Part shown: positions 1-64,000 of the stretch, piece by piece | Numbering within the stretch: position 1 is the first letter of the stretch | Layout: the number at the start of each line of letters is the position of its first letter | DNA from: an uncultured Gammaproteobacteria bacterium | Lineage (GTDB): Bacteria > Pseudomonadota > Gammaproteobacteria > JAURND01 | Reading direction: 5' to 3' | Assembly: GCA_963797335.1 (NCBI GenBank) | Contig: CAWCOU010000006.1 | Span: 760,483-824,482 of the forward strand | Length of the DNA stretch: 64,000 nucleotides | Translations under genes and position numbers: made by a program | The notes under the pieces: generated by a model | The model's input: only the letters and a program-made list of their open reading frames with translations | What the model was told of the DNA's origin: nothing | Database searches by the model: none

Positions 1-8913: not shown

Positions 8914-9612
8914 TTAGTTTCGATTCCCTGAAAATGCGCCGAGGATGTTTAATAGGCTGAGGAATAAATTATATAGGGCGATGTAGATGGAGAGGGTGGC
9001 CATAATGTAATTGCGCTCACCGCCATGGATGATCTGGCTGGTGTGGAATAAAATCAGGCCGGAGGAGATCAGCGCAAATGCACCGGAAACGACTAACTGT
9101 AAGCCTGGCATGTGGAAGAACAAAGCAGCAATACCGGCGAGAAAAGCCACTAAAACGGCAGCGAATAGAAATCCGCCCAGGTAGCTGAAGTCGGTGCGGG
9201 TTTTTAATGCATAAGCCGAAAGAGCTAAGAAGATGGCCCCGGTACCGCCTAAGGCAGCGGTGACGATCTGGCCGCCATTCACATAGCCGTGGACAAAGGA
9301 ATTGATGATAGGCCCTAGGGTGTAACCCATAAACCCGGTGAATGCGAAGGCTGCTAAGATGCCTAAAAAGGAATTGCGTAGTACTGAGACTAGCAAGGAT
9401 AAGCCAAACATGCCGACCAGGAAGACGATAGGACCTGGCCCTTTTACGTTAGCCTGCATGGCCCAGGCGGCAATGGCAGCGCTGAATAATAGGGTTAAGC
9501 TGAGTAAAAAATAGGTATTGCGTAATACCGCGTTAGTCGCTAATGCCGATTCGGATCTAATCGTCGTGGACTGTGGGTAAGGTTGCATATGCATAGCTCC
9601 AAAGTATCTCAA
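8914..9612 (-). CDS. Bax inhibitor-1/YccA family membrane protein
   Basis: 232 aa, 7 predicted TM segments, C-terminal motif HTSQIIHGGERNYIMATLSIYIALYNLFLSLLNILG typical of the BI-1/YccA (TMBIM) family. Confidence 0.7.
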   Translation of the reverse strand: MRYFGAMHMQPYPQSTTIRSESALATNAVLRNTYFLLSLTLLFSAAIAAWAMQANVKGPGPIVFLVGMFGLSLLVSVLRNSFLGILAAFAFTGFMGYTLGPIINSFVHGYVNGGQIVTAALGGTGAIFLALSAYALKTRTDFSYLGGFLFAAVLVAFLAGIAALFFHMPGLQLVVSGAFALISSGLILFHTSQIIHGGERNYIMATLSIYIALYNLFLSLLNILGAFSGNRN

Positions 9613-9875
9613 AGTAGTTTCTGGGCGCAGACCAAGCTAAGAAAGTTCTTAGCTAAGTCCTATGCGCAGGACCGCTCGCGACCAGATCACTCGTCGTTCC
9701 GGCATGAATGCCAGGGCGATGAGCCTATGTAAGGTGGGAGCAGCTATAAATTTTTATCATTTATTAGTATTATTTGTTTGGGGTTATTATACCATATTTT
9801 TTCGCAGTAGAAACGGGTAACAGTTCAGCCCCAGTGTGCCAAAGATAGGGGTGCCTGAGCTCACCAGGGATAGGA

Positions 9876-11141
9876 TTAACGCGAGCCTTGGCGTTGGGCT
9901 AGTTGTTTAACGGCTTCTCGTTCCAATAAGCGGGATAACTTGTGTTCTAGACTTTCTCTGGCTGGCGTCTCTGCCTCTACTGGTTGTAAATCGAACGCCG
10001 AGGATTCCATCTGGTGGGTATTGGCTAGAATCAGCGGGGTGTCTTCAGGCCGCACCACTAACCCTTCACGGATCGTCCGTCCGGATGGCACTACATTAGC
10101 AGACCTTGACTGCTTTGACTGGCTCAAAAAATAACTGGATTTCGACTTCAACGACGGGTCTGCTGCGGATTCCGAATCTCGAAGATAAAAACGGCTAAAA
10201 CGTAAGGTGGCGGTCTGCACCACCAAACCCAATGACACAAATTGCCGGCAAATTTCCAACCAAACTTGAGTATAACCACAGGCATCCCGGAAAAACTGAA
10301 TCAACCGGGGGCATTCTAAAAATAAGCCACCACCCGCCAAGGTATACAAAGCTGCTTTTGGGTGGTTGATTAAAATACTGCCGTTGTGCAACCCTTGCTG
10401 TAACCAGGCTAAAAATGCTTCACCTAACCGGGTTTCTTCGGCGTATTTGATAGGCAGATTCAGCGGCGGTAATTGCCGTTCGGGTAACTCCATGACTCGC
10501 TTATGCACTAACCGCAGCAGGTCAAGCAAAGCTCCGCCAGAAGCGCTGTCTTCCATAAAGGCACCCAACCACATTTGGGCAATGCGTGGGTCTTCCATTA
10601 ACCAATTAAATCCGGCCGACGGTATTAACTGGCGAGCAAGCACCAGCGGTGACATGATTTCCAAGCTTTTCCACCGGTGGTCCTGCCAGAATCGTAATTT
10701 ATAATAATCCCCATGGCCTACTAAAGGCCCTTCGTACGGGGACCAGGCCTGAATAAAACCGCCGTGCTCATCAGAAATCAGCACTTTTTGTTGGCTAACC
10801 ACCTTGCCTATGTCTTGCAAGAGGGCGGCACTAAATACCGCATACGCGTAGTTAGCAGCAAATTGGTTGCCTGCCCCCTCTCGGTAGGATTGCAAGGCAA
10901 AATCGGCCCGTTCCAAACCATAGTCCATCAAACTGCCGTCACGACCGCCGGGCTGAAAAGGTAAGGCTTGCACCAATTCGACAAACTGATAAATCAAGGG
11001 TTGATAGAAGGCGGTAAAGAAACGCTCTTCTAAGCCGCTGTATTTTTTGTATTTTTCTAGCAGCAGGTAGCGTTTAGGATGCGCTAGTAATTCTTCCGCC
11101 GACAATACGGGGTAAAGCGGGGTTTTATTTTCTACTGACAT
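9876..11141 (-). CDS. Hypothetical protein, 421 aa, with a basic Ser/Lys-rich and Glu-rich C-terminal tail
   Basis: Long ORF with good coding appearance, divergent from leuS. I recognise no family with confidence. It has a faint resemblance to the N-terminal HD-like domain of MobH/TraI_2 relaxases (LPFQPGGRDGSLMDYGLERADFAL), but the His pair is absent. Confidence 0.6.
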   Translation of the reverse strand: MSVENKTPLYPVLSAEELLAHPKRYLLLEKYKKYSGLEERFFTAFYQPLIYQFVELVQALPFQPGGRDGSLMDYGLERADFALQSYREGAGNQFAANYAYAVFSAALLQDIGKVVSQQKVLISDEHGGFIQAWSPYEGPLVGHGDYYKLRFWQDHRWKSLEIMSPLVLARQLIPSAGFNWLMEDPRIAQMWLGAFMEDSASGGALLDLLRLVHKRVMELPERQLPPLNLPIKYAEETRLGEAFLAWLQQGLHNGSILINHPKAALYTLAGGGLFLECPRLIQFFRDACGYTQVWLEICRQFVSLGLVVQTATLRFSRFYLRDSESAADPSLKSKSSYFLSQSKQSRSANVVPSGRTIREGLVVRPEDTPLILANTHQMESSAFDLQPVEAETPARESLEHKLSRLLEREAVKQLAQRQGSR

Positions 11142-11287
11142 GTGAACACTCTGGAGCCAAGAGAGACCGCTGGTGCGGCACAGCTATTTTTGCTGTTTAC
11201 GCAGCGGGAATTGTCTGGATGTGACAAATCAACTTAACCCAGAGTATACTACAAAATCGTTCCCTACAGAAATATGAAAACTGCATT

Positions 11288-13747
11288 ATGGAAAAATCCT
11301 ATCAACCGCAATTAATCGAACAAGAAGCTCAACAATATTGGGTTGAGCACGGCTCTTTTGTCGCCAAAGAAGATATCAGTAAAGAAAAATTCTATTGCCT
11401 GGCCATGCTGCCCTACCCCAGCGGCGAATTGCACATGGGCCATGTCCGCAATTATACGATTCCCGATATTATTACCCGCTACCAACGGATGCGTGGCAAG
11501 AACGTGTTACAGCCCATGGGCTGGGATGCGTTTGGTTTGCCCGCCGAAAATGCCGCCTTAAAAAATAACGCCTCACCTGCGCAATGGACACAGCAAAATA
11601 TCCAAGACATGCGCCATCAGCTGCAGCGTTTGGGGTTTGCCATTGATTGGCGTCGCGAGCTGAACACGTCAGATCCCTCGTATTATCGTTGGGAACAATG
11701 GTTGTTCACCCGCCTCTTTAAAAAAGGGCTGGCTTACCGTAAAAATTCCGTCGTCAATTGGGATCCTGTCGACAAAACCGTACTCGCCAATGAGCAAGTC
11801 ATTGATGGCAAAGGCTGGCGATCCGGCGCTTTAGTGGAACGGCGGGAAATTCCGCAATGGTTTTTGAAAATTACCCAGTATGCCGACGAGCTGTTGCAAG
11901 AGCTACCCAATCTAACCGGCTGGCCAGAACAAGTGCGGGTTATGCAGGAAAACTGGATCGGCCGTTCCGAAGGGACGACTATCCATTTTGAAGTGGCCGG
12001 TTCGGATGAGAAAATCCATGCCTATACCACACGCTCCGATACGTTGATGGGTGTGACTTACCTGGCTATCGCCCCCGAACATCCGTTGGCGAAAGCAGCG
12101 GCTTTGACCAATCCTGCCATCGCCCAATTTTTGGTGGATTGCCAACACATCAAAGTGTCTGAGTCGGAATTGGCCACCCTCCCTAAACAAGGTTTCGATA
12201 CGGGCATGCGCGCCATTCACCCGATTACGGGTGATCAAATTCCTATTTGGGTTGCCAATTACGTCTTGATGGAATATGGCGCCGGTGCCGTCATGGCAGT
12301 GCCCGCCCACGATCAACGCGATTTTGAATTTGCGCAGCATTACTTTTTAAGGCTGCAACCGGTCATTATTCCTAATGACGGTTCACCTGTGGATTACCAG
12401 CATAAAGCGTTTACGGAACGTGGCGTATTAATTAATTCGGGTCGATTCGATGGCATGACTTCTCACGAAGCCAAGCAGGCGATCACGGATTATTTGGTGG
12501 TGCACGGTTTAGGGGAAAGACAAACCCATTACCGCTTGCGTGATTGGGGCATTTCTCGGCAACGGTATTGGGGCACCCCCATACCGATCATTTACTGCCC
12601 AAATTGCCAAGCTGTGCCTGTACCCGAAGAAGATTTACCCGTCTTATTACCTGATAACCTGGTGTTAACCGACCCCACCTCCCCTCTCAAAACTTTACCA
12701 GAATTCTACGAAACGATTTGCCCGGAATGTGGCGCTGCTGCGACACGAGAAACCGATACGTTTGATACGTTTATGGAATCGTCTTGGTATTACACTCGTT
12801 ACGCGTGCTTTGACCAAAACAACGCTATGCTCGATAGCCGGGTGCGTTATTGGATGCCAGTCGACCAATACGTCGGTGGCATTGAACACGCGGTATTACA
12901 TTTACTTTATGCCCGATTTATTTATAAAGTGCTGCGTGATGAAGGGTTAGTGGCTGGCAAAGAACCGTTTGCTCGGTTATTGACACAGGGCATGGTGTTG
13001 AAGAATGGTGCGAAGATGTCGAAATCCAAGGGTAATACGGTTTCGCCTACGGGTTTGATCGCCCAATACGGGGCAGACACGGTGCGGTTATTCACTATGT
13101 TTGCTTCGCCACCGGAGCAATCGTTGGAGTGGTCGGACAGCGGTGTGGAAGGTGCGTATCGTTTTTTAAAACGGGTGTGGGCCTGGCAGGAACCTTTGCA
13201 ACCGCTGATTCATCAATGGTTGGTCAGCGACGAGTTGCTTGATTTTACCCAGTTACCTGAAGAACAAAAATTGTGGCGACGTGAATTCCACGAGTTATTG
13301 CAACAAGCCAATTACGATATGGAGCGGCAACAGTATAATACCGTAGTTTCTGCGGCGATGAAGTTGTTTAATGTGCTGAGTAAAATTCCAGGTGTGGCTG
13401 ACAATATTCCGTTGATTGCTGAAGGTTTCAGTTTATTGTTACGTTTGTTATCACCGATTACTCCGCATATCACGCATCATTTGTGGCGGCAATGTGGTTA
13501 TGGTGAGGATATTCTTTATGCTTCTTGGCCGAAAGTGGATAGTAAGGCACTGAAGACAACCCATGCGACGTTGGCTGTACAAATTAATGGTAAATTGCGC
13601 GGTCAAATTCAAGTGCCGTTTGAAGCGGAGATTACCATGGTTGAGCAGATTGCGCTGAGTGACCCCCATATTCAGCGGTTTATGGAGAATAAGGTACCGA
13701 AGAAGATTATTGTGGTGCCGAAAAAGTTGGTGAGTATTGTTATATAG
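11288..13747 (+). CDS. leuS: Leucyl-tRNA synthetase
   Basis: 819 aa, HIGH-type motif HMGHVRNY, KMSKS motif KMSKSKGN, collinear with LeuS. Confidence 0.97.
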   Translation: MEKSYQPQLIEQEAQQYWVEHGSFVAKEDISKEKFYCLAMLPYPSGELHMGHVRNYTIPDIITRYQRMRGKNVLQPMGWDAFGLPAENAALKNNASPAQWTQQNIQDMRHQLQRLGFAIDWRRELNTSDPSYYRWEQWLFTRLFKKGLAYRKNSVVNWDPVDKTVLANEQVIDGKGWRSGALVERREIPQWFLKITQYADELLQELPNLTGWPEQVRVMQENWIGRSEGTTIHFEVAGSDEKIHAYTTRSDTLMGVTYLAIAPEHPLAKAAALTNPAIAQFLVDCQHIKVSESELATLPKQGFDTGMRAIHPITGDQIPIWVANYVLMEYGAGAVMAVPAHDQRDFEFAQHYFLRLQPVIIPNDGSPVDYQHKAFTERGVLINSGRFDGMTSHEAKQAITDYLVVHGLGERQTHYRLRDWGISRQRYWGTPIPIIYCPNCQAVPVPEEDLPVLLPDNLVLTDPTSPLKTLPEFYETICPECGAAATRETDTFDTFMESSWYYTRYACFDQNNAMLDSRVRYWMPVDQYVGGIEHAVLHLLYARFIYKVLRDEGLVAGKEPFARLLTQGMVLKNGAKMSKSKGNTVSPTGLIAQYGADTVRLFTMFASPPEQSLEWSDSGVEGAYRFLKRVWAWQEPLQPLIHQWLVSDELLDFTQLPEEQKLWRREFHELLQQANYDMERQQYNTVVSAAMKLFNVLSKIPGVADNIPLIAEGFSLLLRLLSPITPHITHHLWRQCGYGEDILYASWPKVDSKALKTTHATLAVQINGKLRGQIQVPFEAEITMVEQIALSDPHIQRFMENKVPKKIIVVPKKLVSIVI

Positions 13748-13774
13748 TACCCCCCTCTCTCCCACTCTATGGCT

Positions 13775-14060
13775 AGGGTATGCCCACATCTTTCTCAGCC
13801 AGCTGTGAATGAATATTAGATTAGGGGTTAGCACTGTACGCCCCCTCTCCCGCGCGAGGGGCTTGAATAAAGGCTCTGAACTTGTTCGCGGGAGAGGGTT
13901 GGGGAGAGGGCGAATGGAAGCGCGCGACTTTACCCTCTCCCCTAACCCTCTCCCGCGAATAGGTTTGCAGCTTTTGCCCAAACTTCTCGCGCGGGAGAGG
14001 GGGTTTACAGTGCTAATCGTTAATCGAGTGCCTACTCACAGTTGACTAAAGAGAAGAGGG
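13775..14060. repeat. Repeat family F1 copy 1: ~290-bp nested palindromic MITE-like element filling the convergent leuS/pnp gap
   Basis: Outer arms ttagcactgtacgccccctctcccgcgcgagggg / cctctcgcgcgggagagggggtttacagtgctaa, inner arms ttcgcgggagagggttggggagagggcg / ccctctcccctaaccctctcccgcgaa, and terminal agggtatgc.cacatcttt...cag.caact.tga motifs. Near-identical copies at 26184-26480 and 57426-57721. Confidence 0.8.
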
Positions 14061-14081
14061 AGAAGGATTCACTATTTTGTT

Positions 14082-16232
14082 TTAAGCGTTTACTCCGGCT
14101 TCTTTCATGCTGAGGCGGATGCGGCCTTGGCGGTCAATTTCTAGCACTTTGACAGTGACTTTCTGGCCTTCGTGCAGCTTGTCTTCGACCTTGTCTACGC
14201 GTTCATTGCAGATTTGCGAGATATGCACCAACCCTTGCTTATTCGGTAAAATAGCCACGAAAGCGCCGAAGTCCATGAGCTTAACTACGGTTCCCTCATA
14301 GATAGCGCCAATTTCTACTTCGGCGACGATCGCTTCAATGCGGCGACGCGCTTCTGCCGCTGCAGCATTATCGGTAGCAGCGATTTTGATCACACCATCA
14401 TCACTGATATCAATCACCGCGCCAGTGGATTCCGTCAACTCACGAATGGTGACCCCGCCCTTGCCAATCACTTCCCTAATTTTATCGGGATTGATTTTAA
14501 AGGTGGTGATGCGGGGTGCATAATTCGAGATGTCCACGCGCGGAATGCTAATCGCGGTATTCATAATATTTAAAATATGCAAGCGTCCTTCTTTGGCCTG
14601 TGCCAATGCCCGCTCCATAATTTCCGCAGTAATGCCTTCTATTTTAATATCCATTTGTAAGGCTGTAATACCTTCGGCTGTTCCCGCGACTTTAAAATCC
14701 ATATCGCCTAAATGATCTTCATCACCTAAAATATCGCTAATGATCGCGAATGCATCACCTTCTTTGATTAAGCCCATGGCAATACCTGCCACCGGGGCTT
14801 TAATGGGTACTCCGGCATCCATTAACGATAAACTGCTACCGCAGACGCTGGCCATTGAACTGGAACCATTGGATTCGGTGATTTCCGACACCACACGCAC
14901 CACGTATGGAAATTGTTGCAAGGTCGGCATCACGGCTGCCATCGCTCGTTTTGCCAAACGACCATGACCAATTTCACGACGTTTGGGGGAGCCGACCATA
15001 CCCACTTCAGCCACGGAATACGGGGGGAAATTGTAATGAAGTAAGAATGGATCTTTGCGTTCCCCTGTCAACTCATCCATGGTTTGGGCATCTCGTTCAG
15101 TGCCTAAAGTCGCGACCACGATCGCCTGGGTCTCACCTCGGGTGAATAAGGCGGAACCATGGGTGCGCGGCAAGATTCCTGTTTTCACTTGAATGGGACG
15201 AATGGTTCGATTATCACGACCATCGATTCGTGGCTGACCGACCAGTATGGTCTGACGTACGCATTTTTCTTCGATGCGGCCGATGATTTTTTTCACGGTT
15301 TCTGCCTTCGGCGCTTCTAAATCTTCAGTGCATAATTCGGCAATTAATTCCTGGCTTATTTGCTGCAAACGCGGTTTTCGTGCCAATTTTTCACGAATCT
15401 GATAGGCGCTTTGAATGGCAGAAGTCACTTTGTCGGAAATTTTTTGTTCCAACGCCGCATCATCGACGTGCGGCTGCCACGACCACGGCGTTATTTCACC
15501 ACTTTCGGCGACCATTTCTTTAATGGCCTGGATGACGACTTGCATTTGTTGATGACCGAACATGACTGCGCCCAGCATCACTTCTTCGGATAATTCTTTA
15601 GCCTCAGACTCGACCATCAGTACCGCGTGTTCGGTACCGGCAACCACGAGGTCTAACTGGGAATCCTGCAGCTGCTTGAGGCTGGGATTTAGTTGATAAG
15701 CGCCATCGCGATAGCCCACTTTTGCGGCTGCTACCGGTCCATTGAAAGGAATGCCAGATAATGCTAATGCGGCAGAAGCGCCAATGATGGCGGGGATGTC
15801 GCTATCAATTTCGGGATCCAGCGATAATACGGTGGCAATGATTTGCACGTCATCGGTGAAACCTTCGGGGAATAATGGCCGTAACGGTCTGTCGATCAGT
15901 CGGGAGATGAGGGTTTCTCGTTCGGTAGGACGACCTTCGCGTTTAAAATAGCCGCCTGGAATTTTACCTGCTGCGTAGGTGCGCTCTTGGTAATTGACGG
16001 TTAATGGGAAGAAGTCGCGGCTAGCGGCGGAAGCAACACCGACCACGGTGGCCAGTACCACGGTATCGCCCATGCGCACTAATACAGCGCCGGAAGCTTG
16101 TCTGGCGATGGCGCCTGATTCTAAGGTCACCTTATGTTGGCCGTATTGAAATGTTTTTGTTAACTCTTTCACTAAAATATCCTTTGGTAAAATTCGTTGT
16201 TTGGTTTGTTGTTCACCTTGGGAGTAGGTCAT
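14082..16232 (-). CDS. pnp: Polynucleotide phosphorylase (polyribonucleotide nucleotidyltransferase)
   Basis: 716-aa ORF with two RNase PH domains, KH and S1 domains. The true start may be the GTG at 16172 ([13 protein letters not shown] aligns with the E. coli PNPase N-terminus; AAGGA lies 9 nt upstream). Confidence 0.95.
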
Positions 16233-16351
16233 GGTACTCGCATTGACTTAATTCCACCATTCACCAAGCGTCGTCTCAGCATGGGGCCGGAACGATGTAC
16301 TTGGTGTATGAGTGAATGCGATTGCCATGGCTGACGCTCCCAGGCGTTTTC

Positions 16352-16621
16352 CTAGTATCTGATGTTGAGTCGGCCAATTAAGGTACGATAGCGCTCTAAA
16401 CTTTCTCGTTTGAGGTAGTCTAGTAGTTTGCGGCGTAGGCTGACCATGCGCAGTAGACCTCGACGTGAGTGGTGGTCTTTGTGGTGTGCTTTGAAGTGAT
16501 CGGTCAGTTTGTTGATGCGATGTGTTAGTAGCGCGGTTTGTACTTCGGTGGATCCGGTGTCGCCGGCAAATAGTTGGTATTCTTCGACGATTTTGGCTTT
16601 TTCTGTTGCGGTCAATGACAT
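16352..16621 (-). CDS. rpsO: 30S ribosomal protein S15
   Basis: 89 aa from the internal Met ([16 protein letters not shown]...). The ORF-track 125-aa form is an upstream read-through. rpsO-pnp synteny. Confidence 0.93.
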
Positions 16622-16758
16622 AAAATTCCCCTTTGTGGTGTGAACCGGCACCGCTGTCATGTGCAGGAACCGGTGGTTATTGGGTAAAAGTAAACGTGGA
16701 AGGGTATACTGCTCGGCGATAAATAGCAAGCCAGTCTATCACTGTGCGTTCTGAGAGA

Positions 16759-16905
16759 GGTGCCACTCCACGCATGAAGTATCCCAGGGGCTGGCTGCAA
16801 ACACGCATAAATACGTCCATCGTAGCTCCCTAATTCCTCCCTGAATTAGAGGGTTTGCATCCAGCCCCTGGGATACTTCATGCTTACTTGGGCAGAACAC
16901 CCGTT
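16759..16905. repeat. Repeat family F3 copy (palindrome catgaagtatcccaggggctggctgca ... tgcatccagcccctgggatacttcatg)
   Basis: Inverted arms seen directly. Copies at 42134-42320 and 43879-44078. Confidence 0.75.
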
Positions 16906-17007
16906 GTCCCGGCACAGGCGTCAACTTAAAGTAACTCCTTCTCCCATCGGGAGAAGGATATTTAAACAAGGGTGGGCAAGCATAGCGTGCCCACCTTTTG
17001 GCAGAGT

Positions 17008-19659
17008 CTATGAGAGGCTTTTGCTCACCACTTCATAGACATCGTTGGAGAGGGGTTTTTGTTCGGCGATGCGTTGTAGTTGCGCACGCATGAGGGACTG
17101 GCGGGTGGGGTCGAATTTTCGCCAGCGGGTTAGGGGTTCTAGGATGCGGGCGGCGAGTTGGGGGTTGAAGTGATCGATTTTTAGCACGTAGTCAGCTAGA
17201 AAAGCGTAGCCGTCGCCGGTTAAGGTGTGGAAGCACACGGGGTTGCTGGTGGCGAACGTGCCAATTAAGGCGCGGACACGGTTGGGGTTGTGCAACACAA
17301 ACGAGGGGTGTTGGGTTAGGGATTTCACCACTGCTAAGGTATTGGGTAGGGGGGAGATCGCTTGTAGCGCTAACCATTTATCGACCACCAAATTTTCCTG
17401 ATGCCATCGATGGTAGAAAATCGACAGCAATTCTGTGCGTTCTTCGCAATCGATAGCATTTAATGCCTCTATTGCGCCCATGGTATCGGTCATATTGTTG
17501 GATTGCTTGAATTGCTGGGTGCAAAATGCGCGTGCTTTTGTATCCCCTAGACAGGCCAGGTAGTGTAATACTAAGTTTTTCAGGCGCCGTTTGGCCATGG
17601 CTTTGGTGTCTAGTTGGTAGATGCCACTGTCGCTATGCTGTTCGTAATAGGTTAGAAAAGGGGATTTTAAGGCCAGGGCAATATGTTTTTTCAACCATTG
17701 CCTGACATCGTGAATCGCATCGACATTAGCAATGGGCATACGTTGGATCAAATACGTTTCGGAAGGCAAGGTCAGCATCTCTGCCAACAATGCCTCATCG
17801 CCGCCGGCTTCAAACACTTTGCTTAGTGCGGTTAAGAACGAGTGTGGGATGGGTAATTCGATCTCCTGCTCGTAATTTTCAATCAATCGTAGCAATACCC
17901 GTTCCGCCAATTGTTGGCCCGCATCCCAGCGGTTAAATAAATCATTATCATGCGACATCAGAAAAACCAGTTGTTCTTCGGTGTACGGGTAATCCAGTTT
18001 CACAGGTGCCGAGAAATTTCGTAATAAGGAAGGCGTCGGTCTCACCGGGATGTTGATAAAGGTGAAGGTTTGTTGCGGTTCTTGCACGGATAATACTCGC
18101 GTCGTCTGAGCTTGTTCTGCACTTTCATTGGCTAATTGCAGCGGCAAATCGCGACCTTGGTCGTCTAGCAATCCTATGGCAAATGGAATATGAAACGGTT
18201 CTTTTACCGGCTGCCCTGGGGTGGGTGGGCAGGTTTGAGTCAGCGTTACTGTGTATATATGAGTATGGGGATCGTAATCGTCTTTCACCATCACTTCCGG
18301 CGTGCCTGCTTGTTTGTACCAATGACGGAATTGCGTTAAATCCAGTTTCGATATTTCTGCCATGGGTTTGATAAACTCGTCGACGGTTACCGGTTGGCCG
18401 TCATAGCGGCTAAAATATAGATCCATGGCTTGACGAAACAGCGTTGGGCCTAGCAAGGTATGTAACATACGAATCACTTCGGCACCTTTTTCGTAGACCG
18501 TGACGGTGTAAAAATTATTGATCTCGATGTAAGAATCCGGATAGATCGGATGCGCCATCGGGCCAGCGTCTTGCGCGAATTGGCTGCTGCGAATCGTTTT
18601 GACTTCATTAATACGCTTAACGGTCGGCGAAGTTTTATCGGCCGTGAATTGCGATTCACGAAATACAGTTAAACCTTCTTTCAAGGTAATTTGAAACCAA
18701 TCGCGCACCGTGACACGATTGCCAGACCAGTTATGAAAATATTCATGGCCGATGACGGCTTGGATATGAATAAAATCGTCATCCGTGGCTGTTTCCGGTC
18801 TAGCCAGAATGTATTTATCGTTAAAAATATTCAGCCCTTTATTTTCCATGGCGCCAAAATTAAAATCACTGACGCCGACGACCATATAGGTATTTAAATC
18901 GTATTCTCGACCGTATTTTTTTTCATCCCAGCGCATGGCTTCTTGTAATGACGCCATGGCGTATTCCGCTTGTTCGCGTTTTCCGGGTTCGACATAAACG
19001 GCCAGTTGCACGGAACGGCCAGATTGGGTAATAAAAGTATCGGTCAATACATCCAAATCGCCAGCGACTAATGCAAATAAATAACACGGTTTCAGGGTGG
19101 GGTCTTCCCATTTAACCCAATGTCGGTCTTCTTGCAATTCATGACTATCGGTTAAATCACCGTTGGATAATAAAATCGGGTACTTGGTTTTATCGGCAGT
19201 GATGGTGGTGGTGAAACGCGTTAACACATCCGGTCTGTCGAGAAAATAAGTAATGCGGCGAAAACCACGCGATTCACATTGCGTGCAAAAAATGGCGCCG
19301 CTTTTGTATAAACCGGTCAATTGTTTATTTTCTTGCGGCTGAATTTCTACCGTCGTTTCTAACATAAAGGTGTCACCGACATCAAACACCGTTAAGTGAT
19401 GATCGTTGACTTGATAACGTGAGGATAGTAATTCATCACCATCTAATAGAATGCGTTTCAGTTGCATTTTTTCGCCATCCAATATTAATGGCGGTCGTCC
19501 CTGAGTGAAGGCCGGATTACGGCGGACCTGAAGTATGGCGGTGACATGGGTGTTTTTTTCATGGAGGTCAAAGTGCAATAACACGTTGTCTAATAAAAAA
19601 GGGCTCGGTTGGTAATCATTTAAATAATGAACTTGCGGAGAATGGGTATGAGTGTGCAT
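17008..19659 (-). CDS. pepN: Aminopeptidase N (M1 family)
   Basis: 883 aa with GAMEN motif (GAMENKGLNIF) and zinc motif HEYFHNWSGNRVT. Confidence 0.95.
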   Translation of the reverse strand: MHTHTHSPQVHYLNDYQPSPFLLDNVLLHFDLHEKNTHVTAILQVRRNPAFTQGRPPLILDGEKMQLKRILLDGDELLSSRYQVNDHHLTVFDVGDTFMLETTVEIQPQENKQLTGLYKSGAIFCTQCESRGFRRITYFLDRPDVLTRFTTTITADKTKYPILLSNGDLTDSHELQEDRHWVKWEDPTLKPCYLFALVAGDLDVLTDTFITQSGRSVQLAVYVEPGKREQAEYAMASLQEAMRWDEKKYGREYDLNTYMVVGVSDFNFGAMENKGLNIFNDKYILARPETATDDDFIHIQAVIGHEYFHNWSGNRVTVRDWFQITLKEGLTVFRESQFTADKTSPTVKRINEVKTIRSSQFAQDAGPMAHPIYPDSYIEINNFYTVTVYEKGAEVIRMLHTLLGPTLFRQAMDLYFSRYDGQPVTVDEFIKPMAEISKLDLTQFRHWYKQAGTPEVMVKDDYDPHTHIYTVTLTQTCPPTPGQPVKEPFHIPFAIGLLDDQGRDLPLQLANESAEQAQTTRVLSVQEPQQTFTFINIPVRPTPSLLRNFSAPVKLDYPYTEEQLVFLMSHDNDLFNRWDAGQQLAERVLLRLIENYEQEIELPIPHSFLTALSKVFEAGGDEALLAEMLTLPSETYLIQRMPIANVDAIHDVRQWLKKHIALALKSPFLTYYEQHSDSGIYQLDTKAMAKRRLKNLVLHYLACLGDTKARAFCTQQFKQSNNMTDTMGAIEALNAIDCEERTELLSIFYHRWHQENLVVDKWLALQAISPLPNTLAVVKSLTQHPSFVLHNPNRVRALIGTFATSNPVCFHTLTGDGYAFLADYVLKIDHFNPQLAARILEPLTRWRKFDPTRQSLMRAQLQRIAEQKPLSNDVYEVVSKSLS

Positions 19660-19710
19660 AAACTATCCTAAAAATGAACTACTTTAACGTCGCTCCTGAG
19701 AGCACGGGCT

Positions 19711-20958
19711 TCACGGTAATCGTTTACAGCCCCAGCGCAATATAAAATAACCGGCTATTCCTGACAGGAGTGAACCTAAGAGCACGCCAAAACGCACTAA
19801 CGCTGGGTAGTGCGCATCCGCGCTGGGAAAAGCCAATTGGCCGATGAATAGACTCATGGTGAAGCCAACGCCACAAATCACGGCCGTGCCATATAAGGTA
19901 AGCCAATTAGCACCGTTTGGTATGGGCGCCCAATGCAGGCGAATGGCCAACCACGTAGAACCAAAAATACCAATCTGTTTTCCTATAAATAAGCCTGCCA
20001 ATATACCCATGGAGAGTGGTGTAATTAATTCTTGAATTGGGAAGTTAATAAACGACACGCCGGCATTGGCAAAGCTGAATAACGGCAGAATAAGATAAGC
20101 CACCCAGGGATGAAGCACCTGTTCTAACCAATCCACTGGATTGGATTTCTCGGCATGATGTAAATCTTGTTTTTGCGTTTTATCGGCTGAGGTATGGAGC
20201 GGAATCGTCAACGCTAATAATACACCGGCTATGGTCGGATGAATGCCCGATTTCAAGAATAATACCCATAATATTAACCCCAACAATATATAAGGAGTTA
20301 GACGCACCACTCGAAAATAATTCAAGGCGATTAAGACGATGACACACGCGAAGGCAGCTAACAACGTCGGCCAATACAATTGCCCTGAATAAAAAACCGC
20401 AATAATGATAATGGCGCCGACGTCATCAAAAATCGCCAATGCCATCAAGAATAACTTAATGCTCAAAGGCATGCGCTTACCTAATAACGCCATAATACCG
20501 AGAGCAAAGGCAATATCCGTCGCCGTTGGAATCGCCCAGCCTCGTAAATCAAAGGCGCTGCTGGCGTGATTCAAGGCTAAATAAATCACAGCGGGTACTA
20601 CCATGCCGCCTAATGCCGCTAACGCAGGTAAGCTGACTTTAGCAATTGAATTTAATTCTCCGGTCAGAATTTCGCGTTTAATTTCTAAGCCGACCAACAG
20701 AAAAAAAATGGCCATGAAAAAATCGTTAATCCAAAAAATAAAATTCGTGGTTACCGATTTTCCGGCGATGGAAAATTGCCAATCGTAATGGAACCAGTGA
20801 TGGTAGTGATCTTGCCAGGGGGAGTTAGCAAAAATTAAAGCCAATATAGCGGCAACAAATAAGATGATGCCGCTACTGGCCTCTAGACGGATAAACTCTG
20901 TTAGTATGCGCCAAGTAAGAAAATGATTTTTATGTCCATCGTTATTGTTATCAGTCAT
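19711..20958 (-). CDS. nhaA: Na+/H+ antiporter NhaA
   Basis: 415 aa, 12 TM segments, collinear with the NhaA family. Confidence 0.9.
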   Translation of the reverse strand: MTDNNNDGHKNHFLTWRILTEFIRLEASSGIILFVAAILALIFANSPWQDHYHHWFHYDWQFSIAGKSVTTNFIFWINDFFMAIFFLLVGLEIKREILTGELNSIAKVSLPALAALGGMVVPAVIYLALNHASSAFDLRGWAIPTATDIAFALGIMALLGKRMPLSIKLFLMALAIFDDVGAIIIIAVFYSGQLYWPTLLAAFACVIVLIALNYFRVVRLTPYILLGLILWVLFLKSGIHPTIAGVLLALTIPLHTSADKTQKQDLHHAEKSNPVDWLEQVLHPWVAYLILPLFSFANAGVSFINFPIQELITPLSMGILAGLFIGKQIGIFGSTWLAIRLHWAPIPNGANWLTLYGTAVICGVGFTMSLFIGQLAFPSADAHYPALVRFGVLLGSLLSGIAGYFILRWGCKRLP

Positions 20959-20964
20959 ATGTTT

Positions 20965-21717
20965 TTAAGAATGTACAGTGACCCTACGCTCATGCAGTGG
21001 TTGTACGGGTCGAGAATTAAAAGGAATCATATTTTTCTTTAAATAGCTGACTTGTTCCGCTGTTAAGGATAGCGGTTGTTTATAAACGACCCATTGCACA
21101 TTTTCAGAGCAAGGCGGTGTCGTCAGTGAGCCGGAGTATAGGTAATACTCATTTTCTTTAGGAATGACCTCGTCTGGGTTAAAGCGCACGGTATTGCCTG
21201 AAGCATATTGGTTAGCATCTAGAACCGACCATTCCCGGGTAGTGGCATTGGCTTTGCCTGCATTTTCTGTCAACAATACGCCAACCACCAATAACTGCCC
21301 CTGTTTATTTTGGTGGACCAAGTGAATTTCCATCGGGAAGCGTTGATTATGTAAGGTATGCTCACTGGGGGTATGAAAATGGAATCCTTGTAAATAATAG
21401 GTTTGACCATTGAACTGAACAGAGTTGGCAGAAGGGTCAACGGCCTTCATGGAGAAATCTTTGCTATCGGCGAGGTGATTAAATAAAGCCGGCTGGTAAT
21501 GTAGTGTGATGCTTTGCTTCGCTACCGGTGTGGTCTCTGGGATATTAATAGGCGATTGCTGTTGACCTTTGCCACACACACTAAAATGCTCACCCCAATG
21601 CTCAGGACCTTTTTGGGCTGAGTAATTCCAGGTATTGTCTGAGACCGCTGCCTGAATCAAAGGAGTAGCACAACATACGATTAACCCGGCCGCCCATTGC
21701 TTAATACTGATTTTCAT
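20965..21717 (-). CDS. Alpha-class carbonic anhydrase, secreted/periplasmic
   Basis: 250 aa with a signal peptide. Alpha-CA zinc-ligand region QFHFHTPSEHT...PMEIHLVH. Confidence 0.85.
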   Translation of the reverse strand: MKISIKQWAAGLIVCCATPLIQAAVSDNTWNYSAQKGPEHWGEHFSVCGKGQQQSPINIPETTPVAKQSITLHYQPALFNHLADSKDFSMKAVDPSANSVQFNGQTYYLQGFHFHTPSEHTLHNQRFPMEIHLVHQNKQGQLLVVGVLLTENAGKANATTREWSVLDANQYASGNTVRFNPDEVIPKENEYYLYSGSLTTPPCSENVQWVVYKQPLSLTAEQVSYLKKNMIPFNSRPVQPLHERRVTVHS

Positions 21718-21753
21718 AAACCGTTTCCTCCGTTTAGGGATTGCTTCAATTTC

Positions 21754-22467
21754 TTATTCTATGACTTCTTGGTCCCAGAGGCAATTTCCGTCACTCATTT
21801 TTCGGATGGCCGCCAGCGTGCTCTCGTGAGCCACTAGCTCCTGCGCATCGGCGGGGATGACCTTCAATGGCGCCAGACTGGCCCTTGCCTGCGGGATGAG
21901 GGTGATCGATTGAGCACCGGAAGTGGAATCGTCGTCAAATAAACTGACCTGGCCGCCGGTCATGGCTAAATACACTCGTGCCAGCAAATCGGCATCCAAC
22001 AACGCGCCGTGTAATTGACGGGCGGAGTTATTTATGCCGTAACGTTTACATAATGCATCTAAATTATTGTGCTGACCGGGGTGTTTTTTTCGAGCAAAGG
22101 CCAGGGTATCAAATACTGTGCAGTAGTCGGTTATTTTTTTAAAATTGGCATTGGTCCGTTGTAGCTCATGGTCTAAAAATCCGACATCGAACGGGGCATT
22201 GTGAATAATTAATTCAGCACCCTGAAGAAAGGTGATGATTTCGGAAGCCACATCGGCAAACAGCGGTTTATCGGCTAAAAATTCTTCGGTCAGACCGTGC
22301 ACCGCTTGTGCCCCAGCATCGATAGCGCGCTCGGGACAAATATAGTAATGACATCGTTCCCCTGTGAAACGACGATTGATTAATTCTATGCCTGCTATTT
22401 CAATTAAACGGTGGCCTTCGACAACCGCTAAGCCTGTGGTTTCGGTATCCAGGACTATTTGGCGCAT
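21754..22467 (-). CDS. dnaQ: DNA polymerase III epsilon subunit (3'-5' exonuclease)
   Basis: 237 aa, Exo I motif MRQIVLDTETTGL, collinear with DnaQ. Confidence 0.93.
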   Translation of the reverse strand: MRQIVLDTETTGLAVVEGHRLIEIAGIELINRRFTGERCHYYICPERAIDAGAQAVHGLTEEFLADKPLFADVASEIITFLQGAELIIHNAPFDVGFLDHELQRTNANFKKITDYCTVFDTLAFARKKHPGQHNNLDALCKRYGINNSARQLHGALLDADLLARVYLAMTGGQVSLFDDDSTSGAQSITLIPQARASLAPLKVIPADAQELVAHESTLAAIRKMSDGNCLWDQEVIE

Positions 22468-22677
22468 GGCTCTCTCTTGGCAGTAGAACAGCGATTTTGA
22501 AGTTAGATATTGTTTGGTGGTTTTGTAAGAAGGGCTGTGAAACTCAATATCAAAAAACCAGATAAGCGGACAAAGGGTGCAAAAGCACCCCTTTCCGCCT
22601 GTCCTGGAGGTAACATTTTGTTACAAGTCTTACTTTAAATTACAAAGAAAGACTTTCATGCAAGGTAACAGCTAACC

Positions 22678-23826
22678 TTACATTTTGTAGTTGAGGCTTA
22701 GGTAAGGACCTTGGAAGCCGATATTTGATGTTGTCGTGCTGGTATGATTTCCTTCAAAGGGCTCATCAGCAATATTTCCTTTGACTTGATCGACGGCATC
22801 AAAATATTCGGTTGCTTGCCAGCCTAACTCAACAGTCAAGTTTGATTTGTTATCAAACAAGAAGGTGTAGTTAAAACCAACTTTAGCATCCAACACAGGT
22901 ACTACACGCCATGAATTATCGACAGTGACATCGTTGTCGAAATCAAACTCGTGAGTAAATGGTGGTTCTACATCCGTTTCAGAGTGTGATACGAAGACAT
23001 TGTTAGAGGTGTTGGTTTTGACTTCACCAATTAACAATGCACCAGCTACGTGACCTGCGATACCGAAGCAATCACTGATGTGATAAGAAGTATCAACACC
23101 AAATCGTGGACCTACGCCATTGAATTTGGAATTGTATTCATCTTTTTCGCCGTAAGCAAAAGAGTCACCAGGAGCATCGGTGAAGAACCAATCAGCCCCA
23201 TACTGATTAGTTACATTTTGACGTACGCTAGCAAAACGTAAGCCACCGAAGAATCGGGTTTGTAATCTCGTACCGAGATTGACGTATTGACCCACGTCTA
23301 AATCGATAGAATCCAATCTGCTTTTTACGGTGCTTTGAGCGCCTACATTTGACGTGATGACATCAGGATCAAAGAAGTTGAAGAGAGGAACACCGAGACC
23401 GGTTCGGAGCACATCACCAGGATCTGTTCCAACGTTGTCGGTGGTAGAGTGGTCAAAATGTGTCCAACTTAACTGCACATCGTTACCCGAATCTGGGAAT
23501 GTGTAACCTAAGCCAACTCTGAAGCCAAAGTTGTAGTGAGGGTTGACGTTCTCTACATCTTGCTTTGTGTTGAGAAAGAAAGGAAAGTCGTCAAAGTCTG
23601 CCGAACTAAGACTGCTTATTGTCGCATAGTCAAGATCAGAGTTAGTGGGCTGAAGGAGTAGACCTTCTAATGTGATTTGCAAACCAGGTGTTAAATTAGG
23701 AATGTTCACAGCAAAGGATGGTGCATCTGTTGGCAGTGCCGCATAAGCACCCAACGAAGCCGTTAGACCAGCAGCGGCTAAAGCTACAGCAAATTTATTC
23801 ATTTGTGACCTCCATGATGATTCCAA
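22678..23826 (-). CDS. Major outer membrane protein, Legionella MOMP-family porin
   Basis: 382 aa with signal peptide MNKFAVALAAAGLTASLGAYA and beta-barrel-like alternation. The segment KFNGVGPRFGVDTSYHISDCFGIAGHVAGALLIG resembles Legionella MOMP (KFNGFGPRTGLD...YAKGAAAILVG). Confidence 0.7.
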   Translation of the reverse strand: MESSWRSQMNKFAVALAAAGLTASLGAYAALPTDAPSFAVNIPNLTPGLQITLEGLLLQPTNSDLDYATISSLSSADFDDFPFFLNTKQDVENVNPHYNFGFRVGLGYTFPDSGNDVQLSWTHFDHSTTDNVGTDPGDVLRTGLGVPLFNFFDPDVITSNVGAQSTVKSRLDSIDLDVGQYVNLGTRLQTRFFGGLRFASVRQNVTNQYGADWFFTDAPGDSFAYGEKDEYNSKFNGVGPRFGVDTSYHISDCFGIAGHVAGALLIGEVKTNTSNNVFVSHSETDVEPPFTHEFDFDNDVTVDNSWRVVPVLDAKVGFNYTFLFDNKSNLTVELGWQATEYFDAVDQVKGNIADEPFEGNHTSTTTSNIGFQGPYLSLNYKM

Positions 23827-23829
23827 AGA

Positions 23830-24090
23830 ACAGGTTATTATTTACACATTGTTATGTATCCTCTGGATTAGCAGTTTCAATAGAAGCCTAGCTGAACATT
23901 TTAAAATGTAGCATTTCTATTCAAACTAACAACCCTGCACACAACCTTGTGTTGGGCATATAGTAATGGGAATTTTTTAAAAAGCAAGTATTTTTTTGTT
24001 TTCTCTGTTTGTAATTTTTTTTACAATTGACGTTGTTTTTATTTTTGTATTTTTTTACAACATTCAGTATCGGTATTTTTTAGAACGGAT
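23830..24090 (-). promoter_or_regulatory. AT-rich putative promoter/UTR region with multiple poly-T tracts upstream of the MOMP gene
   Basis: ttttttgttttctctgtttgtaatttttttacaattgacgttgtttttatttttgtatttttttacaac. Includes a ttgacg -35-like hexamer. Confidence 0.35.
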
Positions 24091-24106
24091 TTACTTAATT
24101 TTTAGT

Positions 24107-24577
24107 TTATCTTCTAAAATTGACCAAAAACTCATCAATTGCTTGATTCGCTAATTGATCTGCCAGCGTATTTTCTGGATGCCCACTATGGCCGCGCACC
24201 CAATGCCATTTTAATTGGTGGTGTTTTATTTCTTCATCTAAACGTTCCCACAAATCTTTATTTTTGACTATTTTTTTCCCACTGTTTTTCCAATCATTTT
24301 CTTTCCAACGAGGCAACCACAATAGCACACCATTACGGACGTATTGAGAATCGGTGGTCACTTCGGCGTGACACGGTTTTTTTAAAGCGCTCAATGCCTG
24401 GATCACTGCCTGCAACTCCATACGGTTATTGGTTGTGTTTTGTTCAGCTCCGTACAATCTTTTTTCATGACCGTCATATCGCAACAAAGCACCCCAACCA
24501 CCGGGCCCTGGATTACCCCGACAAGCACCATCGGTAAAAATATACACCGTTTTATTCGTTTTATTCATTAGGGTCAT
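24107..24577 (-). CDS. rnhA: Ribonuclease HI
   Basis: 156 aa ([22 protein letters not shown]...[10 protein letters not shown]...[10 protein letters not shown]), collinear with E. coli RnhA. Confidence 0.93.
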
Positions 24578-24581
24578 TTTT

Positions 24582-25289
24582 TTATGTCACTGTGGATAAT
24601 GGGTGTGGGCTGATCAGCGGTGTCCACGTGCCCACTTGTTTTTTTGCTACGATTAAATAGACCGCGCCATTGCTTGACCAGAGTATGGGTCCTATTGCCT
24701 CCAGCGCTAACAAATAGTGCAGCCAGTTCTTGCGATTGATGGGCGGCCGAAAAAACAAACCGCGCTGCGTTTCTATATGAAAGTCGTGATGATGCAGGTA
24801 ACGAATGAGCGTGGCTTGACTGCGAAAACGTCCTTGCCACGGCGGTGTCCGTTGTCGTCGTAAATATTTTAATGCGCCCCACACACTGTAGGGATTAAAT
24901 CCCAAAATAATTAATTTACCTTCGGGTGTTAATATTCTGTGCATTTGCCGCAATAACACATCTGGATCGGTCATAAATTCCAAAATGTGCGGGGCCAGAA
25001 TGACATCGACACTTTCGGATAGAAAAGGTAATTGCCGTAAATCACCTTGAACACCAGAACCTGGGTAAGAAGGAGAGAACTCGGGACTTATGCGAACACG
25101 ATGGGCGATCGGCGATTTTTCAAATAAATACGTTTCACTCGGGCCACCTATTTGTAAAAATTGATGACCGAAATAGTGAGGCAGGTACTGATCCAACTCC
25201 AAACGTTCAGCAGCGAGCAGCTCTGAACCTAACAGAGACTGGTACCACGCATCCATTTGTCTTAGAATAATTTCTGTCGAATGGTGCAT
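24582..25289 (-). CDS. SAM-dependent methyltransferase (YafS-like)
   Basis: 235 aa class I methyltransferase fold. Sits between rnhA and gloB exactly as yafS does in E. coli. Confidence 0.7.
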
Positions 25290-25320
25290 TATCTTGGCTT
25301 ACCATAAATGACTTAACTCG

Positions 25321-26115
25321 TTGACCACCGAAGGAATGTTACTCATGCTGCGAGTATTGCCTGTTCCTGCTTTTAAAGACAATTACATTTGGCTGATTAT
25401 ACACAACTCATCGCCATCTTGCCTTATTATCGATCCGGGCGAAGCACAACCGGTGCTCGCTATTTTGCAGGAGCAGTCACTGCAACCAACGGGCATTTTA
25501 TTAACCCACCACCATTGGGATCATGTCAATGGCGTGGCTGAATTACAGCAACATTATTCCTTACGCGTATTCGGCCCTGCGCAAGAGACGATTGAAACAG
25601 TGACTGATCCTGTGCAAGCGGGCGATAATCTGACCTGGCCCGGCTGGGATCTAGAGCTGAGGGTGATGGCTATTCCCGGCCATACCCGCGGTCACGTCGC
25701 TTACACCGGTGATGGCATGTTATTTTGCGGTGATACGTTGTTTACCGGCGGCTGCGGGCGCTTATTTGAAGGAACGGCTGAACAGATGTACCATTCCTTA
25801 CAAGCGCTGGCTGGCTTACCTGAGGAAACCTCTGTTTATTGCGGGCATGAGTACACCGAAGCCAACCTAAGATTTGCACAGGCAGTCGAGCCCGACAATC
25901 AGGACCTGTTACTGCGAATCAAACAAACGGCGATGCTTAGGGCTCAACAGCTACCCACCGTTCCCAGCTCATTAGCCCTAGAGAAGCAGACCAATCCTTT
26001 CTTACGCTGCCACCTGGACTCGGTTCGACAAGCGGCGGAAAAACACGCCGCCACCTCACTGCATGATCCAGTCGCTGTGTTTCGCACTATCCGTGCATGG
26101 AAAGATAACTTTTGA
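25321..26115 (+). CDS. gloB: Hydroxyacylglutathione hydrolase (glyoxalase II)
   Basis: Metallo-beta-lactamase motif LLTHHHWDHVNG. Likely true start at the Met at 25345 (MLRVLPVPAFKDNYIWLI). Confidence 0.9.
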   Translation: MTTEGMLLMLRVLPVPAFKDNYIWLIIHNSSPSCLIIDPGEAQPVLAILQEQSLQPTGILLTHHHWDHVNGVAELQQHYSLRVFGPAQETIETVTDPVQAGDNLTWPGWDLELRVMAIPGHTRGHVAYTGDGMLFCGDTLFTGGCGRLFEGTAEQMYHSLQALAGLPEETSVYCGHEYTEANLRFAQAVEPDNQDLLLRIKQTAMLRAQQLPTVPSSLALEKQTNPFLRCHLDSVRQAAEKHAATSLHDPVAVFRTIRAWKDNF

Positions 26116-26183
26116 AACACCCATCGTCATTGGAGCAGGGATTGTTGCGCTGATCAAAAACTCCTTCTCCCCTTTTGTGGGCT

Positions 26184-26480
26184 AAGGGGTATGCACTCAT
26201 CTTTTTCAGTCAACTATGAATAGTCACCGGATTAACGATTAGCACTGTAAGCCCCCTCTCCCGCGCGAGGAGTTTGGGCAAAAGCTGCAAACCTATTCGC
26301 GGGAGAGGGTTGGGGGAGAGGGTAAAGTCTCGCGCTATCCCTTCGCCCTCTCCCCAACCCTCTCCCGCGAACAAGTTCAGAGCCTTTATTCAAGCCCCTC
26401 GCGCGGGAGAGGGGCTTACAGTGCTAAACCCTAATCTAATACTCACTCACAGCTGGCTGAACAGATGCGGTCAACTTATC
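26184..26480. repeat. Repeat family F1 copy 2, inverted relative to copy 1
   Basis: Near-identical nested palindrome (see copy 1); between gloB and mltD. Confidence 0.8.
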
Positions 26481-26739
26481 TGTCGGAGGTGGTTGCCTAA
26501 AATCATAGACAACTCACATAGCAGAAGGTGCCCGTGAGGGCGGATGAGGGTGCTAAAAAGAGATAAAAATCCTTTTTACATATCTGCTTGAAGAATTCAC
26601 GGACGAAGACAGCGCGTTGCTTGATTAGAAAAATATTTTACTAAAAATCAATATATTGGTTTTCTCCCCTCCCACACTGCACGACCACAATGTCTCATCA
26701 GGGTTGACCTGGGGCGAACTTGTCTATAGAATACCCCGA

Positions 26740-27822
26740 ATGAATTTGCTAAAAGAAAATAAATTGTGCTTTCGCCTCCTCTTGTTAAGCTGCTTAGTAA
26801 CGACGCTTCCCTGCTTAGCAACCCCCGTTTCCGCCGCGAAACAGCAGACTGTCGTCACGCCAACGGTAGCCGCAACCCCTGCCCCTGTTGAACCAACAGC
26901 TTCTATCTGGAAAAGCATGGGGGAAAGCTTTAGTTTGAATCACCAAGTCAATCAAATTAAAGTGGATGAGCAGATCTCGCTGCTTCAGCATAACCAGCAG
27001 GCGTTATACAAAACATTACAAAGAGCCGCTCCTTATATCTCTTATATCTTTGACCAAACCAAAAAAGCCGGCCTACCCACTGAGCTAGCCCTGTTACCTT
27101 TAGTGGAAAGTAAATTCGACCCTTACGCCCGTTCCGGCCCGGGTGCCACAGGGGTTTGGCAGATTATGCCGCAAACCGCCTCCCGGCTGGGTTTAAAAAA
27201 TAACGCCTCCTACGATGGTCGACGTGATTTGGTCGCCTCTACCCATGCTGCTTTAACTTACTTAACTTATTTACATTCGATCTTTCGCAAAGACTGGGAA
27301 ATTGCCTTGGCCGCTTATAATTATGGGCCGGGCAATATCCATTCGGCATTACGCCGACAAACGGGCTGGTATGCGGCCGCTGATTTTTGGCGGCTGAAAC
27401 TACCGAGCCAAACTAAAAACTACATACCCAAGCTCTATGCGCTGGCGGAGGTGATTCAAAACCCCGATCGTTACCATATCCGCTTACCAGCTATTAGCAA
27501 TGATGTGCGTTTAACCTCCGTGCAAGTAGGCGCACATGTCAATTTGCGGCAAGTGGCAGACAATACCGGTGTGAGTATTGGTACGCTGGCTAAATTGAAC
27601 CCCGGCTATACCAAGTTGGCCACCGCGAAAGGTGCACCAAATACCTTATTAATTCCCAGTTATGCTTCCCCGGGTTCTGAGCTGTTAAAATCCAATATCA
27701 CCACTGTGTTGGCGTCGAAGGTGGTCGATCCTATTTTACTCGCCTCACAATCACCACTCAAATCTCATGATTACCTGGTCGCTACCTTATTACACGAAGG
27801 GAAGTGGTTGCTTTCTGTGTAG
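26740..27822 (+). CDS. mltD: Membrane-bound lytic murein transglycosylase (MltD-like; SLT domain plus C-terminal LysM)
   Basis: SLT catalytic region ESKFDPYARSGPGATGVWQIMPQTA and a LysM-like HVNLRQVADNTGVSIGTLAKLNPGY. Signal peptide begins at the Met at 26740; the ORF-track start is 26656. gloB-mltD synteny as in E. coli. Confidence 0.8.
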   Translation: MNLLKENKLCFRLLLLSCLVTTLPCLATPVSAAKQQTVVTPTVAATPAPVEPTASIWKSMGESFSLNHQVNQIKVDEQISLLQHNQQALYKTLQRAAPYISYIFDQTKKAGLPTELALLPLVESKFDPYARSGPGATGVWQIMPQTASRLGLKNNASYDGRRDLVASTHAALTYLTYLHSIFRKDWEIALAAYNYGPGNIHSALRRQTGWYAAADFWRLKLPSQTKNYIPKLYALAEVIQNPDRYHIRLPAISNDVRLTSVQVGAHVNLRQVADNTGVSIGTLAKLNPGYTKLATAKGAPNTLLIPSYASPGSELLKSNITTVLASKVVDPILLASQSPLKSHDYLVATLLHEGKWLLSV

Positions 27823-27946
27823 CCCCGTCTAGAAGAATTGACGATAGATTGGAGTGGCATTAAACTGATTTACTCGTTACGCTACCGCCAACTCCTTTAA
27901 AAAAACAAAATCACAGAAAACACCTGACCATTGGAAGAAGTTTGCT

Positions 27947-28798
27947 ATGAATGCCCAAATTCTCGACGGAAAAATCCTCGCTACCCAGATCCGCCAGCAA
28001 ATCACTGAAGCCATCCGCCATCGTTTAGACCAGGGTTTACGACGCCCGGGCATCGCCGTTATTTTAGTGGGGGAAGATTCAGCCTCCCAGATTTATGTCA
28101 AACACAAGCGTAAAGATTGCGAAGACGTCGGCATGGTATCGAAGGCGTATGATCTGCCGGCTGATACTTCACAGCAACACCTACTCGCTCTCATTGATGA
28201 ATTAAATGCCAATCCGGAAATCGATGGCATTTTGGTGCAACTCCCTTTGCCGGCACATATCGAAAGTGATGAAGTATTGGATCGCATTCGAGCGGACAAA
28301 GACGTCGATGGTTTCCATGCTTATAATTTGGGCCGTTTGGCTCAACGTCGACCTTTGCTGAGGCCGTGCACGCCTTACGGTGTGATCACGCTGCTGGATA
28401 ATGCCGGAATTGCGATTGAGGGCATGCATGCGGTGGTGGTGGGGGCTTCTAATATTGTCGGTCGGCCGATGGCCTTGGAGTTTTTGTTGGCGAAGTGCAC
28501 GGTGACTATCTGCCATCGTTTTACTCGCGATTTGGCGGAGCATGTGAATCAAGCCGATATTCTTGTGGTAGCCACTGGTAAGCCTGATTTAGTCAATAGT
28601 GCTTGGCTTAAATCCGGAGTGATTGCGATTGATGTCGGCATTCATCATCAGGCCAATGGCGTGTTGCGCGGGGATTTGGATTTTGCTTCGGCTAGCCAAA
28701 AAGCCAGCTGGATAACCCCTGTACCTGGCGGGGTCGGCCCGATGACGCGAGCTATTTTGTTGCAGAATACCTTGTTTGCGGCCGAGCACTTGCATTAA
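27947..28798 (+). CDS. folD: Bifunctional methylenetetrahydrofolate dehydrogenase/methenyl-THF cyclohydrolase
   Basis: 283 aa, collinear with FolD (GRPMA...VGIHH motifs). Confidence 0.93.
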
Positions 28799-28814
28799 AA
28801 CTCTTTTATTTTAA

Positions 28815-28903
28815 ACCCCTCATCCGCCTTCGGCACCTTCTCCCACAGGGGGAGAAGGAATTATTTTCTTAAGTTGACGCCTATGCCCACAAGGGGAGAA
28901 GGA
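28815..28903. repeat. Repeat family F5 copy (two short hairpins cttctcccacagggggagaag and cccacaaggggagaagg)
   Basis: cccctcatccgccttcggcaccttctcccacagggggagaaggaattattttcttaagttgacgcctatgcccacaaggggagaaggatc. Copies at 49025-49097 and 60154-60260, fragments at ~26513 and ~45255. Confidence 0.7.
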
Positions 28904-28941
28904 TCGACGCAACATGCCGATCCGCGCTTCCAGGGGTGGGC

Positions 28942-30330
28942 TTATTTATTCCTGCGCCACGTAGTTCCTTCGGCGCTATCTTCTAATATGATTCCTTTAT
29001 AGGTTAATTCCTGACGCAATTCATCGGCTCTTTGCCAATCCTTGTCACTGCGCGCTTTATTTCTATCGGCAATCAATTGTTCTATGGCTTGAGCTTCCAC
29101 CTCACTTAATCCCGATTGCAGAAAGGATTCTGGATCCATTTGTAGAATACCAAATATTTCCGCCAATTTTTTTAATAAGGTGGCGAAACGACTGGCTTGC
29201 TGAAGATCGCCAGCAGCACGATAACGATTAATTTCGCGAACCAGGTCAAACAATACCGCAAAAGCCAATGGCGTATTAAAATCATCGTCCATCGCCGCTT
29301 GAAATTGTGCTGTAAACTCTTCTGAGCTGGGTGGCTGCGCGCTAGCGTCTAACCCACGCAAGCAGGTATACAAGCGTTCCAACGCCGCTTTCGCGCTGTT
29401 TAAATTTTCCTGACTGTAATTAATCGGACTGCGGTAATGGCTGGCTAATAAGAAGTAACGTATCACTTCGCTGGGATACTGCGCTAAAATCTCTCGAATC
29501 GTCGTAAAATTCCCCACCGACTTCGACATTTTTTCACGGTCTACTTGGATATAACCGACGTGCATCCAGGTTTTCACAAAAGGATTACCAAATAAGCTTT
29601 CCGATTGGGCGATTTCATTTTGGTGATGCGGGAAAATTAAATCTAAGCCACCGCCGTGTAAATCAATGTGCTCCCCCAAACAACTGGCGCACATCGCGGA
29701 GCACTCGATATGCCAGCCGGGGCGACCCTTTCCCCAGGGCGAATCCCAACTGGGTTCATCGGGTTTTGCCATTTTCCACAAGACAAAATCCAGAGGGTCG
29801 CGTTTGACATCGAGAATATCCACTCGTGCGCCTCGGCGTAATTTTTCTAAGGATTGATGGGAGAACTTACCATAATCGGCAAAGCTAGCCACTTGGAAGT
29901 ATACGTCACCGTTTTCAGCGACATAGGCGTCGCCTTTTTCAATCAGGCGGGTGATAAAGTTAACGATCTCCGGGATATGGGCGGTGGCGCGTGGTTCCTC
30001 ATTGGGGGGCAATACGGAAAGTGCTTGCTCATCTTCTCGCATGGCTTGGATAAAGCGCTCTGTTAATACATCAGTGGCTTCGCCGCGCTCATTAGCTCGT
30101 TGAATGATTTTGTCGTCTATATCGGTAATATTGCGCACATAGTGCACATCATAGCCTTGTAAGCGCAAATAGCGCGTGACCATATCAAAAACGACCATGA
30201 TGCTGCGAGCGTGGCCGATATGGCAATAGTCATATACCGTCGAGCCGCAGACATATAGGGAGACTTTTCCAGGTACCAAGGGCTGAAAGGGTTCTTTTTT
30301 CTTCGTTAAGCTGTTATGGATGTGTAACAA
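28942..30330 (-). CDS. cysS: Cysteinyl-tRNA synthetase
   Basis: HIGH (CHIGHARS) and KMSKS (KMSKSVGN) motifs. The ORF-track start at 30414 adds a non-homologous extension. An alignment-consistent TTG start at ~30330 ([15 protein letters not shown] vs E. coli MLKIFNTLTRQKEEF) sits downstream of GGGAGA. Confidence 0.9.
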
Positions 30331-30527
30331 GCGCGTTGTCTCCCAGGTGCAATGAAGCGGCCATAATAGGGTGGTTCTGGTTATTTTTTCAAGCCTTAAT
30401 CCACATCCCCGCATTGTAAGAACAAACTTTATATAATTTTATATCTGATATGTGCTGTTTATGGTATAGTTCTTATAGGAGCATACCTAAAATAAATGCA
30501 TAAGCGCCTGAAAATAAAGTACATTTT

Positions 30528-40238: not shown

Positions 40239-42038
40239 TTAATCCTTTTGATCCACTTTTAACACCGCTAAAAATGCTTCCTGGGGAATCTCGACCCTGC
40301 CTACCTGCTTCATGCGTTTCTTACCTGCTTTCTGCTTCTCCAACAATTTACGCTTACGGGTAATATCGCCGCCGTAACATTTCGCGGTCACGTTTTTGCG
40401 CAGGGCTTTTACCGTAGAACGGGCGATAATTTGCGCACCAATCGCTGCTTGAATGGCGACATCGAACATTTGTCGAGGAATAATGCCCTGCATACGCTCA
40501 ACTAACGCCCTACCCCGTTGCTGGGCTTTGTCGCGGTGGACGATGTTGACGAGGGCGTCTACTTTTTCGCCATTAATCAGAATATCCAGCTTCACTAAGG
40601 GCGCTGCCTGGAAATGTTTAAATGAATAATCTAAGGAGGCGTAGCCTCGGCTGATCGATTTCAAGCGATCAAAAAAATCCAAGACCACTTCGCTCATTGG
40701 TATCTCGTAGGTTAACGCTGCTTGTCGACCGGCGTAAAGCAGGTTTTTTTGTACGCCACGGCGTTCAACGCATAAGGTCATGACATTGCCTAAATATTCG
40801 GGCGGAACGAGGACATTGACTTGAGCAATGGGTTCGCGCGTCTCGGCTATTTCCGAGGGGCCCGGTAGTTTGGCGGGATTATCAACGTACTGGACCTCGC
40901 CTTTATGCGTCAGTATTTCATAAATCACGGTGGGAGCGGTGGTGATTAAGTCCAGCTGATATTCCCGCTCCAGCCGCTCTTGGACGATTTCCATATGCAG
41001 CATGCCGAGAAAACCACAACGAAAGCCAAAACCCAAAGCTTCCGAGGTTTCGGGTTCGTAAAACAAGGCGGCGTCATTTAAGCGCAATTTGGCCAGTGCG
41101 TCCCGGAAGTCTTCGTAATCTTCAGCGTTGATAGGAAATAATCCCGCGAATACTTGGGGCTTGACGCGTTGAAAGCCAGGTAAGGGTTGTGACGCGGGGT
41201 GAACGGCATGGGTTAAGGTGTCACCCACTGGTGCGCCGTTTACTTCTTTGATGCCTGCGATGACATAGCCTACTTCACCGGCATGCAATACGCCGGTGCT
41301 TTGCCGCTTGGGCGTAAAGATACCGACTTGATCGACTTGATATGATCGGTTGGTTGACATCACCAGCATTTTTTCGCCAGCTTTCAGCACGCCTTGCTTT
41401 ACTCGCACTAGGGAAACCACGCCTAGGTAGCTGTCGAACCATGAATCAATAATCAAGGCTTGCAAGGGTGCTTTATCTTCGCCTTGGGGTGGTGGTACTA
41501 ATGCGACTAATTGTTCCAACAAATCTTCAATGCCTAATCCGGTTTTGGCGCTGATCGGTAAGGCGTGGTGGGATTCTATGCCAATGATATCTTCAATTTC
41601 TTGAATGACTTTGTCGGGGTCGGCTTGTGGTAGGTCCATTTTATTTAGGACGGGGATGACTTCTAGTCCTTGTTCTATGGCGGTGTAACAAACAGCAACG
41701 GTTTGGGCTTCTACTCCTTGTGCGGCGTCGACGACGAGTAGGGCGCCTTCGCAGGCGGATAAGGAGCGTGATACTTCGTAGGAGAAGTCGACGTGTCCGG
41801 GGGTGTCGATGAAGTTTAATTGGTAGGTTTGGCCGTTTTTGGCTTGGTAGTTTAGGGTGACGCTTTGGGCTTTGATGGTGATGCCGCGTTCGCGTTCGAG
41901 GTCCATGGAGTCGAGTACTTGTTCGCTCATTTCACGCGCTGACAGGCCGCCGCAAAGTTGGATAAAACGATCGGCTAATGTCGATTTACCATGGTCTATA
42001 TGTGCAATTATGGAGAAGTTACGGATATTTTTTATCAT
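40239..42038 (-). CDS. lepA: Elongation factor 4 (LepA)
   Basis: 599 aa, GTPase motifs AHIDHGKST and DTPGHVDF, LepA C-terminal domain. Confidence 0.96.
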
Positions 42039-42133
42039 GTGGCTGGGGAGTATAGCTTACCGCGGTATAATACAGCAATTATCGTCGCTTATATCTTCAG
42101 TGCTGTCTCTTTAAATAGTGGGTTCTGAAAGGG

Positions 42134-42320
42134 GAGCCAGCTCGCGCATGAAATATTGCTCAAGCTCCGTGCTACATATAGCAGGAGCCAGTTCGCGCAT
42201 GAAGTATCCCAGGGGCTGGCTGCAGACACGCATAAATACATCCATCGTAGCTCCCGTGTCATCCATGAATTAGAGGGTCTGCAGCCAGCACCTGGGATAC
42301 TTCATGCTTACTTGGGCAGT
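42134..42320. repeat. Repeat family F3 copy (left flank of the sixA cassette), with two leader direct repeats gagccag[c/t]tcgcgcatgaa
   Basis: catgaagtatcccaggggctggctgcagac...gtctgcagccagcacctgggatacttcatg. Confidence 0.75.
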
Positions 42321-42328
42321 ACATCTCA

Positions 42329-42470
42329 CCCGTCATTGCGAACGAATCACACGTCATTGCGAGCGAAGCGTGGCAATCTCCAGAGGGTTTCCGCCTCGTT
42401 TCGATTGCCATATTGCGCTCACAAAACGAAAAACTTGTCTTTTATTCTTAAAATACGGTGCAAGTTGTTA
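42329..42470. repeat. Repeat family F4, single copy plus a partial (core cgtcattgcgagcgaagcgtggcaatctccag...gattgccat)
   Basis: Reverse complement of the 110-bp unit triplicated at 43530-43875. Confidence 0.75.
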
Positions 42471-42590
42471 CTCTTGATGATTAGCCTTCCTTAATCCTTA
42501 ATGGGGCGGCCTGTGCTAGTGGTTGAAATATAGTGTGTGATGAGGGATTATGAAGCTGCTGGGGGAAGGGCCTTAAGGAGTTTAAGTAAG

Positions 42591-43064
42591 ATGAAACTTT
42601 ATTTAATCCGTCATGGCGATGCGGTTTCTAGCTTTGAAGATTCGCAACGGCCTTTAAGTGAGACAGGGGTCTTGCAAGTGACTCGGTTGGCGCAGGAGCT
42701 GTCTCGGCAGGGCATGGCAGCGGCTCAGTTATATCATAGCGGTATATTACGAGCAGAACAAACGGGGGGCATTTTGCAGCAAATTCTACAGATACCGGTG
42801 ATGGAAAAACTACCGTTTTTACAACCGGAATCTGAAGTGGAACCCGTTTTGCAAAACATGATGACCTGGACTGACGACACAGTCCTGGTTAGCCATCTAC
42901 CTTATTTACCGCAGTTATTATGGAACTTAGTTGGCGAAGCCAGCGCACAAATTGTATTTCAACCCGCCACCGGTGTTTGTTTGGATAATCCAAATTGGGG
43001 TAAATCCTCAGCCGAGCACTCCGCCTCGTCTCAATGGCAAATCAGCGAGGTGCTAACCGGATGA
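42591..43064 (+). CDS. sixA: Phosphohistidine phosphatase SixA
   Basis: 157 aa from MKLYLIRHGDA (histidine phosphatase RHG motif). AAGGAG lies 10 nt upstream. The ORF-track start at 42537 adds 18 aa. Confidence 0.8.
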   Translation: MKLYLIRHGDAVSSFEDSQRPLSETGVLQVTRLAQELSRQGMAAAQLYHSGILRAEQTGGILQQILQIPVMEKLPFLQPESEVEPVLQNMMTWTDDTVLVSHLPYLPQLLWNLVGEASAQIVFQPATGVCLDNPNWGKSSAEHSASSQWQISEVLTG

Positions 43065-43510
43065 GTATCGCACCGCAGTTAACACTTCGTCCTTCACGTT
43101 GCTATGTCTGCATACTCAGTCTTATTTATACCGGTGCCTTGGTTTGTTTATGTATAGCCGCAGCTCCTCTGGCACTAAAAATACCAGCCGCGTTGCTTTT
43201 GCTATGCCTGGCTAAGCAACATATCTATGATCGCAGTTTATTGCGCCATGCGCAGGCAATTATAGATTTGCACGCCGACCAAAACGGCATCTGGCATTTA
43301 TACAAACGCAATGAAACCGATGGTCAACAAGCCACCTTATCCGGTACCAGTGTCGTCACACCATGGTTTGTCGTGTTACATTTCCAACCGCGAACAACCC
43401 CGATCGTTATTTGGTTTGACAGCCTCGACACCACCACCTTCCGCCGTTTAAGGGTATACCTACGCACAACTTCTTCTCTGGCTACCCCACTGAGGAAGGC
43501 TAATCATTAA
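43061..43510 (+). CDS. Inner membrane protein, YgfX/CptA-like (DUF1434 family)
   Basis: Two N-terminal TM helices then a soluble domain ending VIWFDSLDTTTFRRLRVYL (cf. E. coli YgfX LWLAADSMDEAEWRDLRRILL). The ATG overlaps the sixA stop (ATGA). Confidence 0.45.
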   Translation: MSIAPQLTLRPSRCYVCILSLIYTGALVCLCIAAAPLALKIPAALLLLCLAKQHIYDRSLLRHAQAIIDLHADQNGIWHLYKRNETDGQQATLSGTSVVTPWFVVLHFQPRTTPIVIWFDSLDTTTFRRLRVYLRTTSSLATPLRKANH

Positions 43511-43529
43511 GTGTAACTACTTGCACCCT

Positions 43530-43875
43530 ATTTTAAGAAAGAAAAGACGAGTTTTTCGTCTCGTGGGCGAAGCATGGCAATCCAAACGAGGCGGAAACCC
43601 CCTGGAGATTGCCGCGCTTCGCTCGCAATGACGAGTGAGGTATTTTAAGAAATAAGACGAGTTTGTTGTCTTGTGAGCGCCGCGTGGCAATCCAAACGAG
43701 GCGGAAACTCCCTGGAGATTGCCGCGCTTCGCTCGCAATGACGAGTGAGGTATTTTAAGAAATAAGACGAGTTTGTTGTCTTGTGAGCGCCGCGTGGCAA
43801 TCCAAACGAGGAGGAAACTCCCTGGAGATTGCCGCGCTTCGCTCGCAATGACGGGTGATTCGCTCATAATGACGT
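43530..43875. repeat. Tandem array of three 110-bp F4 units plus a partial fourth, inverted relative to 42329-42470
   Basis: Unit ggtattttaagaaataagacgagtttgttgtcttgtgagcgccgcgtggcaatccaaacgaggcggaaactccctggagattgccgcgcttcgctcgcaatgacgagtga, period 110. Confidence 0.85.
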
Positions 43876-43878
43876 GTA

Positions 43879-44078
43879 GGATGTACTGCCCAAGTAAGCA
43901 TGAAGTATCCCAGGGGCTGGCTGCAGACCTTCTAATTCAGGGATGACACGAGAGCAACATGGATCGTATTCATGCGTGTCTGCAGCCAGCCCCTGGGATA
44001 CTTCATGCGTGAGGTGGCTCCTGCTATATGTAGCACGAACCCGAAGAAGGATGGTTCATGTGCGAGGTGGCACCTCTT
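43879..44078. repeat. Repeat family F3 copy (right flank of the sixA cassette), inverted relative to 42134-42320
   Basis: The inner asymmetric segment is the reverse complement of the left copy. The cttacttgggcag termini of both copies point towards the cargo. Confidence 0.75.
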
Positions 44079-44209
44079 TCCGAATGCAGTATTTTAATGG
44101 GACCTGATGGCAGGTATTTTTCTATTTTTTAGTGATTCTGTTTGATTTTCTATAAAGCTCAAATTACAGTTAGGGCATTTTCTCCCATTCCTTGGATGAG
44201 TAACAGCAG

Positions 44210-44839
44210 ATGAACTGGAGCCAGTTTCTTAGTTTTCTTGTATCGATGTTGGCCATCACCAACCCATTGGGCAGTCTAGCTGTCTTTCTCAGCATGACCC
44301 CGCATAAATCGGAACATGAACGCCGCAAAATCGCGCTGGACACCACACTGACCATCTTCCTAGTGCTAATCATTATCACCTGGACCGGCATCCCCATTCT
44401 AAACCTATTCGGCATCTCACTACCTGCATTCGAAATCACCGGTGGCCTTATCATTCTTTTACACGGCTTAGCCATGTTGCGCTCCAAAGAAACACCCACC
44501 TCGCAAACCGCCGGTGAATTACAAGAAAATATCTCCAACGAATCCATCGCCATCGTCCCGCTGGGCATCCCTATAATCGCTGGCCCCGGCGCCATGACCA
44601 ACACGATTATCTTCAGTCAGGAATTTTCCAGTACCACTCAGCGAATTTATATTTGTGCGGGTATCTTATTAGTGTCATTGACCCTTGGTTTTCTTTTATT
44701 TTTCGCTTCTCGGCTCGGCAAAATGATCGGCGAGAACGGTATTAAAATTGTGACGCGTATCATGGGTTTATTATTATCGGCCATCGCCATGAGCATGATC
44801 ACCACGGGCTTGAAAAATATTTTTCCAGGTTGGACTTAA
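44210..44839 (+). CDS. marC: MarC-family integral membrane protein (UPF0056)
   Basis: 209 aa, 6 TM segments, MarC N-terminal signature [21 protein letters not shown]. Confidence 0.8.
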
Positions 44840-44853
44840 ACGGGAGATGGTCG

Positions 44854-45201
44854 ATGGGGAAAAAAGATCTGGCGCGAGTGGTTGAGGCGTTGCAGTTAAA
44901 CAAGATTGAGAAGCATATTTTTTTATGCTGCGATCAACGGAAACCGAAATGTTGTTCGTTGGCAGATGGGTTGGCGTCTTGGGATTATTTGAAAAAGCGG
45001 TTGTCGGAGCTGAACCTGACACATGTTTTTCGCACCAAAGCGAATTGTCTTCGGGTTTGTGTGCAAGGGCCTATCGCGGTGGTTTATCCAGATGGGGTTT
45101 GGTATCACTCTTGTTCACCGGCGGTTTTGGAACGGATTATTCAGGAGCATTTGTGTGGCGGGAAGCCGGTGGAGGAGTATATGCTGTTTCGTCAGGTTTA
45201 G
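44854..45201 (+). CDS. Thioredoxin-like [2Fe-2S] ferredoxin
   Basis: Cys cluster [12 protein letters not shown] plus CLRVCVQGP (C-x3-C...GP), typical of thioredoxin-like 2Fe-2S ferredoxins. GGGAGA RBS before the Met at 44854. Confidence 0.6.
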
Positions 45202-45238
45202 TTCTCATCGTTTGGTAACTGCTCACCCCCCCCCCAAC

Positions 45239-45332
45239 TCCGTCGTCCCGCGACTTGTCCCATAGGCACTTGTGGGAGAAGGAGTTTTCTACTTGTGTAG
45301 ATACTAGTGGGCTTGTCCGCGGGACGACGTGC
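45239..45332. repeat. Short palindromic element cgtcgtcccgcgacttgtccc ... gggcttgtccgcgggacgacg with an F5-like fragment inside; preceded by a C10 tract
   Basis: Inverted arms seen directly. The C10 homopolymer is at 45226-45235. Confidence 0.6.
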
Positions 45333-45345
45333 AAGTAGTTTGGGT

Positions 45346-45588
45346 TTATATTTTATTTTGTATTTTTGTAATTAAGGCCTGCCATTCCGCTCGGGCGGGT
45401 TTGCTTTCTTGGTTTAACCATTGCCACAGTTGTTGATCCGTTTCGTTGAGCAGCTCACTGAACCATTGTTTTTCTTGCGAAGATAACTGCTGGTATTGCT
45501 GATCTAAAAACCGTTCTAATAAAACATCCAGTTCCAAGAGACCGCGGCGACATCGCCAGCGTATTTTAGAAAAATCCGTCTCGCTCAT
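45346..45588 (-). CDS. sdhE: FAD assembly factor SdhE (YgfY/CptB)
   Basis: 80 aa from MSETDFSKIRWRCRRGLLELDVLLERF. The RGxxE motif is the SdhE hallmark. Confidence 0.85.
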   Translation of the reverse strand: MSETDFSKIRWRCRRGLLELDVLLERFLDQQYQQLSSQEKQWFSELLNETDQQLWQWLNQESKPARAEWQALITKIQNKI

Positions 45589-45590
45589 GG

Positions 45591-46214
45591 TCAACGAACT
45601 AGATAGGCTTGGCAACGGATCAGTTGGTTCTGATACCGTAAGGCTCGAGTCGATACTTTATGGGCCACGCGTATCAGCCAGGGTTTTTTCAAATACGTGC
45701 GTTTAGAATAACCGCCAATTCCTTCATGGTATGCTAAATACAACGCATAGGGGTTATTGACTAATATGTTGGCTTGCAAATGCGCCTGGTGACTATACCA
45801 GCCAATAAAATCCGTCGCAGCGGCGAAATCATGGCGCTTGCCATCGCCATTGCCTGTTTTGAGTTGATATTCTTTCCAGGTATTTTTCAACGCTTGAGAA
45901 TAACCATACGCAGACGTGGGCCGTTTCCAGGGAATAATCCACAATAATTTCTTGCGCGGCGGCGCGGCGCGGGCACTGAAAGAAGATTCTTGATTGATAA
46001 TGGACATTTGCACCGCAACCGGCACACCCCAGCGTGTTTCACATTGTTTGGCGTCGCGATACCAATCGGGGTATTGCATAAACACGCTGCAAATGTTTTC
46101 GACATGGTCGGGACGCGGGCGCGTGGCGCAGCCCAGCAGCACTAGGAATCCAATCGCGAGGATGGTGATTAGCGTTTTTTTCACTGATAGCCTACCTTTA
46201 CTTTTGGGGGTCAA
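45591..46214 (-). CDS. Lipoprotein with a lytic transglycosylase (SLT)-like domain
   Basis: Lipobox LLGC and a putative catalytic NQESSF...SAYGYSQ region. A 2-nt gap to sdhE suggests an operon. Confidence 0.4.
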   Translation of the reverse strand: MTPKSKGRLSVKKTLITILAIGFLVLLGCATRPRPDHVENICSVFMQYPDWYRDAKQCETRWGVPVAVQMSIINQESSFSARAAPPRKKLLWIIPWKRPTSAYGYSQALKNTWKEYQLKTGNGDGKRHDFAAATDFIGWYSHQAHLQANILVNNPYALYLAYHEGIGGYSKRTYLKKPWLIRVAHKVSTRALRYQNQLIRCQAYLVR

Positions 46215-46290
46215 GTCTGGATTTCTGCCTTCAAAAGCAAATGGCTGATTTTCTGAAAATAAGGCAGAAATCCAGACTTGACCCCAAGCA

Positions 46291-47370
46291 TTACGATTGG
46301 TATAAAAATTTTACCCTGGAAGTGACGTGGCAAAATAATTCATACGGAATTGTTTCTGCACAAACCGCTACTTCTTCTACAGGTAATCCCTTACCCCATA
46401 ATGTCACGACATCACCCAGTGCAGCCTCTGGGCAGAGCGAAAGGTCCACGGTGATAAAATCCATGGACACTCGGCCGGCCAGTGGGCAGTACATGCCTCG
46501 GATTAAAACGGGCGTGCCATTCTTCGCATGACGAGGATAACCATCACCATAACCAATAGCGACGACGCCGATTCGACTGGGTTTAGAACTCACCCAGGTA
46601 CCGCCGTAGCCTACGGCTTCACCTTGCGCGTAATCATGAATCGCTATTAATTGCGATTGCAAGGTCATCACGGGAAGTAAATCAAAGTCGGTTGCCGGTA
46701 ACTCATCAAACGGTGAAGCGCCGTACAACATAATGCCTGGGCGAACGAAATCACCGTGTGTCTGTGGCCAGGCAATAATGGCAGCTGAATTAGCGAGACT
46801 GGTGCCTGCTAATGGCGGCAGCCATTGTTGAAACTGTTGCCATTGCCTCAGCGTACTTTGGGTATCCGCTAACGCATAAGCATTAGCAAAATGCGTCAGA
46901 CATATCAAAGGCTGTTTGACCGATGCGCATTGTATCAGGCGAGCGTGGGCTTCTTCTACTTGATTTGGTGTAAAACCGAGACGATGCATACCCGTATCTA
47001 TTTTTAACCAAACGGCAATCGGTTTCGGTAGCGGCGTTGTTTCGAGTAGCTGAATTTGCGCGAAAGTATGAACGACTACTGTAAACTCTGCGGTCGCACA
47101 GTCGATTAATTCTTCGGCATCGACAAAACCACTCATCAGTAAAATCGGTTGTAGAATGCCGTGGTTACGCAAGGTAAAGGCTTCTTCCATTCTGGCTACA
47201 CCAAACATATCGGCCTGAGCTAATGCCTGAGCGACTGGCAGTAAGCCATGACCGTAGGCATTGGCTTTAATCATGGCCACTACTTTAGACTGCGGTGCGT
47301 AAAATTTAACACGTTGGTAATTATGCTTTAACGCCGCTAAATCTATTTCGGCAATGACGCGGTTAGTCAT
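46291..47370 (-). CDS. alr: Alanine racemase
   Basis: 359 aa, PLP-binding motif AMIKANAYGHG. dnaB-alr synteny. Confidence 0.93.
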   Translation of the reverse strand: MTNRVIAEIDLAALKHNYQRVKFYAPQSKVVAMIKANAYGHGLLPVAQALAQADMFGVARMEEAFTLRNHGILQPILLMSGFVDAEELIDCATAEFTVVVHTFAQIQLLETTPLPKPIAVWLKIDTGMHRLGFTPNQVEEAHARLIQCASVKQPLICLTHFANAYALADTQSTLRQWQQFQQWLPPLAGTSLANSAAIIAWPQTHGDFVRPGIMLYGASPFDELPATDFDLLPVMTLQSQLIAIHDYAQGEAVGYGGTWVSSKPSRIGVVAIGYGDGYPRHAKNGTPVLIRGMYCPLAGRVSMDFITVDLSLCPEAALGDVVTLWGKGLPVEEVAVCAETIPYELFCHVTSRVKFLYQS

Positions 47371-47375
47371 GGCGA

Positions 47376-48914
47376 TTATTCAAGAACCGCGGGGTCCGGG
47401 ACTTGTTTAAATGAGGACATGGCTGTTGACGACTGTTGTTGCGACAACATGGCGAGCGGTCGCGCTGACGCATAATTGGTTTGCCCCTCCGTGGCATAGG
47501 CTTGTGGTGCTAAATTTTCAAATCGTGTGAATTGGCCTTGGAATGCTAAACGCACCGTTCCGATAGGTCCATTACGCTGCTTGCCAATAATCACTTCAGC
47601 AATTCCTTTTTCCGTGCTGTCTCGGTTATACACTTCATCGCGATAAATAAATGCGATCACGTCGGCGTCTTGTTCAATAGCACCTGATTCGCGTAAATCC
47701 GACATCACCGGTCGTCGGTCATGGCGTTGTTCTAAACTTCGATTCAGCTGGGATAACGCGATGACTGGCACATTGAGTTCACGTGCTAAACTTTTTAAGC
47801 TGCGCGAAATTTCTGAAATTTCCAAGTTACGATTGTCTTTAAATCCCGGCGATTGCATGAGCTGCAAATAATCGATGACAATTAAGCCGAGCTGTCCGTG
47901 GCATTCTTTCATTAAGCGCCGGGCGCGGGCACGCACATCGCCCGCTGTTAAGCTGGGGCTATCATCGACATACAGTGGCGCTGCCGATAAGGCGGCGACG
48001 GCGGAGGTCACTCGCGGCCAATCTTCTTTATCTAATCGACCGGTTCGAACCTTATGTTGATTGATACGTCCCCAAGAAGAAATCACACGCATGGCCAATT
48101 GTTCGCCTGACATTTCCATACTAAACACTAAGGTCGGCTTGGCGTATTTCATCGCGACATTTTCGACAATGTTCATGGCGAATGCAGTTTTACCCATGGA
48201 TGGCCGGCCAGCGATAATAATTAAATCGCCTTGCTGTAGGCCGGAGGTCATTTCATCGAGATCCATGAATCCTGTCGCGAGTCCTGTGATGGGATCGGGG
48301 GAATGAAATAAGGTATCGATTCGTTGCACGGCCTGAGCTAATAACACACTCATTTTTCGCGCTTGCAAGCGTGCCGTGCCTTGTTCGGCGATGTGAAAGA
48401 CCTTTCGTTCGGCTTCGTCTAACAATTCAGCACTGGAACGGCCTTGGGTGTTGAAAGCGCTATTGGCGATTTCGCCGGCGGCACCCACTAACTGCCGCAA
48501 CACGGAGCGTTCGCGAATGATGTTGGCGTAGGCGCTGATATTGGCGGTGCTGGGTGTGTTTTTTGCTAATTCAAACAGGTAGTTTTCACCGCCTATTGTT
48601 GCTAAGGCCTCTTGGTGCTGCAAGGCTTCGGCGATGGTCACGACATCGAAGGGGATGTTTTTAGCGGCAAGGTCGGTGATGATGCGGAAAATTAAGCGGT
48701 GTTCGGCACGATAGAAATCAATTTCGGTGATCTGATCGGCGATCACATCCCAGGCTTTGTTGTCGAGGAGAAGTCCACCGAGTGTGGCTTGCTCGGCTTC
48801 GACGGAATGAGGGGGGATTTTAAGCTCAGCCGTTTGCGCATCCACGACTTTGGGTTTGGCTATGGTAAGGCTTTTTTGCCTTGAGTGAATTTTTTCCGGC
48901 ATATCTTGACTCAT
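47376..48914 (-). CDS. dnaB: Replicative DNA helicase DnaB
   Basis: 512 aa, N-terminal LKIPPHSVEAEQATLGGLLLDN, Walker A GRPSMGKTAFA. No intein. Confidence 0.95.
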   Translation of the reverse strand: MSQDMPEKIHSRQKSLTIAKPKVVDAQTAELKIPPHSVEAEQATLGGLLLDNKAWDVIADQITEIDFYRAEHRLIFRIITDLAAKNIPFDVVTIAEALQHQEALATIGGENYLFELAKNTPSTANISAYANIIRERSVLRQLVGAAGEIANSAFNTQGRSSAELLDEAERKVFHIAEQGTARLQARKMSVLLAQAVQRIDTLFHSPDPITGLATGFMDLDEMTSGLQQGDLIIIAGRPSMGKTAFAMNIVENVAMKYAKPTLVFSMEMSGEQLAMRVISSWGRINQHKVRTGRLDKEDWPRVTSAVAALSAAPLYVDDSPSLTAGDVRARARRLMKECHGQLGLIVIDYLQLMQSPGFKDNRNLEISEISRSLKSLARELNVPVIALSQLNRSLEQRHDRRPVMSDLRESGAIEQDADVIAFIYRDEVYNRDSTEKGIAEVIIGKQRNGPIGTVRLAFQGQFTRFENLAPQAYATEGQTNYASARPLAMLSQQQSSTAMSSFKQVPDPAVLE

Positions 48915-49024
48915 TCATAAAGGTGATGGCTCAGCTTTAGAATGGGACCGCAGATATTGTGCCGAGTTTGATATGAAAAATTTTCCCAAAATGTGTTGGG
49001 AACGTCAAGTTAAGATGCAGATGA

Positions 49025-49097
49025 CTCCTTCTCCCCTTGTGGGAGAAGGATTTTTTTTCTTAAGTTGGCGCCTATGCCCACAAGGAGAGAAGGAGTA
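49025..49097. repeat. Repeat family F5 copy between dnaB and rplI
   Basis: cttctccccttgtgggagaaggattttttttcttaagttggcgcctatgcccacaaggagagaagga. Confidence 0.7.
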
Positions 49098-49102
49098 TTT
49101 TC

Positions 49103-49549
49103 CTATTCAGGGATAATGGATACTTTTAAGGGGATGCGGACGTCGCTGTGCAATTGCACGGTGATCTCGTATTCACCGGCCACGCGAATAACACCGCCGG
49201 GCATGAGAATTTCGTTCTTTTCCACTTCAACGCCTTTATCATGGATGATTTTGGCGATGTCTCGATTGCTGACTGACCCGAAGAGTTTACCTTCGTCCCC
49301 AGCCTTGGCCTTAATCTCAATGGTTAATTGCGCCAATTTTTCGCCACGCACTTGGGCGTTGTGCAACGCAGCGGCGGCGGCTTTTTCTAATTCGGCACGA
49401 CGTGCTTCAAAACGAGCCAGGTGTTGTTCCGTGGCAGGCACGGCTTTTTTCTGGGGAATAAGGTAATTGCGGGCATAGCCGGGTTTTACTTTTACGGTGT
49501 CGCCGAGATTGCCTAAATTATGTAGCTTTTCCAATAATATAATTTGCAT
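49103..49549 (-). CDS. rplI: 50S ribosomal protein L9
   Basis: 148 aa, MQIILLEKLHNLGNLGDTVKVKPGYARNYLIP. Confidence 0.95.
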   Translation of the reverse strand: MQIILLEKLHNLGNLGDTVKVKPGYARNYLIPQKKAVPATEQHLARFEARRAELEKAAAAALHNAQVRGEKLAQLTIEIKAKAGDEGKLFGSVSNRDIAKIIHDKGVEVEKNEILMPGGVIRVAGEYEITVQLHSDVRIPLKVSIIPE

Positions 49550-49585
49550 TTACTTCAACCTCTTGAATGATTGGGCTGGGTCGTA

Positions 49586-50497
49586 CTAGCCAGCCGATGG
49601 GGTTATCTGTGTGCGTAATTTACGAAAATCACACCAACTGTCAATAAAACCTAGTAACGCGATGACTATCGTGACATAGGGTAAAAAAACGATTAGACCT
49701 AAATACAGGGTAATTAACGCCGGTACTTTTATTTTTTCATGACTATCCAATTTGTTATGGATTAAGCTTAATCCGGATAACAAAAAGGGCAATGTCACTA
49801 CGGGTAACACATCCAATGCCAGCGCTGAACCAGCCAGTCCTGCACCCAGGCAAAGCAGCCAAACCAGGCTAACCAACGGATGGATGCGGAGCTGACGAAG
49901 TTCTCGGTGTAAGCCACCGGGATTAAATAACTTCGCTTGCCAGCCTCTAGCCAATATTACAATAGCCAGGTCCAATAACAATAAAGTGACGACTAGCGCA
50001 CCTGTGGCAAATTGCACGACGTAACCGAGCGATTGCTTTGCTTGTTCCGGTGAAGTTTGGATATTAAAAGTATCGATCAGGTTTTGCCAGTAGCTTATTA
50101 ACTCTTGACTCCACCAGCCAGAAACATCCCCTATCACCACATGAACAGTGGCTACCGCTAAAATGCCGACGAGAGCGGCGACCAGTACTGTTTTTGTCAC
50201 CGACGCGGTGTGACGTAAAATCCAAGCCATCCACCAAATATTGACCGCTCTTAACACGACAACCCCTAACAGTAGGGTTGGATCGCCATCCAAAAAAAGA
50301 GCTAAGCCCGGTAATGCCACCCACATCAAAACCCATAGTCCTTCTTTTGGGCCTTTATGTAAGGTGACTAGCGCCAGGATGACTTGGCTGATCCAGAGTG
50401 TTGGCAGTTGCAGAAATGGCAGTAACGCACAAACCAATGCGACCCAAATGGCATTTTGGCGTTTACTGGTGAGATACAATCCAAATCGAAGCAACAT
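49586..50497 (-). CDS. Conserved integral membrane protein of unknown function, inserted between rpsR and rplI
   Basis: 303 aa, ~8 TM segments. The same position is occupied by a hypothetical membrane protein in Pseudomonas (rpsF-rpsR-hyp-rplI-dnaB-alr). Confidence 0.6.
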   Translation of the reverse strand: MLLRFGLYLTSKRQNAIWVALVCALLPFLQLPTLWISQVILALVTLHKGPKEGLWVLMWVALPGLALFLDGDPTLLLGVVVLRAVNIWWMAWILRHTASVTKTVLVAALVGILAVATVHVVIGDVSGWWSQELISYWQNLIDTFNIQTSPEQAKQSLGYVVQFATGALVVTLLLLDLAIVILARGWQAKLFNPGGLHRELRQLRIHPLVSLVWLLCLGAGLAGSALALDVLPVVTLPFLLSGLSLIHNKLDSHEKIKVPALITLYLGLIVFLPYVTIVIALLGFIDSWCDFRKLRTQITPSAG

Positions 50498-50535
50498 AAG
50501 CCAACTCTCGTCGTGCGGTGATTTCCGATGAGCTG

Positions 50536-50772
50536 CTAGTGGCGATCACAGTAAGGGAGTAACGCTAGGTAGCGTGCCAATTTTATGGCACGCGCCAACA
50601 TGCGTTGGTAGCGAGCGCTGGTGCCGGTGATACGACTAGGCACAATTCGACCCGATTCCATGATGTAGTTTTGTAAGGTTTGAACATCTTTGTAATCGAT
50701 TTCCTTTACGCCTTCCGCAGAAAAGCGGCAGTATTTTTTTCGACGAAAATAAGTAGACACTATGTACTCCAA
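50536..50772 (-). CDS. rpsR: 30S ribosomal protein S18
   Basis: [67 protein letters not shown]. Confidence 0.95.
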
Positions 50773-50837
50773 AAATTAAATTCAATGAACATAAAGAACG
50801 ATTGAGCTTTGGGCTCAAATGGTTCTTCACTGCGAGG

Positions 50838-51233
50838 TTACTCTCCTGTCTCCGCTCCTGCTTCTGGCTCGGTGGTTTCAGCCGTATTGGTGCGCGCTGG
50901 TTTTTTGTGCGCGGCAGCCTCTTGGATGAGGGGGGAGGGTTCGGTAACGGCGCTGTCACGCTTGAGTACTAAAGAGCGGATGATGGCGTCATTGTATCGA
51001 AAAGAGGTTGTTAGTTCGTCTAGTGTGCCTTTGTTGCATTCGATATTGAATAAAACGTAATGGGCTTTGTGTACTTTGTTGATGGGGTAAGCGAGTGCTA
51101 GGCGTCCCCAGTCTTCAAAGCGATGGATTTGGCCTCCGGCTTCTTTGACGACGGCTTTGTAGCGTTTGACCATGGCGGAGACTTGTTCGCTTTGGTCTGG
51201 GTGGATTAGTAATACTATTTCATAGTGTTGCAT
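50838..51233 (-). CDS. rpsF: 30S ribosomal protein S6, with an acidic C-terminal tail; no priB between rpsF and rpsR
   Basis: [26 protein letters not shown]6 signature. Confidence 0.95.
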
Positions 51234-51386
51234 TTAGGTTCCTTATGGAGATTTTTTTCAAATCGCCTTTTGGTCGGTGTGACCTTCGCCATTTATTTAG
51301 TCATCGATTCGGCGGTTAAGGCAAGGAGGTTCGGTGGGATACCGATCTAGTAGTATACATAAGCTTTGGAGAATAGGCAAAGGGGG

Positions 51387-51944
51387 TTATTTCTTCCATT
51401 TGATGTTGCAGCCCATGCTGGGGAGTTGGGGTTCGGGGATGGGGTTTCCAGATAGGGTGGCGTCTAGGACGGCGGCTAGGTTTTTGCCGGTGACGGGGGT
51501 GGCGCGGCCGGGGCTGGAGTCGTCGAAGCAGCCGTGGTAGATGCAGGTTTTTTCGCCATTTAGTACATAAAATTCGGGGGTGCATTGGGCGCCGTAGGCT
51601 TTGGCGACTTGTTGGGTTTCGTCGTAGAGATAGGAGAAGGTGTAGCCTTTGGATGCGGCGCGTTTTTGCATTTCTTGGGGGTTGTCTTGGGGGTATTGTT
51701 GGATGTCGTTGGCGCTGATGGCGATGAAGGCGATTCCTTTGGATTGGTATTTTTTTACAAATTTGATTAGTTCTTCTTCTATGTGTTGAACGTACGGGCA
51801 GTGATTACAGATGAACATAATCACGGTTGCTTGTTTGGCTGCTAGGGTTTGTAAGGATAATGGTTTTTCGGTAATGGTGTCTGGTAGGGTAAAGTCGGGG
51901 GCTTTGGTTCCGATTAAGGTGGATTGAGAGTGTGTTAGGGTCAT
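51387..51944 (-). CDS. Thioredoxin-fold thiol-disulfide oxidoreductase (redoxin/AhpC-TSA-like)
   Basis: 185 aa, CxxC active site FICNHCPYV in a thioredoxin-fold context. Confidence 0.65.
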   Translation of the reverse strand: MTLTHSQSTLIGTKAPDFTLPDTITEKPLSLQTLAAKQATVIMFICNHCPYVQHIEEELIKFVKKYQSKGIAFIAISANDIQQYPQDNPQEMQKRAASKGYTFSYLYDETQQVAKAYGAQCTPEFYVLNGEKTCIYHGCFDDSSPGRATPVTGKNLAAVLDATLSGNPIPEPQLPSMGCNIKWKK

Positions 51945-51968
51945 GTTTTTCCTTGATGAAGGTGAATA

Positions 51969-53486
51969 TTAGGATTCGGAGGCGTTGTACATTTCGACGA
52001 TTTGACCGGAGTCTAATAATTGCACTTGCTGTTTGCTGCGATCGTTGCGTCTTTGTCGCAATTGTTCAAAATAATGAGGGCCGATGCCACCGGTCACGTA
52101 ATCTCCGGTAAACACAGAATCTTCGTAGCGGTGGATGGTGGGATTACCTTCGCGTGCGGCTTCGTATAATGCCGATAAATCTTGGAAGATCAACCAATCG
52201 GCGCCCATTTTTTTCGATATTTCTTCTACAGTGCGGTCGTGCGCAATTAATTCATCGGCTGCTGGCATATCGATGCCGTAGACATTGGGGCAGCGCACTT
52301 CCGGGGCGGCAGAAGCAAAGTAAACTTTCCGCGCGCCGGCTTCTCGGGCCATCTGGATAATTTCTTTTGAAGTCGTGCCGCGAACAATCGAATCATCGAC
52401 CAGTAATACATTTTTGCCTTTAAATTCCAGATCGATGGCATTTAATTTTTGTCGTACCGATTTTTGTCGTATGGTTTGCCCTGGCATGATAAATGTACGA
52501 CCAATGTAGCGATTTTTGACAAAGCCTTCACGATACTCCAGTTTAAGCGCCTGCGCTAAAGACAACGCCGCATGACGACTGGTATCTGGAACGGGGATAA
52601 CCACGTCAATATCGTGCTCCGGAACTTCGCGCTGAATTTTGGCCGCCAATTTTTGACCCAACGATAACCGAAACTTATAGACGAGAATGTTATCGATGAT
52701 GGAATCCGGCCTAGCCAAATACACGTGTTCAAAAATACACGGGGAATACTGTACGGGTGACGCACAAATTGCTTGTGAAAACTGCCTTTGGTGATCGATA
52801 AAAACCGCTTCACCGGGGCCAACATCACCGATTAAAGAATAACCTAAGGCATTTAAGGCCACGCTTTCCGAGGCCATCATATACTCAGGTCCTTGCTGAG
52901 TTTCGCGCACCCCGTACACCAATGGCCGAATACCGTAAGGGTCGCGAAAGCCAACCATGCCGTAACCCGCGATTAATACGATGACAGCGTAAGCACCACG
53001 GCAACGCTCATTGACACCGCGCACGGCCGTGAAAACAGCTTCAGGAGTTAACGGTGCTTGGGTTTTTTGCAGCTCATGCGCAAATACATTTAACAACACT
53101 TCTGAATCGGAGTCGGTGTTGAGATGACGACGATTTTCTCGGGTGAGATGCGTACGTAATTCTTCTGAATTAATCAAATTGCCATTGTGGACAATGCTCA
53201 GCCCGTACGGCGAATTCACATACAGTGGTTGTGCTTCCGCGGCGCTGGCAGAACCTGCTGTCGGGTAGCGCACATGCCCTATGCCCATGGTGCCTTGTAA
53301 GCGCAGCATATGATTGGCGCCAATCACGTCGCGCACCAGGCCATTGCCTTTACGTAAAAATACCCGACCCTGATGGCAGGTTAATATACCGGCGGCATCT
53401 TGGCCGCGGTGTTGTAATAAGGTCAAGGCATCGTAAATGTCTTGATTGACGTTGTGAGAAGCTACAGTACCAACAATACCACACAT
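51969..53486 (-). CDS. purF: Amidophosphoribosyltransferase
   Basis: Start at MCGIVG (N-terminal nucleophile Cys after Met). PRTase motif [14 protein letters not shown]. The ORF-track start at 53498 adds 4 aa. Confidence 0.95.
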
Positions 53487-53494
53487 GGGGAATA

Positions 53495-54157
53495 TCACTC
53501 CGTCGTGTTTGATGTTTCAGGCTGCACAGCGCTGGCGGGGACCGCCGGTTCGGCTGCAGGAGAGGATGCGCTCGGTGTTTTCTTCGTGATTTCTTCGATG
53601 CGCGCTTTATTGCGTACCGTGGTGGCTGTACCGGCCGCTTTTATAGTTTCCGTGACGGGTTGTTTCTCCAGTTGCGCCAACTCTTGGGGTAAAATACTGC
53701 GCATCCAAACCACTAGGCTTTCAAACTGAGGAATCGTTTGCGATTCTTGCCACCAGCGGTCTTCTGGAATCGTGGTCATCTCTGCGGCCAGAATAAGCAC
53801 GCCAATTAACAGAATGCCTCTCGCCAATCCAAATACCAAACCCAAAATTCGATCCATTCCGGATAATCCGGTTTTATAAACCATGCCACCAATAAAGAAG
53901 TTGATAATGGCGCCGATAATCAATATGCCTAAAAAGATAATGACAAAGGCAAGCGGCGTGCGAAGATTATCGGAAACGCTGCTCAGGAAATTCGTTGCCA
54001 CCACGCTGGAGAATTTGTAAGCCAACCAGAGGGCAGCGACCCAAATAGCTAAGGAGAATGCTTCACGCAAGAAGCCGCGAACAAAGCTGACCAGCGTGGA
54101 GAAGATGATGATGCCAACAACAACGTAATCGGCCCAATTAAAATTTTGCCAACTCAT
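53495..54157 (-). CDS. cvpA: Colicin V production protein CvpA, with a ~55-aa Pro/Ala/Thr-rich C-terminal extension
   Basis: N-terminus [29 protein letters not shown], 4 TM segments. cvpA-purF synteny with a 4-nt overlap. Confidence 0.85.
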
Positions 54158-54311
54158 TGCTTGTCACTCAGTGTATAGTAAACAATACGCATATCCTGGA
54201 TCTAACACCTTAGGGTCTGTTGACATCTACTAGCTTGCATAAATTCTATGCTCCGTGCTCGTTATTCACTGAGTTTCTGCGGAGCCTAGCGAATGATCAA
54301 CCGGGCATATT

Positions 54312-55238
54312 CTATTTGAAGCCCGCTTTCACGACCATACCTGGTAAATTCGTTACTTTTTGCAATTTTGACTGCAAGGCTTGGGCATCTGCGCGGCGGA
54401 GTTCAGGGCCTACTAATACCCGCACCCACGTGCCGGTGGCGGTTTTAGTGGTGTGAATATAGGCGGTAAAACCCTGGGCTTGCAGTTTTTTCATCAAGCT
54501 TTCAGCGTTCATCTTATCAGAAAAACTACCGAGCTGCACGGCGAATGCGTCGGGGCTGGCTACCGCAGAACGTGGGTGGTGTTGGGCGGCTGGCTGATTA
54601 GGAATGGCGGAAACGGTGCTGGATAAAGGCTTTAATTTCATGGTCTTGTTGCTTGCTAACTCCCCGGGGGCAGCATTCGTAGCGGAGGCCGGGATGGGTG
54701 ATAAAGGATCGTTAGGAGCTGCCATGGCCGAAGGTGTCGAGGTTGAGGGGGCATTGTCTGAAGATTGGGTTGTTGCCGTGGCAGAGGCGACGGATGGTAT
54801 CGTGGTTGCTGGAGTTGCTTGTTCTGTGGAACTAGCCGGAGTCGTTTGCGCTGTGGGATTAGTGCCAGTGGTGGGCACGCTTCGCTTTGCCCACCCGGAA
54901 TTTACGGCGGATGGGGAGGCATCCGCCGCTACGATATTTACTGCGGAGGGGGAAGCATCCGTCGCTGCCAATGTTTGCACCTGTTCCGTGACGATGCGGG
55001 CATTGGCATCCAAAGTGGCGGTGGCTGGAGTGGCTTTTGCTAACGGCGGCGTAGTGATAGCTTGTGGCGGAATGGGCATATTAAAATTGACCGGCAAAGC
55101 AGGTGGGCTCGGTTGACGAGCCGATAACTGCAGTTCGCGTATGGGCACCGATTGCCCAAAAAAGAACGGCGTAATTAATAAGGCCACAGCAATCAGAATT
55201 AATATGCCGATCAAGCGTTTTTTAAGAGTCAATTCCAC
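54312..55238 (-). CDS. dedD: SPOR-domain cell-division protein (DedD-like)
   Basis: Single N-terminal TM (LIGILILIAVALLITPFFFG), a long Pro/Ala/Thr-rich linker with an internal ~12-aa direct repeat, and a C-terminal SPOR domain (AFAVQLGSFSDKMNAESLMKKLQAQGFTAYIH). Probable GTG start at 55238 (AGGGGAAAG RBS); the ORF-track start is 55316. Confidence 0.75.
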   Translation of the reverse strand: MELTLKKRLIGILILIAVALLITPFFFGQSVPIRELQLSARQPSPPALPVNFNMPIPPQAITTPPLAKATPATATLDANARIVTEQVQTLAATDASPSAVNIVAADASPSAVNSGWAKRSVPTTGTNPTAQTTPASSTEQATPATTIPSVASATATTQSSDNAPSTSTPSAMAAPNDPLSPIPASATNAAPGELASNKTMKLKPLSSTVSAIPNQPAAQHHPRSAVASPDAFAVQLGSFSDKMNAESLMKKLQAQGFTAYIHTTKTATGTWVRVLVGPELRRADAQALQSKLQKVTNLPGMVVKAGFK

Positions 55239-55275
55239 TGTCTTTCCCCTAACCAAAAGTTGCGCTAGCAAAATG

Positions 55276-56520
55276 CTAGCATTCCAATACGGCGGCGACC
55301 GTATGGAAGGAACCAAATACTAATAACTGATCTTCTTTCTCACATTCTTTTAAGGCCATTTGATGGGCCAGAATGACTGTTTCTGCGGAATAATATTGCT
55401 CTACACCCAAATCACGCAAATGATTGACAATGATTTCAGCTTTAACGCCACGGGGGGTATTCAAACCACCTATATACCAGACATCGATTAATGGTAACAA
55501 TGGTTGTAATGTCGATCGAATATCTTTATCACCCAAGATACTAACTACTGCTCGCACTTTACCAGATCGAGGTAATTGCGATAACCGTTGCGCCAGTAAT
55601 TCTGCGGATTGTGGGTTATGAGCCACATCGTAAATGCTAGACACTGGGTCACTTACCCGTTGAAATCGTCCCGGCAAATTGGCGATTTGCAAACCCTGCA
55701 CAATGGCTTGATGGGTCACGGGTAAGCGACCGGCAAGGCACTGGATGGCCATCAATGCCGTGACTGCATTCTGCCAAGGTAAAAGTGGTACGGGTAGATC
55801 GTGATAGCTTCCCGCACCACACTGCCATTGCCAAACACGGCCGTCTGGATTGAGCCGGCCAAAAAAATCTCTATCCACGCCATAAAAAGCGGCTCCGACT
55901 GCCGCCGCTGTTGCTATCACACTGTCTGGCGGATCGGGGTCACCACAAATGGCCGGCGCGTGAGCTCTAAAAATCCCCGCCTTTTCTCGGCCAATGGCTT
56001 CGCGGGTATCGCCCAACCAATCTTGATGATCGAGACCAACGGTGGTAATAACCGCCACATCGGGGTCGAGTAAATTGACGGCGTCTAATCGCCCACCTAA
56101 ACCGACTTCCAGTAACAGCACATCTAAGGCATCGAATTTAAAGAGTAGCAATGCGGCTAAGGTGGTAAATTCAAAAAAAGTTAATGGCGTTTTGCCTCGC
56201 GCTTGTTCAACTTGAGCAAACACCCGCTGCCAAGCCGTTTCTGGAACTTCTTCACCGTTGATACGGACGCGTTCAGAAAAATGCAACAGATGGGGAGACG
56301 TGTAGGCGCCGGTACGATATCCCTGAGCCCGGTAAATGGCTTCTAGAAAAGCCACGCAAGATCCCTTGCCGTTGGTACCGGCGATGGTGATGACAGGACA
56401 AGCACTTGCGTCAACACCCAAGCTGGCGGCTATTGGCTTGATTCGCTCCAACCCCATGGCGATATTTTGGGGATGCAATGCTTCAATATAGTTAAGCCAG
56501 TCTGCGAATGTTCGCATCAA
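55276..56520 (-). CDS. folC: Dihydrofolate synthase / folylpolyglutamate synthase
   Basis: 414 aa, ATP-binding motif IAGTNGKGS. accD-folC synteny with a 4-nt overlap. Confidence 0.93.
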
Positions 56521-57383
56521 GCCGCTTCTTCCGGTTTAGGGTGGTGTTGGAGTTTGGCGAGCAAATCGGCAATACGCCATCGCATTTCTCGACGATCGAT
56601 AATCAGATCAATGGCGCCGTGTTTTAATAAAAACTCACTGCGTTGGAAGCCTTCGGGTAAGGTTTGGCGCACGGTTTGCTCTATGACCCGTGGGCCAGCG
56701 AAACCGATTAATGCTTTGGGTTCAGCGATGATGATATCGCCCAACATGGCCAGGCTGGCAGAAACCCCGCCCATGGTGGGGTCGAGTAATACCGAGATAT
56801 ACGGAATACCGTGCGATGATAGCTTGGCTAACGCGGCACTGGTTTTGGCCATTTGCATCAAAGAGAATAACCCTTCTTGCATACGGGCGCCGCCGCTGGT
56901 CGCGAAACAAATGAATGGGATGTTTTCTCGTAAGCTGGCTTCCACCGCTTGGACAAACCGTTCGCCGACCACGGTGCCCATGGAACCGCCAATAAAGTTA
57001 AAATCAAACGCAACGGCCACGACGGGGTAGTGATATAACATGCCTTTCATGGCGATTAGGGCGTCTTTTTCACCGGTTGATTTTTGTGCGGCGAGTAATC
57101 GGTCTTTGTATTTTTTGGTGTCACGGAAGCGCAAGATATCCTCAGGTGCAACCTCCATGGCGATTTCAGTCTCGGTCTCTTTATCGAGGAACCAATGGAG
57201 GCGTGTGCGGGCGCCGATGCGGTGATGGTGATCGCACTTAGGGCAAACTTCGAGATTACGCTCGAGTTCGGCTCGGTAGAGCACTGCGCCGCAAGCTAAG
57301 CACTTGCTCCATACCCCTTCCGGTACTCCTTTTTTGTGAGCTGTTTCAACTTTGGAAGGGAAGAGTTTTTTGAACCAAGTCAT
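56517..57383 (-). CDS. accD: Acetyl-CoA carboxylase carboxyltransferase beta subunit
   Basis: 288 aa, N-terminal C4 zinc finger [26 protein letters not shown]. Confidence 0.95.
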
Positions 57384-57425
57384 AAAGTATTCTCGATCAG
57401 AAAATCCCTTTCTCCCTCAAGGGCC

Positions 57426-57721
57426 AGGGTATACACACATCTTTTTTAGCCAACTATGAGTAGGCACCGGATTAATAATTAGCACTGTAAACTCCCTCTC
57501 CCGCGCGAGAAGTTTGGACAAAAGTTGCAAACCTATTCGCGGGAGAGGGTTGGGGGAGAGGGTAACGTCTCGCGCTATCCATTCGCCCTCTCCCCAACCC
57601 TCTCCCGCGAACAAGTTCAGAGCCTTTATTCAAGCCCCTCGCGCGGGAGAGGGGGCCTACAGTGCTAACCCCTAATCTAATACTCACTCACAGTTGACTG
57701 AAAAAGATGTGTGCATACCCT
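57426..57721. repeat. Repeat family F1 copy 3, with both terminal inverted repeats intact
   Basis: agggtatacacacatcttttttagccaactatgag ... cacagttgactgaaaaagatgtgtgcataccct flanking the nested palindrome. Confidence 0.8.
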
Positions 57722-57753
57722 AGTCATCAAGGGAAGAAAGAGATTTCCGTGGT

Positions 57754-58275
57754 TTATTTGATGCTAATTAAATGTACTTTAAACACTAACGGTTGGTTTG
57801 GGCCGATCACGCCGCCGGCGCCGCGTTCACCGTAGGCTAATTCGGCGGGGATATACAGCATCCAAGTTGCGCCGGTATTCATGAGTGGTAACGCTTCTTG
57901 CCAGCCTGGAATAACACCGGTCACCGGGAAGGTGGCGGGTTGACCGCGCTGGTATGAACTGTCAAATACCTGCCCGTTAATCAATCGGCCTTCGTAATCC
58001 ACCGTCACTGTACTATCTTTGCTCGGTTTTTTCCCAGTTCCTGCCGTTATAATTTCGTATTGCAAACCGCTGGGTAAGGTGACGATTTTGGGTTTATGTT
58101 TATTCGCTTCCATAAAAGCTTCACCTGCTTGTTTATTGGTGTCGGCCACATTCGCCGAGCTGGTTGTCGGGACGGATGATGAACTGTCATCGGCTGCAAG
58201 TGCAGCGAGTGGTGCACACAGAAATAGAGATAAAGCGCCAACCGCTATTCCGCTCAATAGGTTTTTATTTTTCAT
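57754..58275 (-). CDS. FKBP-type peptidyl-prolyl cis-trans isomerase (short Mip/FkpA-like), secreted
   Basis: 173 aa with a signal peptide and FKBP domain [19 protein letters not shown]...[14 protein letters not shown]...[11 protein letters not shown]. Confidence 0.88.
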
Positions 58276-58362
58276 TTGGGTGATCTCCTTATTTAAACAA
58301 TCGCAATGCTCATTCGAAGCTCGTCGTGCCTGCGGGACGGTGACCCCGATGAGCTGTGCACC

Positions 58363-59187
58363 TTAAGCAGGTACAGGGTGATACGATACCATATTAAAAA
58401 GTGACTGCAAATTGGAAGATGTGTTGGCGGGGAATTGCCAAGCTGATGGGTATTCGACGACCGTTAGATAGAGTCCTTGGGGTGGTGCGGTGATACCCGC
58501 CTGGCGACGATCCTTGGCCAATAATACGGTATGGGCCCATTCCGGTGTTCGCTTCCCGGTGCCAATATCCAATAATACCCCGACGATATTACGCACCATG
58601 TGATGCAAGAACGCATTGGCGGTAATCGCCACGGTCACAAAATCACCGGTTCGGCGCACCTGCAACTGCCGTACGCAACGATGCACCGTTTTGGATTGAC
58701 AATCGGCTGCGCGGAACGAGCTGAAATCTTGTTCGCCTACTAAAAACTCTGCGGCGGCTGCCATGGCATCGACGTTCAGCGCATACGGGAACCACGTGAC
58801 TTGCTGGCGAAAGATGGCAGGTTGTGCGTGGTGATTATAAAGAACGTACAGATAACTACGTGATAAAGCAGTGAAACGGGCATGGAAGGTTTCAGCAACC
58901 GGGGTCGCCCATTGCACACGAATGTCCGCTGGTAAGTAGCGATTGATTCCGGCGACAAACGCCGATTCTCTTCTGGAAACGCCGGTATCAAAGTGAACGA
59001 CTTGCGCTAAGGCATGGACCCCGCGGTCTGTTCTTCCGGCACACGTCACTTGTACGGGATGATTGACTATCTGGGCTATCGCTGCTTCTAAGGTCTGCTG
59101 GATGGTTTTGCTGGGCATGTTCGATTGGGCTTGCCAACCATGATATGCACTACCCTCATACTCCACACCTAATGCCCAACGCACCAC
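58363..59187 (-). CDS. truA: tRNA pseudouridine(38-40) synthase
   Basis: 274 aa, ALGVEYEGSAYHGWQAQ...GRTDRGVHA catalytic Asp motif. Confidence 0.93.
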   Translation of the reverse strand: MVRWALGVEYEGSAYHGWQAQSNMPSKTIQQTLEAAIAQIVNHPVQVTCAGRTDRGVHALAQVVHFDTGVSRRESAFVAGINRYLPADIRVQWATPVAETFHARFTALSRSYLYVLYNHHAQPAIFRQQVTWFPYALNVDAMAAAAEFLVGEQDFSSFRAADCQSKTVHRCVRQLQVRRTGDFVTVAITANAFLHHMVRNIVGVLLDIGTGKRTPEWAHTVLLAKDRRQAGITAPPQGLYLTVVEYPSAWQFPANTSSNLQSLFNMVSYHPVPA

Positions 59188-59199
59188 ACGACCTCGCTG

Positions 59200-60078
59200 T
59201 TATTTTTGTTCGGCAGCTTCTGCTTGTAATATAATTTCCTTAGCTTCTGCCTGTTGTTCTGCCGTGCCTTTATCTAACACCATTTGTAGTGTTTCTCGCA
59301 CCGCCTCTACATCCGCCATTTCCAGATAGGCTCGGGCTAAGTCTAGCCGAACCGGCATGGCATCGGGGCTGTTCATAAAATCAAACTCATCGTCATCACT
59401 GTCGTGCTGTGAGAATGCCACGGCTTTATCGGTAAAGTCTTCTTCGCTTTCAACCAGGTCATCGTCTAAGTCGAGATCAGTGGCTTCGTCGGCTTCTTCC
59501 AGGAGTAATTCGTCGCTCTCTTCATCTTCATCTTCTTCATGACTTTCCAGCAATAAGTCTTCGTTGAAGTCAAAGTCGGATTCGTTCTGGTCTTCTTCTT
59601 CGGCTTCTTCTAAGAGATCTTCGCTAAACGCGCTGTCTTCCATGGCGGGTCGTAAGGGGTCTTCGGCAAATGCAACCGGGTCTGGTGGAAAATGTTTGGG
59701 TCGTTCCGGCGTCGTGGCGAGTTCAGAAACGGGTTTTGTTCGTGGGACTAATAACCATATTAATCCCGCGACGGCGGCGACGATCAGGGCAATTCCTAAT
59801 AATAGTAGCCAACCCATCCCGCTAAATAAAAAGTCTAAGAAGCCTTGTTGATTCATTCCTTTCGATAGTTGGCTGGGGTCAATGGTTTGCACCTCGGCTA
59901 AGGATTGCCGGAGCTGAACGACTTGCTGGCTTAGGGTGATGACTTGTTGTTGTAAACTGGTATTTTGTTCGCGCAGTGCCTGCCATGCTTCTGGGGTAGG
60001 CGACGATGGCGGTTCATCGGCCCAAATGGGGGTGATGATCAGCCCCAGGAGAATGAGGATCCAGCGGGTTGTTTTCAT
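59200..60078 (-). CDS. Short FimV-like protein (signal peptide, coiled coil, one TM, acidic D/E-rich tract, conserved FimV C-terminal domain)
   Basis: C-terminus LDLARAYLEMADVEAVRETLQMVLDKGTAEQQAEAKEIIL resembles the FimV C-terminal motif. Lies immediately upstream of truA, a conserved FimV position. Confidence 0.6.
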   Translation of the reverse strand: MKTTRWILILLGLIITPIWADEPPSSPTPEAWQALREQNTSLQQQVITLSQQVVQLRQSLAEVQTIDPSQLSKGMNQQGFLDFLFSGMGWLLLLGIALIVAAVAGLIWLLVPRTKPVSELATTPERPKHFPPDPVAFAEDPLRPAMEDSAFSEDLLEEAEEEDQNESDFDFNEDLLLESHEEDEDEESDELLLEEADEATDLDLDDDLVESEEDFTDKAVAFSQHDSDDDEFDFMNSPDAMPVRLDLARAYLEMADVEAVRETLQMVLDKGTAEQQAEAKEIILQAEAAEQK

Positions 60079-60153
60079 ACTTGTTTACCTTTGGAAGATT
60101 TTAAAGTCCATCTGTATAGAGTAATCTATTGTAAAATATCTTGTTCCAAGATG

Positions 60154-60260
60154 CTAATTTTTACCCCTCATCCGCCCTCACGGGCACCTTCTCCCACAGG
60201 GGGAGAAGGAAAATATTTAGAAAATTTGAATTATTTAACGCCCCCACAAGGGAAGGGGGG
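60154..60260. repeat. Repeat family F5 copy (diverged) in the folB upstream region
   Basis: acccctcatccgccctcacgggcaccttctcccacagggggagaagga ... cgcccccacaagggaagggggg. Confidence 0.65.
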
Positions 60261-60301
60261 GATTTATACTGTTGTTTCTTTAATAATATAGGGGCTCTGA
60301 A

Positions 60302-60652
60302 ATGGGTAAGCTTTTTATTTATGGGTTGCAGTTGCCGACTTTGATTGGGGTGTATGCGGAAGAGCGGCTGAATACACAGATAGTGTATGCCGATGTGGAG
60401 CTTCGTTTATCGATTGAGCGTGCGGCGGTTTCCGATCAAGTGGATCATACGGTGGATTATGCGCTGGTTGCTCATGGGTTGCGTGAGTGGGCGGCGGATT
60501 GTCGGTTTCATTTATTGGAGGCGTTGGCTCGGCATTTGGGGCAGCGGGTATTGCAGGAGTTTGCGGTGGATGAGGTGATGTTGCGTTTGAAAAAGTTATC
60601 GGCTTTGCCGGAAGCTGAGGTAGTGGGGGTTGAGATTGTTTGTCTTCGGTAA
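60302..60652 (+). CDS. folB: Dihydroneopterin aldolase
   Basis: 116 aa, MGKLFIYGLQLPTLIGVYAEERLNTQIVYADVEL. FolB fold motifs. Confidence 0.85.
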   Translation: MGKLFIYGLQLPTLIGVYAEERLNTQIVYADVELRLSIERAAVSDQVDHTVDYALVAHGLREWAADCRFHLLEALARHLGQRVLQEFAVDEVMLRLKKLSALPEAEVVGVEIVCLR

Positions 60653-60674
60653 AAAGATGGGGATATTTTAAGGT

Positions 60675-60705
60675 AAGCTTCCCGTGTATTTTTACACGGG
60701 AAGTT
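60675..60705. terminator. Perfect 11-bp-stem hairpin shared by convergent folB (+) and 5S rRNA (-); probable bidirectional terminator
   Basis: aagcttcccgtgtatttttacacgggaagtt. Confidence 0.5.
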
Positions 60706-60716
60706 ACGGAATAAAA

Positions 60717-60832
60717 ACCTGGCAGTGTCCTACTTTCACATGAGGAAACCTCACACTATCATCGGCGCTAAGCGTTTTCACTTCTGAGTTCGGAATGGGA
60801 TCAGGTGGTACCCGCTTGCTATGGCCGCCAGG
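60717..60832 (-). rRNA. rrf: 5S ribosomal RNA
   Basis: Reverse complement tcctggcggccatagcaagcgggtaccacctgatcccattccgaactcagaagtgaaaacgcttagcgccgatgatagtgtgaggtttcctcatgtgaaagtaggacactgccagg matches the 5S consensus. Confidence 0.92.
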
Positions 60833-60959
60833 AGACGGTTGGGCAAATAACTTTGCCGCATTCTTTTTTGCTGTAACTCTTAACGTATTCAGCGATGTAG
60901 AAGGTATTTATATATCTAAAATAGTTGCTTAACTAACACTTGGTTTTGAAAAGTAAAAC

Positions 60960-63892
<2,933 letters not shown>

Positions 63893-64000: not shown

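What the first reader, a model, noticed from the sequence alone, without database searches (positions are those of the whole stretch)
13775..14060. F1: a ~290-bp nested-palindrome MITE-like element present three times in 64 kb
Copies at 13775-14060, 26184-26480 (inverted) and 57426-57721 are over 90% identical. Each consists of terminal inverted repeats (agggtatgcacacatcttttt cag tcaact.tga) enclosing two nested perfect palindromes built on ctctcccgcgcg / gggagagggttgggggagaggg. The whole unit can fold into a ~250-nt hairpin or cruciform. The copies sit exactly in intergenic gaps (convergent leuS/pnp, gloB-mltD, accD-FKBP) and encode no protein. This points to a non-autonomous mobile element that also supplies terminator or RNA structure. 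Three copies per 64 kb would imply hundreds genome-wide if the window is representative.
Basis: seen in the sequence. Interest (0 to 1): 0.55.

Follow-up and report, generated by a model that had tools for sequence, protein, structure and literature searches.

The report
Gene-less relic of endonuclease cassette
Three ~300-bp hairpin-forming repeats between genes are real, and they are stripped-down copies of a small, probably selfish cassette that in related bacteria carries a DUF559 (Vsr-like) endonuclease gene between the same inverted arms.

Summary
Three copies (13753-14066, 26152-26466, 57401-57747) are 89-95% identical, lie in intergenic gaps and fold into one long hairpin (RNA -241 kcal/mol, z -20.6). 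Only copy 3 keeps both terminal inverted repeats.

Each copy holds two inverted ~70-nt modules, CCCTCTCCCGCG-N32-CGCGGGAGAGGG-TT-GGGGAGAGGG. The module core is the BoxC/PIT intrastrand-triplex motif known from E. coli.

In Legionella species and related metagenomic genomes the same arms flank a 111-117-aa DUF559 endonuclease gene. There the module supplies the ribosome-binding site and start codon on one side and the C-terminal ...LSPTLSRE-stop on the other. Intact, truncated and gene-less forms make a graded series. In the window a shared 22-23-nt scar replaces the ORF, so a gene-less form multiplied.

An intact DUF559 protein (P0123) maps to a contig of the same length (1,290,392 bp) as the window's GloB.

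The element is not QMITE1 and matches no Rfam family; QMITE2 was not compared. Its motif strings occur in no searchable paper. The mobilising activity, genome-wide copy number and target duplication remain untested. A terminator role is doubtful.

Verdict: a new variant of a known kind (MITE/REPIN-like). Interest is moderate to high.

The parts
57401..57747 (-). Copy 3, the most complete copy (whole palindrome including outer arms). The strand given is the 'A' strand, collinear with the DUF559 sense strand of relatives.
   Evidence: (I6)
57426..57449 (+). Copy 3 left terminal inverted repeat, AGGGTATACACACATCTTTTTTAG
57698..57721 (-). Copy 3 right terminal inverted repeat (reverse complement AGGGTATGCACACATCTTTTTCAG)
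57493..57562 (+). Copy 3 module B (3'-type; its reverse complement carries ...CCCTCTCCCGCGAATAG, the DUF559 C-terminus and stop context)
57563..57585 (-). Copy 3 centre, a 23-nt scar CGAATGGATAGCGCGAGACGTTA that replaces the ~320-nt ORF. It keeps the ATGGA start remnant after the GGGAGAGGG Shine-Dalgarno-like block.
57586..57655 (-). Copy 3 module A (5'-type, followed by CGAATGGA)
13753..14066 (+). Copy 1 (A strand is plus). The left TIR 13775-13798 is intact and the right TIR tip is deleted. The outer arm GGGAGAAGG lies at 14058-14066.
13841..13910 (+). Copy 1 module A
13911..13932 (+). Copy 1 centre scar, CGAATGGAAGCGCGCGACTTTA
13933..14003 (-). Copy 1 module B
26152..26466 (-). Copy 2 (A strand is minus). 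The left TIR 26184-26209 is intact. The right end is truncated after CTGAACAGATG. The left outer arm CCTTCTCCC lies at 26163.
26252..26322 (+). Copy 2 module B
26323..26345 (-). Copy 2 centre scar (reverse complement CGAAGGGATAGCGCGAGACTTTA; the ATG is mutated to AGG)
26346..26414 (-). Copy 2 module A

Best explanation
The three loci are copies of a non-autonomous palindromic repeat. It is the gene-less form of a small cassette found across Legionellales-like gammaproteobacteria.

In the full cassette, long inverted arms (100-190 nt each) end in a conserved ~70-nt BoxC-like module (CCCTCTCCCGCG - ~32-nt loop - CGCGGGAGAGGG TT GGGGAGAGGG). The arms bracket a 111-117-aa DUF559 (Vsr-like PD-(D/E)XK) endonuclease gene. 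One module provides GGGAGAGGG as the ribosome-binding site a few bases before the ATG. The other encodes the last residues (...LSPTLSRE) and the stop codon.

Shown: an internal deletion removed the ORF and left a 22-23-nt scar. This deleted form is present at three unrelated intergenic sites, each associated with CCTTCTCCC/GGGAGAAGG hairpin arms.

Inferred: spread depended on functions supplied in trans, most likely the resident intact DUF559 nuclease acting on the modules or arms together with host repair or replication. That would be an arrangement analogous to RAYT/REPIN.

Inferred: in place, the element puts a ~150-bp hairpin into read-through transcripts. This is more likely a processing or stability element than a terminator.

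The copies here are 5-10% diverged and two of three have lost a tip, so they are probably old and mostly inactive.
For: Homology to DUF559 cassettes:
- c3 (A strand) positions 73-165 match the upstream arm of the L114 DUF559 cassette at 85%, and positions 189-281 match the downstream arm at 81%. They are collinear, and the 316-nt ORF interval is replaced by the 23-nt centre.
- The same holds for L110 and L108, at 84% over ~100 nt per arm.
- The flanked ORFs are DUF559, PF04480, E 1e-39 to 1e-44.

Module anatomy:
- In most of the 57 aligned modules the module is followed by (A)AATGG(A), i.e. SD plus ATG. The window's A modules are followed by CGAATGGA.
- The window's B modules keep CGCGAATAG, the stop-codon context.

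Decay series:
- Gaps between inverted modules run 12, 13, 71, 189, 204, 223, 253, 293, 322, 322, 368, 553 and 1267 nt, with truncated DUF559 remnants in the intermediates.
- Of 38 loci with a full module, 7 have an intact gene, 3 a truncated gene and 28 none.

Gene-less form copied:
- The three window copies share the same centre scar.

Resident intact gene:
- P0123 (117 aa, 82% identical to the L110 protein) keeps all residues that are invariant in a 10-sequence alignment and has the C-terminus ...YQTLSPTLSRE.
- It is recorded on a single contig of 1,290,392 bp. That is the same length as the contig carrying the window's own GloB, P0001, which is 100% identical to the window.

Whole palindrome as the repeated unit in other genomes:
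- L. dresdenensis has three copies with shared tips, and L. anisa has the same tips with an intact gene.

Repeat breaks assemblies:
- Short-read (Logan) contigs of the same organism break inside c3 and c2.
Against: - No transposition event, target-site duplication or empty site could be shown. The nearest relative's GloB is only 63% identical.
- The locus of P0123 could not be read, so it is unknown whether it carries the same tips.
- DUF559 has no demonstrated role in DNA mobility.
- The palindrome tips differ between subfamilies while the inner part is conserved. This fits neither a classical transposase nor a simple REPIN model.
- Most loci were ascertained through an exact 20-mer inside the module, so module conservation is inflated.
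- Gene conversion among pre-existing copies could also spread one scar.
- BoxC motifs were reported as not associated with mobile elements in E. coli.
Confidence: 0.6

Rival explanations
1. Classical MITE. The element is mobilised by a DDE transposase that recognises the outer TIRs, possibly a TA-duplicating IS630/mariner-like enzyme. The DUF559 gene and its BoxC modules are only passenger or cargo sequence in the longer relatives.
For: - The TIRs are clear, about 24-35 nt.
- The tips read TA|GGGTA...TACCC|TA in the window and TA|GGTAACG...CGTTACC|TA in Legionella type-D copies. This is compatible with a TA duplication.
- The whole palindrome, tips included, is the repeated unit within a genome.
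- IS elements do occur in these cassettes: L033 has an IS5-like insert.
Against: - No transposase-bearing relative with these tips was found. The TIR pattern gives 0 hits in JGI metagenomes, and the element has no plasmid hits.
- Tips are the least conserved part across subfamilies, whereas the inner modules and the DUF559 gene are the most conserved.
- The transposase in L033 interrupts the cassette rather than defining it.
Confidence: 0.2
2. Homing model. A palindromic repeat family existed first. DUF559 is a free-standing homing endonuclease gene that invades the centre of such repeats and is later lost by decay. The window copies are then post-decay or target alleles rather than transposed deletion derivatives.
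For: - The DUF559/Vsr clan includes a proven homing endonuclease, I-Bth0305I, PDB 3r3p. The sequence match is weak, E 0.33.
- Intact, truncated and absent states coexist.
- Conservation is highest next to the gene and decays outward, as expected from co-conversion tracts.
- ycjD is present in only 3378 of 5426 E. coli genomes.
Against: - The centre of the gene-less copies keeps the ATG(GA) start remnant and the stop context, so they once held the ORF.
- All three share one scar.
- Homing does not explain how the palindromes reached unrelated loci.
Confidence: 0.12
3. Host-selected structural element. The repeats are BoxC/PIT-type triplex or hairpin motifs kept for a cellular role (RNA processing or stability, supercoiling, replication pausing) and spread by recombination. 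They are not selfish mobile DNA, and DUF559 adjacency is incidental.
For: - The core equals the BoxC/PIT motif, which forms an intrastrand triplex in vitro and occurs as inverted A+B pairs in E. coli.
- The copies occupy tight intergenic gaps next to essential genes.
- c3 arm mismatches are biased to G.T on one strand, 26 vs 8, p 0.003.
Against: - No function was found for PIT elements in earlier work.
- Orientation relative to transcription differs among the three copies.
- The G.T bias does not generalise: 24 vs 17 in other cassettes.
- DUF559 adjacency is far above chance, in 15 of 112 fetched loci.
- Two of the three copies are decaying.
Confidence: 0.08

Closest known systems
BoxC / PIT (potential intrastrand triplex) / TMECO elements of E. 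coli (Holder et al. 2015, PMC4666352, and work cited there)
   Same: - Same three-block core: CCCTCTCCC ... GGGAGAGGG - TT(A/G) - GGG(G/T)GAGGG.
- Intergenic and highly conserved.
- Occur as inverted pairs of two slightly different types, with the purine blocks facing a short spacer (16 nt for TMECO 1+2, as calculated from Table 1 coordinates). The window has the same layout, with a 22-23-nt spacer.
- One E. coli copy lies about 170 nt downstream of ycjD, the E. coli DUF559 gene.
   Different: - The first loop here is ~38 nt including an extra GCG/CGC stem, against 3-5 nt in BoxC.
- The motif here is embedded in ~100-nt further arms with TIRs.
- BoxC was reported as not linked to mobile elements, and no DUF559 link was described.
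REPIN / RAYT systems (Bertels and Rainey 2011, PMC3116915, PMC3337134)
   Same: - A single small gene is flanked by inverted hairpin repeats.
- Many gene-less inverted doublets that form long hairpins are dispersed in intergenic DNA.
- Gene-less units outnumber gene-bearing ones.
   Different: - The flanked gene is a PD-(D/E)XK DUF559 nuclease, not an IS200-like Y1 (HUH) transposase.
- Modules are 70 nt and arms 100-190 nt, against ~20-25-nt REPs.
- There is no GTAG/CGTC tag.
- Mobilisation is not demonstrated.
QMITE1 / QMITE2 of Coxiella burnetii (Wachter et al. 2018, PMC5896051)
   Same: - Gammaproteobacterial intracellular-type genome context.
- 150-400-bp TIR-bearing, hairpin-forming intergenic repeats.
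- They lie near 3' ends of genes.
   Different: - There is no similarity to QMITE1-encoded DUF1658 peptides.
- There is no IHF site.
- There are no sigma-70-like promoters in the two copies scanned, c1 and c3.
- The core motif is different.
- The organism is not C. burnetii: 47% G+C and a 23S rRNA without introns. That C. burnetii has about 42.5% G+C and group I introns in its 23S rRNA is recalled from general knowledge, not checked here.
Correia (NEMIS) elements of Neisseria (recalled from general knowledge, not read here)
   Same: - Small TIR elements with possible TA flanks.
- Inserted close to genes.
- They form long RNA hairpins that are RNase III substrates.
- No cognate transposase is known.
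   Different: - There is no sequence relation.
- Correia elements have no gene-bearing relatives, and they carry IHF sites and promoters.
Free-standing or intron-borne homing endonuclease genes of the Vsr-like clan (I-Bth0305I, PDB 3r3p)
   Same: - Small nuclease gene of the same structural clan.
- Presence/absence and decay states.
   Different: - The sequence link is only weak (E 0.33).
- It is embedded in long palindromes at many loci, not in one conserved host gene.

Membership tests
MITE (miniature inverted-repeat transposable element) | Small size (<~500 bp) and no coding capacity | tested here: met
   Copies are 296-347 bp. There is no Pfam hit, no conserved ORF and no protein homologues.
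MITE (miniature inverted-repeat transposable element) | Terminal inverted repeats | tested here: met
   A 24-nt or longer TIR is present at both ends of c3 and at one end each of c1 and c2.
MITE (miniature inverted-repeat transposable element) | Target-site duplication flanking the copies | tested here: inconclusive
   Only one copy has both ends. TA at both tips, or TCAAG 2-5 nt away, are both possible. Outer CCTTCTCCC arms confound the boundary.
MITE (miniature inverted-repeat transposable element) | Multiple dispersed copies in one genome | tested here: met
   Three copies lie at unrelated loci within 64 kb. Short-read contigs of the same organism break in the repeat. The genome-wide count was not obtainable.
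MITE (miniature inverted-repeat transposable element) | Related autonomous element encoding a transposase with the same TIRs | tested here: not met
   Longer relatives encode DUF559, not a transposase. The TIR pattern gives 0 hits in JGI metagenomes. The source genome outside the window was not readable.
REPIN/RAYT | Inverted doublet of a repeated hairpin unit forming a long hairpin | tested here: met
   Two inverted 70-nt modules are present, and the whole unit folds with z -20.6.
REPIN/RAYT | Cognate gene flanked by the repeats is a RAYT (IS200-like Y1 transposase) | tested here: not met
   The flanked gene is DUF559 / PF04480.
BoxC / PIT / TMECO triplex motif | Three consecutive blocks, Y(CCCTCTCCC) - R(GGGAGAGGG) - R'(GGGNGAGGG) | tested here: met
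   All six modules carry the blocks. Outside Legionellales the same 20-mer sits in the canonical tight form. Compare Table 1 of PMC4666352.
BoxC / PIT / TMECO triplex motif | Short loops (1-6 nt) between the blocks | tested here: not met
   The first loop is ~38 nt in the window and in Legionellales modules. The second loop, TT, fits.
BoxC / PIT / TMECO triplex motif | Forms an intrastrand triplex | not testable with these tools
   The folding tools model duplex pairing only.
QMITE1 (C. burnetii) | Encodes or overlaps DUF1658 peptide sequences; homologous to CbsR13 | tested here: not met
   tblastn of six DUF1658 peptides gives no hit in any copy. The CbsR13 DNA itself was not available.
QMITE1 (C. 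burnetii) | Conserved IHF site WATCAANNNNTTR | tested here: not met
   There are four matches in the window and none lies in the copies.
DUF559 cassette (gene-bearing relatives; defined here) | Arms homologous and collinear with arms flanking a DUF559 ORF | tested here: met
   81-85% identity on both sides to L114, L110 and L108.
DUF559 cassette (gene-bearing relatives; defined here) | DUF559 ORF present between the modules | tested here: not met
   Only a 22-23-nt scar is left, and there is no DUF559 hit anywhere in the window.

The most novel reading that the evidence does not exclude
DUF559 (Vsr-like PD-(D/E)XK) endonuclease genes nested between inverted BoxC-type triplex/hairpin modules form an unrecognised class of selfish cassette. 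Their gene-less inverted doublets are its non-autonomous or relic forms: this element, Legionella doublets, and perhaps the long-unexplained BoxC/PIT pairs of E. coli next to ycjD. This would be a nuclease-based counterpart of the RAYT/REPIN system.
Probability: 0.3. Interest if true: 0.8.

Novelty: new variant of a known kind. Interest (0 to 1): 0.6.

Why it matters
BoxC/PIT motifs have been known since the 1990s. They are linked to genome instability, yet they have no known origin or function. DUF559 is a very large protein family, with more than 5000 clusters in one search, and it also has no assigned role.

A direct physical link makes both questions testable. The module supplies the ribosome-binding site, the start codon context and the C-terminal codons of the gene. 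Intact, decayed and gene-less forms form a graded series. The experiment that follows is whether DUF559 binds or cuts these structures and whether that drives copying.

For genome annotation, it explains a class of assembly-breaking intergenic palindromes in Legionellales-like bacteria.

Tried and rejected
- QMITE1 identity was rejected.
- Rfam: no family at gathering threshold. The E-value search gave only generic hairpin matches to miRNA models, far below threshold.
- A protein search with the longest ORF inside the element found no homologue.
- A scan of JGI metagenomes with the TIR pattern gave 0 hits. The viral contig scan gave 0 hits. The plasmid search gave no match.
- Reading the source genome failed. 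The >1-Mb contig is never returned, and only Logan fragments L001 and L113 come back.
- Empty-site comparison in relatives is impossible, because the closest GloB is 63% identical.
- Module stem covariation was not pursued. The 3' arm is fixed by the way the loci were ascertained (an exact 20-mer). The 5'-arm variant CCCTCGCCC is uncompensated within the module.
- A strand-specific G.U bias as a general sign of RNA-level selection was rejected. It is significant in c3 (26:8) but absent in eight other cassettes (24:17, p 0.35).
- The 42168-44037 inverted-repeat unit was considered as a parent IS and rejected. It encodes a His-phosphatase fragment and a CptA-like protein, not a transposase.
- A simple empty ycjD site in E. 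coli was not found. In clone D i2 the interval is replaced by other genes.

Full report
**Observation.** Reading the three regions, aligning them and running repeat and BLAST scans confirm three copies of one element.
- c3 vs c1 is 92.6% identical over 283 nt in inverted orientation.
- c3 vs c2 is 89.5% identical over 313 nt in direct orientation.
- c1 vs c2 segments are 92-99% identical.
- The 12-mer CCCTCTCCCGCG occurs 12 times, four per copy, against 0.24 expected.

Copy 3 is the only complete one. It has AGGGTAT[GA]CACACATCTTTTT[CT]AG at both ends (57426-57449 and 57698-57721). Copy 1 has lost its right tip. Copy 2's right end is truncated after ...CAGATG. Homology between copies runs ~25 nt further out into CCTTCTCCC / GGGAGAAGG-type arms.

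The unit folds into a single hairpin. As DNA it gives -102 kcal/mol (z -14.6). As RNA of the c3 minus strand it gives -241.5 kcal/mol (z -20.6, 155 pairs).

No ORF in the element has a Pfam hit or any homologue.

**Anatomy.** From outside to inside each copy has:
- an outer CCTTCTCCC-type arm;
- the TIR;
- a sub-terminal arm ending in TTAGCACTGTA;
- a ~70-nt module, CCCTCTCCCGCG - ~32 nt - CGCGGGAGAGGG TT GGGGAGAGGG;
- a 22-23-nt centre;
- the same parts inverted.

The two modules of a copy are not identical. The A type is followed by CGAATGGA. The reverse complement of the B type reads ...CCCTCTCCCGCGAATAG.

**Not a catalogued family that I could check.**
- Rfam has nothing at gathering threshold, and only generic hairpin hits below it.
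- The obvious candidate was QMITE1 of Coxiella burnetii (PMC5896051). Its DUF1658 peptides have no match in the copies and its IHF site is absent.
- The window is not C. burnetii: it has 47% G+C and a 23S rRNA without introns. The C. burnetii values I compare against (about 42.5% G+C, group I introns in 23S) are from memory.
- The motif strings occur in no paper of the searchable library, apart from one unrelated hit.

**Relatives elsewhere.** An exact 20-mer from the module (TTCGCGGGAGAGGGTTGGGG) is expected about once by chance in 596 Gb (my calculation). It hit more than 106 stretches in the species-representative genomes.
- In Legionella species and Legionellales MAGs the whole ~70-nt module is conserved at ~80%.
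- In other phyla only a tight-hairpin version is present: CCCTCTCCCG-TTCG-CGGGAGAGGGTTGGGGTGAGGG. This is the BoxC / PIT / TMECO motif of E. coli. It forms an intrastrand triplex in vitro, is intergenic, occurs as inverted A+B pairs, showed no promoter or terminator activity, and marks rearrangement-prone loci (PMC4666352).

**The key result.** A metagenome scan with CACTGTA-N3-5-CCCTCTCCCGCG returned five contigs.
- In L110 and L108 the same arm (TTAGCACTGTA plus module, 84% identical to c3) occurs as an inverted pair around a complete ORF of 117 or 112 aa. That ORF is DUF559, PF04480, E 6e-41 and 2e-43.
- The upstream module ends GGGAGAGGGAAATGGAC, which is a Shine-Dalgarno-like block followed by the ATG.
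- The last nine codons and the stop (..ALSPALSRE*) are the downstream module itself.

tblastn and an iterated HMM find DUF559 next to the motif in 15 of 112 fetched loci.
- It is intact in L. anisa, L. waltersii, L. moravica and several MAGs.
- It is truncated to the first 31-67 residues in L. dresdenensis and others.

The spacing between inverted modules forms a series: 12, 13, 71, 189, 204, 223, 253, 293, 322, 322, 368, 553 and 1267 nt. Of 38 loci with a full module, 7 have an intact gene, 3 a truncated one and 28 none. The 1267-nt case has an IS5-like insertion inside the cassette.

For the best-preserved relative (L114, ~660 bp, arms 195 nt with 92% complementarity), c3 is collinear. Positions 73-165 match the upstream arm at 85%. 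Positions 189-281 match the downstream arm at 81%. The ORF interval is replaced by the 23-nt centre.

The window centres keep ATGGA right after the A module (mutated to AGGGA in c2). They keep the stop context in the B module, and all three share the same scar. Hence the ORF was deleted once and the deleted form is what now sits at three loci.

**A resident intact gene.** The window's GloB is 100% identical to P0001, which is recorded on one contig of 1,290,392 bp. Among DUF559 homologues, P0123 is recorded on one contig of exactly that length. P0123 is 117 aa and 82% identical to the L110 protein. It retains all residues that are invariant in a 10-sequence alignment and ends ...YQTLSPTLSRE.

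I infer that the source genome carries at least one intact cassette outside the window. Its DNA could not be fetched. The Thr codon (ACC) before CTCTCC in all three window scars matches P0123 (QTLSP) rather than the Ala of its relatives. This is a one-base hint only.

**Mechanism.**
- Shown: the homology, the collinearity, the decay series, the shared scar, the dispersed intergenic positions and the hairpin potential.
- Inferred: gene-less copies were propagated by something supplied in trans. I favour the DUF559 nuclease acting on the modules or arms, with host repair or replication doing the copying. The architecture (one small gene between inverted hairpin repeats, many gene-less doublets) mirrors RAYT/REPIN (PMC3116915, PMC3337134). 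The Vsr/DUF559 clan also contains a homing endonuclease (PMC3424549; one search gives 3hrl E 1e-27 and 3r3p E 0.33).

Against a classical transposase, the tips are the least conserved part across subfamilies:
- window: TAGGGTATGCACACATC;
- L110: CTACAGAGC;
- L114: CTGTCATCCGGCG;
- Legionella type D: TAGGTAACGTCCCTAAAG.

The inner 100 nt and the gene are conserved. Within a genome, however, the whole palindrome including the tips is the repeated unit, and TA at both tips is compatible with a TA-duplicating enzyme. The transposase model therefore stays alive.

**Local effect.** c1 fills 314 of the 334 nt between convergent genes. c3 ends 6 nt after the FKBP stop and 17-18 nt before the accD start. 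No sigma-70-like promoter is predicted in the two regions scanned (c1, c3), and the only terminator-like site is one weak one in an outer arm of c3.
- accD is essential (general knowledge), so a strong terminator there is unlikely.
- A processed or stabilising hairpin is more plausible, but this is an inference.
- The orientation of the element relative to transcription differs among the copies.

**Strand bias.** c3 arm mismatches are biased to G.T on the DUF559-sense strand (26 vs 8, p 0.003). Eight gene-bearing cassettes show no such bias (24 vs 17). I do not build on this.

**Age and copy number.** The copies differ by 5-10% and two of three have lost a tip, so they look old. Short-read contigs of the same organism end inside c3 (at 57694) and inside c2 (at 26257). 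This behaviour is typical of a multi-copy repeat. Three copies per 64 kb extrapolates to about 60 on a 1.29-Mb contig, not hundreds, and this is untested.

**Comparison and novelty.** The core is a known motif (BoxC/PIT). The general kind (a small palindromic non-autonomous repeat) is known. The specific element was not found in any source I could search: Rfam, QMITE1 (through its peptides and IHF site), the paper library, plasmids and viral contigs. ISfinder, Dfam and Repbase could not be queried, and QMITE2 was not compared.

I found no description of the link between BoxC-type modules and DUF559 genes.
- Holder et al. report no association with mobile elements and do not mention the endonuclease.
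- A survey of programmed inversions lists DUF559 among enriched targets without comment.
- In E. coli K-12 the DUF559 gene ycjD ends in ...SPSP* encoded by CCCTCTCCC. TMECO no. 9 lies ~170 nt downstream.
- ycjD is present in 3378 of 5426 complete genomes.

I rate the finding a new variant of a known kind, with interest 0.6.

Noticed in passing
window 16937-16957, 28836-28903, 49027-49094, 60187-60209, 45274-45282: A family of short hairpins, CCTTCTCCC-N3-5-GGGAGAAGG. They often have an ACCCCTCATCCGCC...GGCA 5' extension and a nearby GTCAACTTAAG/TATGCCCAC segment that resembles the tips of the element. The three copies sit inside or next to such arms, so these hairpins may be the insertion target or extreme deletion derivatives.
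   Followed up: partly
window 2203-2251, 5022-5155, 8730-8882, 42347-42453, 43532-43748: A second repeat family of GC-rich hairpins, CACGTCATCCCGAGCGAAGCGAGGGA(T/C)C. They occur singly and as inverted pairs.
   Followed up: no
window 16758-16902, 42183-42323, 43879-44022: A third family: a ~145-nt palindromic element built on GCATGAAGTATCCCAGGGGCTGGCTGC / GCAGCCAGCCCCTGGGATACTTCATGC.
   Followed up: no
window 42168-44037: 285-nt inverted arms (86% complementary), made of the other repeat families, enclose 1.3 kb. That interval holds a histidine-phosphatase fragment and a CptA-like toxin ORF, plus a 110-nt tandem repeat (3 copies, 43544-43873). It does not encode a transposase.
   Followed up: partly
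L115 (E. coli K-12 NC_000913.3 1351040-1351840): The E. coli DUF559 gene ycjD ends ...RRSPSP*, encoded by CCCTCTCCC. A partial duplicate of its 3' end lies downstream. A canonical BoxC/TMECO motif (no. 9 of Holder et al.) lies ~170 nt downstream, just upstream of fabI. ycjD is present in only 3378 of 5426 complete E. coli genomes.
   Followed up: partly
L025, L006, L010 and other loci of Dehalococcoidia MAGs OZ240223.1 and OZ244722.1: These MAGs carry many copies per genome of the tight-hairpin BoxC-like core (…CCCCCTCTCCCG-TTCG-CGGGAGAGGGTTGGGGTGAGGG), sometimes in direct tandem ~100 nt apart. No DUF559 gene lies nearby.
   Followed up: no
L033 1188-2100 (Legionella waltersii): An IS5-like transposase (partly masked by N runs) is inserted between one module and the DUF559 gene. 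This recalls the 'transposase + DUF559' repeated segments reported as recombination hotspots in L. pneumophila (PMC12308824).
   Followed up: no
L001 = window 57694-60210; L113 = window 25172-26257: Short-read (Logan, ERR11523675) contigs of the same organism are 100% identical to the window. They end exactly inside c3, inside c2 and at the 60187 hairpin. The repeats therefore fragment assemblies.
   Followed up: yes
window 2447-2519 and L084 799-875: A tRNA gene of the window is 100% identical over 77 nt to one in Legionella dresdenensis.
   Followed up: no
L059 1775-1830: A GTCGAAA heptamer tandem array abuts and truncates the left arm of a gene-less doublet in a Legionella-like MAG.
   Followed up: no

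What the first reader, a model, noticed from the sequence alone, without database searches (positions are those of the whole stretch)
42134..44078. Two-gene cassette (sixA plus a CptA/YgfX-like gene) symmetrically flanked by inverted composite MITE arrays
The left flank is [F3 42134-42320][F4 42329-42470]. The right flank is the mirror image, [F4 x3 in tandem 43530-43875][F3 43879-44078], with both families inverted. The asymmetric inner segment of F3 and the cttacttgggcag ends show that the two flanks face each other. Between them lie only sixA and an overlapping membrane protein gene. This looks like a pseudo-compound transposon, or a recombination/inversion-prone module. The flanking hairpin arrays could also insulate the cassette transcriptionally. 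I have not seen such a symmetric MITE-bracketed cargo described for sixA.
Basis: seen in the sequence. Interest (0 to 1): 0.62.

Follow-up and report, generated by a model that had tools for sequence, protein, structure and literature searches.

The report
Repeat-bounded inversion of sixA–cptA gene pair
In this uncultured gammaproteobacterium, two native genes (sixA and a CptA/YgfX-like gene) have been flipped in place relative to all related genomes examined, and each breakpoint carries a mirror-image copy of one ~390-base hairpin-repeat block; this is a clear but fairly ordinary repeat-associated inversion, not a mobile cargo cassette.

Summary
Inverted arms at 42105-42490 and 43493-44107 are 86.5% identical over about 392 aligned nt. 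The right arm has three tandem 110-nt F4 units. Only sixA (TIGR00249) and an overlapping Cpta_toxin-family gene lie between the arms.

The main new result is comparative. In five relatives (LepA 86-95% identical) cptA lies just upstream of lepA on the same strand. The three closest read marC(-) | sixA(+) cptA(+) lepA(+), with intergenic spacers of 72-190 nt and no F3 or F4. In the window the flanks align to the nearest relative in one orientation and the cassette in the other. So the cassette is inverted at its native locus, and both breakpoints lie in the repeat blocks.

The two blocks are copies of each other. They share a 51-nt internal duplication, the same F3-F4 junction, a 21-nt half-unit and a ~40-50-nt inner piece (J) that encodes the last codons of cptA. 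The solo F3 at 16.8 kb has none of these.

I read this as a fixed, fairly old inversion with an inverted duplication of breakpoint DNA, made in one copy-and-invert step or by duplication followed by recombination. The compound-transposon reading is refuted. A reversible switch is unlikely but was not tested. The orientation rests on the assembly across the F3 hairpin.

The parts
42039..42082 (-). Native lepA-proximal upstream DNA, outside the inversion. It includes a block conserved with the nearest relative (AATTGCTGT...GCTATACT...CCAC-ATG).
   Evidence: blastn to L002 1434-1475 in minus orientation. Local alignment score 42 against a shuffle maximum of 34, 0 of 2000 shuffles.
42105..42323 (.). 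Left F3 copy. It is a hairpin repeat with 31-nt arms at 42197-42227 and 42277-42307. It carries a 51-nt internal partial duplication (42133-42156 repeated at 42184-42207) that the right copy also has and the solo copy lacks.
   Evidence: -39.8 kcal/mol, z -8.2; F3 core left vs right 93.6%
42324..42452 (.). Left F4 copy: a 21-nt half-unit (42326-42346) followed by one ~106-nt unit. The orientation is opposite to the right array.
   Evidence: I2, I3, D5; 86-89% to the right units
42453..42490 (.). Left inner end of the inverted repeat (J*). It mirrors the DNA at and just after the 3' end of cptA on the right side.
   Evidence: pair I4 (42440-42491 vs 43493-43544, 52 nt, 88%)
42490..42590 (+). 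Native sixA upstream region, carried inside the inverted segment. It holds a promoter-like TTGAAA-17-GATTAT at 42523-42551 that is conserved in L002 as TTGAAA-17-GATCAT.
   Evidence: (score 37, 14 of 2000 shuffles), (sequences printed)
42591..43064 (+). sixA (phosphohistidine phosphatase). It is now oriented opposite to lepA.
   Evidence: TIGR00249 80.9 bits, above the 74.5 cut-off; His_Phos_1; 70% aa identity to the L002 orthologue; plus-orientation blastn match to L002 523-917 while the flanks match in minus orientation
43061..43510 (+). CptA/YgfX-like membrane protein gene. It overlaps sixA by 4 nt. Its last ~9 codons (ATPLRKANH) extend beyond the L002 orthologue, and about the last 6 of them lie inside the J piece (43493-43531).
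   Evidence: PF07254 60.3 bits; alignments with orthologues; blastn to L002 1254-1382 in plus orientation
43493..43531 (.). Right inner end of the inverted repeat (J). It is continuous with the end of the cptA coding sequence.
   Evidence: I4; J left vs right 89%
43529..43878 (.). Right F4 array: three tandem 110-nt units (u1 43529-43638, u2 43639-43748, u3 43749-43858) plus the half-unit. u2 and u3 are 98% identical, which points to a recent tandem duplication.
   Evidence: (D1)
43879..44107 (.). Right F3 copy, inverted relative to the left one and carrying the same internal duplication.
44139..44209 (+). Native marC-proximal upstream DNA, outside the inversion.
   Evidence: blastn to L002 410-346 in minus orientation; 0 of 2000 shuffles
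16737..16902 (.). Solo F3 copy. It lacks F4, J and the 51-nt duplication. It defines F3 as a unit of its own and shows the inner F3 boundary (...GGGCAGNACA).
   Evidence: -44.5 kcal/mol, z -9.4; 90.7% to each flank copy

Best explanation
This is a fixed, derived inversion of about 1.0 kb. It flipped the native sixA-cptA transcription unit in place, between lepA and marC.

The ancestral order, written in window orientation, was lepA(-) | cptA(-) sixA(-) | marC(+). That makes sixA->cptA->lepA one co-directional string. A composite of two hairpin repeats (F3 + F4) lay in the cptA-lepA spacer.

The segment D = [F3-F4-J] is now present twice in mirror image, once at each breakpoint: A-D-B-C became A-D-B(inv)-D(inv)-C.

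I think the duplication and the flip most likely arose in a single copy-and-invert event. Candidates are staggered breaks with fill-in, replication template switching at the F3 palindrome, or intramolecular replicative movement of the block. The alternative is an inverted duplication of D into the marC-sixA spacer, followed by RecA-type recombination between the copies. Later, F4 expanded in tandem on the right side.

Shown:
- the inversion itself;
- the coincidence of both breakpoints with the repeat blocks;
- that the two blocks are copies of each other;
- that the relatives lack the repeats at these sites.

Inferred:
- the order and number of steps;
- the consequences. sixA-cptA, which carries its own conserved promoter-like element, is uncoupled from the lepA-lepB-rnc-era-recO string and now points toward marC. 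CptA has acquired a tail of about 9 residues, part of it encoded in the J piece.
For: **1. Polarity.**
- Five relatives have cptA immediately upstream of lepA on the same strand: L002 (LepA 95% identical), L003/L004 (89%), L005-L007 (89%), L009 (87%) and L011/L012 (86%).
- The three closest have marC(-) | sixA(+) cptA(+) lepA(+), with spacers of 72-190 nt.

**2. Nucleotide level against L002**.
- lepA side: 41503-42080, minus orientation.
- marC side: 44139-44551, minus orientation.
- sixA 42591-42982 and cptA 43355-43480: plus orientation.
- Over about 25 kb of collinear synteny this is the only block with reversed orientation.

**3. Clean breakpoints.** The two halves of the marC-sixA spacer are both retained, one next to each repeat block. 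Together they are 172-203 nt, against 177 nt in L002.

**4. The arms are copies of each other.**
- They share the 51-nt internal duplication, an identical F3-F4 junction, the 21-nt half-unit and J. The solo F3 has none of these.
- F3 core identity is 93.6% left vs right, against 90.7% for the solo copy vs either arm.

**5. No F3 or F4 elsewhere.**
- None in about 150 kb of relatives' DNA.
- The GTDB representative genomes gave one hit, and it shares only the generic F4 core.
- None in JGI metagenomes.

**6. Age.** The Jukes-Cantor distance between the arms is 0.149. At lepA four-fold sites the distance to L002 is 1.22. The event therefore lies on the window's own branch but is not recent.

**7. 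Independent contigs.** Short-read contigs from ERR11523675 match the window at 100% identity. They cover left F4/J* through sixA and cptA to J/F4u1 (L008), and right F3 to marC (L001).

**8. Precedent.**
- One-step inversion bracketed by inverted element copies: PMC4471558.
- Inversions with inverted duplications of breakpoint DNA: PMC1885836.
- MITE-like Correia elements implicated in a gonococcal inversion: PMC3454330.
Against: - **Arm identity.** The arms are only 86.5% identical. A recent recombination between them would tend to homogenise them.
- **One step or two.** The final structure cannot tell a one-step from a two-step origin.
- **No target-site duplications.** None could be identified, because the element ends cannot be fixed to the base from three F3 copies.
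- **Origin of J unresolved.** It could be native cptA-downstream DNA or part of a longer F4 element. Its similarity to the L002 cptA-lepA spacer is collinear but not significant (371 of 2000 shuffles). CptA C-terminal tails are not conserved among 7 homologues.
- **Distance of the nearest relative.** Synonymous sites are close to saturation, so no intermediate state is available.
- **Assembly dependence.** The short-read contigs break inside the identical 31-nt F3 arms. The orientation therefore rests on the long contig's assembly across F3, and I could not check it against reads.
Confidence: 0.62

Rival explanations
1. Two-step origin with recombination still possible. The composite first became present in inverted orientation on both sides of the cassette. 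Ordinary RecA-dependent recombination between the arms then flipped the cassette, and could flip it back. The locus would then be a recombination-prone but unprogrammed module that may exist as two isomers in the population.
For: - Arms of about 390 nt are long enough for homologous recombination.
- They contain a perfectly identical 31-nt stretch.
- Correia-type repeats are reported as recombination and rearrangement hotspots in Neisseria (PMC3454330, PMC2649163).
- The final structure is fully compatible with this route.
Against: - It needs an extra, unexplained event that copies a ~390-nt segment into a spacer 1.1 kb away, in inverted orientation. That segment is not a natural element: it is F3, plus F4, plus J.
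- The boundaries of the duplicated segment coincide exactly with the inversion breakpoints. A one-step event predicts this; a two-step route does not.
- 13.5% divergence between the arms argues against frequent exchange or gene conversion.
Confidence: 0.25
2. Programmed invertible switch (phase variation). The arms would be recombination sites, and flipping would toggle sixA-cptA between read-through into the lepA operon and transcription toward marC.
For: - Inverted repeats bracket a promoter-bearing unit.
- The two orientations would give different transcriptional couplings.
Against: - No recombinase or invertase lies within about 10 kb on either side. The neighbourhood is collinear with annotated relatives that carry only housekeeping genes.
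- The one window-specific insertion nearby encodes a Sel1-repeat protein.
- The arms are long (390-615 nt), unequal and 13.5% diverged. Known switches use short, well-conserved repeats (general knowledge).
- No second isomer was seen, although only one sample carries this species.
Confidence: 0.04
3. Pseudo-compound transposon. Two MITE arrays would mobilise sixA-cptA as cargo, and the 1.9-kb block would have been inserted here.
For: Its layout resembles a composite transposon: inverted repeat blocks on both sides of two genes.
Against: - sixA-cptA occupy the same position between marC and lepA in the three closest relatives, without any flanking repeats.
- SixA and CptA identities follow the LepA ranking: 70% and 57% to L002, and about 41% (SixA) and 34-39% (CptA) to the next relatives. 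That indicates vertical descent.
- No transposase was seen near the locus: the neighbourhood is collinear with annotated relatives that carry only housekeeping genes. The rest of the 64-kb window was not scanned.
- No target-site duplication was found, and no second copy of the block in any collection searched.
Confidence: 0.02
4. Assembly artefact. The true genome would have the ancestral orientation (or a mixture), and the assembler took the wrong path through the identical 31-nt F3 arms.
For: - Both independent short-read contigs end inside those arms (L001 starts at 43984, L008 at 42296).
- The link from the outer half of each F3 to its inner half is therefore not independently confirmed.
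Against: - The window comes from a 1.29-Mb contig, which suggests a long-read assembly. A 140-nt hairpin is trivially spanned by long reads.
- The arms differ at 13.5% of positions, so they are easy to tell apart.
- Even in the ancestral orientation, two mirror-image copies of the composite would still flank the cassette. The repeat structure would remain and only the inversion claim would fall.
Confidence: 0.07

Closest known systems
Inversions bracketed by inverted copies of a mobile element, made in one step by intramolecular replicative transposition (IS26/IS6 family, Tn4401; PMC4471558)
   Same: The end product has the same topology. One old and one new copy of the same sequence lie in inverse orientation at the two ends of an inverted segment. 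A relative carries the uninverted arrangement without the second copy.
   Different: - The duplicated unit here is a ~390-nt non-coding composite of two unrelated hairpin repeats plus J. It is not an insertion sequence with a transposase.
- The composite has no terminal inverted repeats of its own.
- The diagnostic inverted 8-bp target duplications could not be identified.
- No candidate transposase was found.
Inversions with inverted duplications of breakpoint sequence, explained by staggered breaks (Drosophila melanogaster group; PMC1885836)
   Same: A few hundred bases at one breakpoint are found at both ends of the inverted segment in inverse orientation. Only one of the two breakpoints is duplicated. 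The copies then diverge by substitutions and small indels. The median duplication size there (321 bp) is similar to the ~390 nt here.
   Different: - That model was proposed for eukaryotic chromosomes repaired by end joining.
- Here the duplicated DNA is mostly repeat sequence with a strong palindrome, and the host is a bacterium. Replication template switching or palindrome-induced breakage is a more natural trigger (my inference, not tested).
Correia repeat-enclosed elements (CREE) of Neisseria as rearrangement and inversion hotspots (PMC3454330, PMC2649163)
   Same: Both are small, transposase-less hairpin or inverted-repeat elements found between genes and implicated in chromosomal inversions. 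They may also affect transcription of neighbouring genes.
   Different: - CREE are a high-copy family (>100 per genome) with defined ends and TA duplications.
- F3 is seen 3 times in 64 kb, and F4 only at this locus.
- The inversion here is about 1 kb and its arms are copies of one another rather than two independent family members.
- There is no sequence similarity to CREE (Rfam and database searches).
E. coli sdhE(ygfY/cptB)-ygfX(cptA) gene pair (PMC8621075)
   Same: The membrane protein belongs to the same Pfam family, PF07254. An Sdh5/SdhE gene lies 1.8 kb away at 45346-45615.
   Different: - In this lineage cptA is translationally coupled to sixA (4-nt overlap) and sits upstream of lepA. 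It is not downstream of sdhE.
- No toxin-antitoxin behaviour can be inferred.

Membership tests
Repeat-associated chromosomal inversion | The segment is in reversed orientation relative to conserved flanks when compared with outgroups | tested here: met
   Against L002 the flanks match in minus orientation and the cassette in plus. Five relatives share the opposite, ancestral orientation of cptA relative to lepA.
Repeat-associated chromosomal inversion | Homologous sequences in inverted orientation at both breakpoints | tested here: met
   Arms 42105-42490 and 43493-44107 are 86.5% identical over 392 aligned nt. Native flanking DNA resumes within about 30 nt of the arm ends.
Inversion by intramolecular replicative transposition (IS26-type) | Matched short target-site duplications in inverse orientation, one next to each element copy | tested here: inconclusive
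   The arm ends cannot be fixed to the base from three F3 copies. No convincing inverted short match was seen by eye at the new junctions around 42490 and 44107. An 8-nt direct TTAATGGG match (42497 and 44097) is not the expected pattern.
Inversion by intramolecular replicative transposition (IS26-type) | The duplicated unit is a discrete transposable element with a cognate transposase | tested here: not met
   The unit is F3 + F4 + J. The solo copy shows that F3 alone is a separate family with its own boundary. The composite has no terminal inverted repeats. No transposase gene is evident near the locus. The whole genome was not available.
MITE (miniature inverted-repeat transposable element) | Small non-coding element with terminal inverted repeats | tested here: inconclusive
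   F3 has 31-nt inverted arms, but conserved sequence extends 14-35 nt beyond them on both sides. F4 has a nested imperfect hairpin and no terminal repeats.
MITE (miniature inverted-repeat transposable element) | Many dispersed copies in the genome, presence/absence polymorphism and target-site duplications | tested here: inconclusive
   F3 has 3 copies in 64 kb. F4 occurs only at this locus. Both are absent from the relatives' orthologous sites. No TSD could be defined. The rest of the genome could not be retrieved.
Compound (composite) transposon | Flanked cargo has moved as a unit to a new location | tested here: not met
   The cassette occupies the same marC-lepA position in L002, L003/L004 and L005-L007, which have no flanking repeats.
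Programmed invertible element (site-specific inversion switch) | A dedicated recombinase gene in or near the element | tested here: not met
   About 10 kb on either side is collinear with relatives whose genes all have housekeeping Pfam assignments. The window-specific 916-aa ORF is a Sel1-type repeat protein.
Programmed invertible element (site-specific inversion switch) | Both orientations coexist in a population | not testable with these tools
   The species was found in one sample only, and its short-read contigs break inside F3. No reads are available.
SixA phosphohistidine phosphatase (TIGR00249) | Score above the curated equivalog cut-off, and an N-terminal RHG catalytic motif | tested here: met
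   80.9 bits against a cut-off of 74.5. The sequence begins MKLYLIRHGDA.
CptA/YgfX (PF07254) | Pfam gathering score met over the full-length model | tested here: met
   60.3 bits against 27.3, covering profile positions 4-132 of 133. Toxin activity and pairing with SdhE were not tested. The gene is not adjacent to sdhE here.

The most novel reading that the evidence does not exclude
A transposase-less composite of hairpin repeats (F3 + F4) duplicated itself in inverted orientation and flipped the intervening genes in a single copy-and-invert event. The trigger would be the 31-nt-armed F3 palindrome. This would be a bacterial counterpart of the staggered-break or template-switch inversions described in eukaryotes, or the first case of MITE-like repeats behaving like IS26 in intramolecular replicative inversion. 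A bolder version is that the module still flips, toggling sixA-cptA between coupling to the lepA operon and coupling to marC.
Probability: 0.3. Interest if true: 0.55.

Novelty: new member of a known kind. Interest (0 to 1): 0.33.

Why it matters
The locus gives a clean, base-level example of how small non-coding hairpin repeats reshape gene order in a reduced, probably host-associated gammaproteobacterial genome.

- A gene string conserved in this lineage (sixA-cptA-lepA-lepB-rnc-era-recO) has been broken by a 1-kb flip.
- The flip leaves each gene's proximal upstream (promoter-like) block in place.
- Its breakpoints carry mirror copies of one composite repeat.

If the one-step reading is correct, inversion with inverted duplication of breakpoint DNA also operates in bacteria without a transposase. 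That mechanism is documented mainly for IS26-type elements and for Drosophila.

On the practical side, such mirror-repeat blocks break short-read assemblies. They can also make native genes look like mobile cargo.

Tried and rejected
1. **Census of F3 and F4 outside the window.**
   - I built one degenerate 32-nt pattern that matches both families; it finds 7 of 7 expected sites in the window.
   - GTDB representative genomes gave one hit, an alphaproteobacterial MAG that shares only the generic GTCATTGCGAGCGAAGCGCGGCAATCTCC hairpin core.
   - Two scans of JGI metagenomes gave nothing.
   - The window's own genome appears not to be retrievable.
2. **Six-frame peptide probe.** The left arm, translated in six frames, gave no hit against 5.8 billion predicted proteins. 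This route found no further copies.
3. **Rfam.** Nothing was found in the repeats. The single hit, AsrC (25 bits against a gathering score of 111), lies inside the lepA coding sequence and reflects lepA homology.
4. **Plasmid and phage collections, searched for a parent IS.** Plasmids gave none. Phages gave only the ~30-nt F4 core, in 7 unannotated faecal 'Bacteriophage sp.' contigs.
5. **Whether J is native cptA-downstream DNA.** The alignment to the L002 spacer is collinear but not significant. C-terminal tails of 7 CptA homologues are not conserved. This stays unresolved.
6. **Target-site duplications.** No convincing pattern was found.
7. **Inversion isomers.** Exact-protein look-ups of MarC and CptA found only one sample, and its contigs break in F3.
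8. **Literature search for the F4 core sequence.** No paper was found.
9. **Restoring an sdhE-ygfX operon.** I considered whether the inversion could have broken or rebuilt one, and rejected it. The relatives also have sdhE separated from cptA by marC and a ferredoxin-like ORF.
Full report

Yes. The region 42100-44110 contains two mirror-image repeat blocks.
- The repeat finder reports inverted arms 42168-42452 / 43753-44037 (285 nt, 86% complementary). A further inverted pair, 42440-42491 / 43493-44544 in register with it (reported as 42440-42491 / 43493-43544; 52 nt, 88%), extends the symmetry inward past F4.
- Tandem Repeats Finder gives a 110-nt unit x3.0 at 43529-43858.
- The 31-nt F3 arm occurs six times in the window and the 25-nt F4 core four times. 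Neither appeared in any of 100 shuffles.
- F3 folds as a long hairpin: -39.8 kcal/mol with z -8.2 for the left copy, and -44.5 kcal/mol with z -9.4 for the solo copy at 16.8 kb. F4 units fold less strongly (z -2.8 to -3.9).
- A pairwise alignment of the two flanks and a three-way alignment with the solo F3 show that the symmetry runs from about 42105 to 42490 on the left and from about 43493 to 44107 on the right.
- With the two extra F4 units removed, the arms are 86.5% identical over 392 aligned positions.
- Only two genes lie between the arms. sixA is 42591-43064 (TIGR00249, 80.9 bits, cut-off 74.5). A PF07254 Cpta_toxin-family gene is 43061-43510. They overlap by 4 nt.

**2. The two flanks are copies of one segment, not independent insertions.**

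The solo F3 at about 16737-16902 shows where F3 ends on its inner side (...CTTACTTGGGCAGNACA). Beyond that point its flank is unrelated to F4.

Both flank copies share four features that the solo copy lacks:
- a 51-nt internal partial duplication at the outer F3 end (42133-42156 repeated at 42184-42207, mirrored on the right);
- the same junction to F4;
- the same extra 21-nt half-unit (TCACCCGTCATTGCGAACGAA);
- the same inner piece J.

The F3 cores of the two flanks are closer to each other (93.6%) than either is to the solo copy (90.7%). On the right, F4 units 2 and 3 are 98% identical, so the tandem expansion is the most recent change.

**3. What the relatives show.**

A LepA search found a graded series of uncultured gammaproteobacterial relatives. 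I fetched their loci.
- L002 (95% LepA identity), L003/L004 (89%) and L005-L007 (89%; GCA_964386165.1 and GCA_035546635.1) all read: sdhE(+) ... ferredoxin-like ORF(-) marC(-) | sixA(+) cptA(+) lepA(+) lepB rnc era recO.
- Their marC-sixA spacers are 72-178 nt and their cptA-lepA spacers 90-190 nt, which is too short to hold the repeats.
- Two more distant relatives (L009, 87%; L011/L012, 86%) have lost sixA at this position. They still have cptA directly upstream of lepA on the same strand.
- One relative (L010) is rearranged next to a DDE transposase.

In the window, lepA is on the minus strand and marC on the plus strand, as expected for the reverse view of this locus. But sixA and cptA are on the plus strand, opposite to lepA.

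blastn against L002 makes this explicit:
- 41503-42080 matches L002 2011-1434 (minus).
- 44139-44551 matches L002 410-4 (minus).
- 42591-42982 matches L002 523-917 (plus).
- 43355-43480 matches L002 1254-1382 (plus).

Across about 25 kb of otherwise collinear sequence this is the only block in reversed orientation. The cassette is therefore native to this position and has been flipped in the window's lineage.

**4. Breakpoints.**
- On the lepA side, native DNA is recognisable up to about 42082 (0 of 2000 shuffles).
- On the marC side, it is recognisable from about 44139 (0 of 2000 shuffles).
- The native sixA upstream region starts at about 42490 (14 of 2000 shuffles).
- The two halves of the ancestral marC-sixA spacer are both present, one abutting each repeat block. 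Together they are 172-203 nt, against 177 nt in L002.
- The sixA half contains a promoter-like TTGAAA-17-GATTAT (42523-42551). L002 conserves it as TTGAAA-17-GATCAT. The cassette probably took its own promoter with it.
- The cptA ORF runs about 9 codons (ATPLRKANH) beyond the end of its L002 orthologue. About the last six of those codons lie inside J.

**5. Mechanism.**

The structure is A-D-B(inv)-D(inv)-C, where:
- A is the lepA side;
- D is F3ext-F3-F4-J;
- B is the cassette with its upstream region;
- C is the marC side.

This topology is produced in one step by intramolecular replicative transposition of IS26-type elements (PMC4471558). It is also produced by staggered breaks with fill-in, as proposed for Drosophila inversions that carry inverted duplications of breakpoint DNA (PMC1885836). 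It can arise in two steps as well: a second, inverted copy appears and the copies then recombine. Inversions involving Correia elements in Neisseria have been interpreted that way (PMC3454330, PMC2649163).

I favour a single copy-and-invert event for two reasons.
- The duplicated unit is not a natural element. It is two different families plus J, and the composite has no terminal inverted repeats.
- The ends of the duplicated unit coincide with the inversion breakpoints.

This is a parsimony argument. The final structure does not discriminate between the routes.

Three points remain open:
- The strong F3 palindrome is a plausible trigger, but that is inference.
- Target-site duplications could not be identified.
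- The origin of J is unresolved.

**6. Age and activity.**

The arm-to-arm Jukes-Cantor distance is 0.149. The distance at lepA four-fold sites between the window and L002 is 1.22. The event is therefore much younger than the split from the nearest available relative, but it is not recent. The 13.5% divergence argues against frequent exchange between the arms.

No recombinase gene lies within about 10 kb. A programmed switch is therefore unlikely. Reversibility could not be tested, because the species was found in only one sample.

**7. Caveat on assembly.**

Two independent short-read contigs from ERR11523675 are 100% identical to the window. L008 covers 42296-43627 and L001 covers 43984-45298. 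They confirm three things:
- the left-type F4/J* is joined to the sixA upstream region;
- cptA is joined to J/F4u1;
- the right-type F3 is joined to marC.

Both contigs end inside the perfectly repeated 31-nt F3 arms, so on their own they cannot fix the orientation. The orientation rests on the 1.29-Mb contig, which I could not check against reads. Even if the orientation were wrong, the mirror-image duplicated blocks would still be there.

**8. Distribution of the repeats.**
- F3 and F4 were not found in about 150 kb of relatives' DNA.
- A combined pattern found nothing relevant in one genome per GTDB species.
- JGI metagenomes gave nothing.
- Rfam gave nothing in the repeats.
- Plasmids gave nothing.
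- A six-frame peptide probe against the protein collection gave nothing.
- Only the ~30-nt F4 core hairpin (GTCATTGCGAGCGAAGCGYGGCAATCTCC) recurs. It appears in an alphaproteobacterial MAG and in seven faecal 'Bacteriophage sp.' contigs.
- A related module with a compensated stem (CGTCATCCCGAGCGAAGCGAGGGA) occurs elsewhere in the window.
- The F4 core is therefore a widespread hairpin module. F3 looks lineage-specific.

**9. Verdict.**
- The 'compound transposon with sixA cargo' part is refuted.
- The insulation idea is untested.

The kind of event, a repeat-bounded inversion, is well known. What is less usual is the small scale, the transposase-less composite arms, and the copy-and-invert signature. 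Interest is modest at 0.33.

Noticed in passing
window 31512-34262 (+): A 916-aa ORF rich in Sel1/TPR-type repeats (partial NCBIfam hits to MerG, MotX and AlgK repeat regions). It lies between the acetyltransferase gene and gltX. The orthologous spacer in relative L005 is only about 0.5 kb, so this is a lineage-specific ~3-kb insertion. It is the kind of protein often seen in host-associated bacteria.
   Followed up: partly
window 13757-14050, 26168-26461, 57400-57747: A third repeat family of large (~150-300 nt) palindromic elements. Copies are 91-99% complementary to one another (for example 13769-13918 vs 57578-57727 at 95%). It is unrelated to F3 and F4.
   Followed up: no
window 2203-2251, 5022-5155, 8730-8882: Hairpin repeats built on CACGTCATCCCGAGCGAAGCGAGGGA(C/T)C. 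The module is the same as the F4 core (CGTCATTGCGAGCGAAGCGTGGCAATC), but the stem bases are changed on both sides (TTGC/GCAA vs TCCC/GGGA). That suggests a superfamily of structured repeats.
   Followed up: partly
L013 1368-1470; phage-collection hits H1-H7: The ~30-nt F4 core hairpin occurs nearly exactly in an unrelated alphaproteobacterial MAG and in seven unannotated faecal 'Bacteriophage sp.' contigs. The module is widespread across distant taxa. A text search for the sequence found no paper.
   Followed up: partly
window 28836-28903, 49027-49094, 60161-60213; L005 21526-21563 and 3944-3975; L006 21539-21672: At least two other short repeat families are shared with the 89%-LepA relatives L005/L006, unlike F3 and F4. 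One has CCTTCTCCC...GGGAGAAGG hairpins (28836-28903, 49027-49094). The other is a ~50-nt repeat (60161-60213, 28815-28859). Matches are 89-96% identical.
   Followed up: no
window 45346-45615 (-) and 43061-43510 (+); L003, L005, L009, L011: In this lineage the CptA/YgfX-family gene is not next to sdhE, as it is in E. coli. It is translationally coupled to sixA and lies directly upstream of lepA. The cptA->lepA adjacency persists even where sixA is absent (L009, L011). sdhE lies 1.8 kb away, beyond marC and a 2Fe-2S-ferredoxin-like ORF.
   Followed up: partly
window 42990-43030 (SixA residues ~134-147): The window's SixA has an insertion of about 10 residues near its C-terminus (NPNWGKSSAE...). 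The orthologues in L002, L003 and L005 lack it.
   Followed up: no
L003 5633-7861; L010 3332-4486: Relative L003 carries a 742-aa ORF with no Pfam hit between sdhE and the ferredoxin-like ORF; the window lacks it. Relative L010 has lost the whole sixA-cptA-marC neighbourhood next to lepA and carries a DDE_Tnp_1 transposase there. The lepA-upstream region seems to be a rearrangement hotspot in this group.
   Followed up: no
window 41960-42035 (+): A sub-threshold Rfam hit to AsrC (25 bits against a gathering score of 111) lies antisense to the 5' end of lepA. It is most likely homology to the lepA coding sequence contained in that model, not an RNA gene.
   Followed up: partly
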